From contig OZ220694.1 in the NCBI GenBank assembly GCA_965116525.1, forward strand, positions 407,490 through 471,489: DNA of 64,000 bases, in the 5' to 3' direction. This document shows, one piece after another, positions 1 through 64,000 of the stretch. The stretch is from an uncultured candidatus Porisulfidus sp. (GTDB lineage: Bacteria > Pseudomonadota > Gammaproteobacteria > Poriferisulfidales > Poriferisulfidaceae). The number at the start of each line of letters is the position of its first letter. Position 1 is the first letter of the stretch. Under the pieces are notes generated by a model. The model was given only the letters and a program-made list of their open reading frames with translations. It was not told where the DNA came from and made no database searches. Both the position numbers and the translations under genes were made by a program.

Positions 1-1025
1 TGTTTGCAGGAGCAGGCGGGCTTGCCTTGGGTATAGAGCGATCTGGACTCAAAACTGTAGGGCTGGTAGAAATTGATGCGGATTGCGTAGAAACTCTTCG
101 CATTAACCGACCTAAGTGGAACGTAATCCACTCTGGCGTAGAAGATATGGATTACTCGCAGTTCAAGGGAATCGATATCATTTCGGGAGGCTTCCCCTGC
201 CAAGCATTCTCGTATTCAGGCAAAGGGCTTGGTTTTTCAGATGAGCGCGGGAACTTGTTCTTTGAAATGATGCGCCCAATACGTGAGCTTAAGCCGAAGA
301 TTATATTAGCTGAAAATGTCCAGGGTTTGCTGAGCCACAATCGAGGAAAAACTATTGCAAGAATCTTGGATGCTATACGTAAAGAAGGCTATAGCGTTCA
401 TCATCAATTAGTAAATGCTGTGAATTTCGGAGTTCCTCAAAAACGTAAACGGTTGATCATCATCGCAGTATCAGGAGAGGCGCTCATCCCGCCGATACCT
501 ATTCCCGATAAGCCAGAAAAAACTATAGGCGAAGCGTTGCGGGGGTGCCCAAAATCGCCGGGAGCAAGTTATTCCGAAGCAAAACGGAGAGTAATGGAAA
601 TGGTGCCGCCTGGTGGGTGCTGGACTGCGCTGCCAGATGAAGTGCAGAAGGAATACATGGGTGCTTCTTATGGGCGAGCCTCAAACCAAGGCGGGCGGCG
701 CGGCATGGCGAGGCGCATGTCATGGGACGAGCCATCGCTTACCATACTATGTTCGCCATCCCAAAAACAAACTGATCGGTGCCACCCAAGTGAAACTCGG
801 CCATTTACAATCCGGGAATCTGCCCGCTTGCAGTCTTTCCCAGATTCATGGAAATTTGCCGGCAGCATAGGCTCTCAGTACAAGCAAATAGGCAATGCTG
901 TCCCTGCGAAATTAGCGGAAGCGATAGCCAATCACGTGCTAAAGCTCTATCAGGAGAATTTTTATGCCTCTGCCCACGCAGCAGAATATAGCGAGCGCAC
1001 TGAAACCGCTTGCTGCGTTGTTTGA
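1..1025 (+). CDS. C5-cytosine DNA methyltransferase, M.Eco47II/M.Sau96I-like; 5' end truncated by the window edge
   Basis: The frame is open from base 3 with motif I FAGAGG, followed by GGFPCQAFS (IV), ENV (VI), QKRKR (VIII), RESARLQSFPD (IX) and QIGNAVP (X). The TRD segment GMARRMSWDEPSLTILCSPSQKQTDRCHP resembles the Eco47II/Sau96I family. Confidence 0.92.
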   Translation, partial: FAGAGGLALGIERSGLKTVGLVEIDADCVETLRINRPKWNVIHSGVEDMDYSQFKGIDIISGGFPCQAFSYSGKGLGFSDERGNLFFEMMRPIRELKPKIILAENVQGLLSHNRGKTIARILDAIRKEGYSVHHQLVNAVNFGVPQKRKRLIIIAVSGEALIPPIPIPDKPEKTIGEALRGCPKSPGASYSEAKRRVMEMVPPGGCWTALPDEVQKEYMGASYGRASNQGGRRGMARRMSWDEPSLTILCSPSQKQTDRCHPSETRPFTIRESARLQSFPDSWKFAGSIGSQYKQIGNAVPAKLAEAIANHVLKLYQENFYASAHAAEYSERTETACCVV

Positions 1026-1632
1026 AAAAACGGACAGAAGATTTCAGACAGTAGATGATCTAGCTGACACGGTCATTGACCCTATGACCGTGTTTATTCA
1101 CCTTGCCTTTACTGGGATAGAATCCCAAGAAGAGTGGTTTGCTTTTGAAAAAGCCAAACGTGTGGATAAAGCTTTCACAAATGCAATAGGAGCACTCCAT
1201 GAGAATGTCCTATCTTGTGTTCCTGGTTGGCACAAACCTGAAGGTGGATTCGATTTGCGTTCAGATGAGCAGAAAATTGTGATGGAAATCAAAAATAAAC
1301 ATAACACTATCAACTCCACTACTGCTGAAAGGATATACACAAGATGTGAAGAGTTTTTCAAGGCAAATCGAGATTGGACTATATATTTAGCTCTAATAGT
1401 GCCCAAAGGTGGAAAGAAAAACAAACCCTGGACAATTCCGGGTAGAACTGAAAATGAGCAGATACGAATCATAGATGGCTCAACACTTTATGAGATTGTC
1501 ACAGGAGAAGAAGATGCTCTGAGCAAAGTGTATGGAATGCTTTTTCGTGAACTACAAACAATGGGTAAAGAGCTATCGCGATCAAATCGGGAATGGATCA
1601 GAAAGCTATGTGAAGATTGCTATCCCATTTGA
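964..1632 (+). CDS. Type II restriction endonuclease, Eco47II family
   Basis: Motifs DKAFTNAIGALHE, GGFD and EIKNKHNTINS match the Eco47II-type PD-(D/E)XK pattern (D...EMKNKHNT.NS). Overlaps the MTase 3' end. Confidence 0.8.
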   Translation: MPLPTQQNIASALKPLAALFEKTDRRFQTVDDLADTVIDPMTVFIHLAFTGIESQEEWFAFEKAKRVDKAFTNAIGALHENVLSCVPGWHKPEGGFDLRSDEQKIVMEIKNKHNTINSTTAERIYTRCEEFFKANRDWTIYLALIVPKGGKKNKPWTIPGRTENEQIRIIDGSTLYEIVTGEEDALSKVYGMLFRELQTMGKELSRSNREWIRKLCEDCYPI

Positions 1633-1782
1633 AATACATAGACTTTCTGCTCCCAAGAATTTCGCTTACCCTAAAATTGTCCCCTCAATACCGCTATGAG
1701 GGTGAGCCACTCAATGCCACATCTACACATTATGCTTTCAAGCGAGGTGATTGCAGGAGAGCATGCAAGCTTTTAAAGTCTG

Positions 1783-2205
1783 ATGGCCGATATTATGACA
1801 CCTGCACAACGCTCCTATTGCATGGCGCAAGTGCGATCTAAAGGGATGCGTCCCGAAATGACAATTAGGTCTCTGGTACATAGTATGGGTTACCGGTTTC
1901 GGCTTCATCGTCGTGATTTGCCAGGCACACCTGACTTAGTTTTGCCGAAGTATCGAGCAGCAATTTTTGTCAACGGATGTTTTTGGCACTGGCACCCGGA
2001 TCCTAAATGCCCGATTGCAAAACTGCCAAAATCAAATCTTTCTTATTGGGAGCCCAAACTTACGCGAACCCGGGAACGTGACAATATGCAAACTGAAGCT
2101 CTAGAAAAATTGGGTTGGCGCGTACTCACGGTTTGGGAATGCGGCCTGCACGACCTCGAAGCCACTGCAAAAACCATACACAAATTTCTTTCTGATAAAG
2201 CTTAG
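1783..2205 (+). CDS. vsr: Very short patch repair endonuclease
   Basis: DIMTPAQRS..M..VRSK..PE, YRFRLH..DLPGTPDLV, IFVNGCFWH.H and LGWRVLTVWEC; located next to a C5-MTase. Confidence 0.93.
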   Translation: MADIMTPAQRSYCMAQVRSKGMRPEMTIRSLVHSMGYRFRLHRRDLPGTPDLVLPKYRAAIFVNGCFWHWHPDPKCPIAKLPKSNLSYWEPKLTRTRERDNMQTEALEKLGWRVLTVWECGLHDLEATAKTIHKFLSDKA

Positions 2206-2450
2206 GACGCTGGAAAGACTTCAAGTACAACATCCCCGAAAAAATCTAAAGGGTCATGTACAATAGCGCCAAAAGAAGCGTACATTTCTACATGGGTCAT
2301 TTTGTAACTATTTTGTTCCACTTTTGGCCGATCAAATGGCAGTACATCCGTCTGAAAACTAGTGTGACTGCTTGCACAACTGCGCCAGTCTCTATTCGTA
2401 CAGCATGGCCGGATGTGTCAACCGCAAGCAATCCACTGAGGTAGCATTTA

Positions 2451-3617
2451 ATGCCTTCTGTTCCCACCTATGAGGAATTGCAATGGCCAACTTTAAAGGC
2501 TTTAAAGGCTAAAGACGGTTCGGTATCGATCCGAGAACTTTCTCAACAGATTGTATCTGATATGAAACTGTCCAATGCAGTCTTAGATATTCCGCGCAAG
2601 GGTCGATCTGAATCTGAATTTGAGTATAACTTGGCGTGGGCGCGCACCTACCTTAGATTATATGCTGGGGCAGTAGACAGGGTATCAAGAGGAGTCTGGG
2701 CGATCACCAAGGAAGGGCGCGAAATCCGTTCTGAAAACGAGTTGCACAAACTTGTGCGCCAAAAAAAATCCGAGGCGTCTAGAGTACGCCGTATATCCGA
2801 TAAACCTACGGATGCCCCATGGTCTTCCCAAGAAATTAGTTTAACTGTTGCTGCATATTTCGATATGCTCCAGATGGAGCAACGGGACGAAATTTATGTG
2901 AAACTTTACAAGAACAGGGAGCTCCAAGGAAATATAGGCCGAACGCGCCAGGCTATTGAATATAAGCATCGAAATATTAGTGCCATTCTCCAAAACCTTG
3001 CACTGCCCTGGATCCAAGGCTACAAGCCAGGCACCAACTACCAAAAAGCCTTGATTGCAGGCGTTGAGCATTATCTCGACGAGCACCCTGGTCTAATTGA
3101 AGAACTTTGCATCCCTCGATCCGGTCTATCCGAACAAGAATATTTAATTCCGGAGCCAGCGCCGAGCAGAAGACCGCATGAACCGAAAGCATTGACGCGA
3201 CTTGTTCGGAAATTTGATCCGGCAACGCGGGAGGCAGAAAACCGAAAGCTTGGAGAACTTGGGGAAAAACGAATACTAGATTCTGAAAAAGCGCGTCTAA
3301 TCAATGCTGGACGAAAAGATCTCGCCGGCAAAGTAAAGTGGGTCTCGGATGTAGAAGGCGATGGTGCCGGATATGATATTTTGTCGTTCGACAACTCGGG
3401 CAGTAAGCGACTACTTGAAGTTAAAACCACTTCTGGACATCAATATACGCCTTTCTATCTAACCGAAAATGAACTACAGCTCTCAATCAAGCGGCCAAAC
3501 GAGTTTCTGCTCGTGCGCCTGTACAACTTCATGTCATCACCAAAGGTATTTGAGCTGAAGCCTCCATTGGAAGACGCAGTGACACTACAACCCACTAATT
3601 ACCGAGCCTTTTTGTAA
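2451..3617 (+). CDS. Mrr N-terminal winged-helix domain fused to a helical domain and a DUF3883 (PD-(D/E)XK) nuclease domain
   Basis: N-terminal PTYEEL..PTLKAL...NLAWARTYL...VSRGVWAIT..G (Mrr_N-like); C-terminal GDGAGYDILSFD...LEVKTT..FYLT.NE (DUF3883-like). Confidence 0.75.
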   Translation: MPSVPTYEELQWPTLKALKAKDGSVSIRELSQQIVSDMKLSNAVLDIPRKGRSESEFEYNLAWARTYLRLYAGAVDRVSRGVWAITKEGREIRSENELHKLVRQKKSEASRVRRISDKPTDAPWSSQEISLTVAAYFDMLQMEQRDEIYVKLYKNRELQGNIGRTRQAIEYKHRNISAILQNLALPWIQGYKPGTNYQKALIAGVEHYLDEHPGLIEELCIPRSGLSEQEYLIPEPAPSRRPHEPKALTRLVRKFDPATREAENRKLGELGEKRILDSEKARLINAGRKDLAGKVKWVSDVEGDGAGYDILSFDNSGSKRLLEVKTTSGHQYTPFYLTENELQLSIKRPNEFLLVRLYNFMSSPKVFELKPPLEDAVTLQPTNYRAFL

Positions 3618-3678
3618 TTTTGAAGCATAACAAAACTATGCTCACGATTGGACGGTGAATAGATCCGATTATTTAAAG

Positions 3679-3705
3679 ATGTCCAATATCACTGGGCATT
3701 TTTTT
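3679..3705 (+). terminator. Probable intrinsic terminator between the converging Mrr_N-DUF3883 and UDG-like genes
   Basis: ATGTCCA-ATATCAC-TGGGCAT stem (one G.U pair) followed by a T run. Confidence 0.5.
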
Positions 3706-4366
3706 ATGCATGCAATGTGTTGAATTCCTGACGAATATTAAGTATTGAATCCTGGTATTCCATTATTCTGTCGGGGTGCATTGGCTCAAGACTCCTTGCC
3801 GGCCGATAGGCGATATATGAATAATGGTGGATTTTCCGGACTGCAGGAAGAGCAATCATACCTTTGCATTGGAGATGCTTTACCAATTTTTCAACTGTCC
3901 CCCCCATTAACACAATCAGTTTGGGAGAAGATTGCTTCAGTTGCCAGCGTAACACAGGCGCCCAAGTCTCCGCAGCTTCTATTTTTTTCTCTTTTGTCCA
4001 TTTTTTGACGTAGACAGCTTCTTTAATTACATTCGTAACATAGCAGTGCCACCCATCGGGCGAATTCCATTCGGGATCTTTGAATCCCGCCTCCACCAAG
4101 GCTTTTCTAAAAACCTGTGACCCCTTAGTCGTGCCCCACTGCGAATTCGGTGTTAACACACGACCTGAATTTTGCCCTCTTTTTGTAGTCGCCTCAATTT
4201 TACTCAAACTAGGGCTTTCAGCGACAAACCAAATGCCTGAACAGGGATTACCGAGCGACCCCGTCAACCATGGATGCTCCCTCCGATGATCCCGGATTTC
4301 GGGATGGCCTGCAAATACATGATCTATACGTTTAGCGAGTTCTTGTTCAAAATTCTTTTTCTTCAT
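3704..4366 (-). CDS. Uracil-DNA glycosylase-superfamily protein (divergent)
   Basis: IWFVAESPS (motif A-like), YVTNVIK, PKLIVLMG and HHYSY (motif B-like). The Fe-S cysteines of family 4 are absent. Confidence 0.6.
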   Translation of the reverse strand: MKKKNFEQELAKRIDHVFAGHPEIRDHRREHPWLTGSLGNPCSGIWFVAESPSLSKIEATTKRGQNSGRVLTPNSQWGTTKGSQVFRKALVEAGFKDPEWNSPDGWHCYVTNVIKEAVYVKKWTKEKKIEAAETWAPVLRWQLKQSSPKLIVLMGGTVEKLVKHLQCKGMIALPAVRKIHHYSYIAYRPARSLEPMHPDRIMEYQDSILNIRQEFNTLHA

Positions 4367-4435
4367 TTAGTGTTGGATGTCTACGGTAGGAACAGGGACG
4401 ATTGCCTAGTGCAAGGATTTTTTAGGCAACATGGT

Positions 4436-5302
4436 TCAAATACGATTTGTCTGCTGACTTCGAACCTCTACAGGCATCCGGAGACCTTTTGATGCTATAA
4501 GCAACTCCGTCGCCCGCCGTTTTGTTTCAAGAGAATAGTTGACTCCAAACTGATACTGACGCCGTTTTTTGTAGAGTTCAGAAATCGATGCAACATTATC
4601 GTATGTAACAATCCAGGGATTCTCTAAAGTCAAGATAGACTTGGCAAGAAAATTGTGATCTTCTGGCTTATAGAAACTAGTATAGAGTCCCCGTCCCTTA
4701 TTGAAATATGGTGGGTCCATGTAAAAAAAGGTGGATTTAGGAAGATCTCGGTTAGTTTTTTCAATAAACACCAGCGCATCTTTTCGATCTAAGTGAATAC
4801 GATTTCGATATCTGGCCACACGTCGAATACGTCGCTCTAAGTCTTTTTTATTAAACCTGCAATCCAGTTTGTACGAACCACTTTGATCAAGCCCGCCGAT
4901 CACACCTGCGGCCTTGATGATCCCGGAGCGATTGGTCCTGTTGAGAAAGAAAGTTGCAAACCCTAGAGATACTGGATCATCTATTTCCTTTTTTGCATGA
5001 ATTTCTTTTTGAGCCCACCATTCGTCAATCGTGACCGGCGTGTTTCGGATACGGTGGATAATCTCTTCAGTTTGCTCTAGCACGCTGTACCAAAATGCCC
5101 AAATGGAAGTATCAATATCGTTGATGTGAATGTCGCTGACATGCCCCTCATACAGTAGTGTCAATGCCAGTCCACAACCCCCTGCAAAAGGTTCCGCATA
5201 GTGCCGGCGTTCGATTCGGTTATCTTTCAGAATCCTAGAAATTAGCGAATAAAGGCATGCCTTGCCACCAGGATACCGGAGGGGAGAGGTTGCGCGAGGC
5301 AT
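4436..5302 (-). CDS. N6-adenine DNA methyltransferase, Dam/D12 class
   Basis: SPLRYPGGK, YAEPFAGG, NDID, LNRTNRSG and catalytic DPPY. Confidence 0.92.
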   Translation of the reverse strand: MPRATSPLRYPGGKACLYSLISRILKDNRIERRHYAEPFAGGCGLALTLLYEGHVSDIHINDIDTSIWAFWYSVLEQTEEIIHRIRNTPVTIDEWWAQKEIHAKKEIDDPVSLGFATFFLNRTNRSGIIKAAGVIGGLDQSGSYKLDCRFNKKDLERRIRRVARYRNRIHLDRKDALVFIEKTNRDLPKSTFFYMDPPYFNKGRGLYTSFYKPEDHNFLAKSILTLENPWIVTYDNVASISELYKKRRQYQFGVNYSLETKRRATELLIASKGLRMPVEVRSQQTNRI

Positions 5303-5368
5303 ATCAAATCAATCTCTTCCTTTCAAAGTGAACCATTTAATTCCGGAGCCAGATTCACCCGCAAAAGC

Positions 5369-6673
5369 CTATTTCTTTTTTTGAGAGATTGCATCCTCAA
5401 TTATTTTGAGGATCAATTCTTCTAAGGAATCTAAGTCATTCGCTAACTGATCTCCATTGAACGCCGCAGCAGTACTGTGATGTTTTGTCACATTGCCATA
5501 ATCGAGAATTCTCTGTACAGCCTGCCGCAGCGGTTTAATCTGCTGCCCCGTCCCCAATTTATAGTCTGAAATCTTTTGCTGACTGAGGAAACTATGGAAA
5601 TTTATCTCAGGCTTGCGGCCGGCTAATGCCGTTAGAGTCTCGAAAAACGACCATGTTCCCACCGCCAATAGTGGCGTATTTTCTTGAAGAAGGACATCGC
5701 AAATTGAATGGTAGAGACTATGCAGCTTCCAATTGCCCAGAGTCTTCAAGGCATCTGCGATTTCGGACTGGTATGGCAAGTGTTTCCGTCGTTTTGCTTT
5801 ACCAGGTCGTTTTCTACGCTTTGGCTTCGGTTTTTGAGGATCGGGTGTCAGTGGTTCTGACTCGACGCGTTTATGGCTTTGGCCCCCTAGGGATCCGAGT
5901 TCCCGGGCATATGATTCTATATTCGTTTTGTTCTGGCGCGAATGAATCTGTGGATTTTCATCCAACATATCCGAGATAAACTGCTGAGAGAGAAGTTTGA
6001 AATCTTCTTCTGTGCGATTTCGAGCAATATTGTCAGGATCGGACATGTCGAGACCCAAAGTTTCTCGCATCACTGGATTGCTCAAAAAACGCTGTACCGT
6101 CGTGAGCCTTCGCTTTCTGCCTTCTGCCGAAATTAATTCTTCTTGTTCAGCGTAATCTAAGAATGCCAAGGCAACCCGGTTGCGCGAAGTAGCACCACTG
6201 TGACGTGCTTTTTGATCCGCGTTCCATGATTTTTGCCCGATTCCGCCCGCTTGTCCATGATGACGCCTTTTTAACCAAATATCGAGATCCTCTTGATCCT
6301 CAAAAATAACACATGGCAGTTCAGTTATTGGCGTCCACTCCTCCGCCAGCCTCTCGAAGTGAGCTCTCCGCTGTGGGGGCGCCAGGTCAGGATCGGTCAG
6401 AAGCTTCAGTGCGCATAGACGTCGGTTACCTTCCCCAGCGATAAATGTTTCATCTGTACCGCCGGTATCAAGATCCTTGTAAACACCAAACCTGTCTAGT
6501 GGACTGATCCCATGTCCAGTAATGTCACGTGCGAGCTGCAATACTTCTTCATTAGCACATAACCAATCAATGGTCTGCGATTGAGTGTCATATGGCTCAT
6601 GTCTGGGGTTCTCATGATTAAGGAAAATCCGGTCAAGTGAGATTACACGCTCAATTCGCTTAGGCTTGGACAT
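5369..6673 (-). CDS. ParB/Srx-like N-terminal domain protein with a basic linker and a putative HEPN-like C-terminal domain
   Basis: LDRIFLNHENPRH...EGNRRLCALKLL (ParB/DndB-like); helical C-terminus containing GNVTKHH (HEPN-like, inferred). Confidence 0.6.
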   Translation of the reverse strand: MSKPKRIERVISLDRIFLNHENPRHEPYDTQSQTIDWLCANEEVLQLARDITGHGISPLDRFGVYKDLDTGGTDETFIAGEGNRRLCALKLLTDPDLAPPQRRAHFERLAEEWTPITELPCVIFEDQEDLDIWLKRRHHGQAGGIGQKSWNADQKARHSGATSRNRVALAFLDYAEQEELISAEGRKRRLTTVQRFLSNPVMRETLGLDMSDPDNIARNRTEEDFKLLSQQFISDMLDENPQIHSRQNKTNIESYARELGSLGGQSHKRVESEPLTPDPQKPKPKRRKRPGKAKRRKHLPYQSEIADALKTLGNWKLHSLYHSICDVLLQENTPLLAVGTWSFFETLTALAGRKPEINFHSFLSQQKISDYKLGTGQQIKPLRQAVQRILDYGNVTKHHSTAAAFNGDQLANDLDSLEELILKIIEDAISQKKK

Positions 6674-6697
6674 TTCTGATTTACCCTATTAAGTTGT

Positions 6698-6726
6698 CGT
6701 ATAGCAGCACAACCAATAGGCTGCAA
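6698..6726 (-). promoter_or_regulatory. Candidate sigma70 promoter for the ParB-Dam-UDG genes
   Basis: Minus strand TTGCAG-N17-TATACG, with TG at the extended -10 position, 24 nt upstream of the ATG at 6673. Confidence 0.4.
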
Positions 6727-6832
6727 ACTAAATTTGAAAAATTGGGCTCGGCTAGTCTAGCATGCATCCCATGCGAACAGTGGGGTATCTCAACGCACAC
6801 ATACATCCACTGGTTACATCTGCAAATTTACT

Positions 6833-7738
6833 TCAGCGCCGTTGATATACGTATACCGAATCCCCAATGTCCATTGCCATTAAATCCTCCCCTACCCTCA
6901 CATCCCCCTTGTAGTGCTCGTCCAGCGCCTCCAATACCTGCGCCTCGCTCACCCCGAACTTGAGCATGTGCACCAAGATGCCCAGCTTCGGCCGGATCTG
7001 CGCCAGAATCTGCCCCACCTGCTTCGGGCTTGAGTGATATTTCTGCACCTTCTGCAAGCGAGGATTTCTCTCCAGAAGACCCTCGCTCGCCATCATCACT
7101 TCGTGAATCACCACGTCGGCACCCTTTCCCCATGTGACCATGTTCGACTCGTACGTCGTATCCCCGGAAATCACCACGCTGCGCTTGCCGTAATCCACCC
7201 GGTACCCGAACGCCGGCTTGACCTCTCCGTGATCCACCGTGAATGCGGTCACCTTCAGGTCTCCGTCCAAGTACACCACACCCGGCTCTATCTCCACCGC
7301 CCAGAGATCCCCTAGGTCCATCGCCAACCCACTCTGTCGGCGCCGCACGTGATGATCCGCCTCATACGCCTGGCGTATGTGGTCCACAAAATCCTTAGTT
7401 CCTGTCGGCCCGCGCACCTCCAGCGGCTCCGCACGCTGCCACAGACGAGCCGTCAACCAGACATCGTCGAGCCCCACGATATGGTCGTAATGCAGGTGCG
7501 TCAGGAATATCCGGTCCAGCTGGTCACTTGAAACCCCGATCTGGTGCAGCCGCATCGCGGCCCCACGCCCGGCATCGAACAGCAGCTTGGTGTCGCCCGC
7601 CTCGACCAGGATCGCCTGACTGAAATGTTCGATGTCCGGCCTCGGCGTGCCGGTGCCCAACAATGTAACGGTAAGAACCTGGGCCGCGGCCGGCGAGGCC
7701 AGCAGCATCAGGATAAGAATGACCCAGACCCGTCTCAC
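6833..7738 (-). CDS. Exported MBL-fold metallo-hydrolase (RNase Z/AtsA-like)
   Basis: Signal peptide [20 protein letters not shown]; [23 protein letters not shown] and HE motifs; GTGA overlap with the lepA stop. Confidence 0.8.
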
Positions 7739-9525
7739 GGCTCCAGTTTCAGGATCGCCATGAATGCCTCCTGAGGAATATCCACGTTACCGACCCGTTT
7801 CATGCGCTTCTTTCCGGCCTTCTGCTTCTCCAGCAACTTGCGCTTGCGGGTCACGTCCCCACCATAACATTTTGCCGTCACGTTCTTGCGCAGGGCCTTG
7901 GTGGTGGTGCGCGAAATGATGCGCGAGCCGATCGCCGCCTGGATCGCGACGTCGAACATCTGCCTCGGGATCAAATCCTTCATCCGCACCGTCAGGTCCC
8001 GCCCGAGCGACATCGCCCGGCTCTGATGCACTATGACCGACAGCGCGTCCACGCGTTCCCCGTTGATCAGCAGGTCTAGTTTCACCAGCGGCGCCGCCTC
8101 GAAGTGCGACAGCTGGTAGTCGAACGACGCATAGCCACGGCTGACCGACTTCAGCTTGTCGTAGAAGTCCGTCACCGTCTCGGACAACGGCAGCATGTAT
8201 TCCAGGTTGACCTGGTTGCGCGAGTACTGCAGGCGTTTCTGCCGCCCACGCCGCTCCTCACACAGTGTAATCACCGCACCGACATGCTCCTGCGGCACCA
8301 GGATGTGCGCCTCGATGTAGGGTTCGCGGATCTCCTCGATCTCGTGCGGCTCCGGCAACATACTGGGATTGCCGGTCTCCAGCGTCTCCCCCGAATTCAG
8401 CCCCACTTGGCAGGCCACCGTCGGCGCCGTGGAAATCAGATTCAACCGATATTCCCGCTCCAACCGCTCCTGCACGATCTCCATGTGCAACAACCCCAAA
8501 AACCCGCACCGGAACCCGAATCCCAGCGCCTTGGAGGTCTCCGGATCATGGCTGAACGAGGCATCGTTCAGCCTGAGTTTCGCCAGCGCATCCCTTAATT
8601 GTTCGTAATCGTCAGCGTCCACCGGAAACAGCCCGGCGAACACCTTCGGCTGCACTTCCCGGAATCCCGGCAGCGCCTCCTCGGCCCCCCTGTTCGCAAG
8701 CGTCAACGTATCCCCCACCGGCGCACCCTCAATGTCGCGGATGCCCGCCATCACGAACCCGACCTGCCCGCAACCCAGCTCTTCGCTGTTCTCGGGGTTC
8801 GGGGCGTACCACCCCACGGAATCCACGCGCCGCGTCTGCCCGGTCGACATCACCCGGATCTTGTCGCCTTTCTTCAGTCTCCCCGAAAACACCCTCACCA
8901 GCGACACCACGCCGACGTGACTGTCGAACCAGGAATCGACGATCAGCGCCTTCAGCGGCCCCTCCGGATCCCCGTCCGGCGGCGGCACGTCGCGCACCAC
9001 GCGCTCCAGCACCTCCGTCACGTTCAGCCCGGTCTTCGCGCTGATCTGCACCGCATCCGTCGCATCCAGCCCGATGATGTCCTCGATTTCCTCGCACGCA
9101 CGCACCGGATCCGCCTGCGGCAAATCCATCTTGTTCAGCACCGGCAAGATCATCAGGTCCTGCTCGATCGCGTTGTAGCAGTTGGCCACGGTCTGCGCCT
9201 CGACCCCCTGCGACGCGTCCACCACCAGCAGCCCGCCCTCGCAGGCTGCAAGCGACCTTGAGACTTCATAAGAGAAATCCACGTGCCCGGGCGTGTCGAT
9301 CAGGTTCAGGCGATAGGTCTCGCCATCCTGCGCCTGGTAGTGCAGGGTCACGCTGCGCGCCTTGATGGTGATGCCGCGCTCCCGTTCCAAGTCCATGTTG
9401 TCCAGGACCTGGTCGCTCATCTCGCGGTCGCTCAGTGCGCCGCACAACTCGATGAAACGATCCGCCAGCGTGGACTTGCCGTGGTCGATATGCGCGATGA
9501 TGGAGAAGTTGCGGATCTTCTCCAT
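7735..9525 (-). CDS. lepA: Translation elongation factor 4
   Basis: [35 protein letters not shown] and [16 protein letters not shown]. Start reassigned to the ATG at 9525. Confidence 0.98.
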
Positions 9526-9654
9526 CGGAAAAGTTCCGGAGTGCAGCGGGGGCATCAGCGAGATGTCGAAACAGGTGTTTGCAGTCTTTTCAAATCCCGG
9601 CCTCGCGCCAGACCCAAAAGCACCCTGACCCGCGACGACCCGCGGACCGTTCTG

Positions 9655-9825
9655 TCAGGACTGTGACTCCTGCGAACGGGCAACAAAGCCTTCCAGCAAA
9701 CCTTCCACCCGGGCCATGCGCTCGCGCAAGCCAGCCACGTCGCGATGGAGATTCCACAGAAATCCCAAGATTGCCACCAGCAGGACCATCTGGAACGAAA
9801 TAATCTGAATTGTTATGGTATCCAT
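9655..9825 (-). CDS. 56-aa single-TM/coiled-coil hypothetical protein (paralogue of 47890..48144)
   Basis: MDTITIQ...VLLVAILGFLWNLHRDVAGLRERMARVEGLLEGFVAR; the core is shared with the second copy. Confidence 0.7.
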   Translation of the reverse strand: MDTITIQIISFQMVLLVAILGFLWNLHRDVAGLRERMARVEGLLEGFVARSQESQS

Positions 9826-9920
9826 GATTTCATGTTCCGGTCGGGCAGCCTTATTTTTTCCAACCTTGAGTGTTTCGATCAACCCCTCGGAACTTCCATG
9901 TCCAGAGGGCATTGAAAGCG

Positions 9921-9929
9921 ATTGTAGCA
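9921..9929 (-). promoter_or_regulatory. Extended -10 element upstream of the small gene and lepA
   Basis: Minus strand TG-C-TACAAT. Confidence 0.4.
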
Positions 9930-10033
9930 CGGCCGTCCGGCACTCCGCTTCGCGCCGCCAGACACCCATCCGGGCAGGTTTTTCAAGCCTTTCGGAGGCT
10001 CCGGGACCCCCTCCTCCGGCGCGCCTCGCTGCC

Positions 10034-11455
10034 CTATTCAGGCGTCAGCGCCAACCACCGCGAACCCTGCTGTCGCTGCACCAGGATCGGCTGAGGCTGC
10101 CCTCCCTCGAGGTCTTCCGCCGCCTCCTTGAAGTCGTCCAGCGTCTCGATCTTCTGCCCGGCGAACATCTGGATCACGTCGCCCTTCTGGATTCCGGCGG
10201 AGCGCGCCGGATCCCCGGTCACTTCCTTCACCCAGACGCCTCCCTTGTCGAGATTGCGCTGCTTGCGCGCCTCCTCGGGCAGCTCCTCCAGGCGCATGCC
10301 CAGGATCTCCGTGTCTTCCGACGATCCCGAATCCCCGGACGGCACCGCCATCGGCGCCCCGTCGTCGGGCAACTGCCCCAGGGTCACCTCCACGGTCTTG
10401 CGTTCGCCGCCGCGCATGATCTCGACCTCGACCGTCTTGCCGGGCTTCACCTGCCCGACCATCGGCGGCAGTGCGCTGGAACTCTCCACTTCCCGTCCGT
10501 CGAACTCCAGGACGATGTCCCCGGCTTCCAGTCCGGCCTCGTCCGCCGGGCCATCCTCGGTGATTTCGGCGATGATCGCGCCCTTCGGGCGATCCAGTCC
10601 GAACGATTCGGCCAGGTCGCGGGTCACCTCCTGGATGTACACGCCAAGCCAACCGCGCACGACATGGCCGTCCTTCTTGATCTGCGCGATCACTTCCGAC
10701 ACCATGTCGATCGGAATGGCGAAGGACAGGCCCATGAACCCGCCGGTGCGGGTGTAGATCTGCGCGTTGATGCCGACCACGTGCCCGTTCATGTCGAACA
10801 GCGGCCCGCCGGAGTTGCCGGGATTGATGGCCACGTCGGTCTGGATGAACGGGATGTAGTTCTCGCTCGGCAGGCTGCGCCCCTTGGCGCTGACGATGCC
10901 GGCGGTGACCGAATGCTCGAAACCGAACGGCGAACCGATGGCGAGCACCCACTGCCCGACCTTCAGCTCCTCCGAATTGCCGAGCGTCGCGGTCGGCAGG
11001 TCATCCGCATCGATCTTCAGCAACGCGAGGTCGCTGCGCGGGTCGGACCCCACCTTCTCCGCCACGAATTGCCGCTTGTCGCTGAGCTTGACGATGATCT
11101 CGTCCGCCCCGTCGACCACGTGGTGGTTGGTCACGATGTAGCCGTCCGCGGAGTAGATCATCCCGGACCCGGTGCCGTGGCGCCGCTGCTGCGGCGGGCG
11201 CTGCTGCTGGCCCTCCGGCATCTGCTCGAAGAACCGGCGGAAGAAGTCCGGCATGTCTTCCGGGGCGTTCTGCGGCGCCTCCTTGCCGGTGGCGGAGCCC
11301 CCGACGTTGCGGGTCGTGGTGATGTTGACCACGACCGGCGCGTTCTTCTCGATTAGGTGGGTGAAATCCGGCAGTTCGCGCGCCTGCAGCGGCGCGAGCA
11401 GCATGGCAAAGCCCAAAGCGACAGTGAGGGTTCTTGAGGTCCAGGTCTGGAGCAT
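10034..11455 (-). CDS. mucD: DegP/DegQ (MucD) periplasmic serine protease with two PDZ domains
   Basis: TNHHVV, DLALLKI, QTDVAINPGNSGGPL, two PDZ domains, signal peptide; AAGGA Shine-Dalgarno before the ATG at 11455; located in the rpoE operon. Confidence 0.92.
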   Translation of the reverse strand: MLQTWTSRTLTVALGFAMLLAPLQARELPDFTHLIEKNAPVVVNITTTRNVGGSATGKEAPQNAPEDMPDFFRRFFEQMPEGQQQRPPQQRRHGTGSGMIYSADGYIVTNHHVVDGADEIIVKLSDKRQFVAEKVGSDPRSDLALLKIDADDLPTATLGNSEELKVGQWVLAIGSPFGFEHSVTAGIVSAKGRSLPSENYIPFIQTDVAINPGNSGGPLFDMNGHVVGINAQIYTRTGGFMGLSFAIPIDMVSEVIAQIKKDGHVVRGWLGVYIQEVTRDLAESFGLDRPKGAIIAEITEDGPADEAGLEAGDIVLEFDGREVESSSALPPMVGQVKPGKTVEVEIMRGGERKTVEVTLGQLPDDGAPMAVPSGDSGSSEDTEILGMRLEELPEEARKQRNLDKGGVWVKEVTGDPARSAGIQKGDVIQMFAGQKIETLDDFKEAAEDLEGGQPQPILVQRQQGSRWLALTPE

Positions 11456-11472
11456 CGGGGTTCCTTGAAAAA

Positions 11473-12468
11473 TCAATTGATGGAATCAGCGCTTCGATGG
11501 AGCGAATCGCCGATCATTCGGACGGTTTCGGCCGGCACGCCGCCGATCACGGTGACCTGGTGCCCGTCCCGCACCGTCACGTATCCGTTGAGCGCCTTGC
11601 GCACGAATTGCTGGCTCTTCACCTCCCCGTCCTCGGGCAGGCGGGTAATGAAGACCGAGATTCGGGACAAGGCATCCGCCAACACCATATGGTACACCGG
11701 CTCCGGGTTGTTCGGCAGCTTGCGGACCACCGCCAGACGCTCCTCGAAGCCCGGCGGCAGATCCTCGACCCGCCACCGGCCCGGTGCCGGCTGGGAGCCG
11801 TACGGCAGGTTGATCGTCTCGAAGCCGTGGATGTCGGTCGCCAGCCAGAAACTGTTCGGGGCGAACTCCTGGATGGACTCCAGCACGTCCAGGGACGTAA
11901 AGGCGAACTGCTCGATCTTCTCGCCGCTCGGCGTCACCATCCGCGCCCGCAGCGGCAGCCCCGAGGCGGTGTCCACGCAGAATTCGCAACCGTAGCGATA
12001 CTCGTCCTTGGAGGCGGCCATGACCAGCTGGCAGTCCCGCCCCGCGATCTTCTCCTTCCCCTGGACCTCGAGCTCATAGTGCTCATCCACCTGGTCGATG
12101 TCCATCTGGATGTCCGGAATCAGGCCCTCCGAGTCCGGGCGGCCGTGGATGACCACCCGCCGGTCGGGGAACACCACGGCGGACTCGTTCGCCCGGCGCA
12201 GGATCTCGCACTCCTCGCCCCCGGAGACCGAGACCCACCGCTGGTGGGTGTTGCGCCCGTCGAAGCCCTGCTCGATCTTCATCGTGCGCTGCGTCAAGCT
12301 GCCGTCGAGCAGGGACAGCGTGCCGGTGAAGTTGGCGCGCTCGGCCGCCTGGTCGGCCCGGACCAGCCAGCTCGCCGGGTCCGTCTCGCCCTTCGCCGTC
12401 GCGGCCAGTCCCACCAGAACCATGATCAAAAACAGTCTCCCGCAGGTCTTCGCGTAATCCCCCCCCAC
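11473..12468 (-). CDS. rseB: Sigma-E regulatory protein MucB/RseB (start uncertain)
   Basis: Signal peptide from GTG 12468; NFTGT, DEYRYG, D..SGLPLR and SD.LSRISVFI; follows rseA. Confidence 0.8.
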   Translation of the reverse strand: MGGDYAKTCGRLFLIMVLVGLAATAKGETDPASWLVRADQAAERANFTGTLSLLDGSLTQRTMKIEQGFDGRNTHQRWVSVSGGEECEILRRANESAVVFPDRRVVIHGRPDSEGLIPDIQMDIDQVDEHYELEVQGKEKIAGRDCQLVMAASKDEYRYGCEFCVDTASGLPLRARMVTPSGEKIEQFAFTSLDVLESIQEFAPNSFWLATDIHGFETINLPYGSQPAPGRWRVEDLPPGFEERLAVVRKLPNNPEPVYHMVLADALSRISVFITRLPEDGEVKSQQFVRKALNGYVTVRDGHQVTVIGGVPAETVRMIGDSLHRSADSIN

Positions 12469-12538
12469 GGAACAGACCGCACCCCGCGGCAAAAGTTCCC
12501 CGGGGCGGCCCGGCCGCCCGATCGTGCCCGGCGTCGTC

Positions 12539-13060
12539 TTACTTCTCATATTCCACCAACTGGGCATAGGGCATCAGCGCCCGCGGCTCGACTTCCGCGT
12601 GGGCCGCCAGGTAGCTCAGGATCTGCTGGTGCGCCTTCGCGTCCAGCTCGGATTGCGGGATTTCCGCGACCTGGTCGATCGGCACGTCGATCACCACCGG
12701 GACGACCGCCGGTTGCTTCGTGTAGAACCACAGCCCCGCCGCGACCAGCATGGCCATCAGGCCGCTGGCCACCGCCAGCGGAGCCGGATGCCGGATCCAG
12801 TGCCAGAATTCCTGCAGGGTATGGTGCTTGGGGGGGGAGGAGTGATCCTCGACGATTTTCTGATGGACCTGCGCGGCAAATCCCGGATACAGCTGTTCCG
12901 GAAGTTCGTTGCGCATCGCATCGCCGATCAGCAGGTAGCGGCCCAGGCGGCGGCGCGCCTCCGGCTCCCGGCTCAGGGTCCGGCTTCCCCGGGCCCGCTC
13001 GGCGGGCGTGAGCTCGTCATCCAGGTAGGCGGAGACCCACTCGTGGTCTTGGTTGCTCAT
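12539..13060 (-). CDS. rseA: Anti-sigma-E factor RseA/MucA
   Basis: SAYLDDEL...RYLLIGDAMR N-terminal domain, one TM helix and C-terminal YL..H; overlaps rpoE. Confidence 0.88.
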   Translation of the reverse strand: MSNQDHEWVSAYLDDELTPAERARGSRTLSREPEARRRLGRYLLIGDAMRNELPEQLYPGFAAQVHQKIVEDHSSPPKHHTLQEFWHWIRHPAPLAVASGLMAMLVAAGLWFYTKQPAVVPVVIDVPIDQVAEIPQSELDAKAHQQILSYLAAHAEVEPRALMPYAQLVEYEK

Positions 13061-13647
13061 TTGAGCCCCCCTGACGAGTCGTCCAACACCGGCCGCAATC
13101 GCTCATCAATGGCCTCTCGGGCCCGGAAGATGCGAGAGCGCACCGTGCCGATTGGACATTTCATGATGTAGGCAATCTGCTCATAGCTCATGCCTTCCAA
13201 TTCGCGCAAGGTGATTGCCACCCTTAAGTCTTCCGACAATTCGGAAATCACTTCGTTCACTATTCCGGCGACCTCCTCGGCCTCCACTTCGCCCTGCGGC
13301 GTGTCCAGGTCGACCTGCATATCGTCCATGCTCACCTCTCCGTCCTCATTCGGCGGCAAGGTATGCTCCGGGCGGCGGCGGGCGGCGGCCAGGTGGTTCA
13401 TCGCCGTGTTGACCGCGATCCGGAACAGCCAGGTGTAGAACTGGCTGTCGCCGCGGAAGGTCTTGATGTTGCGCCAGGCCTTGATGAAGGCCTCCTGAGC
13501 CACGTCCTGGCGGGCGGTGCGGTCGGCGATGTAGCGGCCGACCAGGTTCAGGATGCGGTGCTGGTATTTCTCGACCAGCGCGTCGAACGCGCCGGTCTCC
13601 CCCGCTTTGGCGCGGCGAACCAGATTCCGGTCGCTTCGGTCGCTCAT
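13057..13647 (-). CDS. rpoE: ECF sigma factor RpoE
   Basis: DVAQEAFIKA, FRGDSQFYTWLFRIAVN, LRELEGMSYE.IA and CPIGTVRSRIFRARE. Confidence 0.96.
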   Translation of the reverse strand: MSDRSDRNLVRRAKAGETGAFDALVEKYQHRILNLVGRYIADRTARQDVAQEAFIKAWRNIKTFRGDSQFYTWLFRIAVNTAMNHLAAARRRPEHTLPPNEDGEVSMDDMQVDLDTPQGEVEAEEVAGIVNEVISELSEDLRVAITLRELEGMSYEQIAYIMKCPIGTVRSRIFRAREAIDERLRPVLDDSSGGLK

Positions 13648-13768
13648 CTCGGCGCCTGGGATCGATCCGCCAAGAAAGGTTCTTGTGGGACTTCGTCAAG
13701 CACGCAGGGGGTCAATCAAAAGTTCAAACATTATAATCGGGGTTTGGCATAGCGGAAAGAGCGAAATC

Positions 13769-15412
13769 GTGGCGACAGACAGTGCGCCCGTGACCCACGA
13801 CACGGATATCCTGATCCTCGGCAGCGGAGCGGCGGGCCTGTGCGCCGCGTTGGAGGCGGATCCGCGCCTGCGGGTCACGCTGCTGTGCAAGGCGAGTCCC
13901 ACCGAAAGCTCGACGAACTACGCCCAGGGCGGCGTGTCGGCGGTGCTGGACGACAAGGACTCGGTCGCGCTGCACGTCTCCGACACGATCTCGGCCGGCG
14001 GCGGGCTGTGCCACCCGGAGGTGGTGCAGCGGGTCGCGGACCGCGGCGCCGCCATGATCCGGTGGCTGCAGGACCAGGGCGTGAACTTCACCCCCTACCC
14101 GCCCTCTGGCGGGCTGCACCTGACCCAGGAGGGCGGCCACAGCCGCCGGCGGGTGGCGCACGTCGCCGACCACACCGGCCGCACCATCCAGGAAGCCCTC
14201 ATGGAACAGGTGAAAAGCCGCCCCAACGTGGAGCTGCACAGCCACTGCATCGCGGTCGACCTGATCGTCCAGCGCCACGCCGGGGAGAACCGCTGCATCG
14301 GCATCTACGCCCAGGACACCCGCACCAACGCGGTCGACGCCTACCGGGCGCGCTGCGTGATTCTGGCGACCGGCGGCGCGAGCAAGGTCTATTTGTACAC
14401 CTCCAACCCGGACACCTCGTCCGGCGACGGGCTGGCGATGGCGTGGCGGGCCGGCTGCCGCGTGGCCAACATGGAGTTCATCCAGTTCCATCCGACCTGC
14501 CTGTACGACCCACGCGCCAAGTCCTCCCTGATGACCGAGGCGCTGCGCGGCGAGGGGGCGAAACTGCGCCTGCCCGGCAGCGGCGAGGAATTCATGCCCC
14601 GCTTCGACGAACGCGGCGAGCTGGCGCCCCGGGACATCATCGCGCGGGCCATCGACCACGAGATGAAGCGCCTCGGGCTGGACTACGTGCACCTCGACAT
14701 CAGCCACAAGCCGGCCGACGAGTTGCGCGAGGCGTTCCCGAACGCCTATTCGCGCTGCCTCGAATACGACATCGACCTGACCCGCCAGCCGATCCCGGTG
14801 GTGCCGGCCGCACACTACACCTGCGGCGGAATCATGACCGACCGGCACGGCTGCACCGACCTCCCCGGGCTGTACGCCATCGGCGAGGTGGCCCACACCG
14901 GGCTGCACGGCGCGAACCGGATGGCCAGCAACTCCCTGCTGGAATGCCTGGTGTTCGCCCATGCCGCAAGCGGGCACATCAACGAGACGCTGTCGCGGGA
15001 CGCGCCGCCCCCGGAGGTGACCCCGTGGGACGAGAGCCGGGTGTCGGACTCCGACGAGGAGGTGGTGGTCTCGCACAACTGGGACGAGCTGCGCCGCTTC
15101 ATGTGGGACTACGTAGGCATCGTGCGCACCAGCAAGCGGCTGGAGCGGGCGCAGCACCGCTGCACCCTGCTGCACGAGGAAATCAACGAATACTACCGGG
15201 ACTTCCGCATCTCGCGGGACCTGATCGAGCTGCGCAACCTCGTGCAGGTGGCGGACCTGATCATCCGCTGCGCGATGATGCGCCGCGAAAGCCGCGGCCT
15301 GCACTACACCCTGGACTATCCGGAACTGGATCCGGCGATGGACGGCTGCGACACCGTGCTGCACCCGGAGGCCGGGCGCGACCTCCCGCTTCAGGCAGCG
15401 GTCACGCGCTGA
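13769..15412 (+). CDS. nadB: L-aspartate oxidase
   Basis: [40 protein letters not shown] and [15 protein letters not shown]; divergent from rpoE. Start set at GTG 13769. Confidence 0.96.
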
Positions 15413-15948
15413 AACATCTGCCGGCGGTAATGCTCCAGCTCCCGGATCGACTCGCGAATGTCCTCCAGCGCCCGGTGCGCGGAGGCTTTCTGGAATTCCT
15501 CGACCTGGTCCACCGGGTACCAGCGCCGCGCCAGCTCCTTGAGCGTGCTGACATCCAGGTTCCGGTAGTGGAAGAAATGTTCCAAGTCCGGCATCCAGCG
15601 CGCCAGGAAGCGCCGGTCCTGGCAGATGCTGTTGCCGCACATCGGCGAGACCCCGCGCGCGACGTGCGCCTCCAGGAACGCCAGCGTCTCGCGCTCGGCC
15701 TGCGCTTCGTCGCAACTGGAGTTGCGCACCTGCTCGGTCAGGCCGGACGCGCCATGGTGGGAGGTGTTCCATTCGTCCATCCCGGCCAGGCACTCGTCCG
15801 ACTGGTGGATCGCCAGCACGGGCCCGGTGGCCAGCACGTCGAGGTCTGAGTCCGTGACGATGGTGGCGATTTCGATGATGCGGTCGGTCTCCGGGTTGAG
15901 CCCGGTCATCTCCAGGTCGATCCAGATCAGGTTTTTCTTCTTGGACAT
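15391..15948 (-). CDS. orn: Oligoribonuclease
   Basis: [37 protein letters not shown] and H.ALEDI.ES. Confidence 0.97.
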
Positions 15949-16252
15949 GAGGCGGTGGCAGGTGTTCGTTCTGTTCGGCGCACTGGCTCTGTTTGACCTT
16001 CAGGGCGCGCAAGCGTTCGATGCGGGCAGTGTACATCAAGAACACTGCACCGCCTGCCATGCGCGCATCACCGGCGGCGACGGCACCGTGCTGTACCGCG
16101 GGGCGGAGGGGCCGATCGGGGATGCGGCGCAGCTACTCGCGCGCGTCGACCACTGCAGGAAGGGAGCGGGGCTCGACTGGACGGAAGAACACGTCGCGGC
16201 GATGCGCGACTTCCTGAATGAGCGGTATTATGGGTTTGGAATAGAAGAGTAG
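15947..16252 (+). CDS. Small periplasmic c-type cytochrome (green heme protein-like)
   Basis: Signal-like N-terminus, CTACH, a distal Cys (RVDHC) and C-terminal W.EE...FLNERYYGF. Confidence 0.7.
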
Positions 16253-16340
16253 TTCGTGCGGCACTCCACATTCATGCCATGGACTTAAACGGATAAGCAT
16301 GAAATTACGCGGGCAACAGTAGCCTAGGGGAAAATTTGTA

Positions 16341-17795
16341 TCACAATTTACTTGCTGGAAGTTGTTCCTCACCATCTATATAAACAAGCTCAGGTACTTT
16401 CTTTCCGGCACGAGTAGCTTCATTTTTTCGCTTAAGAATTTTGTCGTATTTCTCCCCCATATTACCCACATCTATCACGACATAATAACCTTTCGCAGTT
16501 TCCTCAGCTTTCGTATATTTTGTAATTTGATTTTCATAACCACGAACAAGTCTGGTATTTTTTGAAAGTTTAATTTCCACAAGTACGCGGCTATCAAATC
16601 CTGAAGAAATTTTAAAATCCACTGGGCCATTTCCGGTTTCCGCCTCCGGTGTAATGTCCAGTCCGTTTGCCTTGCAATATGCGTATGCGACAGCGAAGAA
16701 AAAATGTTGCGCCACTCTTTCGTGGTGTGGTTTCCCTTTGCTATACAGTACCCTTGAAAATCGTCGCTCTTCTATTAGGAATTGGAATTGTTGAATAATC
16801 TTCTCGACAACAGCGGCAACTCCATCAACATCAAGTTGGATCGGGAGTTCTAATTCCAACGGTTCGTCCTTTGCTAGCGTCGAGATAAGCTTCCGCCAAA
16901 AGATCTGGCCTCCTGGATCCCCACTCATGTCATAGGGTACTGGGTCAACCTGTTTGAGAGCCATGAGTAATGTTTCGAATGCCTCTCTATGGGCAAGCGC
17001 TTGGTGACGGAGTCTTCGCTTATCTCTATCGGCCTCTTTTTCCCACATTTCTGAAATCTGAGTATTTACTCGATTTCGAATTGCTGCATTCTGAGAAGCG
17101 GCAACTGCCACCCCCGACCAATCCGTGGCAATAGGAAGATCCCGCAAAATATCAGTCGGAACCAAAACAACAGGCTTGGGACCTCTCTTAATATGTGGAT
17201 TAGTAGGAAGACAGGCGTGGTACTCTCTCCCATTTCTCAGGGTGATGGTCAATTCCTCACGCGGAACTGGTAGGTTGTCTAGAATACGGTGGTTGAATTT
17301 CAGCAACGCCTCAAAAATTACATTTGTAGTCATATCGCTTATGTGGTCTGGCCCGAAACCCTCCTCAAATAATCCCATAGCAACAAAAAGATCCGGGTCA
17401 TCAACACCAAGGTCTATGATTTCTTTGGCTGTCTGGATGATGCGATTAGTCGTTTTAGAGCCAGAGCCACTGCCTGAGACAGACGCCGCCCCGTAGCCTA
17501 GGCAGGTCCACTTGATTTCTGGAAACGATAGGAGTTTGTAGGCTCTACGCCAAGCTACATCTTCAGGACTTTGGGAAGCTCTCAGGAGTTTGATGATGGT
17601 TTTAAAATGTTCTGCGTAACTTTGGTAAGCATCGTGCTTTATTTCTCGATGTTGGCTATGCCCCAGTAGTAGAGGATCGATGAACAAACCCGTGTCGACA
17701 TTTAGGGTGGGGTCTAAAACACAGATTTTATCCAATTGCTTACTGTCAATACCGAAATGTTCAGAAAACTGAACCGGGTCTATTATCTTAGCCAT
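16341..17795 (-). CDS. AT-rich 484-aa protein with a C-terminal PD-(D/E)XK restriction-like nuclease motif
   Basis: E.ETGNGPVDFK...VLVEIKLS...YENQITKY; composition differs from the flanking genes. Confidence 0.6.
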   Translation of the reverse strand: MAKIIDPVQFSEHFGIDSKQLDKICVLDPTLNVDTGLFIDPLLLGHSQHREIKHDAYQSYAEHFKTIIKLLRASQSPEDVAWRRAYKLLSFPEIKWTCLGYGAASVSGSGSGSKTTNRIIQTAKEIIDLGVDDPDLFVAMGLFEEGFGPDHISDMTTNVIFEALLKFNHRILDNLPVPREELTITLRNGREYHACLPTNPHIKRGPKPVVLVPTDILRDLPIATDWSGVAVAASQNAAIRNRVNTQISEMWEKEADRDKRRLRHQALAHREAFETLLMALKQVDPVPYDMSGDPGGQIFWRKLISTLAKDEPLELELPIQLDVDGVAAVVEKIIQQFQFLIEERRFSRVLYSKGKPHHERVAQHFFFAVAYAYCKANGLDITPEAETGNGPVDFKISSGFDSRVLVEIKLSKNTRLVRGYENQITKYTKAEETAKGYYVVIDVGNMGEKYDKILKRKNEATRAGKKVPELVYIDGEEQLPASKL

Positions 17796-17954
17796 ATCGT
17801 CACTCCCCGTATAAGTCTATTTGTAGTAGTGATGGGTCTACGGGCTATTAAACGCAGGATATGGTGTCACTTTTAGGTTTTTTCAAGGGGCAGAAAATAC
17901 GATTGTGGGCTCAGTTCCACTAAAATGCAGACATGGCCAGAGGAAAGACCCAGA

Positions 17955-18716
17955 ATGACTGAACTGGAAATCCACGGCATCCTGGTCTGGGCGGTCCTCG
18001 CCATCGCGGTCCCGACCTTCCTGTACCTGATGCGCAGCACGGCCCCGTTCGGCCGCCACTATTCGGGCACCGGCTGGGGGCCGTCCTTCTCCAACCGGAC
18101 GGGCTGGATCGTCATGGAACTGCCGACCGTGGTGGTCTTCCTGTACGTGTATCTCTGCGGAGAATCCGCCTGGGAGGTCGTGCCGCTGGTGTTCCTCGTC
18201 ATGTGGCAGGCCCACTACTTGCACCGGACGCTGATCTTTCCGTTCCGGCTGCGCACGCAAGGCAAGCGGATGCCGATCGCGGTCGCCGCCTCGGGCGTCT
18301 TCTTCAACGTGATCAACGCCTACATCAATGCCCGGATCGTCTCGGAGTTCGGCGAATACGGCGTCGAGTGGCTGGGCGACCCCCGCTTCCTGGTCGGCCT
18401 TGCGGTTTTCCTTGGGGGGATGGCCCTCAACCTCCACTCCGACACGGTTCTGCTGCGCCTGCGCAAACCCGGCGAGAGCGGCTACGCCATTCCCCGGGGC
18501 GGCGGGTTCCGTTTCGTCTCCTGCCCGAACCATCTCGGGGAGATACTGGAATGGGCCGGCTGGGCGCTGGCGACCTGGTCGCTGGCAGGCTTCGCCTTCT
18601 TCGTGTTCACCGCCGCCAACCTGGTGCCGAGGGCCTACAGCCACCACCGGTGGTACCGGGAGAAGTTCGACGATTATCCGGCCGACCGGAAGGCCGTAAT
18701 CCCGGGAATTTTCTGA
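17955..18716 (+). CDS. 3-oxo-5-alpha-steroid 4-dehydrogenase (SRD5A/DET2-like)
   Basis: PFGRH, WIVMELP, HY.HRT, NLHSD..L..LRKPGE..Y.IP.GG.F..VSCPN..GEI.EW.G and HHRWY...F.DYP..RKA.IP; AGGA Shine-Dalgarno before the ATG at 17955. Confidence 0.88.
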   Translation: MTELEIHGILVWAVLAIAVPTFLYLMRSTAPFGRHYSGTGWGPSFSNRTGWIVMELPTVVVFLYVYLCGESAWEVVPLVFLVMWQAHYLHRTLIFPFRLRTQGKRMPIAVAASGVFFNVINAYINARIVSEFGEYGVEWLGDPRFLVGLAVFLGGMALNLHSDTVLLRLRKPGESGYAIPRGGGFRFVSCPNHLGEILEWAGWALATWSLAGFAFFVFTAANLVPRAYSHHRWYREKFDDYPADRKAVIPGIF

Positions 18717-18729
18717 ATAACCCGTCGCC

Positions 18730-21219
18730 CTATTCCGCTGCCTCGCCCATCGGGCGCAGCGTCAGCAGCAACGCCGGGAGCAGAGTCAGCGAGGCGACCA
18801 GCGCGGTCAGCATGGCCAGGCCGGTAAACAGTCCGAAGTAGAACGTCGGCACGAAGTTCGACAGCATCAGGATCGAGAATCCGACCACGATGGTCAGCGA
18901 GGTGTAGTACATCGCCCGCCCGATGCTGCCGTGGCAGCGCCACATGGTCGCCCGGTAGTCCCGGTCCTCCGGGAACTCCCGCCGGAAGCGGATGATGTAG
19001 TGGATGGTGTTGTCCACCGCGATGCCGACGCTGATCGCGGCGATGGTGATCGTCATCAGGTCCAGCGGGATGCCGAGCCAGCCCATCGTGCCGAGCACCA
19101 GCAGGGCCGGCAGCATGTTCGGCAGGATCGCGATCAGGGCCAGGCGCAGCGAGCGGAACAGCACCAGGAACATGGCGAGGATGCTCAGGAACACGAAGCC
19201 GATGGTCTGGATCTGCGAAGCGAACAGACTCTGCAGGACATTGTTGTACAGCACCAGCAGGCCGCTTTGGCGATAGCGGGACTCGTCGTAGGCCATCTCC
19301 TCGGCAAGGAAGGCATCAACCCGTTCGATCAGCTCGGCGCGGCGCAGGGTCGTGTCGGAGTCGATCACCCGCAGCTGCACGCGTAGCCGGTTGCCGTCCT
19401 CGGACATGAACGGGCGCAGCAGCACGTCCTGCATGTCCTCCGGCAGGCGGGACAGCCCTTCGCGGAACAGGCTGATCTTGAGGTCGTCCAGGGGCTCGCC
19501 GTCGTTGATGCTCTCGGCCATCCGGATCATGGTGTCCAGCGACAACACCTTGCCTATCTCCGGCTGCGCGTCGAGCCACTCGTGCAGCTGGCGCAACTCG
19601 CCCAGGCGCAGCGGATTGAACCAGTAGCCGGGCGACGACTCCTCGCCCTCCTCCTCCAGGTCTCCGTAGAAATCCTCCTCGAACTCCTCCTCATCCCCGA
19701 CCAGCGCCTCCGGGTCCGCCTCCAGGAGGATGTCGAGCGGCGTGGTCCCGCCCAGGTGCCGGTCGATCTCCAGCATGCCCTGGAAGATCTCGGTGTCGTC
19801 GTCGAAATAGTCGATGAACCGGTTCTCCACGTCCAGGCGCGCCGCGCCGAACGCGCTGACCACCGCCAGCACCGCGGCGATGCCCAGGATCGGTTTGCGG
19901 TGCCGCTCGGTCAGGCGCGCGAACGCCAGGGTGACGCCGCGCGTGAAGTCGCGTTCCTCGCCGTGCGTGCGCGGCAGCAGGACGACCACCGCCGGGAACA
20001 GCAAGAAGATCACGCCGAAGGCCATCGCGATGCCGGCCGTCATCATGTGCCCGAAGTCGATCACCGGGCGGATCCCGCTGATCAGCAGCGACACGAACGC
20101 CACCATGGTCGTCAGGGCCGCGTACAGAATCGGGATGAACATGAAGTGGACGGTGCGGGCGACCAGGTCGCGGGAGCTGCTGTCCGGTTCCTTGGCCTGG
20201 AGTTCGCGGAAGCGCACCATCAAGTGGATCGTCATCGACATGCAGATGATCAGCAGCAGCGACACGAAATTGGAGGAAATCACGGTCACCGGCCAGCGCG
20301 CCAGCGCCAGGGTGCCCATCATCAGCACCACCGAAGCCGCGCAGGCCGCCAGCGGCAGCAGGATCCAGCGCAGGCGGCGGAAGATCACCGTCAACATCAA
20401 AATCAGGAATACGAACACGCTGAGGCCGAAGGTCCGCAGGTCGCTGCCGATGAAGTCGATCATGTCGCTCGCGATCATCGCGACGCCGCCGAGGAAGATG
20501 CGCGCGCCCTCGCGGTGGCGGTCGAGCACCGCCCGGACTTCGGCGACGTTGCGGGCCCGCTGCTCGGCGACGACGGCCATGTGGTCGGCGTACTGCCGGG
20601 TCACCGCCTCCAGACGCTGTCGGCCCGCCTCGTCCAGGGTCCCCTCGTCGCGGGCATCGCGAAGCCGGGTGCGCTCGCGCAGCAGGTCGTTGCCGGTCGT
20701 GTCGGTCTTCAGGTAGACCGCGAGCGCGGTGGTCTCGCCGTCCTTGCTCATCAGCATGTCGCTGTAGAACGGGCTGGTGGCCAGTTCGCGGTGCGCCAGC
20801 TCCCGGTCCACGTCGGCATCGCGCAGGGTGCGGTTGGTGCTGCCGAGCTCGGTGAAGTCGATCGGCGGGGAGTTCAATAGCGGCACGTCCAGGATGGTGA
20901 CCACGTCCTCAACCGCGGGCACCGCCAGCAGGTCCTCGCGCAGGGCCTCCAGGCTCTCCAGCATGGCCGGGTCGAGCATCGGCGCGTGCGGGTTGTAGGT
21001 GACGAACAGGAAGTCCCGGGTGCCGTACTGCTCAAGCACCTTGCGGTAGTAGCGCAGGTCCTCGTCGCCCTCCAGCAGCAGGGAATCGGATGAGGCGTCC
21101 AGCCGGAAGTTGCCGGCCTGCGTGACCATGACGGCCACCACCGCGCCCAGAAACACTAGTACCGCCCACGGGCGATCCAGCACCAGACGGTCGTAGAAGG
21201 CGCGCAGCCGGTCAATCAT
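18730..21219 (-). CDS. MMPL/RND-family lipid exporter
   Basis: Two-repeat RND topology; ISVGIAVDNTIH, ALTTMVAFVSL and YFDDDT...LGGTTPLDI. Confidence 0.88.
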   Translation of the reverse strand: MIDRLRAFYDRLVLDRPWAVLVFLGAVVAVMVTQAGNFRLDASSDSLLLEGDEDLRYYRKVLEQYGTRDFLFVTYNPHAPMLDPAMLESLEALREDLLAVPAVEDVVTILDVPLLNSPPIDFTELGSTNRTLRDADVDRELAHRELATSPFYSDMLMSKDGETTALAVYLKTDTTGNDLLRERTRLRDARDEGTLDEAGRQRLEAVTRQYADHMAVVAEQRARNVAEVRAVLDRHREGARIFLGGVAMIASDMIDFIGSDLRTFGLSVFVFLILMLTVIFRRLRWILLPLAACAASVVLMMGTLALARWPVTVISSNFVSLLLIICMSMTIHLMVRFRELQAKEPDSSSRDLVARTVHFMFIPILYAALTTMVAFVSLLISGIRPVIDFGHMMTAGIAMAFGVIFLLFPAVVVLLPRTHGEERDFTRGVTLAFARLTERHRKPILGIAAVLAVVSAFGAARLDVENRFIDYFDDDTEIFQGMLEIDRHLGGTTPLDILLEADPEALVGDEEEFEEDFYGDLEEEGEESSPGYWFNPLRLGELRQLHEWLDAQPEIGKVLSLDTMIRMAESINDGEPLDDLKISLFREGLSRLPEDMQDVLLRPFMSEDGNRLRVQLRVIDSDTTLRRAELIERVDAFLAEEMAYDESRYRQSGLLVLYNNVLQSLFASQIQTIGFVFLSILAMFLVLFRSLRLALIAILPNMLPALLVLGTMGWLGIPLDLMTITIAAISVGIAVDNTIHYIIRFRREFPEDRDYRATMWRCHGSIGRAMYYTSLTIVVGFSILMLSNFVPTFYFGLFTGLAMLTALVASLTLLPALLLTLRPMGEAAE

Positions 21220-21509
21220 GGAGAGGAAAATGCGCGGCAGGCAGGTTCTGGAATTCGGGGAAGAAACGGCATCCCGACCTCAACGGATCGGCAACACTCC
21301 CGAGACCGATGGAAGCCGGAACAGGGCTACATCAACGCGCATTTGACTAGTCTACCAAAATCCCACAGGCGCGACGGACTCCTGTGCACAGCCGCAAGAC
21401 CGCCCCTCCGTGGGGTAAAATCGCAGTCCCGCCGGCACCCTTTCCCTGACCCTTGCAGCGAAGGCGGCGGCCTCCCCCGCCCCGCCGAACATAGACCTCG
21501 ATTGCACCC

Positions 21510-22460
21510 ATGCTCCTGACCTACCTGATCGCCGTCGTCATCGGATTCGTGGTCCTGGCCTGGAGCGCCGACCGGCTGGTCGAGGGCTCGTCCTCCCTGG
21601 CCCGCCAGCTGAACGTCTCGGCCTTCACCATCGGCGTGGTGATCCTGGGATTCGGCACCAGTCTCCCGGAGCTTTTGGTCTCCGCGACGGCTGCCGCCCG
21701 CGGCAGCGGCGGCATCGCGATCGGCAACGCCTTCGGCTCCAACATCGCCAACATCGCGCTGATCCTGGGCGTCTCGGCGCTGATCCTCCCGCTCGCCGCC
21801 GACCGGACCCTGGTGCGACGCGACATCCCCCTGATTTTGCTCGGCACGGCGGGCGTGTTCCTGGTCCTCTCGGATCTGGTGCTGGAACGCTGGGAAGGCA
21901 TCCTCCTGATGCTCGCCCTGGCCGGGATCATCACCCTGATCGTGCGCAGCGGACAGGCGGCCGCCCCGATTACCAGCCGACAGGCCGAACACACCACCCT
22001 GAACGCCCTGGCCCTGGTCCTGCTCGGGCTGGTCCTCCTGCTTGGCAGCGCCTGGGCACTGGTCTGGGCCTCCGTCGGGCTGGCCCGGATGCTGGAAGTG
22101 GACGAACTGCTGGTCGGCCTGACCCTGGTCGCCATCGGCACATCTCTGCCGGAACTCGCCGCATCTCTGGCATCGCTGAAACGCGCTGAGGGCAGCGGAC
22201 TCATCCTCGGCAATGTGGTCGGCTCCAACCTGTTCAACACCCTCGGCGTGGTCGGGGTTCCCGCCGCCATCCGCCCATTCTCGGTGTCGCCGATGCTGTG
22301 GTACGACGGCCTGATCATGCTGGGACTCACCGCCCTGCTCGGCTTCCTCCTGTTCCGCCGGGGGAGCTTCCGGCTCACCCGGCCCGGCGCAATCCTGCTA
22401 TTGTTGTGCTATATAGGCTACTTGGGCTGGAACGCAGACCGCATGATGGTGCCCGTATGA
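21510..22460 (+). CDS. yrbG: Calcium/sodium antiporter (YrbG family)
   Basis: Two alpha repeats: GFGTSLPEL...GNAFGSNIAN and AIGTSLPEL...GNVVGSNLFN. Confidence 0.9.
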   Translation: MLLTYLIAVVIGFVVLAWSADRLVEGSSSLARQLNVSAFTIGVVILGFGTSLPELLVSATAAARGSGGIAIGNAFGSNIANIALILGVSALILPLAADRTLVRRDIPLILLGTAGVFLVLSDLVLERWEGILLMLALAGIITLIVRSGQAAAPITSRQAEHTTLNALALVLLGLVLLLGSAWALVWASVGLARMLEVDELLVGLTLVAIGTSLPELAASLASLKRAEGSGLILGNVVGSNLFNTLGVVGVPAAIRPFSVSPMLWYDGLIMLGLTALLGFLLFRRGSFRLTRPGAILLLLCYIGYLGWNADRMMVPV

Positions 22461-23437
22461 CCGACTCTGACCACACTTCGGACATTCTGGAAGTCGCCCG
22501 CGACGTGCTGCGGCAGGAAGCGGACACGGTCCGCGGCCTGGCGGACCATACCGGCGAGAGCTTCGTCGAGTGCTGCCAGTTGCTGAGCAAGTGCACCGGG
22601 CACATCATCGTCATCGGCATGGGCAAGTCCGGCCACATCGGGCAGAAGATCGCCGCCACCTTCGCCAGCACCGGCAGCCCCTCGTTCTTCGTCCACCCGG
22701 CCGAAGCCAACCACGGCGACCTTGGCATGATCACCCGCAACGACGTCGTGCTGACCCTGTCCAACTCCGGCGAGACCGAAGAGCTGCTGAACCTGCTGCC
22801 GCTGGTGCGCCAGATCGGCGCCACCATCATCGCGCTGACCGGCCAGCCGGAATCCTCGCTGGCCCGCAAGGCCGACCTGCACCTGGAGATCCCGGTGGAG
22901 CGCGAGGCCTGCCCGCTCAACCTCGCCCCCACCTCCAGCACCACCGCCACGCTCGCCATGGGCGATGCGCTCGCCGTCGCCCTGATGCATGTCCACGGCT
23001 TCAAGCCGGAGGACTTCGCGAGCACCCACCCGGGCGGCAGCCTGGGCCGGCAGCTGCTGACCACGGTCCGCGACGTGATGCGCGACGGCAAGAACATCCC
23101 GAAAGTCACCGTCGGCACCCTGCTGCGGGACGCCCTGCCCGAAATCTCCGAGAAAGGGCTCGGCATGACGACCGTGCTGGATGCGGACGGACAGGTCGTC
23201 GGGGTCTTCACCGACGGCGACCTGCGCCGCTGCCTGGCGGACGAGGTGGACGTCCACGTCACGGCGGTGGACCAGGTGATGACGCGGGACTTCCAGACTG
23301 CGGCACCGGACGAACTCGCCCGGGACGTGCTGCACCGGATGCGGGACCGCCGCTACAACGCCACCCCGGTCATGCAGGACGGCCAACTGGTCGGCGTGCT
23401 CAACATGCACGACCTGATCGCGGCCGGGCTTCGATGA
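22457..23437 (+). CDS. kdsD: Arabinose-5-phosphate isomerase
   Basis: GMGKSGHIG.K, HPAEA.HGDLG, EACPLNLAPT.STT, HPGG.LG and a CBS pair; ATGA overlap with yrbG. Confidence 0.95.
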   Translation: MTDSDHTSDILEVARDVLRQEADTVRGLADHTGESFVECCQLLSKCTGHIIVIGMGKSGHIGQKIAATFASTGSPSFFVHPAEANHGDLGMITRNDVVLTLSNSGETEELLNLLPLVRQIGATIIALTGQPESSLARKADLHLEIPVEREACPLNLAPTSSTTATLAMGDALAVALMHVHGFKPEDFASTHPGGSLGRQLLTTVRDVMRDGKNIPKVTVGTLLRDALPEISEKGLGMTTVLDADGQVVGVFTDGDLRRCLADEVDVHVTAVDQVMTRDFQTAAPDELARDVLHRMRDRRYNATPVMQDGQLVGVLNMHDLIAAGLR

Positions 23438-23904
23438 ACCCCGAGGACGTCAAGCTCCTGATCCTGGACGTCGACGGCGTCCTGACCGACGGTCACCTGT
23501 ACCTTTCCGAGGACGGCACCGAAACCAAGTGCTTCCATGTGCACGACGGCCAGGGACTGGTCCTGCTGTACGACGTCAACGTGCAGATCGCGGTGATCAG
23601 CGCACGGAAGAGCGATGCGACCCGGCAGCGGTTGCAGGAACTGGAAATCGGCGAGGTCATCCTCGGCTGCGACGACAAGTACGCCGAGGCCTGCGCCGTC
23701 ATCGAACGAGTGGGCTGTACCTGGGCGGAAGTCGTCTGCATCGGCGACGACGTCACCGACATCCCCCTGCTTGAGGCCGCCGGCATGGGTGTGGCGGTGG
23801 CGGATGCCCGCCCGCCAGTCCGTGAGGCCGCGGACTGGGTCACCCCGAGCCCGGGCGGCCGCGGCGCGGTGCGCGATGTGTGCGACTGGATCCTCCAGAG
23901 ATGA
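23434..23904 (+). CDS. kdsC: KDO 8-phosphate phosphatase
   Basis: LLILDVDGVLTDG, F.V.DG.G, IGDDVTD and GGRGAVRDVCD. Confidence 0.93.
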   Translation: MNPEDVKLLILDVDGVLTDGHLYLSEDGTETKCFHVHDGQGLVLLYDVNVQIAVISARKSDATRQRLQELEIGEVILGCDDKYAEACAVIERVGCTWAEVVCIGDDVTDIPLLEAAGMGVAVADARPPVREAADWVTPSPGGRGAVRDVCDWILQR

Positions 23905-24944
23905 AGAAATTCCGCCTGCTGCTCATCCTGCTGCTGGCGGCCGCCCTCGCCGTCGGCTTGTGGGCCCTGGCCCGCATGCCCGCCCCACAGGAAGCCGCCC
24001 TGACTCCCGACCGGGAAACCCCCGAAAACAGCTACATGCAAGTCCGCCACCGGATCCGGGACCTGCAGGGGGAACTGCTCTACGAAGTCGCCGCCGAGCG
24101 GCTGGACCAGTACCCCGACAGCCAGGTCCTGCGCCTGGACCTGCCCCGGCTGCACTGGCTCGACCCCGCGTACGAGAATTCCGCGGCCTCGGCCCGACAC
24201 GGAGAGATCCGGGAGTTCCAGGTCGTCCTGAACGGAGACGTGGAACTCCAGCTGGACCCGCCGGAGCACTCCCCCACCCTGATGCACGGCGAATCGCTGA
24301 CCCTGGATTCGGAACACGAACGGGTCTACAGCGACCAGGCCGTGGTGGTCAGCCAGTCCCATGCGGTGATGCGCGGCGTCGGGCTGGACTACCGGCTGGA
24401 CGGCTCGGGCGGCCAGCTCGAACGGGACGTGAAAGTCCGCCAGTTCCCGCCGGACGCGCAACAGCCGACGCAAGCGTTGCTGCAAAAGGTCCTGGAGGAA
24501 GCCTTCGGTGTCGCACACGCGCAGGAACCCCCGGAGGACACGCTCGACCTGAGCGCGGACCGGATGGAATGGGATTCTCAGAAGGAAGTCAGCGTCTACC
24601 GCGGAAACGTGCGCGCCAAGCAGGGCGAGATGATCCTACTCGCCGAGCAACTCACGGTGATCTCCGACGATGATCGCGTGCAGGCCCTGCACGCCGAGGG
24701 CAATGCCCGCTGGACCCAGATCCTAGACTCCGGCAAACCGCTGCGCGCGAGTGCCGGCAGTATCCTCTACCAGATCCGGCAGCGCAAGGCGATCATGAAG
24801 AAGAACGTCAACCTGCGCGTCGACGCGCACCAGTTCACAGGGGAAGAAGTCATCTACCTGATCGACGAGGAACGCGTCGAGACCCCCGTCACCCGGAAGC
24901 CCTCCGAACGGGTCCGGATTCGGCTGAAGACCGACTCCGATTAA
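23901..24944 (+). CDS. lptC-lptA: In-frame LptC-LptA fusion (N-terminal TM anchor, LptC beta-jellyroll, linker, LptA/OstA domain)
   Basis: A single ORF fills the lptC and lptA slots between kdsC and lptB. The second half (LSADRMEWD...[10 protein letters not shown]...L.AE.L.V...AEGNA) is LptA-like. Confidence 0.75.
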
Positions 24945-25666
24945 TGGCCACGCTCGAAGCCCAGGGACTGTGCAAGTCCTACCGCGACCGGCAGGTCGTC
25001 TCGGAGGTCACGCTGCGTGCGAACGACCACGAAGTGGTCGGGCTGCTCGGCCCGAACGGCGCGGGCAAGACCACCTGCTTCTACATGATCACGGGGCTGG
25101 TGCCCTGCGACCAAGGCCAGATCCTGCTGGACGGCCAGGACATCACCGGGCTGTCCATGAGCCGCCGCTCCCGCGCCGGCATCGGCTACCTGCCCCAGGA
25201 ACCCTCCGTGTTCCGCCGCCTGACGGTGGAGGAAAATGTCCTGGGCGTGCTCGAGCAACTGCCCCTGTCGAAGACGGAACAAAAGGAACGCCTGGAGCTC
25301 CTGCTTGAAGAGTTCTCCATCGACGGGATTCGGGACAGCCGCGGATTTTCATTGTCGGGCGGCGAACGGCGGCGGGTCGAGATCGCCCGCGCGCTGGCCA
25401 TGGACCCCGCCTTCATCCTGCTAGACGAACCGTTCGCCGGTATCGATCCCCTGCACGTGGCCGACATCAAGTCGATCATCCAGCAACTCCAGGAACGCGG
25501 CATCGGCATCATCATCACCGACCACAACGTGCGCGAGACCCTCAGCATCTGCCGCCGCGCCTACATCCTCTCGGAAGGATGCACCATCGCCGAGGGCGAG
25601 CCGGGAGAGATCCTGGAAAATCCGCAGGTCCGCGAAACCTACCTGGGCGCCGACTTCCGGCTCTGA
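24944..25666 (+). CDS. lptB: LPS export ABC transporter ATPase
   Basis: [54 protein letters not shown] and [10 protein letters not shown]. Confidence 0.97.
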
Positions 25667-25837
25667 GGCGGAAACGATAGTTACGTTCTTTTTCGGTGCA
25701 TGGGCTCGCGCCTATGCACACCTCCCCCAAGATAGTAAAGCGAAAGATCTCAAGAGTTTCTTCCCAAGACCCTGCGGCCCGCCAGCGAAATGACGGGGGT
25801 AGTCGGTGTAATCAGCCGCGCCCGTTGTCCGGCAACC

Positions 25838-26890
25838 TCAATAGCTGTGTTCTTTTCCCGACTTCTCGGAGTGGCCCTCATGCCCTTTCCCGTGCTTATG
25901 CCTGCCCTTGCGGCATTTCTTGGGCTTGGGATCACTTTCGGACACGACGCCATCTTCATTCGTGTCGTGGCGCGAAAATATCTTCTGCCCTGAAACCTGG
26001 TACTCCTCGAAGCTCATCTCGCCATTCCCGTCCTTGTCCAGCATCCCGAAGCGCGCCTTCGCCCGCTTCAGTTTTTTCTTCCGGGCCTTCTCGGCCGCCT
26101 CGTCCAAACGGTTACCGAACTCCAGCACATACTCCTCCGGGTTCAGCGTCCCGTCCCCGTTCTCGTCCGTCCTGTCAAAGTCGGCGCGGCGCTGGGCGCT
26201 GAATTCCTCGTGCGTGATCGCACCGTCCTTATCGGTATCGTACTTCCGCATCATCCCTTTCTTGCTGTGAGTGGTCGGCATGTGAATGACCCGCTTCGCA
26301 TGCTTTTTCCACATGCCCTTGTGCTTACCGTGCTTGTGGCCCTTGCCGTGCTCGTGATCGTGGCCGGCACCTGCCTTGTCTCCCTTCCCTTTGCCTTTGT
26401 AGCCCTTGCACTTATGTTTGCAACTGTGCTTGGGGCGCGGGTCGTCCGCGTTGATGACGCCATTTTCGTCCCCGTCAAACCGCTTGAAACTGCGTTCGCC
26501 GGACGCTTCGTATTCCTCCCACTCTATCTGTTCGCTGTCGTCCTTGTCCAGGGCGTCAAAGCGCCGGTGGGTCCGCTTGATGTGTCCCTTGCGCTCCTTT
26601 TTGATTTTCTTGTCCAGGCGGTTGGCGCACCCCTGAACGTACTCGTCGACATCGACCAGGCCATTGCCGTTTTCATCAGGCAGGTCGTAGCGAGCCCGGC
26701 GCGCCTGCTCGAATTCATCCGCGGTCACCTGGGCATCATCGTTCTGGTCATACCGCTCGATAAATGAACTCTGGCCATGGTGCCCCTTATGGTGTCTCTC
26801 CTTGTGTCCTCCATAGTCTCCGGCAACTGCGAGACTTGCAGCGGCAGTCAACATGACAGCCGACACTAAAGCAAAACATTTCGATTTCAT
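25838..26890 (-). CDS. Secreted EF-hand protein (8 loops in two duplicated halves) with His/Lys-rich segments
   Basis: Signal peptide; loops DQNDDAQVTADE, DENGNGLVDVDE, DKDDSEQIEWEE, DGDENGVINADD, DTDKDGAITHEE, DENGDGTLNPEE, DKDGNGEMSFEE and DTNEDGVVSESD. Confidence 0.88.
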   Translation of the reverse strand: MKSKCFALVSAVMLTAAASLAVAGDYGGHKERHHKGHHGQSSFIERYDQNDDAQVTADEFEQARRARYDLPDENGNGLVDVDEYVQGCANRLDKKIKKERKGHIKRTHRRFDALDKDDSEQIEWEEYEASGERSFKRFDGDENGVINADDPRPKHSCKHKCKGYKGKGKGDKAGAGHDHEHGKGHKHGKHKGMWKKHAKRVIHMPTTHSKKGMMRKYDTDKDGAITHEEFSAQRRADFDRTDENGDGTLNPEEYVLEFGNRLDEAAEKARKKKLKRAKARFGMLDKDGNGEMSFEEYQVSGQKIFSRHDTNEDGVVSESDPKPKKCRKGRHKHGKGHEGHSEKSGKEHSY

Positions 26891-26947
26891 TGGGGTGACC
26901 TCTTGTCTTTACATTATTCAGGGAAACAGCGACAGGGAATTCCATCC

Positions 26948-26962
26948 CCTATTGTCAATAGG
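26948..26962. promoter_or_regulatory. Perfect palindrome upstream of the EF-hand gene (candidate operator)
   Basis: CCTATTG-T-CAATAGG, overlapping a loosely Fur-box-like AATAGGAATGATAG. Confidence 0.35.
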
Positions 26963-27052
26963 AATGATAGCAAACGGCTTCTTTGCCCCAATGTCTTGGG
27001 AAAACACCGAAGCCTTGTCGGAGGGCATTGCCCAAAACTGATTTTCGGCCTC

Positions 27053-28513
27053 TCAACAACTCCGGTTGCACTTCCCGCCGGCATCCTTGAGAACTTGGGA
27101 CCAATCCGACCCCTTATTTTCCGAGTGATGGTCCAAGGGGGTCTCCCCTCCCTTGTCTTCCGCATTCACATCCGCGCCAGCGTCCAGTAGTGCCTGCGCG
27201 ATTTCCGGATTCGGGTTGCTCTCCCCCGCCAAATGCAGAGGTGTTGCCCCCTCGGTATTCCTCGCCCCCACTTCTGCGCCTGCATCTAACAGCAGCTTGG
27301 CAACCATCAGGTTTTCATTGCGCCCCACTGCAAAATGCAGAGGGGTCATTCCACGATCGGTCTTCGCATTCACCGCCGCGCCCGCTTCCAGCAGCGCCCG
27401 CACAACTGCCAGATTCCGCTGGTGTGCCTCCTCAGTCTCGTCGGCACCCATAAGACGCACAACTTCTAGAGCCCTCCTACTGTAGCCAGCCGCAACGTGC
27501 AAAGGCGTCGTTCCCTCTCTATTCATTGCGTCAATCGCCGCGCCTGCACCCAGCAACGCCTGCACAACCGCCAAATTCTGGTTGTATTCCGCCGCAAAAT
27601 GCAAGGGCGTGTCACCAAGTTCGGTTGTCGCATTGACATCCATGCCAGCGTCGATCAACACCTGCGCAACCGCCGGATTCTGGTTGCCCCCTGCCGCCTG
27701 GTGCAACAGTGTTTGATCCTGGTGATCCCTTGATTCGGCCACCGCGCCTGCATCCAACAGCATCTGCACGACTGCCGGGTTTTCGTTGCTTTCGACCGCA
27801 AAATGCAAGGGGGTTCTGCCAGAACGGTCTTTCGCGCCTACGTTGACCCTGGCATCTAAAAATGCCTGGATAACTTCAGGAGGCTGGTTACCGGCCGCAA
27901 GATGGAAAGACGTCGTGCCCACCATACCTTCCTCGTTCACCTCTGCGCCAGCATCTACCAATGCCCGTACAACCATTGGATTCGAATTGTTCAATACCGC
28001 TAAATGCAAAGGAGTCACCTTGGGTTCGCCTTCCGGATTCACTTCGGCACCGGCATCCAAAAGCATCTGGACAATTGCGACGTGCGGGTTGAGAGCCGCA
28101 AGGTGCAAGGGTGTCTGGCTTCCCATAACCGTTGCATTCACGTCAGCACCCGCATCCAGCAAAACCCGAACAATCACCGGATCCTCACTGATTTTTGCCG
28201 CAAGGTGCAGAGGCATCAGGGTATCCTCCCAAGCCCTCTCAATTTCGTCGTTGGCAGCGTCCAACTCGGCTGAAGTAAGAGGCCGGTCTCGCACACGTTC
28301 GTTCACTTGCTCAATCATTTGCTGTAGAAGCATCAGGCTAACCTCGGTTTTCGCATTCACATCCACGCCGGCGCTCAGCAAGCCTTTTACTTCGGAGAGA
28401 TCTCCTGCCCTGATCGCCTTGTGCAAGGGAGACTCGGTCAGCACTGGCCGCGCAACCGCCAGCGTTAGGCCGATCACGACCAAAGTGAATGCGGCTACCC
28501 TTCCTGCTCTCAT
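27053..28513 (-). CDS. Secreted ankyrin-repeat protein (about 12 repeats)
   Basis: Repeated TPLH.A...N....V..LLDAGA.VNA; AGGGGAG Shine-Dalgarno before the ATG at 28513; signal peptide; ends DAGGKCNRSC. Confidence 0.92.
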   Translation of the reverse strand: MRAGRVAAFTLVVIGLTLAVARPVLTESPLHKAIRAGDLSEVKGLLSAGVDVNAKTEVSLMLLQQMIEQVNERVRDRPLTSAELDAANDEIERAWEDTLMPLHLAAKISEDPVIVRVLLDAGADVNATVMGSQTPLHLAALNPHVAIVQMLLDAGAEVNPEGEPKVTPLHLAVLNNSNPMVVRALVDAGAEVNEEGMVGTTSFHLAAGNQPPEVIQAFLDARVNVGAKDRSGRTPLHFAVESNENPAVVQMLLDAGAVAESRDHQDQTLLHQAAGGNQNPAVAQVLIDAGMDVNATTELGDTPLHFAAEYNQNLAVVQALLGAGAAIDAMNREGTTPLHVAAGYSRRALEVVRLMGADETEEAHQRNLAVVRALLEAGAAVNAKTDRGMTPLHFAVGRNENLMVAKLLLDAGAEVGARNTEGATPLHLAGESNPNPEIAQALLDAGADVNAEDKGGETPLDHHSENKGSDWSQVLKDAGGKCNRSC

Positions 28514-28574
28514 GTCGACTCCCCTACGAACCGGGAACATCGTAGAACAAAATAATCACGATGCCTCTACCCGG

Positions 28575-37864: not shown

Positions 37865-39130
37865 CTACGGCCGGCACGCGAAGTGCCCCCATACCAGCCG
37901 GAGCTTCGCGTGCTGGTAGACCAGCGGGATTCGACCACGGCGCCACGGCGGAACCCCCGCTTCCTGTAGCAGCTTCTTCAATGCGTGGCGATGCTGCCGG
38001 CCTTCGGGCCGGCAGCGTTCCCCGCCCGCACGCAACCGTACCTCGAGATCCGTCCCGACCTCCTCGCCCAGTTGTTCCTGCAGCGACTCCCAGCGTAAAT
38101 CCAGATCCAGCTCCGGCAGCGCCAAGGCTTCCCCTCGGCGCCAACGCCAGCATGCTTCTTCCGGCAGGGCCGGCAGCTGCGGCACCAAGTGCAGGCGACC
38201 GCGCCAGCGGTACATCCGGTAGCCCTCGAAAACATCCCCGAGCACCCGGTCGGCACCCGCGGCATGCACGGAGTGAAGCCACTGCCGAAGCCGCCGCTCG
38301 CCCGGAACCGCAAACCCCTGCCGCGCGATCCAGAACCGCACCAGGTTGACCTGCCGATCCTCGGAAAGCGATGCCAGGAATTCCACCGGGATCGTGTCCT
38401 CAGCGCCCAAGTCCTCCTCGGCACGCTCGCGCAGCAGACGCGCTGCATGCGCATGATGCCGGGCCGAACGGGCCAGCGTGCGCGAGACCGAAGGCCAACG
38501 CGCCTCCAGCAAGGGCAGCATCTCGTGGCGCAGGAAGTTTCGCTCGATTTCGAGATCGAGATTGCTCGGGTCCTCCACGAACTCCAGCCGGTGCGCACGG
38601 GCGTAATCCTCGATCTCCCCGCGCGGTACGTCCAGCAGCGGCCGTACGAGCTTCCCTTCGCCCCAGTCCCGGCAAGGCGGCATGGCGGCAGTCCCGGCCA
38701 CGCCCGAGCCGCGCAACAGTTGCAGCAGCAGCGTCTCCGCCTGGTCGTCCCGATTGTGCGCCAGCAGAACCGCCGTATCGGCCCGCGCATGCGGCTGCAG
38801 TGCCCGATAGCGGATCTCGCGCGCCTGCGCCTCCGGGCCCAGCCCGGGCTCCGGCTCCCCCTCTCGATGCATTCGTTCCAGCGGAATGTCCCACTCGCGG
38901 CAGACCTTCGCGCAGTGCCGCTCAAAATCCTCGGCCGCCGGCTGCAGCCCATGGTTGACGTGCACCGCCCGCAGCTCGTCGCCGCGCTGCGCCGCGAACG
39001 CACGCATGCCATGCAGCAACACGGTGGAGTCCACGCCCCCGCTGTACGCCACGACCCAGGCGCGCACCCCGGGGCAGGTCTCCGGCAGCGCCTCCAGGGC
39101 CTGCGGGATGGAAAACGTCGGCGTCGTCAC
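37865..39130 (-). CDS. tilS: tRNA(Ile)-lysidine synthetase
   Basis: [48 protein letters not shown] and RNFLRH; start probably GTG 39130. Confidence 0.94.
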
Positions 39131-40083
39131 GTCTGGTACACCCCGACCTGCAACAGCCGCTCCTCCCGGCGCTCGACCAGCACCACCGGATCCATCGCCC
39201 CGAGTTCCGCCAGGCATTTCGTCAGCGCCTGCCCCAGGGCGGCGGACATCGCCTCCACGTCGCGGTGTGCGCCGCCCAGCGGCTCCTCCACGATTTCATC
39301 GATCAGTTCCAGTTCCTTGAGGCGCTTCGACGTCAGCCCCATCGCTTCGGCGGCCTCCTGCGCTTTGTCGGCGCTCTTCCAGAGAATGGACGAGCAGCCT
39401 TCCGGTGAAATCACCGAGTAGATGCTGTACTGCAGCATCATCAGGTGGTCGCAGACCCCGACCGCCAGTGCACCCCCGGATCCGCCCTCGCCGATCACGA
39501 CGCTCACCACCGGGACCCGCAGTTCGGCCATCACCTCCAGGTTGCGCGCGATGGCTTCGCTCTGTCCGCGCTCCTCGGCACCGATTCCAGGATAAGCGCC
39601 CGGCGTGTCGATGAACGTGATCACCGGCATCCGGAACCGTTCGGCCATCTGCATCAGGCGCCGCGCCTTGCGGTAGCCCTCCGGCCGCGGCATGCCGAAG
39701 TTGTGCTCCAGTTTCTCCTTGGTGTCGCGACCCTTCTGGTGCCCGATCACCATCACCGGCATGCCCTCCAGGCGCGCCATGCCGGCCAGGATCGCCCGGT
39801 CGTCCGCATACGCCTGGTCGCCGTGCAGCTCGTGGAACTCGCTGAACAGATGCGGCAGGTAGTCGCGGGTGTAGGGCCGCCGCGGATGGCGGGCCAGCTG
39901 CGTGACCTGCCAGGCCGACAGGCTGGAGAAAATGTCTTCGATCAACACCTTGCGGCGACCTTGAAGGCGTTCGATCTCGGTATCCAGGTCCAGGTCGCTC
40001 TCCGCCCCCATGTGGCGGAGCTCGCGGATCTTGGCCTCCAATTCGGCGACCGGCTGTTCGAAATCTAGAAAATCCGGGTTCAT
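39127..40083 (-). CDS. accA: Acetyl-CoA carboxylase carboxyltransferase alpha
   Basis: [41 protein letters not shown] and GEGGSGGAL. Confidence 0.97.
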
Positions 40084-40095
40084 GGCGTCAGAACA

Positions 40096-43000
40096 TCAAT
40101 GGTCAAATTGCGAGTATAGGACATTTGCCGACTCCACGCCCGGCAGGTCCCTCAACGCCTGCAGCGTGTTCTCGTCCGCGGAGACCTTCCAGTCTTCGTC
40201 CAGTACCCAGCGGCTTCGGCCCCCTTGCCCCGTATGCTGGACGCTCACCTCGCAGCCGCCCCGGTGATCAGCCAGCACCTGCTTGATGGCGTGCACCGTG
40301 TCCGGACCACTGTCACCGTTGAGCACGATTTCCACCCGTTCCGCCCTCTGCCGGCTCATCTGGTCCAACGTGTAGAGCAGCTTCGCCCGGATCCGCAGAC
40401 GCTCGTTGCGCTCCGCCTTCGGCTGCACCCGGACCTCGCCCTCCACCAGCATCAGGTCCCCGACCTCGAAATCCCTCGCCCGCTCCGGCTCCTGCGCGAC
40501 GACCTCCAGCCGCTCCTTGTCGTCCTCGAGATCGATGAACGCCACCTCGCCGTTTCTCGGGTAGCCGATCTTCATCACCACCCCGGCGGTGCACACTTTC
40601 CATGCCCGGCCGTATTTGGAACCCATCGCGGCCTCGGCATCCTTCCGCACCTGGGACAGCGACTGCGTCCCCATCTGCTTCATTTGCGCCTGGTATTGCA
40701 AGAACGGATGCCCGCTGAAGAAGAAGCCCAGGGCCTCGAATTCGTGCGTCAGCCGCTCAACCGCCTCGTATTCCTGCTCGTCCTGCGGCATCGCGCAGAA
40801 CTCCGCCGCCGTCTCCTGCGCGAACAACGAATCCTGCCCCATGCTGCGGTCCAACTGGACCCGCTGGGCCTGAACCTTGATCCGGCCCGCCGTCTCCGCC
40901 ATCGCCCGCCGGCTCGCGCCGAAGCCGTCCAATGCGCCGGCATGGATCAGCGCACGCAGGTCCCGTTCGCTGTAGTCGCGGGCATCCAGACGGTGGCACA
41001 GGTCCTCCAGACCGGTGAACGGCGCCGACTCGCGCTCCTCCATCAGGCGCGCCACCAGGCCCTGTCCGACCCCCTTGATCGCGCCCAGCCCGTAGCGGAC
41101 CTCGCCTTCCCCCGGCACCGTGAAGTAATAGTCGGACTCGTTGACGTCCGGCCCTTTCAGCGTCAGTTTGAGCGTACGCGCCTCCTTGCACAGCAGCGCC
41201 AGCTTGTCGGTGTCGTCGCTCTCGCTGGACATCGCCGCCGCCATGAACGCATCCGGGTAGTGCGTCTTGAACCAGGCGGTCTGGTATGCCAGCAGCGCAT
41301 ACGCGACCGAGTGCGACTTGTTGAATCCGTATTCCGCGAACTCCTTCATCAGGTCGAAGACCTTCTTCGCCTCGTAAGGCGCCAGGCCGTGCTGGACCGC
41401 CCCCTGCTGGAAGCGCTCGGCATGCTCCGCCATCTCCTCCGGCTTCTTCTTGCCCATCGCGCGGCGCAGCAGGTCGGTATCGCCGAGCGAGTAGCCGGCC
41501 AGCTCGCGCGCCAGCTGCATCACCTGCTCCTGGTACAGGATCACCCCGAAGGTCGGCGCCAGGATCGGTTCCATGTCCGGGTGCAGGTAACTGATCCGGC
41601 CCGGGTTGCGCTTGCACTGGATGTATTCCACGTCCATCTTCGAGTTGAGCGGGCCCGGGCGGTACAGCGCCACCAGCGCCACCAGGTCGTCGAAGCAGTC
41701 CGGTTCCATCCGCATCAGCAAATCGCGCATCCCGTCCGACTCCAGCTGGAACACCTCCATGGTCTGCGCCCGTTGCAGCAACGCATAGGTTTCCTTGTCG
41801 TCCAGCGGCAGCGTGTCCAAGTCCAGGGCCGGCTCCCCGCGCGATTCGAGGCGCGCATTGACCGTGCCCAGGCACTGGTCCAGCAGCGTCACCGTGCGCA
41901 GGCCGAGGAAATCGAACTTGGTCAGGCCGATCGTCTCGACATCCTTCATGTCGAACTGGGTGATCGCCACCTCGGGATGCCGGGCCTCGAAGTACAGCGG
42001 CGTGTAGTCGGTCAGCGCGCCCGGCGCGATCACCACCCCGGCGGCGTGCCGCGAAGCGTTGCGCACCACGCCCTCCAGCTGCAATGCCACTTCGTACAGG
42101 TGCGCGCCGGTCGTGTCCTCCGGGTGGCTGACCAGCTCCCGGAACTCCGGCGAGTCCTGGTAGGCTTTCTCAAGGGTGATGCCCAGCTCGTTCGGCACCG
42201 CGCGCGCGATGCGGTCGCAGTAGTTGTACGGCGCACCGAGCGCACGCCCGACGTCGCGGATCGCCGCCTTGGCCGCCATCGTGCCGTAGGTGATGATCTG
42301 CGCCACGCTTTCCTCTCCATAACGCTTGCGTACGTATTCGATCACCCGGTCCCGGTTCCGGTTGCAGAAATCGATGTCGAAGTCCGGCATGCTGATGCGC
42401 TCGGGGTTCAGGAAACGCTCGAACAACAGTCCGTAGCGCAACGGATCCAGGCCGGTGATGGCGAGGGAATAGGCCACCAGCGAGCCCGCGCCGGAGCCGC
42501 GGCCGGGGCCGACCGGAATGTCGTTGTCGCGCGCCCACTGCACGAAATCCGCGACGATCACGAAGTAGCCGCTGAAGCCGGTCTCGTGGATCACCCCGAG
42601 CTCATGCTCGAGCCGCTGCCGGTAGTCGGACTCTCCTCCCACCATCTGTCCGCTGGCCTCGAGACGCTCCAGGCGGTGGGTCAGGCCCTCGTTCGCCCGC
42701 CGGTCCAGGTAGTCGTCCATGGACTCTCCTTCCGGGGTCGGATAGGCGGGCAGCAGCGTCCGCCCCAGGTCCAACTGGCAGTTGCAGCGCAAGGCGATCT
42801 GTTCGGCGTTGTCGATCGCCTGCGGATAACTCTCGAACACCTCCCGCATCATGCTCTCGGAACGCAAGTGCTGCTCCTTGCTGTATTCGCGCGCCCGGTC
42901 CGGATCGTTGACGCGGTTCTGGCTGCGGATGCACACGCGCACCTCGTGCGCCTCGAATTCCTCGCTGGCCAGGAACCGCACGTCGTTGGTCGCGACCATC

Positions 43001-43563
43001 GGCAATTCATGCAGGTGCGCGCACTCCGCCGCGAACTGCAGGAAGTCCATTTCGTGCTCCCGGTCGGTCTTGGTGACCTCCAGGTAGAAGCGGTCCGGGA
43101 AGTGACGCTTCCAGTACTCCAGCGCCGCCTTCGCGGCCCGGCGGTTCTCGGCGAGCATGGCCTGGCCCAAGTCCCCGGCCACGCCGCCAGACAGCACGAT
43201 CAGGCCCTTGCCGTGCTTCGCCAGGTCCTGGCGCAGGATATGGTCCTGCCCCCGCCGGTAGCGGTCGCTCAGCAGCTGGCAGAGATTCCGGTAACCGTCA
43301 TTGTCCTGGCACAGCAGCACCACCCGGGCGGAGCGGTCGTGCATCACCGGCATTTCGAGGTCGATCTCCGCGCCCAGGATCGGCTTCACGCCGTAGCGCA
43401 GCGCCGCACGGTAGAACTTGACCGCCGCGAACAGGTTGTTTCGGTCGGTCAGGGCGACCGCCGGCATGTCCAGCCCCGCCACCTGCTTCATCAGCGGCTC
43501 AATGCGCACCAGCCCGTCGTCCAGCGAATACTCGGTGTGCAGGTGCAGGTGGACGAAGCTCAT
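40096..43563 (-). CDS. dnaE: DNA polymerase III alpha subunit
   Basis: FVHLHLHTEYSL.DG, GPGRGSGAGSLVAY, FERFLNPER.SMPDFDIDF, KFDFLGL and FNKSHS; about 1155 aa from the ATG at 43563. Confidence 0.98.
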   Translation of the reverse strand: MSFVHLHLHTEYSLDDGLVRIEPLMKQVAGLDMPAVALTDRNNLFAAVKFYRAALRYGVKPILGAEIDLEMPVMHDRSARVVLLCQDNDGYRNLCQLLSDRYRRGQDHILRQDLAKHGKGLIVLSGGVAGDLGQAMLAENRRAAKAALEYWKRHFPDRFYLEVTKTDREHEMDFLQFAAECAHLHELPMVATNDVRFLASEEFEAHEVRVCIRSQNRVNDPDRAREYSKEQHLRSESMMREVFESYPQAIDNAEQIALRCNCQLDLGRTLLPAYPTPEGESMDDYLDRRANEGLTHRLERLEASGQMVGGESDYRQRLEHELGVIHETGFSGYFVIVADFVQWARDNDIPVGPGRGSGAGSLVAYSLAITGLDPLRYGLLFERFLNPERISMPDFDIDFCNRNRDRVIEYVRKRYGEESVAQIITYGTMAAKAAIRDVGRALGAPYNYCDRIARAVPNELGITLEKAYQDSPEFRELVSHPEDTTGAHLYEVALQLEGVVRNASRHAAGVVIAPGALTDYTPLYFEARHPEVAITQFDMKDVETIGLTKFDFLGLRTVTLLDQCLGTVNARLESRGEPALDLDTLPLDDKETYALLQRAQTMEVFQLESDGMRDLLMRMEPDCFDDLVALVALYRPGPLNSKMDVEYIQCKRNPGRISYLHPDMEPILAPTFGVILYQEQVMQLARELAGYSLGDTDLLRRAMGKKKPEEMAEHAERFQQGAVQHGLAPYEAKKVFDLMKEFAEYGFNKSHSVAYALLAYQTAWFKTHYPDAFMAAAMSSESDDTDKLALLCKEARTLKLTLKGPDVNESDYYFTVPGEGEVRYGLGAIKGVGQGLVARLMEERESAPFTGLEDLCHRLDARDYSERDLRALIHAGALDGFGASRRAMAETAGRIKVQAQRVQLDRSMGQDSLFAQETAAEFCAMPQDEQEYEAVERLTHEFEALGFFFSGHPFLQYQAQMKQMGTQSLSQVRKDAEAAMGSKYGRAWKVCTAGVVMKIGYPRNGEVAFIDLEDDKERLEVVAQEPERARDFEVGDLMLVEGEVRVQPKAERNERLRIRAKLLYTLDQMSRQRAERVEIVLNGDSGPDTVHAIKQVLADHRGGCEVSVQHTGQGGRSRWVLDEDWKVSADENTLQALRDLPGVESANVLYSQFDH

Positions 43564-44174
43564 GCCGCCTGCTCCGCAAGTACCGCACGCACCGGCGCGT
43601 AACTCAGCCGGTGCTGCTGCCCGGGGCCGTGCTCGGACAGGGCTCGCAGGTGTTCCGCCGAAGGGTAGCCCTTGTGCCGGGCAAAGCGGTAACACGGCTC
43701 CTGCACGTCGCAGTAGCGCATCCAGGCATCTCGCGCTTCCTTGGCGAGCACCGACGCCGCGCTGATGCTGTCCACCCGGGCGTCCCCGCCGATCACCGCC
43801 GTCGCCGGATGCGGCAATTCCGGGCAGTGCCGGCCGTCCACCAGCACGTGCTCGACCCCGTCCGGCAGCCGGGCAACCGCTTCCGCCATCGCCTGCAGGC
43901 TCGCCTGCAGGATATTGATGCGGTCGATCTCCTGCGCCGGCACGAACGCCACCGCATAAGCCCAGGCGCAGGCCCGGATCTGCACCGCCAGACGCGCCCG
44001 CTGCGCCGGCGTCAGTTTCTTGGAATCGGTCAGCCCCTGGATACGGCAATCCCGCGGCAGCACCACGGCGGCCGCGGCCACCGGGCCGGCCAGCGCGCCC
44101 CGCCCCGCCTCATCCACCCCCGCGATGCAGCCGAGATCCGGCAGGGGCGGCAGCAGTTCCGGGGTGTCAGGCAT
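43560..44174 (-). CDS. rnhB: Ribonuclease HII
   Basis: GVDEAGRG.LAGPV, DSKKL, VDG, ISAASVLAK..RD and HKGYP. Confidence 0.95.
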   Translation of the reverse strand: MPDTPELLPPLPDLGCIAGVDEAGRGALAGPVAAAAVVLPRDCRIQGLTDSKKLTPAQRARLAVQIRACAWAYAVAFVPAQEIDRINILQASLQAMAEAVARLPDGVEHVLVDGRHCPELPHPATAVIGGDARVDSISAASVLAKEARDAWMRYCDVQEPCYRFARHKGYPSAEHLRALSEHGPGQQHRLSYAPVRAVLAEQAA

Positions 44175-44222
44175 CAGCAGGGTCGGGAAAGGTCAAAAAG
44201 TGAAATCAAGGCCGCAAGCGGC

Positions 44223-44273
44223 ATTGTACCCAAGGCCGGGATTCGCTCCGTGCAAAGCTTCGCGGGCTATAAT
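44223..44273. promoter_or_regulatory. Divergent -10 elements in the rnhB/gnnA intergenic region
   Basis: TACAAT on the minus strand (44223-44228) and TATAAT on the plus strand (44268-44273). Confidence 0.35.
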
Positions 44274-44311
44274 TTCGGGTTGCACCGCACCATCAGACCG
44301 TCTTCCTTACA

Positions 44312-45259
44312 GTGAGCTCCCCGCTTCGTACCGCCGTCATCGGAGTTGGCTACCTGGGACGGTTTCATGCACAGAAATACGCCGCGCTCCATGACTGCGA
44401 ACTGATCGGCGTCGTGGATCCCGACCCCGAACGCCTTGCGGCCGCCTGCGAGGAACTCGACGTGCCCGGCTTTGCCAGCCACCGCGAAATCCTGGGCCAG
44501 GTGGACGCGGTCAGCATCGTCGTGCCCACCGCAAAACACTACGAGATCACCCGGGCCTGCCTGGAGGCCGGCTGCCACGTGCTGGTCGAAAAACCCTTCA
44601 CCTCCTCGGTCGAGGAAGCCGCCGAACTGATCGATCTGGCCCGCGAGAAGGAACGCATCATCCAGGTCGGCCTGCTGGAGCGGTTCAACTCGGCCTTCTG
44701 CGCCCTGATGCAGGGGCTGGAGACCCCCCGCTTCATCGAAGTCCACCGCCTGGCGCCCTGGAACCCGCGCGGCGCCGAGATCGACGTGACCCTGGACCTC
44801 ATGATCCACGACATCGACCTGGCCCTGACCGTGGTCGGCGAGGATCCCCATGAAATCCGCGCCAGCGGCACCGCCGTGATCGGCGACACCCTGGACATCG
44901 CAAACGCCCGGCTCGAATTCCCCGGCGGCTGCGTCGCCAACGTCACCGCCAGCCGCCTGAGCCGCCGCAGCGAGCGGCGGATGCGCGTGTTTCAGCACCA
45001 CTCCTGCTACGCCCTGGACCTGAACAAGCGGGAACTGGACCGCTATCTCCTGCGCGAGGGCGACGGGCCTCCTTCGGAGCGCATCGAACACGCGACCGAA
45101 GCCTTCCAGGAGACCGATTCCCTGCGCGAGGAAATCCACCACTTCGTCAACTGCATCCGGCAGGGCACCGAGCCCATGATCCGGGGAGAGGACGGCCTGC
45201 GCGCCCTGCGCACCGCGCTGGAAGTCACCCAATGCATGCGGGAGGGAAACGCCCCATGA
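44312..45259 (+). CDS. gnnA: Gfo/Idh/MocA oxidoreductase, GnnA-like (UDP-GlcNAc 3-dehydrogenase)
   Basis: AVIGVGYLGRFHAQKY, LVEKP, QVGLLERFN and DLMIHDID; directly upstream of a DegT aminotransferase and lpxB. Confidence 0.72.
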   Translation: MSSPLRTAVIGVGYLGRFHAQKYAALHDCELIGVVDPDPERLAAACEELDVPGFASHREILGQVDAVSIVVPTAKHYEITRACLEAGCHVLVEKPFTSSVEEAAELIDLAREKERIIQVGLLERFNSAFCALMQGLETPRFIEVHRLAPWNPRGAEIDVTLDLMIHDIDLALTVVGEDPHEIRASGTAVIGDTLDIANARLEFPGGCVANVTASRLSRRSERRMRVFQHHSCYALDLNKRELDRYLLREGDGPPSERIEHATEAFQETDSLREEIHHFVNCIRQGTEPMIRGEDGLRALRTALEVTQCMREGNAP

Positions 45260-46353
45260 GCGTGACCATTCCCATCCTGGACCTGACCGCGCAGTACACG
45301 GCCCTGCAGGAGGAAATCGAGGCCGCTGCCGTGCGCGTGCTGCGCAGCGGGCGCTACGTGCTCGGCCCGGAGGTCGAGGCCCTGGAAGCGGAACTCGGCG
45401 CAATGCTCGGCCTCGGCAATGTGATCAGCTGCGCCTCCGGCACGGACGCGCTCTGCCTGGCCCTGCGCGCACTGGGCATCGGCCCCGGCGACGAGGTCCT
45501 GGTACCGTCCTTCACCTTCGCCGCTTCGGCCGAAGCCGCCGCCCTGGCCGGCGCCCGCCCGGTGTTCGTGGACATCGACCCCGATACCTTCCTGATCGAC
45601 CCCGAATCGTGCCGGGCTGCCGTCACGGACCGCACCCGCGCGGTCGTCGTGGTGCACCTGTTCGGCCGGCCCGCCAATGTCGCCGCCGTGCAGGAGGCGG
45701 TCGGGCCGGAAGTCCCCATCGTCGAGGACTGCGCGCAGAGTTTCGGGGCGAAAACTGCGGGACAGGCCACCGGCACCTTCGGGCAGGTTGCCTCCTTCAG
45801 CTTCTTCCCCAGCAAGAACCTGGGCGCCTGCGGCGACGGCGGCGCCGTGGCGACCGACGATCCCGAACTCGCCGAACGATTGCGCGCCCTGCGCAACCAT
45901 GGATCCCGCCAGGCCTACCACCACGAGACCCTGGGCCTGAACAGCCGGCTGGACGAACTTCAGGCCGCCATCCTGCGCGTCAAGCTTCCGCGCATCACCG
46001 AATGGAACAACAAGCGACGGCTGCTCGCGGAGCGCTACACCGAAATGCTCCGGCAACAGGAAGGAATCCGTGCGCCCGAGAGCGTGGAAGGCCACGTCTG
46101 GCACCAATACACCCTGCTGAGCCCCCGGCGCGACGCCCTTCAGGAACAACTGGCTGAAGACGGCGTGGAAAGCCGGGTCTACTACCCGATCCCCCTGCAC
46201 CGGCAGGAAGCCTACGCGCAATGGGCCTCCGGGGTCTCGCTCCCGGTCACCGAGCAGGTCTGCCGGCAGTGCCTGTCGCTGCCCATGTTTCCCGAGCTCC
46301 ATCCCGCCCTCGTCGAGCGGATCTGCGCCAGCATCGCCCGTGCCCACACCTGA
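45256..46353 (+). CDS. gnnB: DegT/DnrJ/EryC1/StrS aminotransferase, GnnB-like
   Basis: SGTDAL..AL.ALGIGPGDEV, EDCAQSFG, SFFPSKNLG..GDGG and NSRLDELQAA; ATGA-coupled to gnnA. Confidence 0.72.
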   Translation: MSVTIPILDLTAQYTALQEEIEAAAVRVLRSGRYVLGPEVEALEAELGAMLGLGNVISCASGTDALCLALRALGIGPGDEVLVPSFTFAASAEAAALAGARPVFVDIDPDTFLIDPESCRAAVTDRTRAVVVVHLFGRPANVAAVQEAVGPEVPIVEDCAQSFGAKTAGQATGTFGQVASFSFFPSKNLGACGDGGAVATDDPELAERLRALRNHGSRQAYHHETLGLNSRLDELQAAILRVKLPRITEWNNKRRLLAERYTEMLRQQEGIRAPESVEGHVWHQYTLLSPRRDALQEQLAEDGVESRVYYPIPLHRQEAYAQWASGVSLPVTEQVCRQCLSLPMFPELHPALVERICASIARAHT

Positions 46354-47494
46354 GGCGGCCGCACATCTGATGCTGGTTTCCGGAGAGGCCTCCGGGGACC
46401 GATACGCGGCGGAACTGGTCGAAGAGATCCGTGCCCGGCATCCCGCATGGACCTATTCCGGCATGGGCGGCGAAGCCTCGCGCACGGCCGGCATCGAACT
46501 GATCGTCGACTCCACCGGACTGGCGGTGGTCGGGCTGGTGGAGGTCCTGCGCCACTACCGGGAGATCCGCAACGCGCTAAAAACCCTGAAAGCGAAGGTT
46601 CGCGCCCGGCATCCGGCGCTGTTGGTGCTCGTCGACTATCCGGAATTCAACCTCAGGCTCGCCCGCTTCGCGCATCGGCACGGGGTGCCGGTGCTGTTCT
46701 ACATCAGCCCGCAGATCTGGGCCTGGCGCGCCTGGCGGGTGCGCGAAATCCGCCGCCACGTCGACCACATGGCGGTGGTCTTCCCGTTCGAACGCGACTT
46801 CTACGAAGAACACAACGTGCCCGTCACCTATGTCGGCCACCCCCTGCGCGGGCAGACCAGCCCGGCGCAACCGCCCGATGCCGTCCGCGAGCGATGGGGA
46901 CTGGACGCGCAGTGCCCGGTAATCGGCCTGTTCCCCGGCTCCCGGCGCAGTGAACTGGCGCACCTGATGCCGGTCTGTGCCGGAGCGGTGCGGCAGCTGC
47001 AGGATCATCCCGCCCGACCGCAATTCGCGCTGGTGATGGCTCCTGGACTGAAACCGGACGACTACGCCCCGTGGCTGGCCGATCTGCCCGAGGTGAAATG
47101 CCTGCAGGAACCCATCTACGATGCCATGCAGGTGTGCGACATGGCGGTGGCGGCCTCCGGCACGGTGACCCTGCAACTGGCCCTGATGCGCGTACCGTTC
47201 TGCATGATTTACCGCCTTGCGGGCCTGAGTTATGCGCTGGCGCGCCTGCTGGTTCGCATTGACCGGTACTGCCTCGCGAACATCGTCGCGGGCGAAGACC
47301 TGGTGACCGAGTTGATCCAGGCCGATGCGACCCCTCGAAAGGTTGCGGACGCTCTCACGCCGTGGCTGGACGAACCGGCCCGGCTCGATCAGATGCGTAC
47401 ACGGTTGCAGGTGGTTGAGGAACGGCTAGGACCACCGGCCGGCATGGGCCAGCTAGCCGATTGCGCAGAAAAAGTGATCTCGACTCCCGGGTGA
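46340..47494 (+). CDS. lpxB: Lipid-A-disaccharide synthase
   Basis: SGEASGD, VDYPEFN, YISPQIWAWR, FPFE..FY, YVGHPL, PGSR.SE, SGTVTL and EL.QADAT. Confidence 0.95.
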   Translation: MPTPEAAAHLMLVSGEASGDRYAAELVEEIRARHPAWTYSGMGGEASRTAGIELIVDSTGLAVVGLVEVLRHYREIRNALKTLKAKVRARHPALLVLVDYPEFNLRLARFAHRHGVPVLFYISPQIWAWRAWRVREIRRHVDHMAVVFPFERDFYEEHNVPVTYVGHPLRGQTSPAQPPDAVRERWGLDAQCPVIGLFPGSRRSELAHLMPVCAGAVRQLQDHPARPQFALVMAPGLKPDDYAPWLADLPEVKCLQEPIYDAMQVCDMAVAASGTVTLQLALMRVPFCMIYRLAGLSYALARLLVRIDRYCLANIVAGEDLVTELIQADATPRKVADALTPWLDEPARLDQMRTRLQVVEERLGPPAGMGQLADCAEKVISTPG

Positions 47495-47560
47495 TACCCG
47501 TCGGCGCAAAAGCCAAGTGCCTCACAGACGAGGCGAGCCGTTATTGAGTGAGGCTTATGA

Positions 47561-47893
47561 CTAAATCGCAGGCTCGTCTTTGCCCAAATCGGCAATGCCA
47601 GCCAACTTGACCGGGGGGCGATCAGGGAACTTCGCGACGAGGCTCAACTGTCCACCCAAAGCTTCGACATGCCGCCTCAGCGTCGAGATCAGCAGATCGC
47701 TGCGCTTTTCGATACGCGAGACACTTTCCTGAGTAATTCCGAGTTCCTTAGCGATGCACGCCTGTGTCTGCTCCCGAACCTTACGCAGGTCCCGCAACGA
47801 CATGATTTCAGCAATCAGCTCTTCCGACCGCTTATCGATTCCCCTGCGGCGCTTGGCAGGAAGTTCAGCCATTACTTCATTCAATGTCTTCAT
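47561..47893 (-). CDS. XRE-family HTH protein, HigA-like antitoxin
   Basis: LRDLRK....TQ..IAKELGITQ.SVSRIEKRSDL.ISTLR.HVEALGG.L.LVA.FPDR..V.L. Confidence 0.85.
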   Translation of the reverse strand: MKTLNEVMAELPAKRRRGIDKRSEELIAEIMSLRDLRKVREQTQACIAKELGITQESVSRIEKRSDLLISTLRRHVEALGGQLSLVAKFPDRPPVKLAGIADLGKDEPAI

Positions 47894-48144
47894 TGTTTGG
47901 TGGCTCCCGACGCCATCTCGAAAGTGGCCAACTCCCGAGTGGCTTCATTAATGACAGGATTTTGCATTTGGGATTGCAGGTCGGGTGCGGATTGCCGGGT
48001 CACGAACCCCTCCATCAGACCCTCAAGCCTTGCCATACGTTCGCGAAGGTCGGCAACGTCATTGTGCAGGCTCCAAAGGAAAGCGAGAGCCGCAACGCCC
48101 ACTCCTATGATTGCCCAGAATTCGGCACCGGTTTTTTCGCCCAT
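47890..48144 (-). CDS. 84-aa single-TM/coiled-coil hypothetical protein, ATGA-coupled to the HigA-like gene
   Basis: FWAIIGVGVAALAFLWSLHNDVADLRERMARLEGLMEGFVTR; GAGGT Shine-Dalgarno; paralogue of 9655..9825. Confidence 0.75.
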   Translation of the reverse strand: MGEKTGAEFWAIIGVGVAALAFLWSLHNDVADLRERMARLEGLMEGFVTRQSAPDLQSQMQNPVINEATRELATFEMASGATKQ

Positions 48145-48173
48145 GGGGACTACCTCGTCCTATCTAACCAAAA

Positions 48174-48202
48174 AATATAACTTACAAGTTATATGCTGTC
48201 AA
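48174..48202 (-). promoter_or_regulatory. Sigma70 promoter with an overlapping palindromic operator
   Basis: Minus strand TTGACA-N17-TATATT; perfect inverted repeat ATATAACTT-AC-AAGTTATAT at 48175-48194. Confidence 0.8.
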
Positions 48203-48257
48203 GGTTGTGCCCTAGGTCGTCGCCACCCCTGCTGGAAATTCACCCAGCAACTCAGAT

Positions 48258-49040
48258 TCAGTCGGAATGCTTCTCGCGGATGATGCCGCGCCGGCTCTCG
48301 GCGATGAACGCCCGCATCTGCTCCACTTCCGGGTACTGCCCGGCCAATTGGCTGACTTCTTCCTCCGGCTGCCCGCCGGACACGCGAATCATCAGCTTGT
48401 AGGCCCGCGCCAACGCTTCCATCGTCTCCTCGGAGAAACCGGCCCGGCGCAACCCTTCCCGGTTGAGCCCGTACGGACGGGCCAGGTTGCCCGACGCCAG
48501 CACGAAAGGCGGCAAGTCCTTGTTCAGGGCGGTTCCCATTCCGCTGAACGCATAGCGCCCGACGCGACAGAACTGGTGCACCAGGGTGAACCCGCCCAGG
48601 ATCGCATGGTCCTGGACCTCGACATGGCCCGCCAGCGTTGCGCCGTTGGCGAACGTCGTGTCGTCCCCGATCACGCAGTCGTGCGCGATGTGCACATACG
48701 CCATGATCCAGTTGTGATTCCCGACCTGGGTGCGGTTGTGGCCCTGGGCCGTGCCGCAGTTCAGGGTCACGAATTCGCGGATGGTGTTGCCGTCGCCGAT
48801 CACCAGCTCGCTTTCCTCGCCCGCGTATTTCTTGTCCTGCGGAACCTCGCCGACGGAGGCGAACTGGAAGATCCGGTTCTCCCGGCCCACGGTGGTGCGC
48901 CCGGTGACCACGGCGTGCGGGCCGACCCAGGTGTCGGCGCCGATGCGCACGTGCGGGCCGATGACCGCGTACGGGCCGATTTCCGCCGTGGGGTCGATCT
49001 CCGCCCCGGCGTCCACCACGGCCGTCGGATGAATGCTCAA
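48258..49040 (-). CDS. lpxA: UDP-N-acetylglucosamine acyltransferase
   Basis: IHPTAVV, hexapeptide repeats, GEVPQD.KY, IREFVT, HIAHDC and DLPPF; start probably TTG 49040. Confidence 0.96.
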   Translation of the reverse strand: MSIHPTAVVDAGAEIDPTAEIGPYAVIGPHVRIGADTWVGPHAVVTGRTTVGRENRIFQFASVGEVPQDKKYAGEESELVIGDGNTIREFVTLNCGTAQGHNRTQVGNHNWIMAYVHIAHDCVIGDDTTFANGATLAGHVEVQDHAILGGFTLVHQFCRVGRYAFSGMGTALNKDLPPFVLASGNLARPYGLNREGLRRAGFSEETMEALARAYKLMIRVSGGQPEEEVSQLAGQYPEVEQMRAFIAESRRGIIREKHSD

Positions 49041-49054
49041 AGCTCGAAGTCCGG

Positions 49055-49513
49055 TTACGCCTCTGGCGGCAGTTCTTTGAACATGCACATGATCCCGGCG
49101 CTGGCAACCAGCTCGCCATCGACCCGGGCCGCGGCATCGAACGATGCGCAGTTCCGGCGCATCCACGTCAGCTTGACGTCCACCGTCAACTGGTCGCCGG
49201 GCACCACCGTCTTCTTGAAGCGGGCCTTATCGATCCCGACCAGCATGTACAGGTTGTCACCCTTCGGATAGGACTCCGGCGATTTGAACACCAGCAGACC
49301 CGAAGCCTGAGCCATCACCTCCAGGATCAGGACGCCCGGAAAGATCGGGATTCCGGGAAAGTGCCCCTGGAAACACGGCTCGTCCGCCGTGATGTTCTTG
49401 ACGACCTGGATCGACGTCCCGGTCTCCAGTTCCAGGATCCGGTCCACCAGCAGAAACGGATAGCGGTGCGGCAGCAGTCGCTGGATTTCCTGGATGTCAA
49501 AACCCTCGCTCAC
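49055..49513 (-). CDS. fabZ: 3-hydroxyacyl-ACP dehydratase
   Basis: LPHRYPFLLVD, F.GHFP..P.FPGVLI.E.MAQ and RFK..V.PGD. Confidence 0.96.
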   Translation of the reverse strand: MSEGFDIQEIQRLLPHRYPFLLVDRILELETGTSIQVVKNITADEPCFQGHFPGIPIFPGVLILEVMAQASGLLVFKSPESYPKGDNLYMLVGIDKARFKKTVVPGDQLTVDVKLTWMRRNCASFDAAARVDGELVASAGIMCMFKELPPEA

Positions 49514-50529
49514 GACTTGTCTCCTTCCTTCAAGGCTCGGATGATCCGGTCCAATTGCTTGAAGCGCGCCACGTTACGCAGCCAGTCCGCATTTTCCTGG
49601 ATGGATGTGCCGGAACTGTACGCCCCGGCGCGGGTCAATGTCTGGTTTGCCTTGGACATACCGGTAATGATAACCCCATCGGCCAACTCCACGTGGCCCT
49701 GCACGCCGGCGGCCCCTCCGATCTGGCAGTAGCGGCCGATCCGTGCACTGCCCGCAATACCCGCATTGCCGGCAATCGCGGAATGATCGCCGATCTGCAC
49801 GTTGTGCGCGATCTGCACCAGATTGTCGATCTTGACCCCGCAACCGATCACGGTGTCGTCCAGCATGCCGCGGTCGATGGTGCTGTTGGAACCGATCTCG
49901 CAGTCGTCCCCGATCCGCACGCCGCCACGGTGCGTCAACTTGACCCACCGCCGGTCCTCCTGGGCATAGCCGAAACCGTCGGACCCGACCACCACGCCAG
50001 GCCAGAACTCGACCCGATCGCCGACTCGGACTCCCTCGCGCAAGGTAATCCGGGCATGCAGGACGCAGCCCTCGCCCAAAGTCACGCCTTCGCCGATCAC
50101 GCAGTGCGGCCCCAGCACGCTGCCTGCGCCGATGCGGGCGTTCGCCCCCACCACACAGCCGAAATCCACCCGCACCGGCGCCTCCAACTGCGCGCTGTCA
50201 TCGACGACGGCGCCAGGATGGATCGCATGCGTCACTTCAGAGGGTGGGTACAGGGCCTGCAGCACCCGTGCCATGCCGAGATAAGGGTCTTCGCAGGACA
50301 GCGACGGTACCGGGCAGTGCTCCCGGTCCGACTCGCGCAGCAGCACCGCGCTTGCCCGGGTCTGTTGCAGCTCAGCCCGATGGCGGGCGTGGCTGTAGAA
50401 GGAAATGGAGCCGGGTCCGGCGGCGCTCAGGGAGGCCACGTGGTCAATGCAAAGATCCGGAGCCGGTAGAGGATCGGGGATCCGGGCGTTCGCGATTTCC
50501 GCGATCTGACCCAGGGTCAGAGACACCAC
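49510..50529 (-). CDS. lpxD: UDP-3-O-acylglucosamine N-acyltransferase
   Basis: Hexapeptide repeats, G.DGFGYA, IDRG.LDDT and KIDNLVQIAHNV. Confidence 0.95.
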   Translation of the reverse strand: MVSLTLGQIAEIANARIPDPLPAPDLCIDHVASLSAAGPGSISFYSHARHRAELQQTRASAVLLRESDREHCPVPSLSCEDPYLGMARVLQALYPPSEVTHAIHPGAVVDDSAQLEAPVRVDFGCVVGANARIGAGSVLGPHCVIGEGVTLGEGCVLHARITLREGVRVGDRVEFWPGVVVGSDGFGYAQEDRRWVKLTHRGGVRIGDDCEIGSNSTIDRGMLDDTVIGCGVKIDNLVQIAHNVQIGDHSAIAGNAGIAGSARIGRYCQIGGAAGVQGHVELADGVIITGMSKANQTLTRAGAYSSGTSIQENADWLRNVARFKQLDRIIRALKEGDKS

Positions 50530-50534
50530 ATCGA

Positions 50535-51050
50535 TTAGGGATTATTCATCTTCTTGAGCACCCGGTCCGTGATATCGATGCGCTTGCTGGCGTATAGGCT
50601 CACGGCCTGGGTAAGAATCAAGTCGAATCCCTCTTCGCTCGCGATCTCGGCCACCACGGTATTGACTTCGTCCTGCAGCTTCCCGAGTTCCTCGTTGCGG
50701 CGGATCGCCAAGTCCTCGCGTACTTCGTCGCGCTTGCGCTCAAAATCGCGGCGCCGGCGTTGCACTTCCCGTTCCTGCTCGAGCCGATTCTCTTCCGACA
50801 TCACGTCGCTTTCGTTCGCCAGATTCTGGGCCAGCTCGCTCACTTCTTTATGGAGCTTCTCCAGCTCCTCATTCCGGGGTGCGAATTCGTTCTGCAATTT
50901 CTGCCGGGCCGCTACCGCCTGGGGAGAATCCTCCAGAAGGCGTCCGACGTCCACGAATCCGACTTTCGCGTTCTGCGCGGCGACCGTGCCGCTCATGGCA
51001 ATCAGCGTCACGCCAATCACATGTGCCCAGAAAATGGATGGTTTTTTCAT
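50535..51050 (-). CDS. skp: Periplasmic chaperone Skp/OmpH
   Basis: Signal peptide, KVGFVDV, long coiled coil, GFDLIL and DIT..VL. Confidence 0.9.
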   Translation of the reverse strand: MKKPSIFWAHVIGVTLIAMSGTVAAQNAKVGFVDVGRLLEDSPQAVAARQKLQNEFAPRNEELEKLHKEVSELAQNLANESDVMSEENRLEQEREVQRRRRDFERKRDEVREDLAIRRNEELGKLQDEVNTVVAEIASEEGFDLILTQAVSLYASKRIDITDRVLKKMNNP

Positions 51051-51088
51051 AAATCGTGCTCCTATTCTTTTAATTTTACACGGTTGGC

Positions 51089-53437
51089 CTAGAGCGACCC
51101 CAGATTGAACTGGAACGACTCCGTCTTGTCCGTCTCGTGATCGTTGAGATGCGTCGACAGGCTCATCGAGATGCCGCCGAGCGGCGACAGCCAGGACAGG
51201 CCGATTCCGACCGATCCCCGCATCTCCTGAACGTCAAAATCCTCCGCATCGGGGAATACGTAGCCTGAATCCACGAATACGGCCCCGCGCAGGTTGGCCT
51301 CGTCGATGAACGGGATCGGGAACGACAGTTCGAGCGAATAACCCAGCTTTAAGTTCCCGCCGAACGGCTCGTCGAACTCGTCGCGGGGCGAGAGCGTGTT
51401 CAATTCGTAGCCGCGGACGCTCTTCGGGCCGCCGATCACGAACTTCTGCGCGAACGGCAGGTCGTCGGTGTCTCCGTAGCCGTCCCCGTAGGCGGCCTCG
51501 CCCTTGATCGCGAAGGTCAGGTCCTCGGTCACCTTCAGGTATTCCTCCTGGATGTAGGACAGGGTGTAGTATTCTTGCCCGCTGCCCGGCAGCGTCGCCT
51601 GCGCCGAGACCCGGCGCAGCGAGCCTTCGCGGGTGAACAGGCTGCGGTCGCGGGTGTCGTAGGCGAAGGAGCCGATCAGCGACAGGTTGTAGTACGTGAC
51701 GTCGCAGTAGATCGGGTTGTTGCTGGCGAACGAGACCTCGATCTCCTCCACGAACAGGCAATCGCCGTCGTGATCCGCGAGGAATTTCCGCACCAGGAAA
51801 GACGAGCCGGTTCCTGCGTCGAAGTTGATCCTCTGGAAGCGGGTGGCGAACGTGAACGTGCTGTCCTCGGAAATCGGGATGCCGTAGCTCAGGTAGCCCA
51901 GGAAGTCGTGTGATTCGTACTGGGTGCGCTGGTCGCCGCCGTCTCCCGTGTCCACCTTGCGCGTGCTGAAGCCGAAGCTGCGGCTGACGCCGTTGATGGT
52001 GTAGTACGGATTGTAGAAATCGAAGGAATAGCGGGTGGAGATCTCGCTGTTGTCGAAGTGGATTCCGACCCGGTTGCCGGTGCCGAAGAAGTTCTCCTGC
52101 TCCACGCCGGCCGCCAGCGACAGGCCGCTGCCGCTGCTGAATCCGGCGCCGGCGGTGAAGTTGCCGGCCAGACGCTCCGTGACGGTGACCGTCAGGTCGA
52201 CCTGATCGTTGGTGCCCGGGACCCGGGTCTGCGTGATTTCCACGGTGTCGATGTACGCCAGGCGCTGCAGGCGCCGACGCGACTTCTCCAGCTTCTGCGA
52301 CGACATCCAGGCGCCTTCCATCTGCCGCATCTCCCGGCGCAGCACCTCGTCCTGGGTGGTGTAGTTGCCCATGATGTCGATCCGCCGCACATACACCCGC
52401 TGGCCCGGATCGATGAAGAAGTTGATCGCCACCTCGCCGGTCTCCTCGTCGAGATCGGTGACCGGGTTGACCTTGGCGAAGGAATAGCCTTCCTCGCCCA
52501 GCCGGGCCTTCAGGCGGCTGCTCGAGGTCTGCGCCCGGGAGCTGGAGAAGTACTGGCCCGCCTGGATGGTCAGCAGCGAAGTCAACTCTCCCTGCGGCAC
52601 GATGAAGATGCCGGACAGCGACACCTCGCGCACCACGAAGCGCTGGCCCTCGTTGATGTGAACCGTGACGTAGATGCCCTCGCGGTCCGGACTCAGCGAA
52701 ATCTGTGCCGAATCCACCCGGAACTTCAGGAACCCGCGGTTCAGGTAGAACGAACGCAGCCGCTCCAGGTCGCCCGACAGCTGCAACTTGGAATACTTGC
52801 CCGTGTTGCCCATGATGTCGTACCAAGCCGGCTCGGAAGACTCGAACAGTTCCAGCAGCCGCTCTTCGGTGTAGGAGACGTTGCCGACCACGTGCACCTG
52901 CCGGATGGTTGCCGGCTCGCCCTCCACCACGTTGATATGGATCGCTACCCGGTTCGCGCCCATGTCGACGACCTCGATCACAACCTCCGCGTTGTAGAAG
53001 CCGATGGCGTGGTACTGCTGCAGGACCTCGTTGTGGAGACGGTCCAGCAGCGGCTGGTTGAAGATCCGTCCGGCTGCGATGCCGGCATCCTCCAGCACTT
53101 CCTCCAGGGTTTCTACCTTGAGAACCTCAAGACCGTCGAAGGCCATTTCGGTGATGGCCGGGCGTTCCACCACCGTGACCACCAGCACGTTGCCGCGGCG
53201 CGACACCTGCACGTCGCTGAACAGCTCGGACTTGAACAGCGCCCGCACCACCTCGCTCGTCCGGGACACGTCGAAATCCTCGCCCACCTCAACCGGCAGA
53301 TAAGTAAACACGGTGGCCGCCTCCAAGCGCTGCAAACCCTGCAGTTCGATGTCTTCCACCACGAACGCAAACGCCTGCGGCACCGCCAGCATCAGGGCGA
53401 AAAAGAGCGGAATCGGGGCAGATTTCAACCGAAACAT
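51089..53437 (-). CDS. bamA: Outer membrane protein assembly factor BamA
   Basis: POTRA domains (GLQR, T.DEVLRRE.RQ.EG), SVRGYE..TLSPR and C-terminal FQFNLG. Confidence 0.96.
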   Translation of the reverse strand: MFRLKSAPIPLFFALMLAVPQAFAFVVEDIELQGLQRLEAATVFTYLPVEVGEDFDVSRTSEVVRALFKSELFSDVQVSRRGNVLVVTVVERPAITEMAFDGLEVLKVETLEEVLEDAGIAAGRIFNQPLLDRLHNEVLQQYHAIGFYNAEVVIEVVDMGANRVAIHINVVEGEPATIRQVHVVGNVSYTEERLLELFESSEPAWYDIMGNTGKYSKLQLSGDLERLRSFYLNRGFLKFRVDSAQISLSPDREGIYVTVHINEGQRFVVREVSLSGIFIVPQGELTSLLTIQAGQYFSSSRAQTSSSRLKARLGEEGYSFAKVNPVTDLDEETGEVAINFFIDPGQRVYVRRIDIMGNYTTQDEVLRREMRQMEGAWMSSQKLEKSRRRLQRLAYIDTVEITQTRVPGTNDQVDLTVTVTERLAGNFTAGAGFSSGSGLSLAAGVEQENFFGTGNRVGIHFDNSEISTRYSFDFYNPYYTINGVSRSFGFSTRKVDTGDGGDQRTQYESHDFLGYLSYGIPISEDSTFTFATRFQRINFDAGTGSSFLVRKFLADHDGDCLFVEEIEVSFASNNPIYCDVTYYNLSLIGSFAYDTRDRSLFTREGSLRRVSAQATLPGSGQEYYTLSYIQEEYLKVTEDLTFAIKGEAAYGDGYGDTDDLPFAQKFVIGGPKSVRGYELNTLSPRDEFDEPFGGNLKLGYSLELSFPIPFIDEANLRGAVFVDSGYVFPDAEDFDVQEMRGSVGIGLSWLSPLGGISMSLSTHLNDHETDKTESFQFNLGSL

Positions 53438-53441
53438 CAGG

Positions 53442-54800
53442 TTATCCCAGCAATCGGGCTAGGTCATTGTAAAGGGCAAGCCCCATCAATGCCGCCAGCA
53501 TGGCCACGCCAAGACGCTGGCCGACGGCTTCGACCTGCGGCGACACCGGCCGGCCGGTCAGCGCTTCGGCCAGGCAATACAGCAAATGCCCCCCGTCCAG
53601 GATCGGGATCGGAAGGAGGTTGAGAACCCCCAGGCTGACGCTCAACAGGGCCAGCATGGACAGGAATGCCGCCATCCCGATCATGGCCGACGTCCCGGCG
53701 AATTCGGCGATGCCGACCGGCCCGCTGATGTTCTTGACCGATGCGCCCCCGATGAGCAGTTGCCCGATCAGGCGGACGGTCAGGACGCTGAAGTCCCAGG
53801 TCCGCTCCGCGCCCAGCACCAGGCTCTCCCCGACCGGATGGCGCACGACAACACTCAGGCGCTCCGCCAGGACCGGGTCGCGGTATGCGGTCACGCCGAT
53901 CCGGCCGACCGGCGTGCCGGAATCGTCCATCGCCTCGATGCGGATCTCCTGGTGCAGGCGCTGCCCGTCCCGTTCGATCTCGACCGCTACGGCCTGGCCC
54001 GGTCGTGCGCGGATATACTCCGACATCCCCTCCCAGGTCGCCACCGGGGTCTCGTCGAGACGCACGATGCGGTCGCCGCCGCGCAAGCCGGCCGCCTCGG
54101 CCGGTGTGCCGCCCAGAACGGTACCGATCGCGGAGGTGGATGTCGAGCGCAGCGGGCTCATCCCGAGCGTGCCGAACACGTTCTCGTTCTTCAACAGTCC
54201 CGGACCCACGTCGATCACCGGGTGTGCCACGCTGCCGTCCTCGCGGCGGACTTCCATGGCGATGACGCCGTCGCCGAGCCCGGAGTCCAGCAGCGGCACG
54301 ATGAAGGCCTGCCAGGTCTGGATCGGCCGGCCGCCGACGGACAGCACTTCGTCGCCGGGGAGAAGGCCCGCGGCCGCGGCCGGCGATCCCTCCACCACAT
54401 GGCCGACCAGCGGACGCCGCCCGGTCTCGCCCGCCATGAACACCAGGGAGTAAAGCAGGAAAGCCAGCAGCAGGTTGAACAGCGGCCCGGCGGCGATGAT
54501 CGCCGCCCGCTGGTACAGCGGCTTTCCGGTGAACTCGACTTCCCGGAGATCCTCCGGGACCTCCCCGGCCTCGCGCTTGTCCAGCATCTTCACGTACCCG
54601 CCGAACGGCAGGACGGAAATCACCCACTCGGTCCCGGTGCGCGGCGAAACATGGCACCACAGCGGCCGGCCGAAGCCGACCGAGAACCGCAGCACCTTCA
54701 CGCCGCAGCGGCGGGCCACCCAGTAGTGCCCGAACTCGTGGAACGTCACGAGCACGGCAATGGCGATCAGGAAGGCCGCCAGGCTGATCAGGAAACTCAC
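53442..54800 (-). CDS. rseP: Regulator of sigma-E protease
   Basis: HEFGH, FSVGFG, GGYVKM, two PDZ domains, ISGPVGI and NLLPIPILDGGH. Confidence 0.96.
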   Translation of the reverse strand: MSFLISLAAFLIAIAVLVTFHEFGHYWVARRCGVKVLRFSVGFGRPLWCHVSPRTGTEWVISVLPFGGYVKMLDKREAGEVPEDLREVEFTGKPLYQRAAIIAAGPLFNLLLAFLLYSLVFMAGETGRRPLVGHVVEGSPAAAAGLLPGDEVLSVGGRPIQTWQAFIVPLLDSGLGDGVIAMEVRREDGSVAHPVIDVGPGLLKNENVFGTLGMSPLRSTSTSAIGTVLGGTPAEAAGLRGGDRIVRLDETPVATWEGMSEYIRARPGQAVAVEIERDGQRLHQEIRIEAMDDSGTPVGRIGVTAYRDPVLAERLSVVVRHPVGESLVLGAERTWDFSVLTVRLIGQLLIGGASVKNISGPVGIAEFAGTSAMIGMAAFLSMLALLSVSLGVLNLLPIPILDGGHLLYCLAEALTGRPVSPQVEAVGQRLGVAMLAALMGLALYNDLARLLG

Positions 54801-55963
54801 AGCGCTTCTATGACTTGCCGGGCGCAGGCACGCGCCTCGCCGTCCACGCCGATGATGTCGTCGATTCCGCCCGGCTCGCCGGCGGAAATCTCTCCCAGTG
54901 TCCGTTCCACCACTTCCGCGATCTGCGGGAAACGGATGCGCTCCTGCAGGAACCCGTCGACCGCGACCTCATTGGCCGCATTCAACACGATCGGCGCCGG
55001 TCCGCCCGCCTGCATCGCCTGGCGTGCCAGCTCCAGGCAGGGATAGCGCCCGGGCGGCGGCGGATACCAGTTCAGCGGCGCGCACTCCGCCAGGTTCAGG
55101 GATTCGACCCCGGAAGGCAGGCGCTGCGGCCCGAACAGGGCATAGCTGATGGCGACGCGCATGTCGGCCGGCCCCAGGTGAGCCAGCGTGGAACCGTCGC
55201 GCAGGGTCAGTAAGGCATGAACGATCGACTCTGGATGGATCACGGCGTCGACCCGGTCGGCCTCCAGGCCGAACAGCCAGCGCGCTTCCATCAGTTCCAG
55301 CCCCTTGTTCATCATGGTCGCGGAGTCCACGGAAATCTTCCGCCCCATCTTCCAGTTCGGGTGCGCGCACGCCTGGTCCGGGGTGACCGCGTCGAGCTGC
55401 TCCAGCGGGGTCTCGCGGAACGGCCCGCCCGAGGCGGTCAGGGTCGCGCGTTCGATGGCCTCGGGGTCGGTCTGCGCCAGGCACTGGAACAGCGCGTTGT
55501 GCTCGCTGTCGACCGGGACCAGTTCGCAATCGTGTTGGCGCACTTCGTCCATAAACAACTGCCCACCCGCCACCAGCGACTCCTTGTTGGCGAGCAGCAC
55601 CCTCCGCCCGGACCGCACCGCGGCCAGCGTCGGCACCAGCCCCGCCAGCCCGACGATCCCGGCCATCACGCAGTCGGCGCGCGTATCGCCCGACAGATCG
55701 CGCAGTTCGTCCTCTCCCTGGAGGACCTCGGTGTCAATTTGCTCCGCACGCAACGCATCCCGCAGGCTTTGCGCCGCCTCCGCATTGGCCAGGGCGGCAT
55801 AGCGAGGCCGGTGCCGGCGGCATTGTTCGAGCACGGTCGAATGGTCCGAGTTCGCGGCCAGCGCAAACACTTCGACGTGATCCGGGTGGCGCTCGGCGAG
55901 ATCCAGCGTATTGATGCCGATCGTGCCCGATGATCCGAGTACCGTCAGTCGCATCCCGCTCAT
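54797..55963 (-). CDS. dxr: 1-deoxy-D-xylulose-5-phosphate reductoisomerase
   Basis: LGSSGTIG, LANKESLV, PVDSEHNA, HPNWKMG.KISVDSATMMNKGLE and NAANEVAV; start at ATG 55963. Confidence 0.96.
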   Translation of the reverse strand: MSGMRLTVLGSSGTIGINTLDLAERHPDHVEVFALAANSDHSTVLEQCRRHRPRYAALANAEAAQSLRDALRAEQIDTEVLQGEDELRDLSGDTRADCVMAGIVGLAGLVPTLAAVRSGRRVLLANKESLVAGGQLFMDEVRQHDCELVPVDSEHNALFQCLAQTDPEAIERATLTASGGPFRETPLEQLDAVTPDQACAHPNWKMGRKISVDSATMMNKGLELMEARWLFGLEADRVDAVIHPESIVHALLTLRDGSTLAHLGPADMRVAISYALFGPQRLPSGVESLNLAECAPLNWYPPPPGRYPCLELARQAMQAGGPAPIVLNAANEVAVDGFLQERIRFPQIAEVVERTLGEISAGEPGGIDDIIGVDGEARACARQVIEAL

Positions 55964-56766
55964 ATCGCCACCACCCCCTGCAGCACCTGGATGCCCAGGG
56001 CATACGCCGGCATCGCGGCCAGCAAGCCGTCGGCCCGGTCCAGGACGCCGCCGTGCCCGGGCAGGAGCCGGCCGCTGTCCTTGACGTTCGCGCGGCGCTT
56101 GAGCAGGCTGACCGTCAGGTCCCCGACCACGCTGAAGCAGGCCGTCAGAAGCGCCAGGCAGACAAAATAGAACCAGGTGGACGGGGGAAGGTTCAGGCCC
56201 CACGCGATCGGGAGGCTAACCGCCGCCACGGCCAGCAGGGCACCGATGAGTCCGGCGTGAGTCTTTCCCGGGGAAATCTCCGGCGCCAACGCAGTCTTCC
56301 CGTAGCGTCGACCGACGAGGTAGGCCGCCGTATCCGCCACGATCACCACTGCCAGAAACGCCCACGCAAATGGTCCTAAAAAAGCCACCAGGATCAAACC
56401 CGCTACCGGAATTGCCACCAAACCCAGCATACCAAAAAACGGCGCCTCAGCCGTGCGCGGGAACGGCACGCCCGCGATGCGCAGCAATGCGACGATCCAC
56501 AGCCCGAGCACCAGCCAGAGCGCCGCCACGAGGGTCGGCGACAACAGGATCCACGTCAGCCCCACGCCGACCGCCAAATAGACGACCCGCCACGGACTCC
56601 CCAACCCGAGCAGCCCGGCCCATTCCCAGACCGCCGCCGCGCACGCCACGGCAACGAAAAGCATCCAGGGGCCGGGGCCGACACCGGTCTCGTTCAGAAC
56701 CAGCGCGCCTCCCACCACCCCCAGCAGGACCGCGGCCGTGCCGACGCGCTTCGCAAGCTCGCTCAT
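55960..56766 (-). CDS. cdsA: Phosphatidate cytidylyltransferase
   Basis: DTAAY..G..YGK..LAP.ISPGKT and GDL..S.LKR...VKDSG..LPGHGG.LDR.D. Confidence 0.93.
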   Translation of the reverse strand: MSELAKRVGTAAVLLGVVGGALVLNETGVGPGPWMLFVAVACAAAVWEWAGLLGLGSPWRVVYLAVGVGLTWILLSPTLVAALWLVLGLWIVALLRIAGVPFPRTAEAPFFGMLGLVAIPVAGLILVAFLGPFAWAFLAVVIVADTAAYLVGRRYGKTALAPEISPGKTHAGLIGALLAVAAVSLPIAWGLNLPPSTWFYFVCLALLTACFSVVGDLTVSLLKRRANVKDSGRLLPGHGGVLDRADGLLAAMPAYALGIQVLQGVVAI

Positions 56767-57473
56767 CCGACGCTACCTCCGTAACGCCGCTCGCGCGCGG
56801 CGAACCACTCCAGCGCCCGGTCGAATTCCTTATCGTCGAAGTCCGGCCACAGGCAGTCGGTGAAGTACAACTCCGTGTACGCCAGCTGCCACAGCAGGAA
56901 ATTGCTCACCCGGAACTCGCCGCCGGTGCGGATCAGCAGGTCCGGGTCCGGTAGTCCCCCGGTGCCGAGTGCTTTCGACATCTCCGCCTCACCGATGGCG
57001 TCGGCGCCTGCCTCCTGGCAGTGCCGGAATGCGGACAGCAAATCCTGGCGCCCGCCGTAGTGCAGCGCCACGCACAGGGTCAGGCTCGGCTCGGCCGGAG
57101 CCTGCGCCTCGATCCGCCGGATGCGCGACCGGATCTTCGGCGACAGTCGGTCCAGTTCGCCGATGAAGCGTAATTCGATTCCCTGCTCCATGAGTTCGCG
57201 GGCCTGGGCATCCAGGGTCTCGACCAGCAGGCTCATCAGCAGTTCCACCTGAGGCTTGGGCCGCTTGCGGTTCTCGCTGCTGAACGCGAACAGGGTAAGA
57301 ATCGATATCCCGCGCCGTGCGGCATGCTCGACCAGGGCCCGGGTGGCCGCAATGCCGGCGCGGTAGCCGGCCTCATGGGATTTCTTGCGCTGGCGCGCCC
57401 AGCGGCGGTTGCCGTCCGGGATCAGCGCGACGTGAACCGGGAGGCCAGACTGCGGCGGAGTGAATTCGTGCAC
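56763..57473 (-). CDS. uppS: Undecaprenyl diphosphate synthase
   Basis: HVALIPDGNRRWA, FAFSSEN.KR, YGGR, DPDLLIRTGGE.R.SNFLLWQ.AY.E and RRYGG. Confidence 0.95.
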   Translation of the reverse strand: MHEFTPPQSGLPVHVALIPDGNRRWARQRKKSHEAGYRAGIAATRALVEHAARRGISILTLFAFSSENRKRPKPQVELLMSLLVETLDAQARELMEQGIELRFIGELDRLSPKIRSRIRRIEAQAPAEPSLTLCVALHYGGRQDLLSAFRHCQEAGADAIGEAEMSKALGTGGLPDPDLLIRTGGEFRVSNFLLWQLAYTELYFTDCLWPDFDDKEFDRALEWFAARERRYGGSVG

Positions 57474-57490
57474 TGCTCTCCCGAAAATCC

Positions 57491-58048
57491 TCAGATTTCC
57501 AACAGGGCCTTTTCTTTTTCTGATGCCATCTGCTCCGCCTCTCGGATGGAGTCGTCGGTCAGCTTCTGCACCGCATCCTGGTCGCGGCGCTCATCGTCCT
57601 CGCTGATCTCCTTCTCCTTGAGCAGGTCCTTGAGCATGTGGTTGGCATCGCGCCGGACATTTCGGATTGAGACGCGCGCCTCCTCCAGTGTCTCCTTCAC
57701 ATGCCGCACCTGCACCCGGCGGCGCTCCTCGGTGAGCGGCGGCATCGGCAAACGAATCACCTGCCCCGCCGTGGACGGCGTAATACCCAGATCGGAGTTG
57801 AGCAGCGCCTTCTCCACCGCCTCCACCATGTTCTTCTCCCACACCTGAACCACCAATGTGCGTCCTTCCTCGACCGTCACGCTGCCCACCTGATCGATCG
57901 GCACCTCAGCCCCGTAATACTCCACCTTGACCGGGTCCAGCAGGCTGGGATGGGCGCGGCCGGTGCGGATGCGCGTCAGCGCCTCGCCCAGCACGCCGAG
58001 GCTCTTCTGCATGCGTTCGCGGGCGTCGGCCAGGATTTCCTCACGCAT
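57491..58048 (-). CDS. frr: Ribosome recycling factor
   Basis: [28 protein letters not shown] and ISED. Confidence 0.96.

Positions 58049-64000: not shown

Follow-up and report, generated by a model that had tools for sequence, protein, structure and literature searches.

The locus described here lies in a window of 64 000 nucleotides, the whole stretch of DNA that was analysed. On its forward strand (21510–25666), genes encoding a Na/Ca exchanger, KdsD, KdsC, a fused LptC–LptA protein (lptCA) and LptB are chained by ATGA or TAATG stop/start overlaps, which suggests tight translational coupling. The order kdsD-kdsC-fusion-lptB places the fused gene where lptC is expected, between kdsC and lptA or lptB. 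The ORF and its translation confirm the observation, made previously in a sequence-only reading of this DNA, that a single frame of 347 aa starting at ATG 23901 occupies the interval between kdsC and lptB. The A-H-A motif, which that reading placed at 24513–24521, corresponds exactly to codons 205–207. The features are as follows.

22457..23437, forward strand: kdsD, with SIS and CBS domains; ATGA overlap with kdsC
23434..23904, forward strand: kdsC, HAD phosphatase; its stop overlaps the fusion start (ATGA)
23901..24944, forward strand: lptC–lptA fusion gene, 347 aa, from the ORF and translation; ATG at 23901, TAA at 24942–24944 (stop codon included)
23904..23972, forward strand: N-terminal signal-anchor, a predicted transmembrane helix (aa 2–24), from the AlphaFold2 helix and a best 15-residue Kyte–Doolittle mean of 3.06
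24027..24452, forward strand: LptC β-jellyroll (aa 43–184), ending in VKVRQFPP, from PF06835, TIGR04409, AlphaFold2 and Foldseek
24453..24521, forward strand: 23 aa linker, putatively the former LptA signal peptide minus its n-region; position and length match free LptA signal peptides
24471..24500, forward strand: predicted amphipathic helix within the linker (aa 191–200), from AlphaFold2, conservation and hydrophobic moment
24513..24521, forward strand: A-H-A motif (aa 205–207), a c-region of signal peptidase I type, from conservation and synonymous codon variation
24522..24941, forward strand: mature LptA-type β-jellyroll and C-terminal tail (aa 208–347), from TIGR03002, PF03968 and Foldseek
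24944..25666, forward strand: lptB, ABC ATPase; its start overlaps the fusion stop (TAATG)

From 25667 onwards, the genes that usually follow lptB in the operon (rpoN-hpf-ptsN and others) are missing. There is no match to the sigma-54 DNA-binding domain (PF04552) in the whole 1.57 Mb genome, and rpoN has therefore seemingly been lost. Just downstream of lptB is a convergent pair of genes on the reverse strand. The first (25838–26890) encodes a secreted-looking, Lys/His-rich protein of 350 aa with several EF-hands, and the second (27053–28540) an ankyrin-repeat protein of 495 aa whose N-terminal part includes a hydrophobic segment. Both belong to the eukaryote-like type that is typical of sponge symbionts.

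Domain identity and predicted structure

Each half of the protein matches the profile expected of it above the curated cut-off, as the sequence-only reading had anticipated. The Pfam LptC model (PF06835) matches about aa 10–178 with 82.3 bits (cut-off 21), and the NCBIfam LptC equivalog (TIGR04409) scores 92.8 bits (cut-off 38). The Pfam LptD_N/LptA model (PF03968) matches aa 218–324 with 74.2 bits (cut-off 20.4). The NCBIfam LptA equivalog (TIGR03002, cut-off 71.7) gives 86.6 bits for the whole protein and 88.8 bits for the C-terminal half alone. Against NF008143, the model for LptA of the E. coli type, the highest score is 31.6 bits, far under its cut-off of 234; such a low score is expected given the distant species.

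An AlphaFold2 model, built on an alignment of 31 sequences (mean pLDDT 84.3, pTM 0.75), contains a helix at aa 2–24, a jellyroll at 43–181, a second helix at 191–200, a low-confidence stretch at 203–209 and a second jellyroll at 215–327. The strands of the LptC part (aa 43–181) have a pLDDT of about 90 or more. Together with the hydrophobicity of the anchor, this agrees with the arrangement given previously, a transmembrane anchor followed by an LptC-like domain. The layout was unchanged in a second model, made for a relative with 46 % identity (pTM 0.79). Judged by pTM, the two domains may be oriented head to tail.

Foldseek matched the LptA half to 2r19_A (TM 0.79, rmsd 1.3 Å over 115 columns) and to 4uu4, an LptH structure (TM 0.75), as befits the OstA-type β-jellyroll fold of LptA. 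The LptC half matched 3my2 (TM 0.82) and also 6mit_C. A sequence search of the PDB matched solely LptA and LptH chains. The C-terminal half departs from LptA in not being a separate secreted protein with its own Sec signal peptide, for it has no start codon and the preceding linker is weakly hydrophobic.

Occurrence of the fusion in the family

The host genome is a single contig of 97.8 % completeness. Profile searches found no second LptC and no free LptA in it, and the sole other match to PF03968 is weak and lies inside the 772 aa frame of LptD. LptB, LptF, LptG, LptD, LptE and the signal peptidase LepB are all encoded, and LptD carries an N-terminal OstA domain. The relatives bear the name Ca. 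Porisulfidus, a sponge-associated sulfur oxidiser. The family comprises a single genus, and each of its 16 species has this frame without interruption, at 42–91 % identity; several of these genomes are closed or in a single contig. Free LptA is absent from all 16; the only other OstA-type match in each is in a long frame of LptD size (at least 750 aa in nearly all). In addition, 45 metagenomic protein clusters contain both domains within 343–351 aa, one of them labelled 'LptA' at NCBI. Both the natural in-frame fusion and the absence of a separate lptA, claimed from the window alone, thus hold in the relatives. The gene is a genuine lptC–lptA fusion, fixed family-wide, and is the organism's sole LptC and sole LptA.

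That the single ORF results from a stop codon lost or a frameshift introduced in sequencing or assembly, or from a recent accident of the pseudogene kind, the cell in fact having separate LptC and LptA proteins, is untenable given the conservation of the frame across species, several of them with single-contig assemblies. It is further contradicted by the metagenomic clusters with both domains in one chain, by purifying selection over the full length and by the fact that no internal start codon is followed by a signal peptide that could be used. Separate translation of LptA from within the gene was rejected, as neither the linker nor the stretch leading into it contains a Met. GTG and TTG codons near the linker were likewise rejected as starts; they have no plausible Shine–Dalgarno sequence, and the 'signal' that would follow is non-hydrophobic.

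The C-terminal half might instead have another role, for example as an extension or docking module of LptC, with LptA function supplied by an unrecognised protein. In favour of such a role is the low score against NF008143, although a score of this kind is expected of a distant species. However, the half alone exceeds the cut-off of the LptA equivalog, it matches the LptA fold closely (rmsd 1.3 Å), and, besides that of LptD, there is no LptA-type domain in any of the 16 genomes. This explanation is very improbable.

In full-text searches of the literature on the Lpt system, no account of a natural LptC–LptA fusion was found; the only fusion found there was engineered.

The linker and its origin

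In the 31-sequence alignment L194 is invariant and P189, T190, L193, L198, F202, A205 and H206 are at least 90 % conserved; A207 does not vary in this alignment or among the 16 species. Among all members, the most distant at 33 % identity, Ala occupies position −1 without exception; Ala or Val is found at −3, and His, Tyr or Arg at −2. A helix breaker (Gly, Ser or Pro) occurs at −5/−4, and +1 is never Pro. The resulting pattern, [G/S/P/D]-x-A-[H/Y/R]-A followed by [Q/A/E/R], has the residues recognized by signal peptidase I, for which the criteria used were a small side chain at both −3 and −1, a breaker of the helix between −6 and −4, and any residue except Pro at +1. The Ala codons of the motif vary synonymously across the 16 species, which indicates selection on the protein; constraint at the DNA level, such as an internal promoter or RNA structure, was rejected on the same ground. 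The helix is predicted with a pLDDT of about 66 (aa 191–200) in the window protein and about 87 (aa 191–201) in the relative with 46 % identity. The AxA stretch has a pLDDT below 50 in both models (aa 205–209 in the relative), and the motif is therefore predicted to sit in a flexible stretch.

Median pairwise dN/dS values for the parts of the protein were as follows.

Anchor plus stalk: 0.74
LptC: 0.30
Helix plus AxA (aa 191–207): 0.27
LptA: 0.25

For residues 187–214 of the linker region the value was 0.35. The cleavage-type site had been described as vestigial in the sequence-only reading. This cannot be maintained, since the helix and AxA are constrained like the folded domains, A207 is invariant and the codons vary synonymously: the linker is under selection and is not vestigial.

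The linker lacks a hydrophobic core. Its best 10-residue Kyte–Doolittle mean is 0.8 in the window protein, within a range of 0.66–1.74, compared with 2.64±0.38 (minimum 1.53) for real N-terminal signals, represented by 115 N-termini of free LptA and LptC. The segment has a mean hydrophobicity of 0.1–0.25 and a hydrophobic moment of 0.4–0.7, whereas the corresponding values for the true anchor are 0.75–0.97 and below 0.25. Sites cut by signal peptidase I follow an h-region that spans the membrane with its N-terminus inside and its C-terminus outside. The amphipathic linker offers no such region and, because it comes after a periplasmic domain, its N-terminus would lie outside. In a crude heuristic screen of the host genome, AxA was the commonest ending among predicted signal peptides (62 of 203). 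GVAHA, the ending of the linker, also closes two of the signal peptides predicted by this screen, in proteins of 441 and 253 aa.

Sister families of the same order indicate how the fusion may have arisen. Their lptC and lptA genes are separate but overlap, lptA beginning in a different frame 11–30 nt ahead of the lptC stop; free LptC ends in VRVxHxP and a stop, and free LptA has a normal signal peptide of 26–30 aa. In the fusion, the LptC part ends in VKVRQFPP, which aligns with the stop of free LptC. What follows AxA aligns with free LptA from its mature N-terminus (e.g. SDAQQPILLESDSAKWD), and the first LptA strand lies at the same distance from AxA as in free LptA. Given the overlap in the sister families and these aligned ends, a small indel would explain the fusion. 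Such an indel within the overlap may have put lptA in frame with lptC, and the LptA signal peptide, minus its first residues, would then have become the 23 aa linker. No sequence likeness was found between the linker and the LptA signal peptides of the sister families; signal peptides share no sequence, and homology of the linker is thus judged on position and length. The earlier suggestion that the linker is a relic of the LptA signal peptide is supported, in that a segment of 23 residues ending in AxA lies at the right position and leads into an aligned mature LptA N-terminus. The linker is probably the former LptA signal peptide.

Natural LptC–LptA fusions also occur outside this family. 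When the whole library was searched with HMMER, a second fusion clade of seven clusters (P0138 and P0195–P0200; 334–358 aa) emerged, as well as P0122, P0101 and P0074. The second clade is found at L028 6001–7077 and L029 1535–2539, where the locus reads kdsB-kdsC-lptCA-lptB-rpoN-hpf-ptsN-hprK-rapZ. This clade and P0122 resemble the window protein in domain order, locus and length (330–358 aa), but at 17–23 % identity and with seamless joints of 2–10 residues, without signal relic, helix or AxA. They appear to be independent events. What is unusual in the window protein is the apparent re-use of a signal peptide with a preserved cleavage motif. P0074 (393 aa), a metagenomic protein, is a single LptC–LptA ORF with a seemingly intact internal signal peptide starting from Met (MAVSLKKTLLATAALAACMEGFAQ); it represents a fusion of very recent date or else two genes wrongly called as one. 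P0147 (350 aa), also metagenomic, was rejected as a further fusion, since it consists of a signal peptide and tandem LptA–LptA domains; a tandem LptA is another route to a fixed number of bridge units in one chain.

For an impression of frequency in the class, 400 genomes were searched with PF06835, and from the 150 listed matches those with open frames exceeding 330 aa were retrieved. There was no fusion among the six such frames from these 150 matches; all six represent separate, overlapping lptC and lptA genes, with a long open frame upstream. This sample gives a rough upper impression of the rarity of the fusion.

Fate of the chain and comparison with known systems

On balance, the evidence inclines towards an uncleaved, membrane-tethered bridge containing one LptA. 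The covalently fixed bridge proposed in the sequence-only reading may be right, although the intact c-region is compatible with cleavage. The LptC signal-anchor would carry the whole chain across the inner membrane, as its topology implies. The former h-region may have lost its hydrophobicity and become a conserved amphipathic helix; with hydrophobicity lost, it would not act as a stop-transfer sequence. The two jellyrolls would then sit head to tail on LptB2FG, as in the LptC–LptA complex, and LPS would be passed on to the N-terminal jellyroll of LptD, a step suggested by homology and by the complete set of Lpt genes. An E. coli LptC–LptA fusion made by engineering associates stably with LptB2FG and, in vitro, transfers LPS to LptD (PMC12065857), and monomeric LptA supports growth of E. 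coli (PMC5575297). These results and the seamless natural fusions indicate that an uncut chain is viable. Two points argue against it. With one LptA, the bridge would span an estimated 16 nm or so, less than the 21 nm quoted for the periplasm, although the latter is an E. coli figure and may not be that of the host (PMC5575297). Furthermore, a mere tether gives no obvious reason for keeping a canonical c-region where the chain is predicted to be flexible.

The second point leads to the main alternative, which is possible although rather unlikely: that the fused protein is a precursor that leaves the cytoplasm by means of the LptC anchor and is then cut after A205-H206-A207 by a protease on the periplasmic face, most likely signal peptidase I (LepB), releasing ordinary soluble LptA. 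The amphipathic helix, lying on the membrane surface, would present the site, and LptC would be left with a 23-residue tail; partial cutting might yield both tethered and free LptA. A precursor would account for the exact adherence to the −3/−1 rule, with a breaker at −5/−4 and no Pro at +1, and for selection acting on the protein, seen in the synonymous variation of the Ala codons and the dN/dS of 0.27 for the segment. The site is conserved yet flexible, which fits a recognition motif. GVAHA terminates two predicted genuine signal peptides of the host, LepB is encoded, and AxA lies as far from the LptA strand as it does in free LptA. On the other hand, the linker is entered after a periplasmic domain with its N-terminus outside, unlike substrates of signal peptidase I, and it is far less hydrophobic than real signals. 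Moreover, such a site is absent from the other natural fusions, which must function without cutting. Slightly less probable still is the specific proposal that the former signal peptide has become an internal processing element, in which the helix presents A-x-A to signal peptidase I and so frees LptA. If true, this would be a signal-peptidase cut of a periplasmic polyprotein without a membrane-spanning h-region, and strict 1 : 1 production of LptC and LptA from one gene.

To return to the tethered bridge, throughout the family each LptC is accompanied by a single LptA domain, and genes for free LptA are absent, so that only a cut chain could give rise to LptA oligomers. The balance of probability is that the chain stays intact and provides one covalently tethered LptA per bridge, which could not be extended by free LptA oligomers. 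In E. coli, the number of LptA molecules per bridge and the need for LptA oligomers are still debated. An intact chain, if real, would be natural proof that a bridge with one LptA (LptFG, LptC, LptA, LptD) suffices for life. It would also offer a stable single-chain LptC–LptA for structural study of the hand-over between the two domains, which is the target site of thanatin-type peptides. A cut chain would reveal an unusual mode of signal-peptidase processing. On either reading, the locus illustrates fusion of overlapping genes and the apparent re-use, instead of loss, of a signal peptide.

A polyprotein cut at an internal signal peptide is known from Bradyrhizobium, in the FbcH cytochrome b–c1 precursor. 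There, as in the window protein, two components of one complex are joined in one chain with a signal-peptidase site between them, and FbcH is thus a model for the precursor alternative. The internal signal of FbcH, however, is a true membrane-spanning segment reached from the cytoplasmic side, whereas the linker follows a periplasmic domain and is not hydrophobic.

The closest counterparts are LptC (YrbK) and LptA (YhbN) of E. coli, encoded by separate genes in the same locus, kdsD-kdsC-lptC-lptA-lptB. Both β-jellyroll folds, the N-terminal anchor of LptC and the partners LptB2FG and LptDE are shared, and in E. coli the C-terminal edge of LptC likewise adjoins the N-terminal edge of LptA. The window protein differs in being one polypeptide, in which LptA has neither its own start codon nor a working signal peptide, and in its conserved 23 aa linker, probably derived from a signal. 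The engineered E. coli fusion is likewise a covalent LptC–LptA chain, but is man-made and has been used only in vitro (PMC12065857). The fusion described here, in contrast, is natural, occurs throughout a family, is the sole source of LptA and has a linker that appears to derive from a signal peptide.

What the first reader, a model, noticed from the sequence alone, without database searches (positions are those of the whole stretch)
47561..48202. TA-like operon in which a small membrane/coiled-coil protein occupies the toxin position ahead of a HigA-like antitoxin
Seen in sequence: a near-consensus promoter (TTGACA-N17-TATATT, 48202-48174) whose spacer and -10 are covered by a perfect palindrome (ATATAACTT-AC-AAGTTATAT). 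It is followed by a GAGGT Shine-Dalgarno, the 84-aa TM/coiled-coil gene and, by ATGA coupling, an XRE protein of the type that normally follows a RelE/HigB toxin. No RelE-like ORF or remnant is visible. Established: higBA operons have toxin-first order and are autorepressed through such palindromes. Inference: either an undescribed TA or regulatory pair with a membrane-acting effector of the LRERMARxEG family, or a higB precisely displaced by this family, which then captured an autoregulated promoter. The partnerless paralogue at 9655-9825 would be an orphan or cross-regulated copy.
Basis: partly seen in the sequence, partly recalled or inferred. Interest (0 to 1): 0.72.

Follow-up and report, generated by a model that had tools for sequence, protein, structure and literature searches.

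The report
Toxin swapped out of HigBA cassette
This is a worn-down toxin-antitoxin cassette in a sponge-symbiont bacterium: the original RNase-type toxin gene was replaced by a small membrane-protein gene of unknown function, which now sits under the surviving antitoxin's self-repressed promoter.

Summary
A near-consensus promoter (TTGACA-17-TATATT) is covered by a perfect 9+9 palindrome. It is followed by a GAGGT ribosome-binding site, an 84-aa membrane/coiled-coil ORF, and, by ATGA overlap, a 110-aa XRE gene.

Comparison explains the arrangement. The XRE is a HigA2-type antitoxin. In 69 of 80 homologous loci it follows a GP49-domain (HigB2-like) toxin or its fragments, behind the same promoter-plus-palindrome. 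Related sponge-symbiont Gammaproteobacteria carry this cassette at the same lpxA|lpxB site in several states:
- toxin intact
- toxin cleanly deleted
- toxin replaced by a small membrane/coiled-coil gene, either the window's subtype or a second subtype beside a leftover toxin 5' end

The small gene belongs to a large undescribed family (about 1,300 representative clusters, no Pfam). It is under strong purifying selection (dN/dS about 0.035). Of the other 47 loci that carry a member of this family, only one species (L001/L002) has an XRE beside it. An obligate toxin-antitoxin pairing is therefore unlikely (about 0.12).

The most likely working is a HigA2-repressed, stress-derepressible promoter driving a captured membrane protein together with an orphan antitoxin. 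Interest is moderate.

The parts
48174..48202 (-). Sigma-70-type promoter TTGACA-N17-TATATT, inherited from the ancestral GP49-higB2/higA2 operon
   Evidence: It matches 11 of 12 consensus positions and is the only hit in the region. It is nearly base-for-base identical to the promoter in front of the intact toxin in L013: aaccTTGACAgcatataacttAtaagttatatttt versus the window's ...cttGtaag....
48175..48194 (.). Operator palindrome ATATAACTT-NN-AAGTTATAT (= ATAT-AAC-N6-GTT-ATAT), the predicted HigA2/XRE binding site, overlapping the spacer and -10
   Evidence: Perfect 9+9 inverted repeat. About 30 toxin-bearing homologous operons have a palindrome of the same geometry, CATATG..N..CATAT, at the same place. 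M. tuberculosis HigA2, the nearest solved homologue, binds ATATCAC-N6-GTGATAT in EMSA (PMC11205783).
48152..48156 (-). Shine-Dalgarno GAGGT of the small gene, 7 nt before its ATG
   Evidence: Read directly from the sequence. Canonical toxin genes instead start 8-10 nt after the -10 with no such leader, so this leader came in with the small gene.
47890..48144 (-). 84-aa small membrane-anchored coiled-coil protein (one TM helix, then DLRERMARLEGLMEGF) occupying the former toxin slot. Residues 1-57 are the conserved family core. Residues 58-84 or so (about 47893-47973) are a tail found only in this genome.
   Evidence: ORF. Family homologues. dN/dS about 0.035 against L002, from 25 synonymous and 6 non-synonymous differences in 54 codons. 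AlphaFold2 gives one long helix over residues 3-51 and a low-confidence tail. No Pfam, NCBIfam or PADLOC family.
47561..47893 (-). 110-aa XRE-HTH protein, a HigA2-type antitoxin/autorepressor now without its cognate toxin
   Evidence: Profile hits to solved M. tuberculosis HigA2 (7EWC, E=3.8e-10) and HigA3 (6LTY, E=4e-9). 607 homologues at 60-83% identity. A GP49 toxin lies upstream in most homologous loci. dN/dS about 0.19 against L002. Plasmid homologues are annotated next to RelE/ParE-family toxins.
47519..47534 (-). Terminator-like hairpin GCCTCGTCTGTGAGGC followed by a T-rich tail, 27 nt after the XRE stop
   Evidence: Consensus scan. This is weak evidence on its own, since shuffles of the region give a mean of 1.2 such sites.
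9655..9825 (-). Stand-alone paralogue (56 aa) of the small family between mucD/degP and lepA
   Evidence: ORF and sequence. No operator copy nearby. A relative's contig (L111) has a family member 105 nt upstream of lepA, so this is a resident gene at that junction.

Best explanation
The locus is a degenerate GP49-domain HigB2 / XRE-HigA2 type II toxin-antitoxin cassette. It lies at the 3' end of lpxA in a clade of sponge-associated Gammaproteobacteria.

In the lineage of this genome and of L001/L002, the toxin ORF was removed between the -10 box and the antitoxin start. A roughly 170-260-bp gene with its own ribosome-binding site took its place. That gene encodes a member of a large, undescribed family of small proteins with one transmembrane helix and a coiled coil ending in DLRERMARLEGLxEGF.

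The ancestral promoter, its palindromic operator and the antitoxin gene survive and are under purifying selection.

Inferred working:
- The XRE dimer binds ATAT-AAC-N6-GTT-ATAT over the -35/-10 spacer and represses its own bicistronic mRNA.
- The small membrane protein is therefore made at a low, self-limited level. It is induced whenever the antitoxin is depleted, for example by stress proteolysis as for other type II antitoxins.
- In this genome the ATGA overlap couples XRE translation to the small ORF.

The small protein is most likely not a toxin that depends on the XRE for neutralisation. It is a captured cargo gene. The XRE is an orphan antitoxin kept as a regulator and possibly as protection against related GP49 toxins, which are very common in this community.

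Shown: homology, the orthologous site series, toxin absence, selection on both genes, operator conservation. Inferred: DNA binding, co-transcription, stress induction, non-toxicity.
For: 1. The XRE is a HigA2-type antitoxin.
- PDB profile hits to M. tuberculosis HigA2 and HigA3.
- 52 of 80 homologous loci have an intact PF05973/Gp49 toxin (E about 1e-21), stop overlapping the XRE start. 17 more have toxin fragments.
- Annotated plasmid homologues follow RelE/ParE-family toxins.

2. The promoter and operator are inherited.
- About 30 toxin-bearing operons show cTTGACA-gCATATG...CATAT. L013's version is nearly identical to the window's.
- M. tuberculosis HigA2 binds ATATCAC-N6-GTGATAT (PMC11205783).
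- A. baumannii HigA2 alone represses the higBA2 promoter (PMC5906591).

3. The same chromosomal site (lpxA | ... | inverted lpxB) occurs in different states.
- Toxin intact: L013, L130/L131.
- Toxin cut down to 8 codons: L132.
- Toxin gone: L133.
- Type-A small gene in the slot: window and L001/L002.
- Toxin 5' stub plus type-B small gene: L014-L016.

4. Toxin loss with antitoxin retention is frequent: 28 of 80 loci.

5. No toxin remnant in the window.

6. Both genes are under purifying selection: dN/dS 0.035 and 0.19.

7. The small family is large and mostly stand-alone.
- 1,327 representative clusters.
- Of the 47 other loci with a family member, only L001/L002 (one species) have an XRE nearby.

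8. GC drops from about 0.66 to about 0.54 over the pair, consistent with acquired DNA.
Against: - No expression or binding data. The public runs that hold the locus are kept only as contigs and say nothing about transcription.
- A small membrane/coiled-coil gene has landed in the toxin slot in at least two arrangements (type A and type B) within one clade. That recurrence could reflect selection for a replacement effector rather than chance.
- The XRE's N-terminal segment, the presumed toxin-binding part by analogy with V. cholerae HigA2 (own knowledge), still carries the family's invariant residues. This fits a continuing protein partner as well as it fits recent loss.
- The rest of the genome could not be searched for a GP49 toxin acting in trans.
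- The function of the small family is unknown, so 'not a toxin' rests on genomic context only.
Confidence: 0.72

Rival explanations
1. A new toxin-antitoxin pair. The small membrane/coiled-coil protein is a membrane-acting toxin that has functionally replaced HigB2. The HigA2-type XRE controls it by transcription and possibly by direct binding, which restores addiction or abortive-infection capacity to the cassette.
For: - The gene sits in toxin-first order behind an autorepressed promoter, with ATGA coupling.
- The pair has been kept under purifying selection since the window and L002 lineages split.
- A second subtype of the family occupies the same slot in L014-L016.
- Small single-TM proteins are a known toxin type (Hok, TisB, GhoT; own knowledge).
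- A few family members are translationally coupled to other small ORFs (L103, L118, L120, L134).
Against: - The other 45 of 48 loci with a family member, beyond the window and L001/L002, have no XRE within 3-4 kb, and none has any conserved partner.
- The ~57-aa ORF coupled to some members also occurs without a small gene.
- The genome's own copy 1 stands alone with no operator.
- Related genomes tolerate the XRE alone behind the same promoter (L132, L133), so no effector is needed in the slot.
- The XRE's N-terminal region shows no partner-specific divergence.
Confidence: 0.12
2. The small protein is a type I-like membrane toxin controlled by its own antisense RNA, as its stand-alone relatives would be. 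Its position next to the XRE is an accident of insertion with no regulatory meaning.
For: - Size and architecture: 52-60 aa core, N-terminal TM helix, polar tail.
- Usually found as a solitary intergenic gene.
- Occasional tandem duplicates (L109).
Against: - No known RNA family on either strand, although an undescribed antisense RNA cannot be excluded.
- The gene lies 20-30 nt downstream of a strong promoter with an operator, so it can hardly escape XRE control.
- Many family members are 90-130 aa with long repeat-built coiled coils, unlike known type I toxins.
Confidence: 0.05
3. The 84-aa ORF is a non-functional leftover or a chance ORF in the leader of an orphan antitoxin gene.
For: The C-terminal 27 residues are unique to this genome and predicted with low confidence.
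Against: - dN/dS about 0.035 over the 54-codon core against L002, at about 78% DNA identity.
- It has its own SD.
- It belongs to a family of more than 1,300 representative clusters whose motif is conserved through synonymous change.
Confidence: 0.02

Closest known systems
GP49-domain HigB2 / Xre-HigA2 toxin-antitoxin modules (A. baumannii higBA2, PMC5906591; M. tuberculosis Rv2022c-Rv2021c and Rv3182-Rv3183, PMC11205783, PDB 7EWC and 6LTY)
   Same: The antitoxin is homologous. The operon has toxin-first layout. The promoter is overlapped by a palindrome of the same ATAT-N3-N6-N3-ATAT geometry that M. tuberculosis HigA2 binds. Orthologous loci in relatives carry the GP49 toxin.
   Different: The GP49 toxin is absent here without trace. 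An unrelated small membrane protein with its own ribosome-binding site occupies its place.
Orphan (solitary) antitoxins left after toxin decay
   Same: The antitoxin and operator are retained and selected while the toxin is lost. This happened in 28 of 80 homologous loci, including clean deletions at the same site in L132 and L133.
   Different: The vacated slot is filled here by a selected, unrelated gene, so the antitoxin's promoter now drives new cargo.
Small membrane toxins (type I Hok/TisB/Ldr, type V GhoT)
   Same: Short protein with one N-terminal transmembrane helix, often a solitary intergenic gene.
   Different: It has a strongly conserved cytoplasmic coiled-coil motif and, in many members, long arrays of 11-residue repeats reaching 90-130 aa. 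There is no known antisense RNA. Toxicity is untested. No sequence similarity was found to any described family.

Membership tests
GP49-HigB2 / HigA2 type II TA module | XRE-HTH antitoxin homologous to HigA2 | tested here: met
   Profile of the family hits 7EWC (HigA2, E=3.8e-10) and 6LTY (HigA3, E=4e-9). Pfam HTH_37, HTH_31 and Sigma70_r4 hits.
GP49-HigB2 / HigA2 type II TA module | GP49-domain (PF05973) toxin gene immediately upstream of the antitoxin | tested here: not met
   tblastn with two GP49 toxins finds nothing in 47500-48300 at E<=10. The upstream ORF has no Gp49 hit. The feature is met at the same site in L013 and L130/L131.
GP49-HigB2 / HigA2 type II TA module | Promoter overlapped by a palindromic operator recognised by the antitoxin | tested here: met
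   The sequence feature is present and conserved across about 30 homologous operons. Its geometry matches the experimentally defined M. tuberculosis HigA2 site. Actual binding could not be tested.
GP49-HigB2 / HigA2 type II TA module | Toxin inhibits growth and antitoxin neutralises it by complex formation | not testable with these tools
   Needs expression and interaction assays.
Type II toxin-antitoxin pair (generic), applied to small protein + XRE | The two genes co-occur as a conserved pair across genomes | tested here: not met
   Only the window and L001/L002 among 48 loci with a family member have the XRE nearby. Only 3 of 80 XRE loci (L014-L016) have a small family gene upstream.
Type I toxin | Small hydrophobic peptide plus a cis- or trans-encoded antisense RNA antitoxin | tested here: inconclusive
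   The peptide architecture is compatible. No Rfam RNA on either strand. No transcript data were available.
Undescribed small TM + 'DLRERMARLEGLxEGF' coiled-coil family | N-terminal transmembrane helix followed by a helix ending in the conserved motif; length usually 52-130 aa | tested here: met
   Alignment A3 shows near-invariant A31, L33, E35, R36, M37, A38, R39, E41, G42, L43 and G46. The profile finds 1,327 representative clusters at E<=1e-3. The AF2 model is a single helix over residues 3-51.

The most novel reading that the evidence does not exclude
The small TM/coiled-coil family (more than 1,300 representative clusters, no described function) comprises membrane-acting effectors. In this clade one of them has functionally replaced the HigB2 RNase, creating a hybrid module in which a HigA2-type antitoxin controls, and perhaps directly neutralises, a membrane toxin. 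Two different subtypes in the same slot would then reflect selection for toxin swapping rather than accident.
Probability: 0.12. Interest if true: 0.7.

Novelty: new variant of a known kind. Interest (0 to 1): 0.38.

Why it matters
- **A natural series of TA decay.** One chromosomal site in related genomes shows a type II TA cassette intact, toxin-deleted and toxin-replaced. It shows that the antitoxin and its operator can outlive the toxin and be reused as a ready-made, self-limiting, stress-responsive expression unit for unrelated cargo.
- **An undescribed protein family.** The locus flags a large family of small membrane-anchored coiled-coil proteins in sponge microbiomes whose function is open. 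If the small protein proved toxic and XRE-controlled, it would be a new toxin class joined to a known antitoxin.
- **Horizontal spread.** The GP49/HigA2 cassette is 60-80% identical in protein across many phyla of sponge symbionts, which points to intense horizontal exchange in that community.

Tried and rejected
- **Known families for the small protein.** Pfam, NCBIfam, PHROGs and PADLOC give only sub-threshold noise: CATASP E=0.08, GspM E=0.004, phrog_35191 E=5e-4 with unknown function.
- **Literature.** No paper contains 'RERMARLEG'.
- **Hidden toxin remnant in the window.** I looked in particular at the unique 3' tail of the small ORF. tblastn finds nothing, and by eye the DNA is about 33% identical to the L013 toxin 3' end, which is chance level.
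- **Cross-regulation of copy 1.** The operator occurs only once in the window.
- **Expression evidence.** Only assembled contigs with flat depth were available.
- **Phage origin of the small family.** One of 2.9 million viral contigs carries a member, so I rejected this.
- **A conserved second partner.** A ~57-aa ORF is coupled to the small gene in L118 and L120, and a possibly related one in L103. It also occurs without the small gene, next to SLATT-domain genes in mobile islands, so it is not a fixed pair.
- **Partner-specific divergence in the XRE N-terminus.** None seen.

Full report
**What is in the sequence**

On the minus strand, 55 nt after the lpxA stop codon (48258), lies TTGACA-N17-TATATT (48202-48174). 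It matches 11 of 12 consensus positions and is the only such site in 47300-48400. A perfect 9+9 palindrome, ATATAACTT-NN-AAGTTATAT (48175-48194), covers the spacer and the -10.

A GAGGT ribosome-binding site lies 7 nt before the ATG at 48144. That ATG opens an 84-aa ORF (47890-48144). Its stop overlaps, as ATGA, the start of a 110-aa ORF (47561-47893). A weak terminator-like hairpin follows. lpxB then converges from the other strand.

GC falls from about 0.66 to about 0.54 across the pair. No Rfam family matches on either strand.

**The XRE gene**

It carries an XRE/sigma-70-region-4-like helix-turn-helix. It belongs to a large, very conserved family: 607 hits in the word-indexed search, with 60-83% identity among the 120 best listed. 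A profile of the family finds the solved antitoxins HigA2 (7EWC, E=3.8e-10) and HigA3 (6LTY, E=4e-9) of M. tuberculosis.

I fetched 80 homologous loci from species-representative genomes. Nearly all are MAGs of taxa typical of sponge microbiomes, spread over many phyla. I then asked what lies upstream of the XRE gene.
- 52 loci have an intact ~122-aa gene whose stop overlaps the XRE start.
- 17 loci have fragments of that gene.
- 11 loci have nothing recognisable.

That upstream gene is a PF05973/Gp49 protein (E about 1e-21). This is the GP49-domain branch of the RelE superfamily, to which A. baumannii HigB2 and M. tuberculosis Rv2022c and Rv3182 belong (PMC5906591). Plasmid homologues of the XRE (898 records) are annotated next to 'RelE/ParE family toxin' genes. 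So the XRE is a HigA2-type antitoxin.

**The promoter is inherited**

Upstream of about 30 toxin-bearing operons the same architecture recurs: cTTGACA, then a palindrome CATATG...CATAT over the spacer and -10, with the toxin ATG only 8-10 nt further on.

M. tuberculosis HigA2 binds ATATCAC-N6-GTGATAT in EMSA (PMC11205783). The window has ATATAAC-N6-GTTATAT, the same geometry. A. baumannii HigA2 alone represses its operon promoter (PMC5906591). That the window's XRE binds this palindrome is thus a well-founded inference, though untested.

**The same chromosomal site in relatives**

The closest XRE homologues all lie between lpxA and an inverted gnnA-gnnB-lpxB block, as in the window.
- **L013 (a Chromatiales MAG; XRE 80% identical)** has an intact GP49 toxin behind a promoter that differs from the window's by two bases over 37.
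- **L130/L131** have toxin, XRE, Phd, a PIN/VapC gene, then a 97-aa 'type B' small membrane/coiled-coil gene, then lpxB.
- **L132** keeps the promoter and 8 toxin codons (MAWGVIFD) fused to the XRE start. **L133** has the promoter, 28 nt, then the XRE.
- **L014-L016 (including a Ca. Porisulfidus MAG)** keep the promoter, the operator and a toxin 5' stub (M-x-W-x-V-A-L/F-D). A type-B small gene follows, then about 90 nt, then the XRE.
- **The window and L001/L002** have the promoter, a new leader with its own SD, a 'type A' small gene, then the XRE.

Elsewhere, 8 loci in other phyla show clean internal deletions of the toxin that leave the promoter and/or the toxin's last codons. Toxin loss with antitoxin retention is therefore common (28 of 80 loci). 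The window is one outcome of it. tblastn finds no toxin remnant in the window.

**The small protein**

It has no Pfam, NCBIfam or PADLOC family and only a marginal PHROG hit of unknown function.

Homologues are short, typically 52-65 aa. They have an N-terminal hydrophobic helix, a helix ending in the near-invariant DLRERMARLEGLxEGF, and a short polar tail. Longer members insert variable numbers of ~11-residue repeats. An exhaustive profile search finds 1,327 representative clusters at E<=1e-3 and 237 at E<=1e-10. AlphaFold2 gives one long helix (residues 3-51) and a low-confidence tail.

The motif is conserved through synonymous change. Between the window and L002, the 54-codon core has 25 synonymous and 6 non-synonymous differences, giving dN/dS of about 0.035. 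For the XRE, dN/dS is about 0.19. Both genes are functional.

The 27-residue tail and the ATGA overlap are peculiar to this genome. L002's protein is 58 aa and stops 17 nt before the XRE start.

**Is it a toxin-antitoxin pair?**

Across 48 loci with a family member (12 from identity look-ups, 36 from a metagenome scan), only the window and L001/L002 have the XRE within the flanks, and none has a GP49 gene. Neighbours are otherwise unrelated housekeeping or island genes.

The window's own copy 1 (9655-9825) stands alone between mucD and lepA. A relative's contig has a member at the same junction. The operator occurs only once in the window.

Some members are translationally coupled to other small ORFs (L103, L118, L120, L134). 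The best-defined of these partners also occurs without a small gene, beside SLATT-domain genes. Relatives carry the XRE alone behind the same promoter. Nothing therefore indicates that the small protein needs the XRE, or the XRE the small protein.

What keeps the TA-like reading alive, at about 0.12:
- two subtypes have landed in the same slot
- the pair has been kept under selection
- small single-TM proteins are a known toxin type

**Most likely working**

HigA2/XRE represses the 48202 promoter through the palindrome. The bicistronic mRNA yields the small membrane protein and, coupled to it, the XRE. Depletion of the XRE derepresses both.

The small gene has in effect captured a self-limiting, stress-responsive promoter. 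The XRE persists as regulator and perhaps as insurance against the many related GP49 toxins circulating in the sponge community. The function of the small protein itself remains unknown. I take it to be a membrane-anchored oligomerising coiled coil rather than an obligate toxin.

**Limits**

- Public runs holding the locus are kept only as contigs, so there is no expression evidence.
- The order of events (deletion first, then insertion, or a single replacement) and the number of independent captures could not be resolved.

Noticed in passing
L130:2516-2549 and 3438-3471; L131:198-230 and 1120-1152: The GP49-toxin/XRE module (about 920 bp) is flanked by a direct repeat of the last 31 or so bases of lpxA (GGCATCATCCGCGAGAAGAATTC[A/G]GACTGAA). 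This looks like an att-type duplication and suggests the cassette entered by site-specific insertion at the lpxA 3' end. The window and the other seven relatives checked keep only one copy.
   Followed up: partly
L002:3209-5685; L131:1-2233; L132:3333-5866; window 47494-48258: The lpxA|lpxB gap is an insertion hotspot in this clade. It variously holds AT-rich membrane ORFs, a Phd/VapC pair, a Fic gene, a RelE/HTH pair and a second ('type B') small TM/coiled-coil gene next to lpxB. The inversion of gnnA-gnnB-lpxB relative to lpxA is shared by all these relatives, so it is ancestral to the clade.
   Followed up: partly
L013-L092 (80 loci): The GP49-toxin/HigA2 cassette is 60-80% identical in protein across MAGs assigned to many phyla: Gammaproteobacteria, Binatia, Nitrospirales, Latescibacterota, Thermodesulfobacteriota, Dadabacteria, Gemmatimonadota, Acidobacteriota, Chloroflexota and Alphaproteobacteria. 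This implies extensive recent horizontal transfer. 28 of the 80 copies have a decayed toxin but an intact antitoxin.
   Followed up: partly
P0015, P0017, P0019, P0020, P0193, P0200, P0219, P0276; L115, L121: Many members of the small family carry variable numbers of ~11-residue repeats (for example REIAxLREQMH) between the TM helix and the conserved end motif, so the coiled-coil length varies from about 25 to about 90 residues.
   Followed up: no
L109:2938-3419: Two family members lie in tandem with a 4-nt overlap (85 aa and 75 aa).
   Followed up: no
L118:2367-2543; L120:983-1159; L103:895-1068; L137-L140: A ~57-aa hydrophilic ORF (motif PPSDYxPTKAELEEE, basic tail) is translationally coupled to the small gene in L118 and L120, and possibly a relative in L103. 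The same ORF also occurs without a small gene, next to SLATT-domain proteins, VapBC pairs, transposases and integrases. It has no family assignment.
   Followed up: partly
L097:2902-3153: The longest ORF holding this family member begins with a lepA-like G1 segment ([14 protein letters not shown]) fused in frame to the small protein's TM helix. This is either an assembly chimera or a rearrangement at the lepA junction where the window's copy 1 also sits.
   Followed up: no
L134:2930-3446: The family member closest to type A outside the clade (P0003, 89 aa, sponge metagenome) lies behind another palindrome (ATATCAA-C-TTGATAT). It overlaps a 60-aa acidic ORF, next to a gene with a weak PycTM hit.
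   Followed up: no
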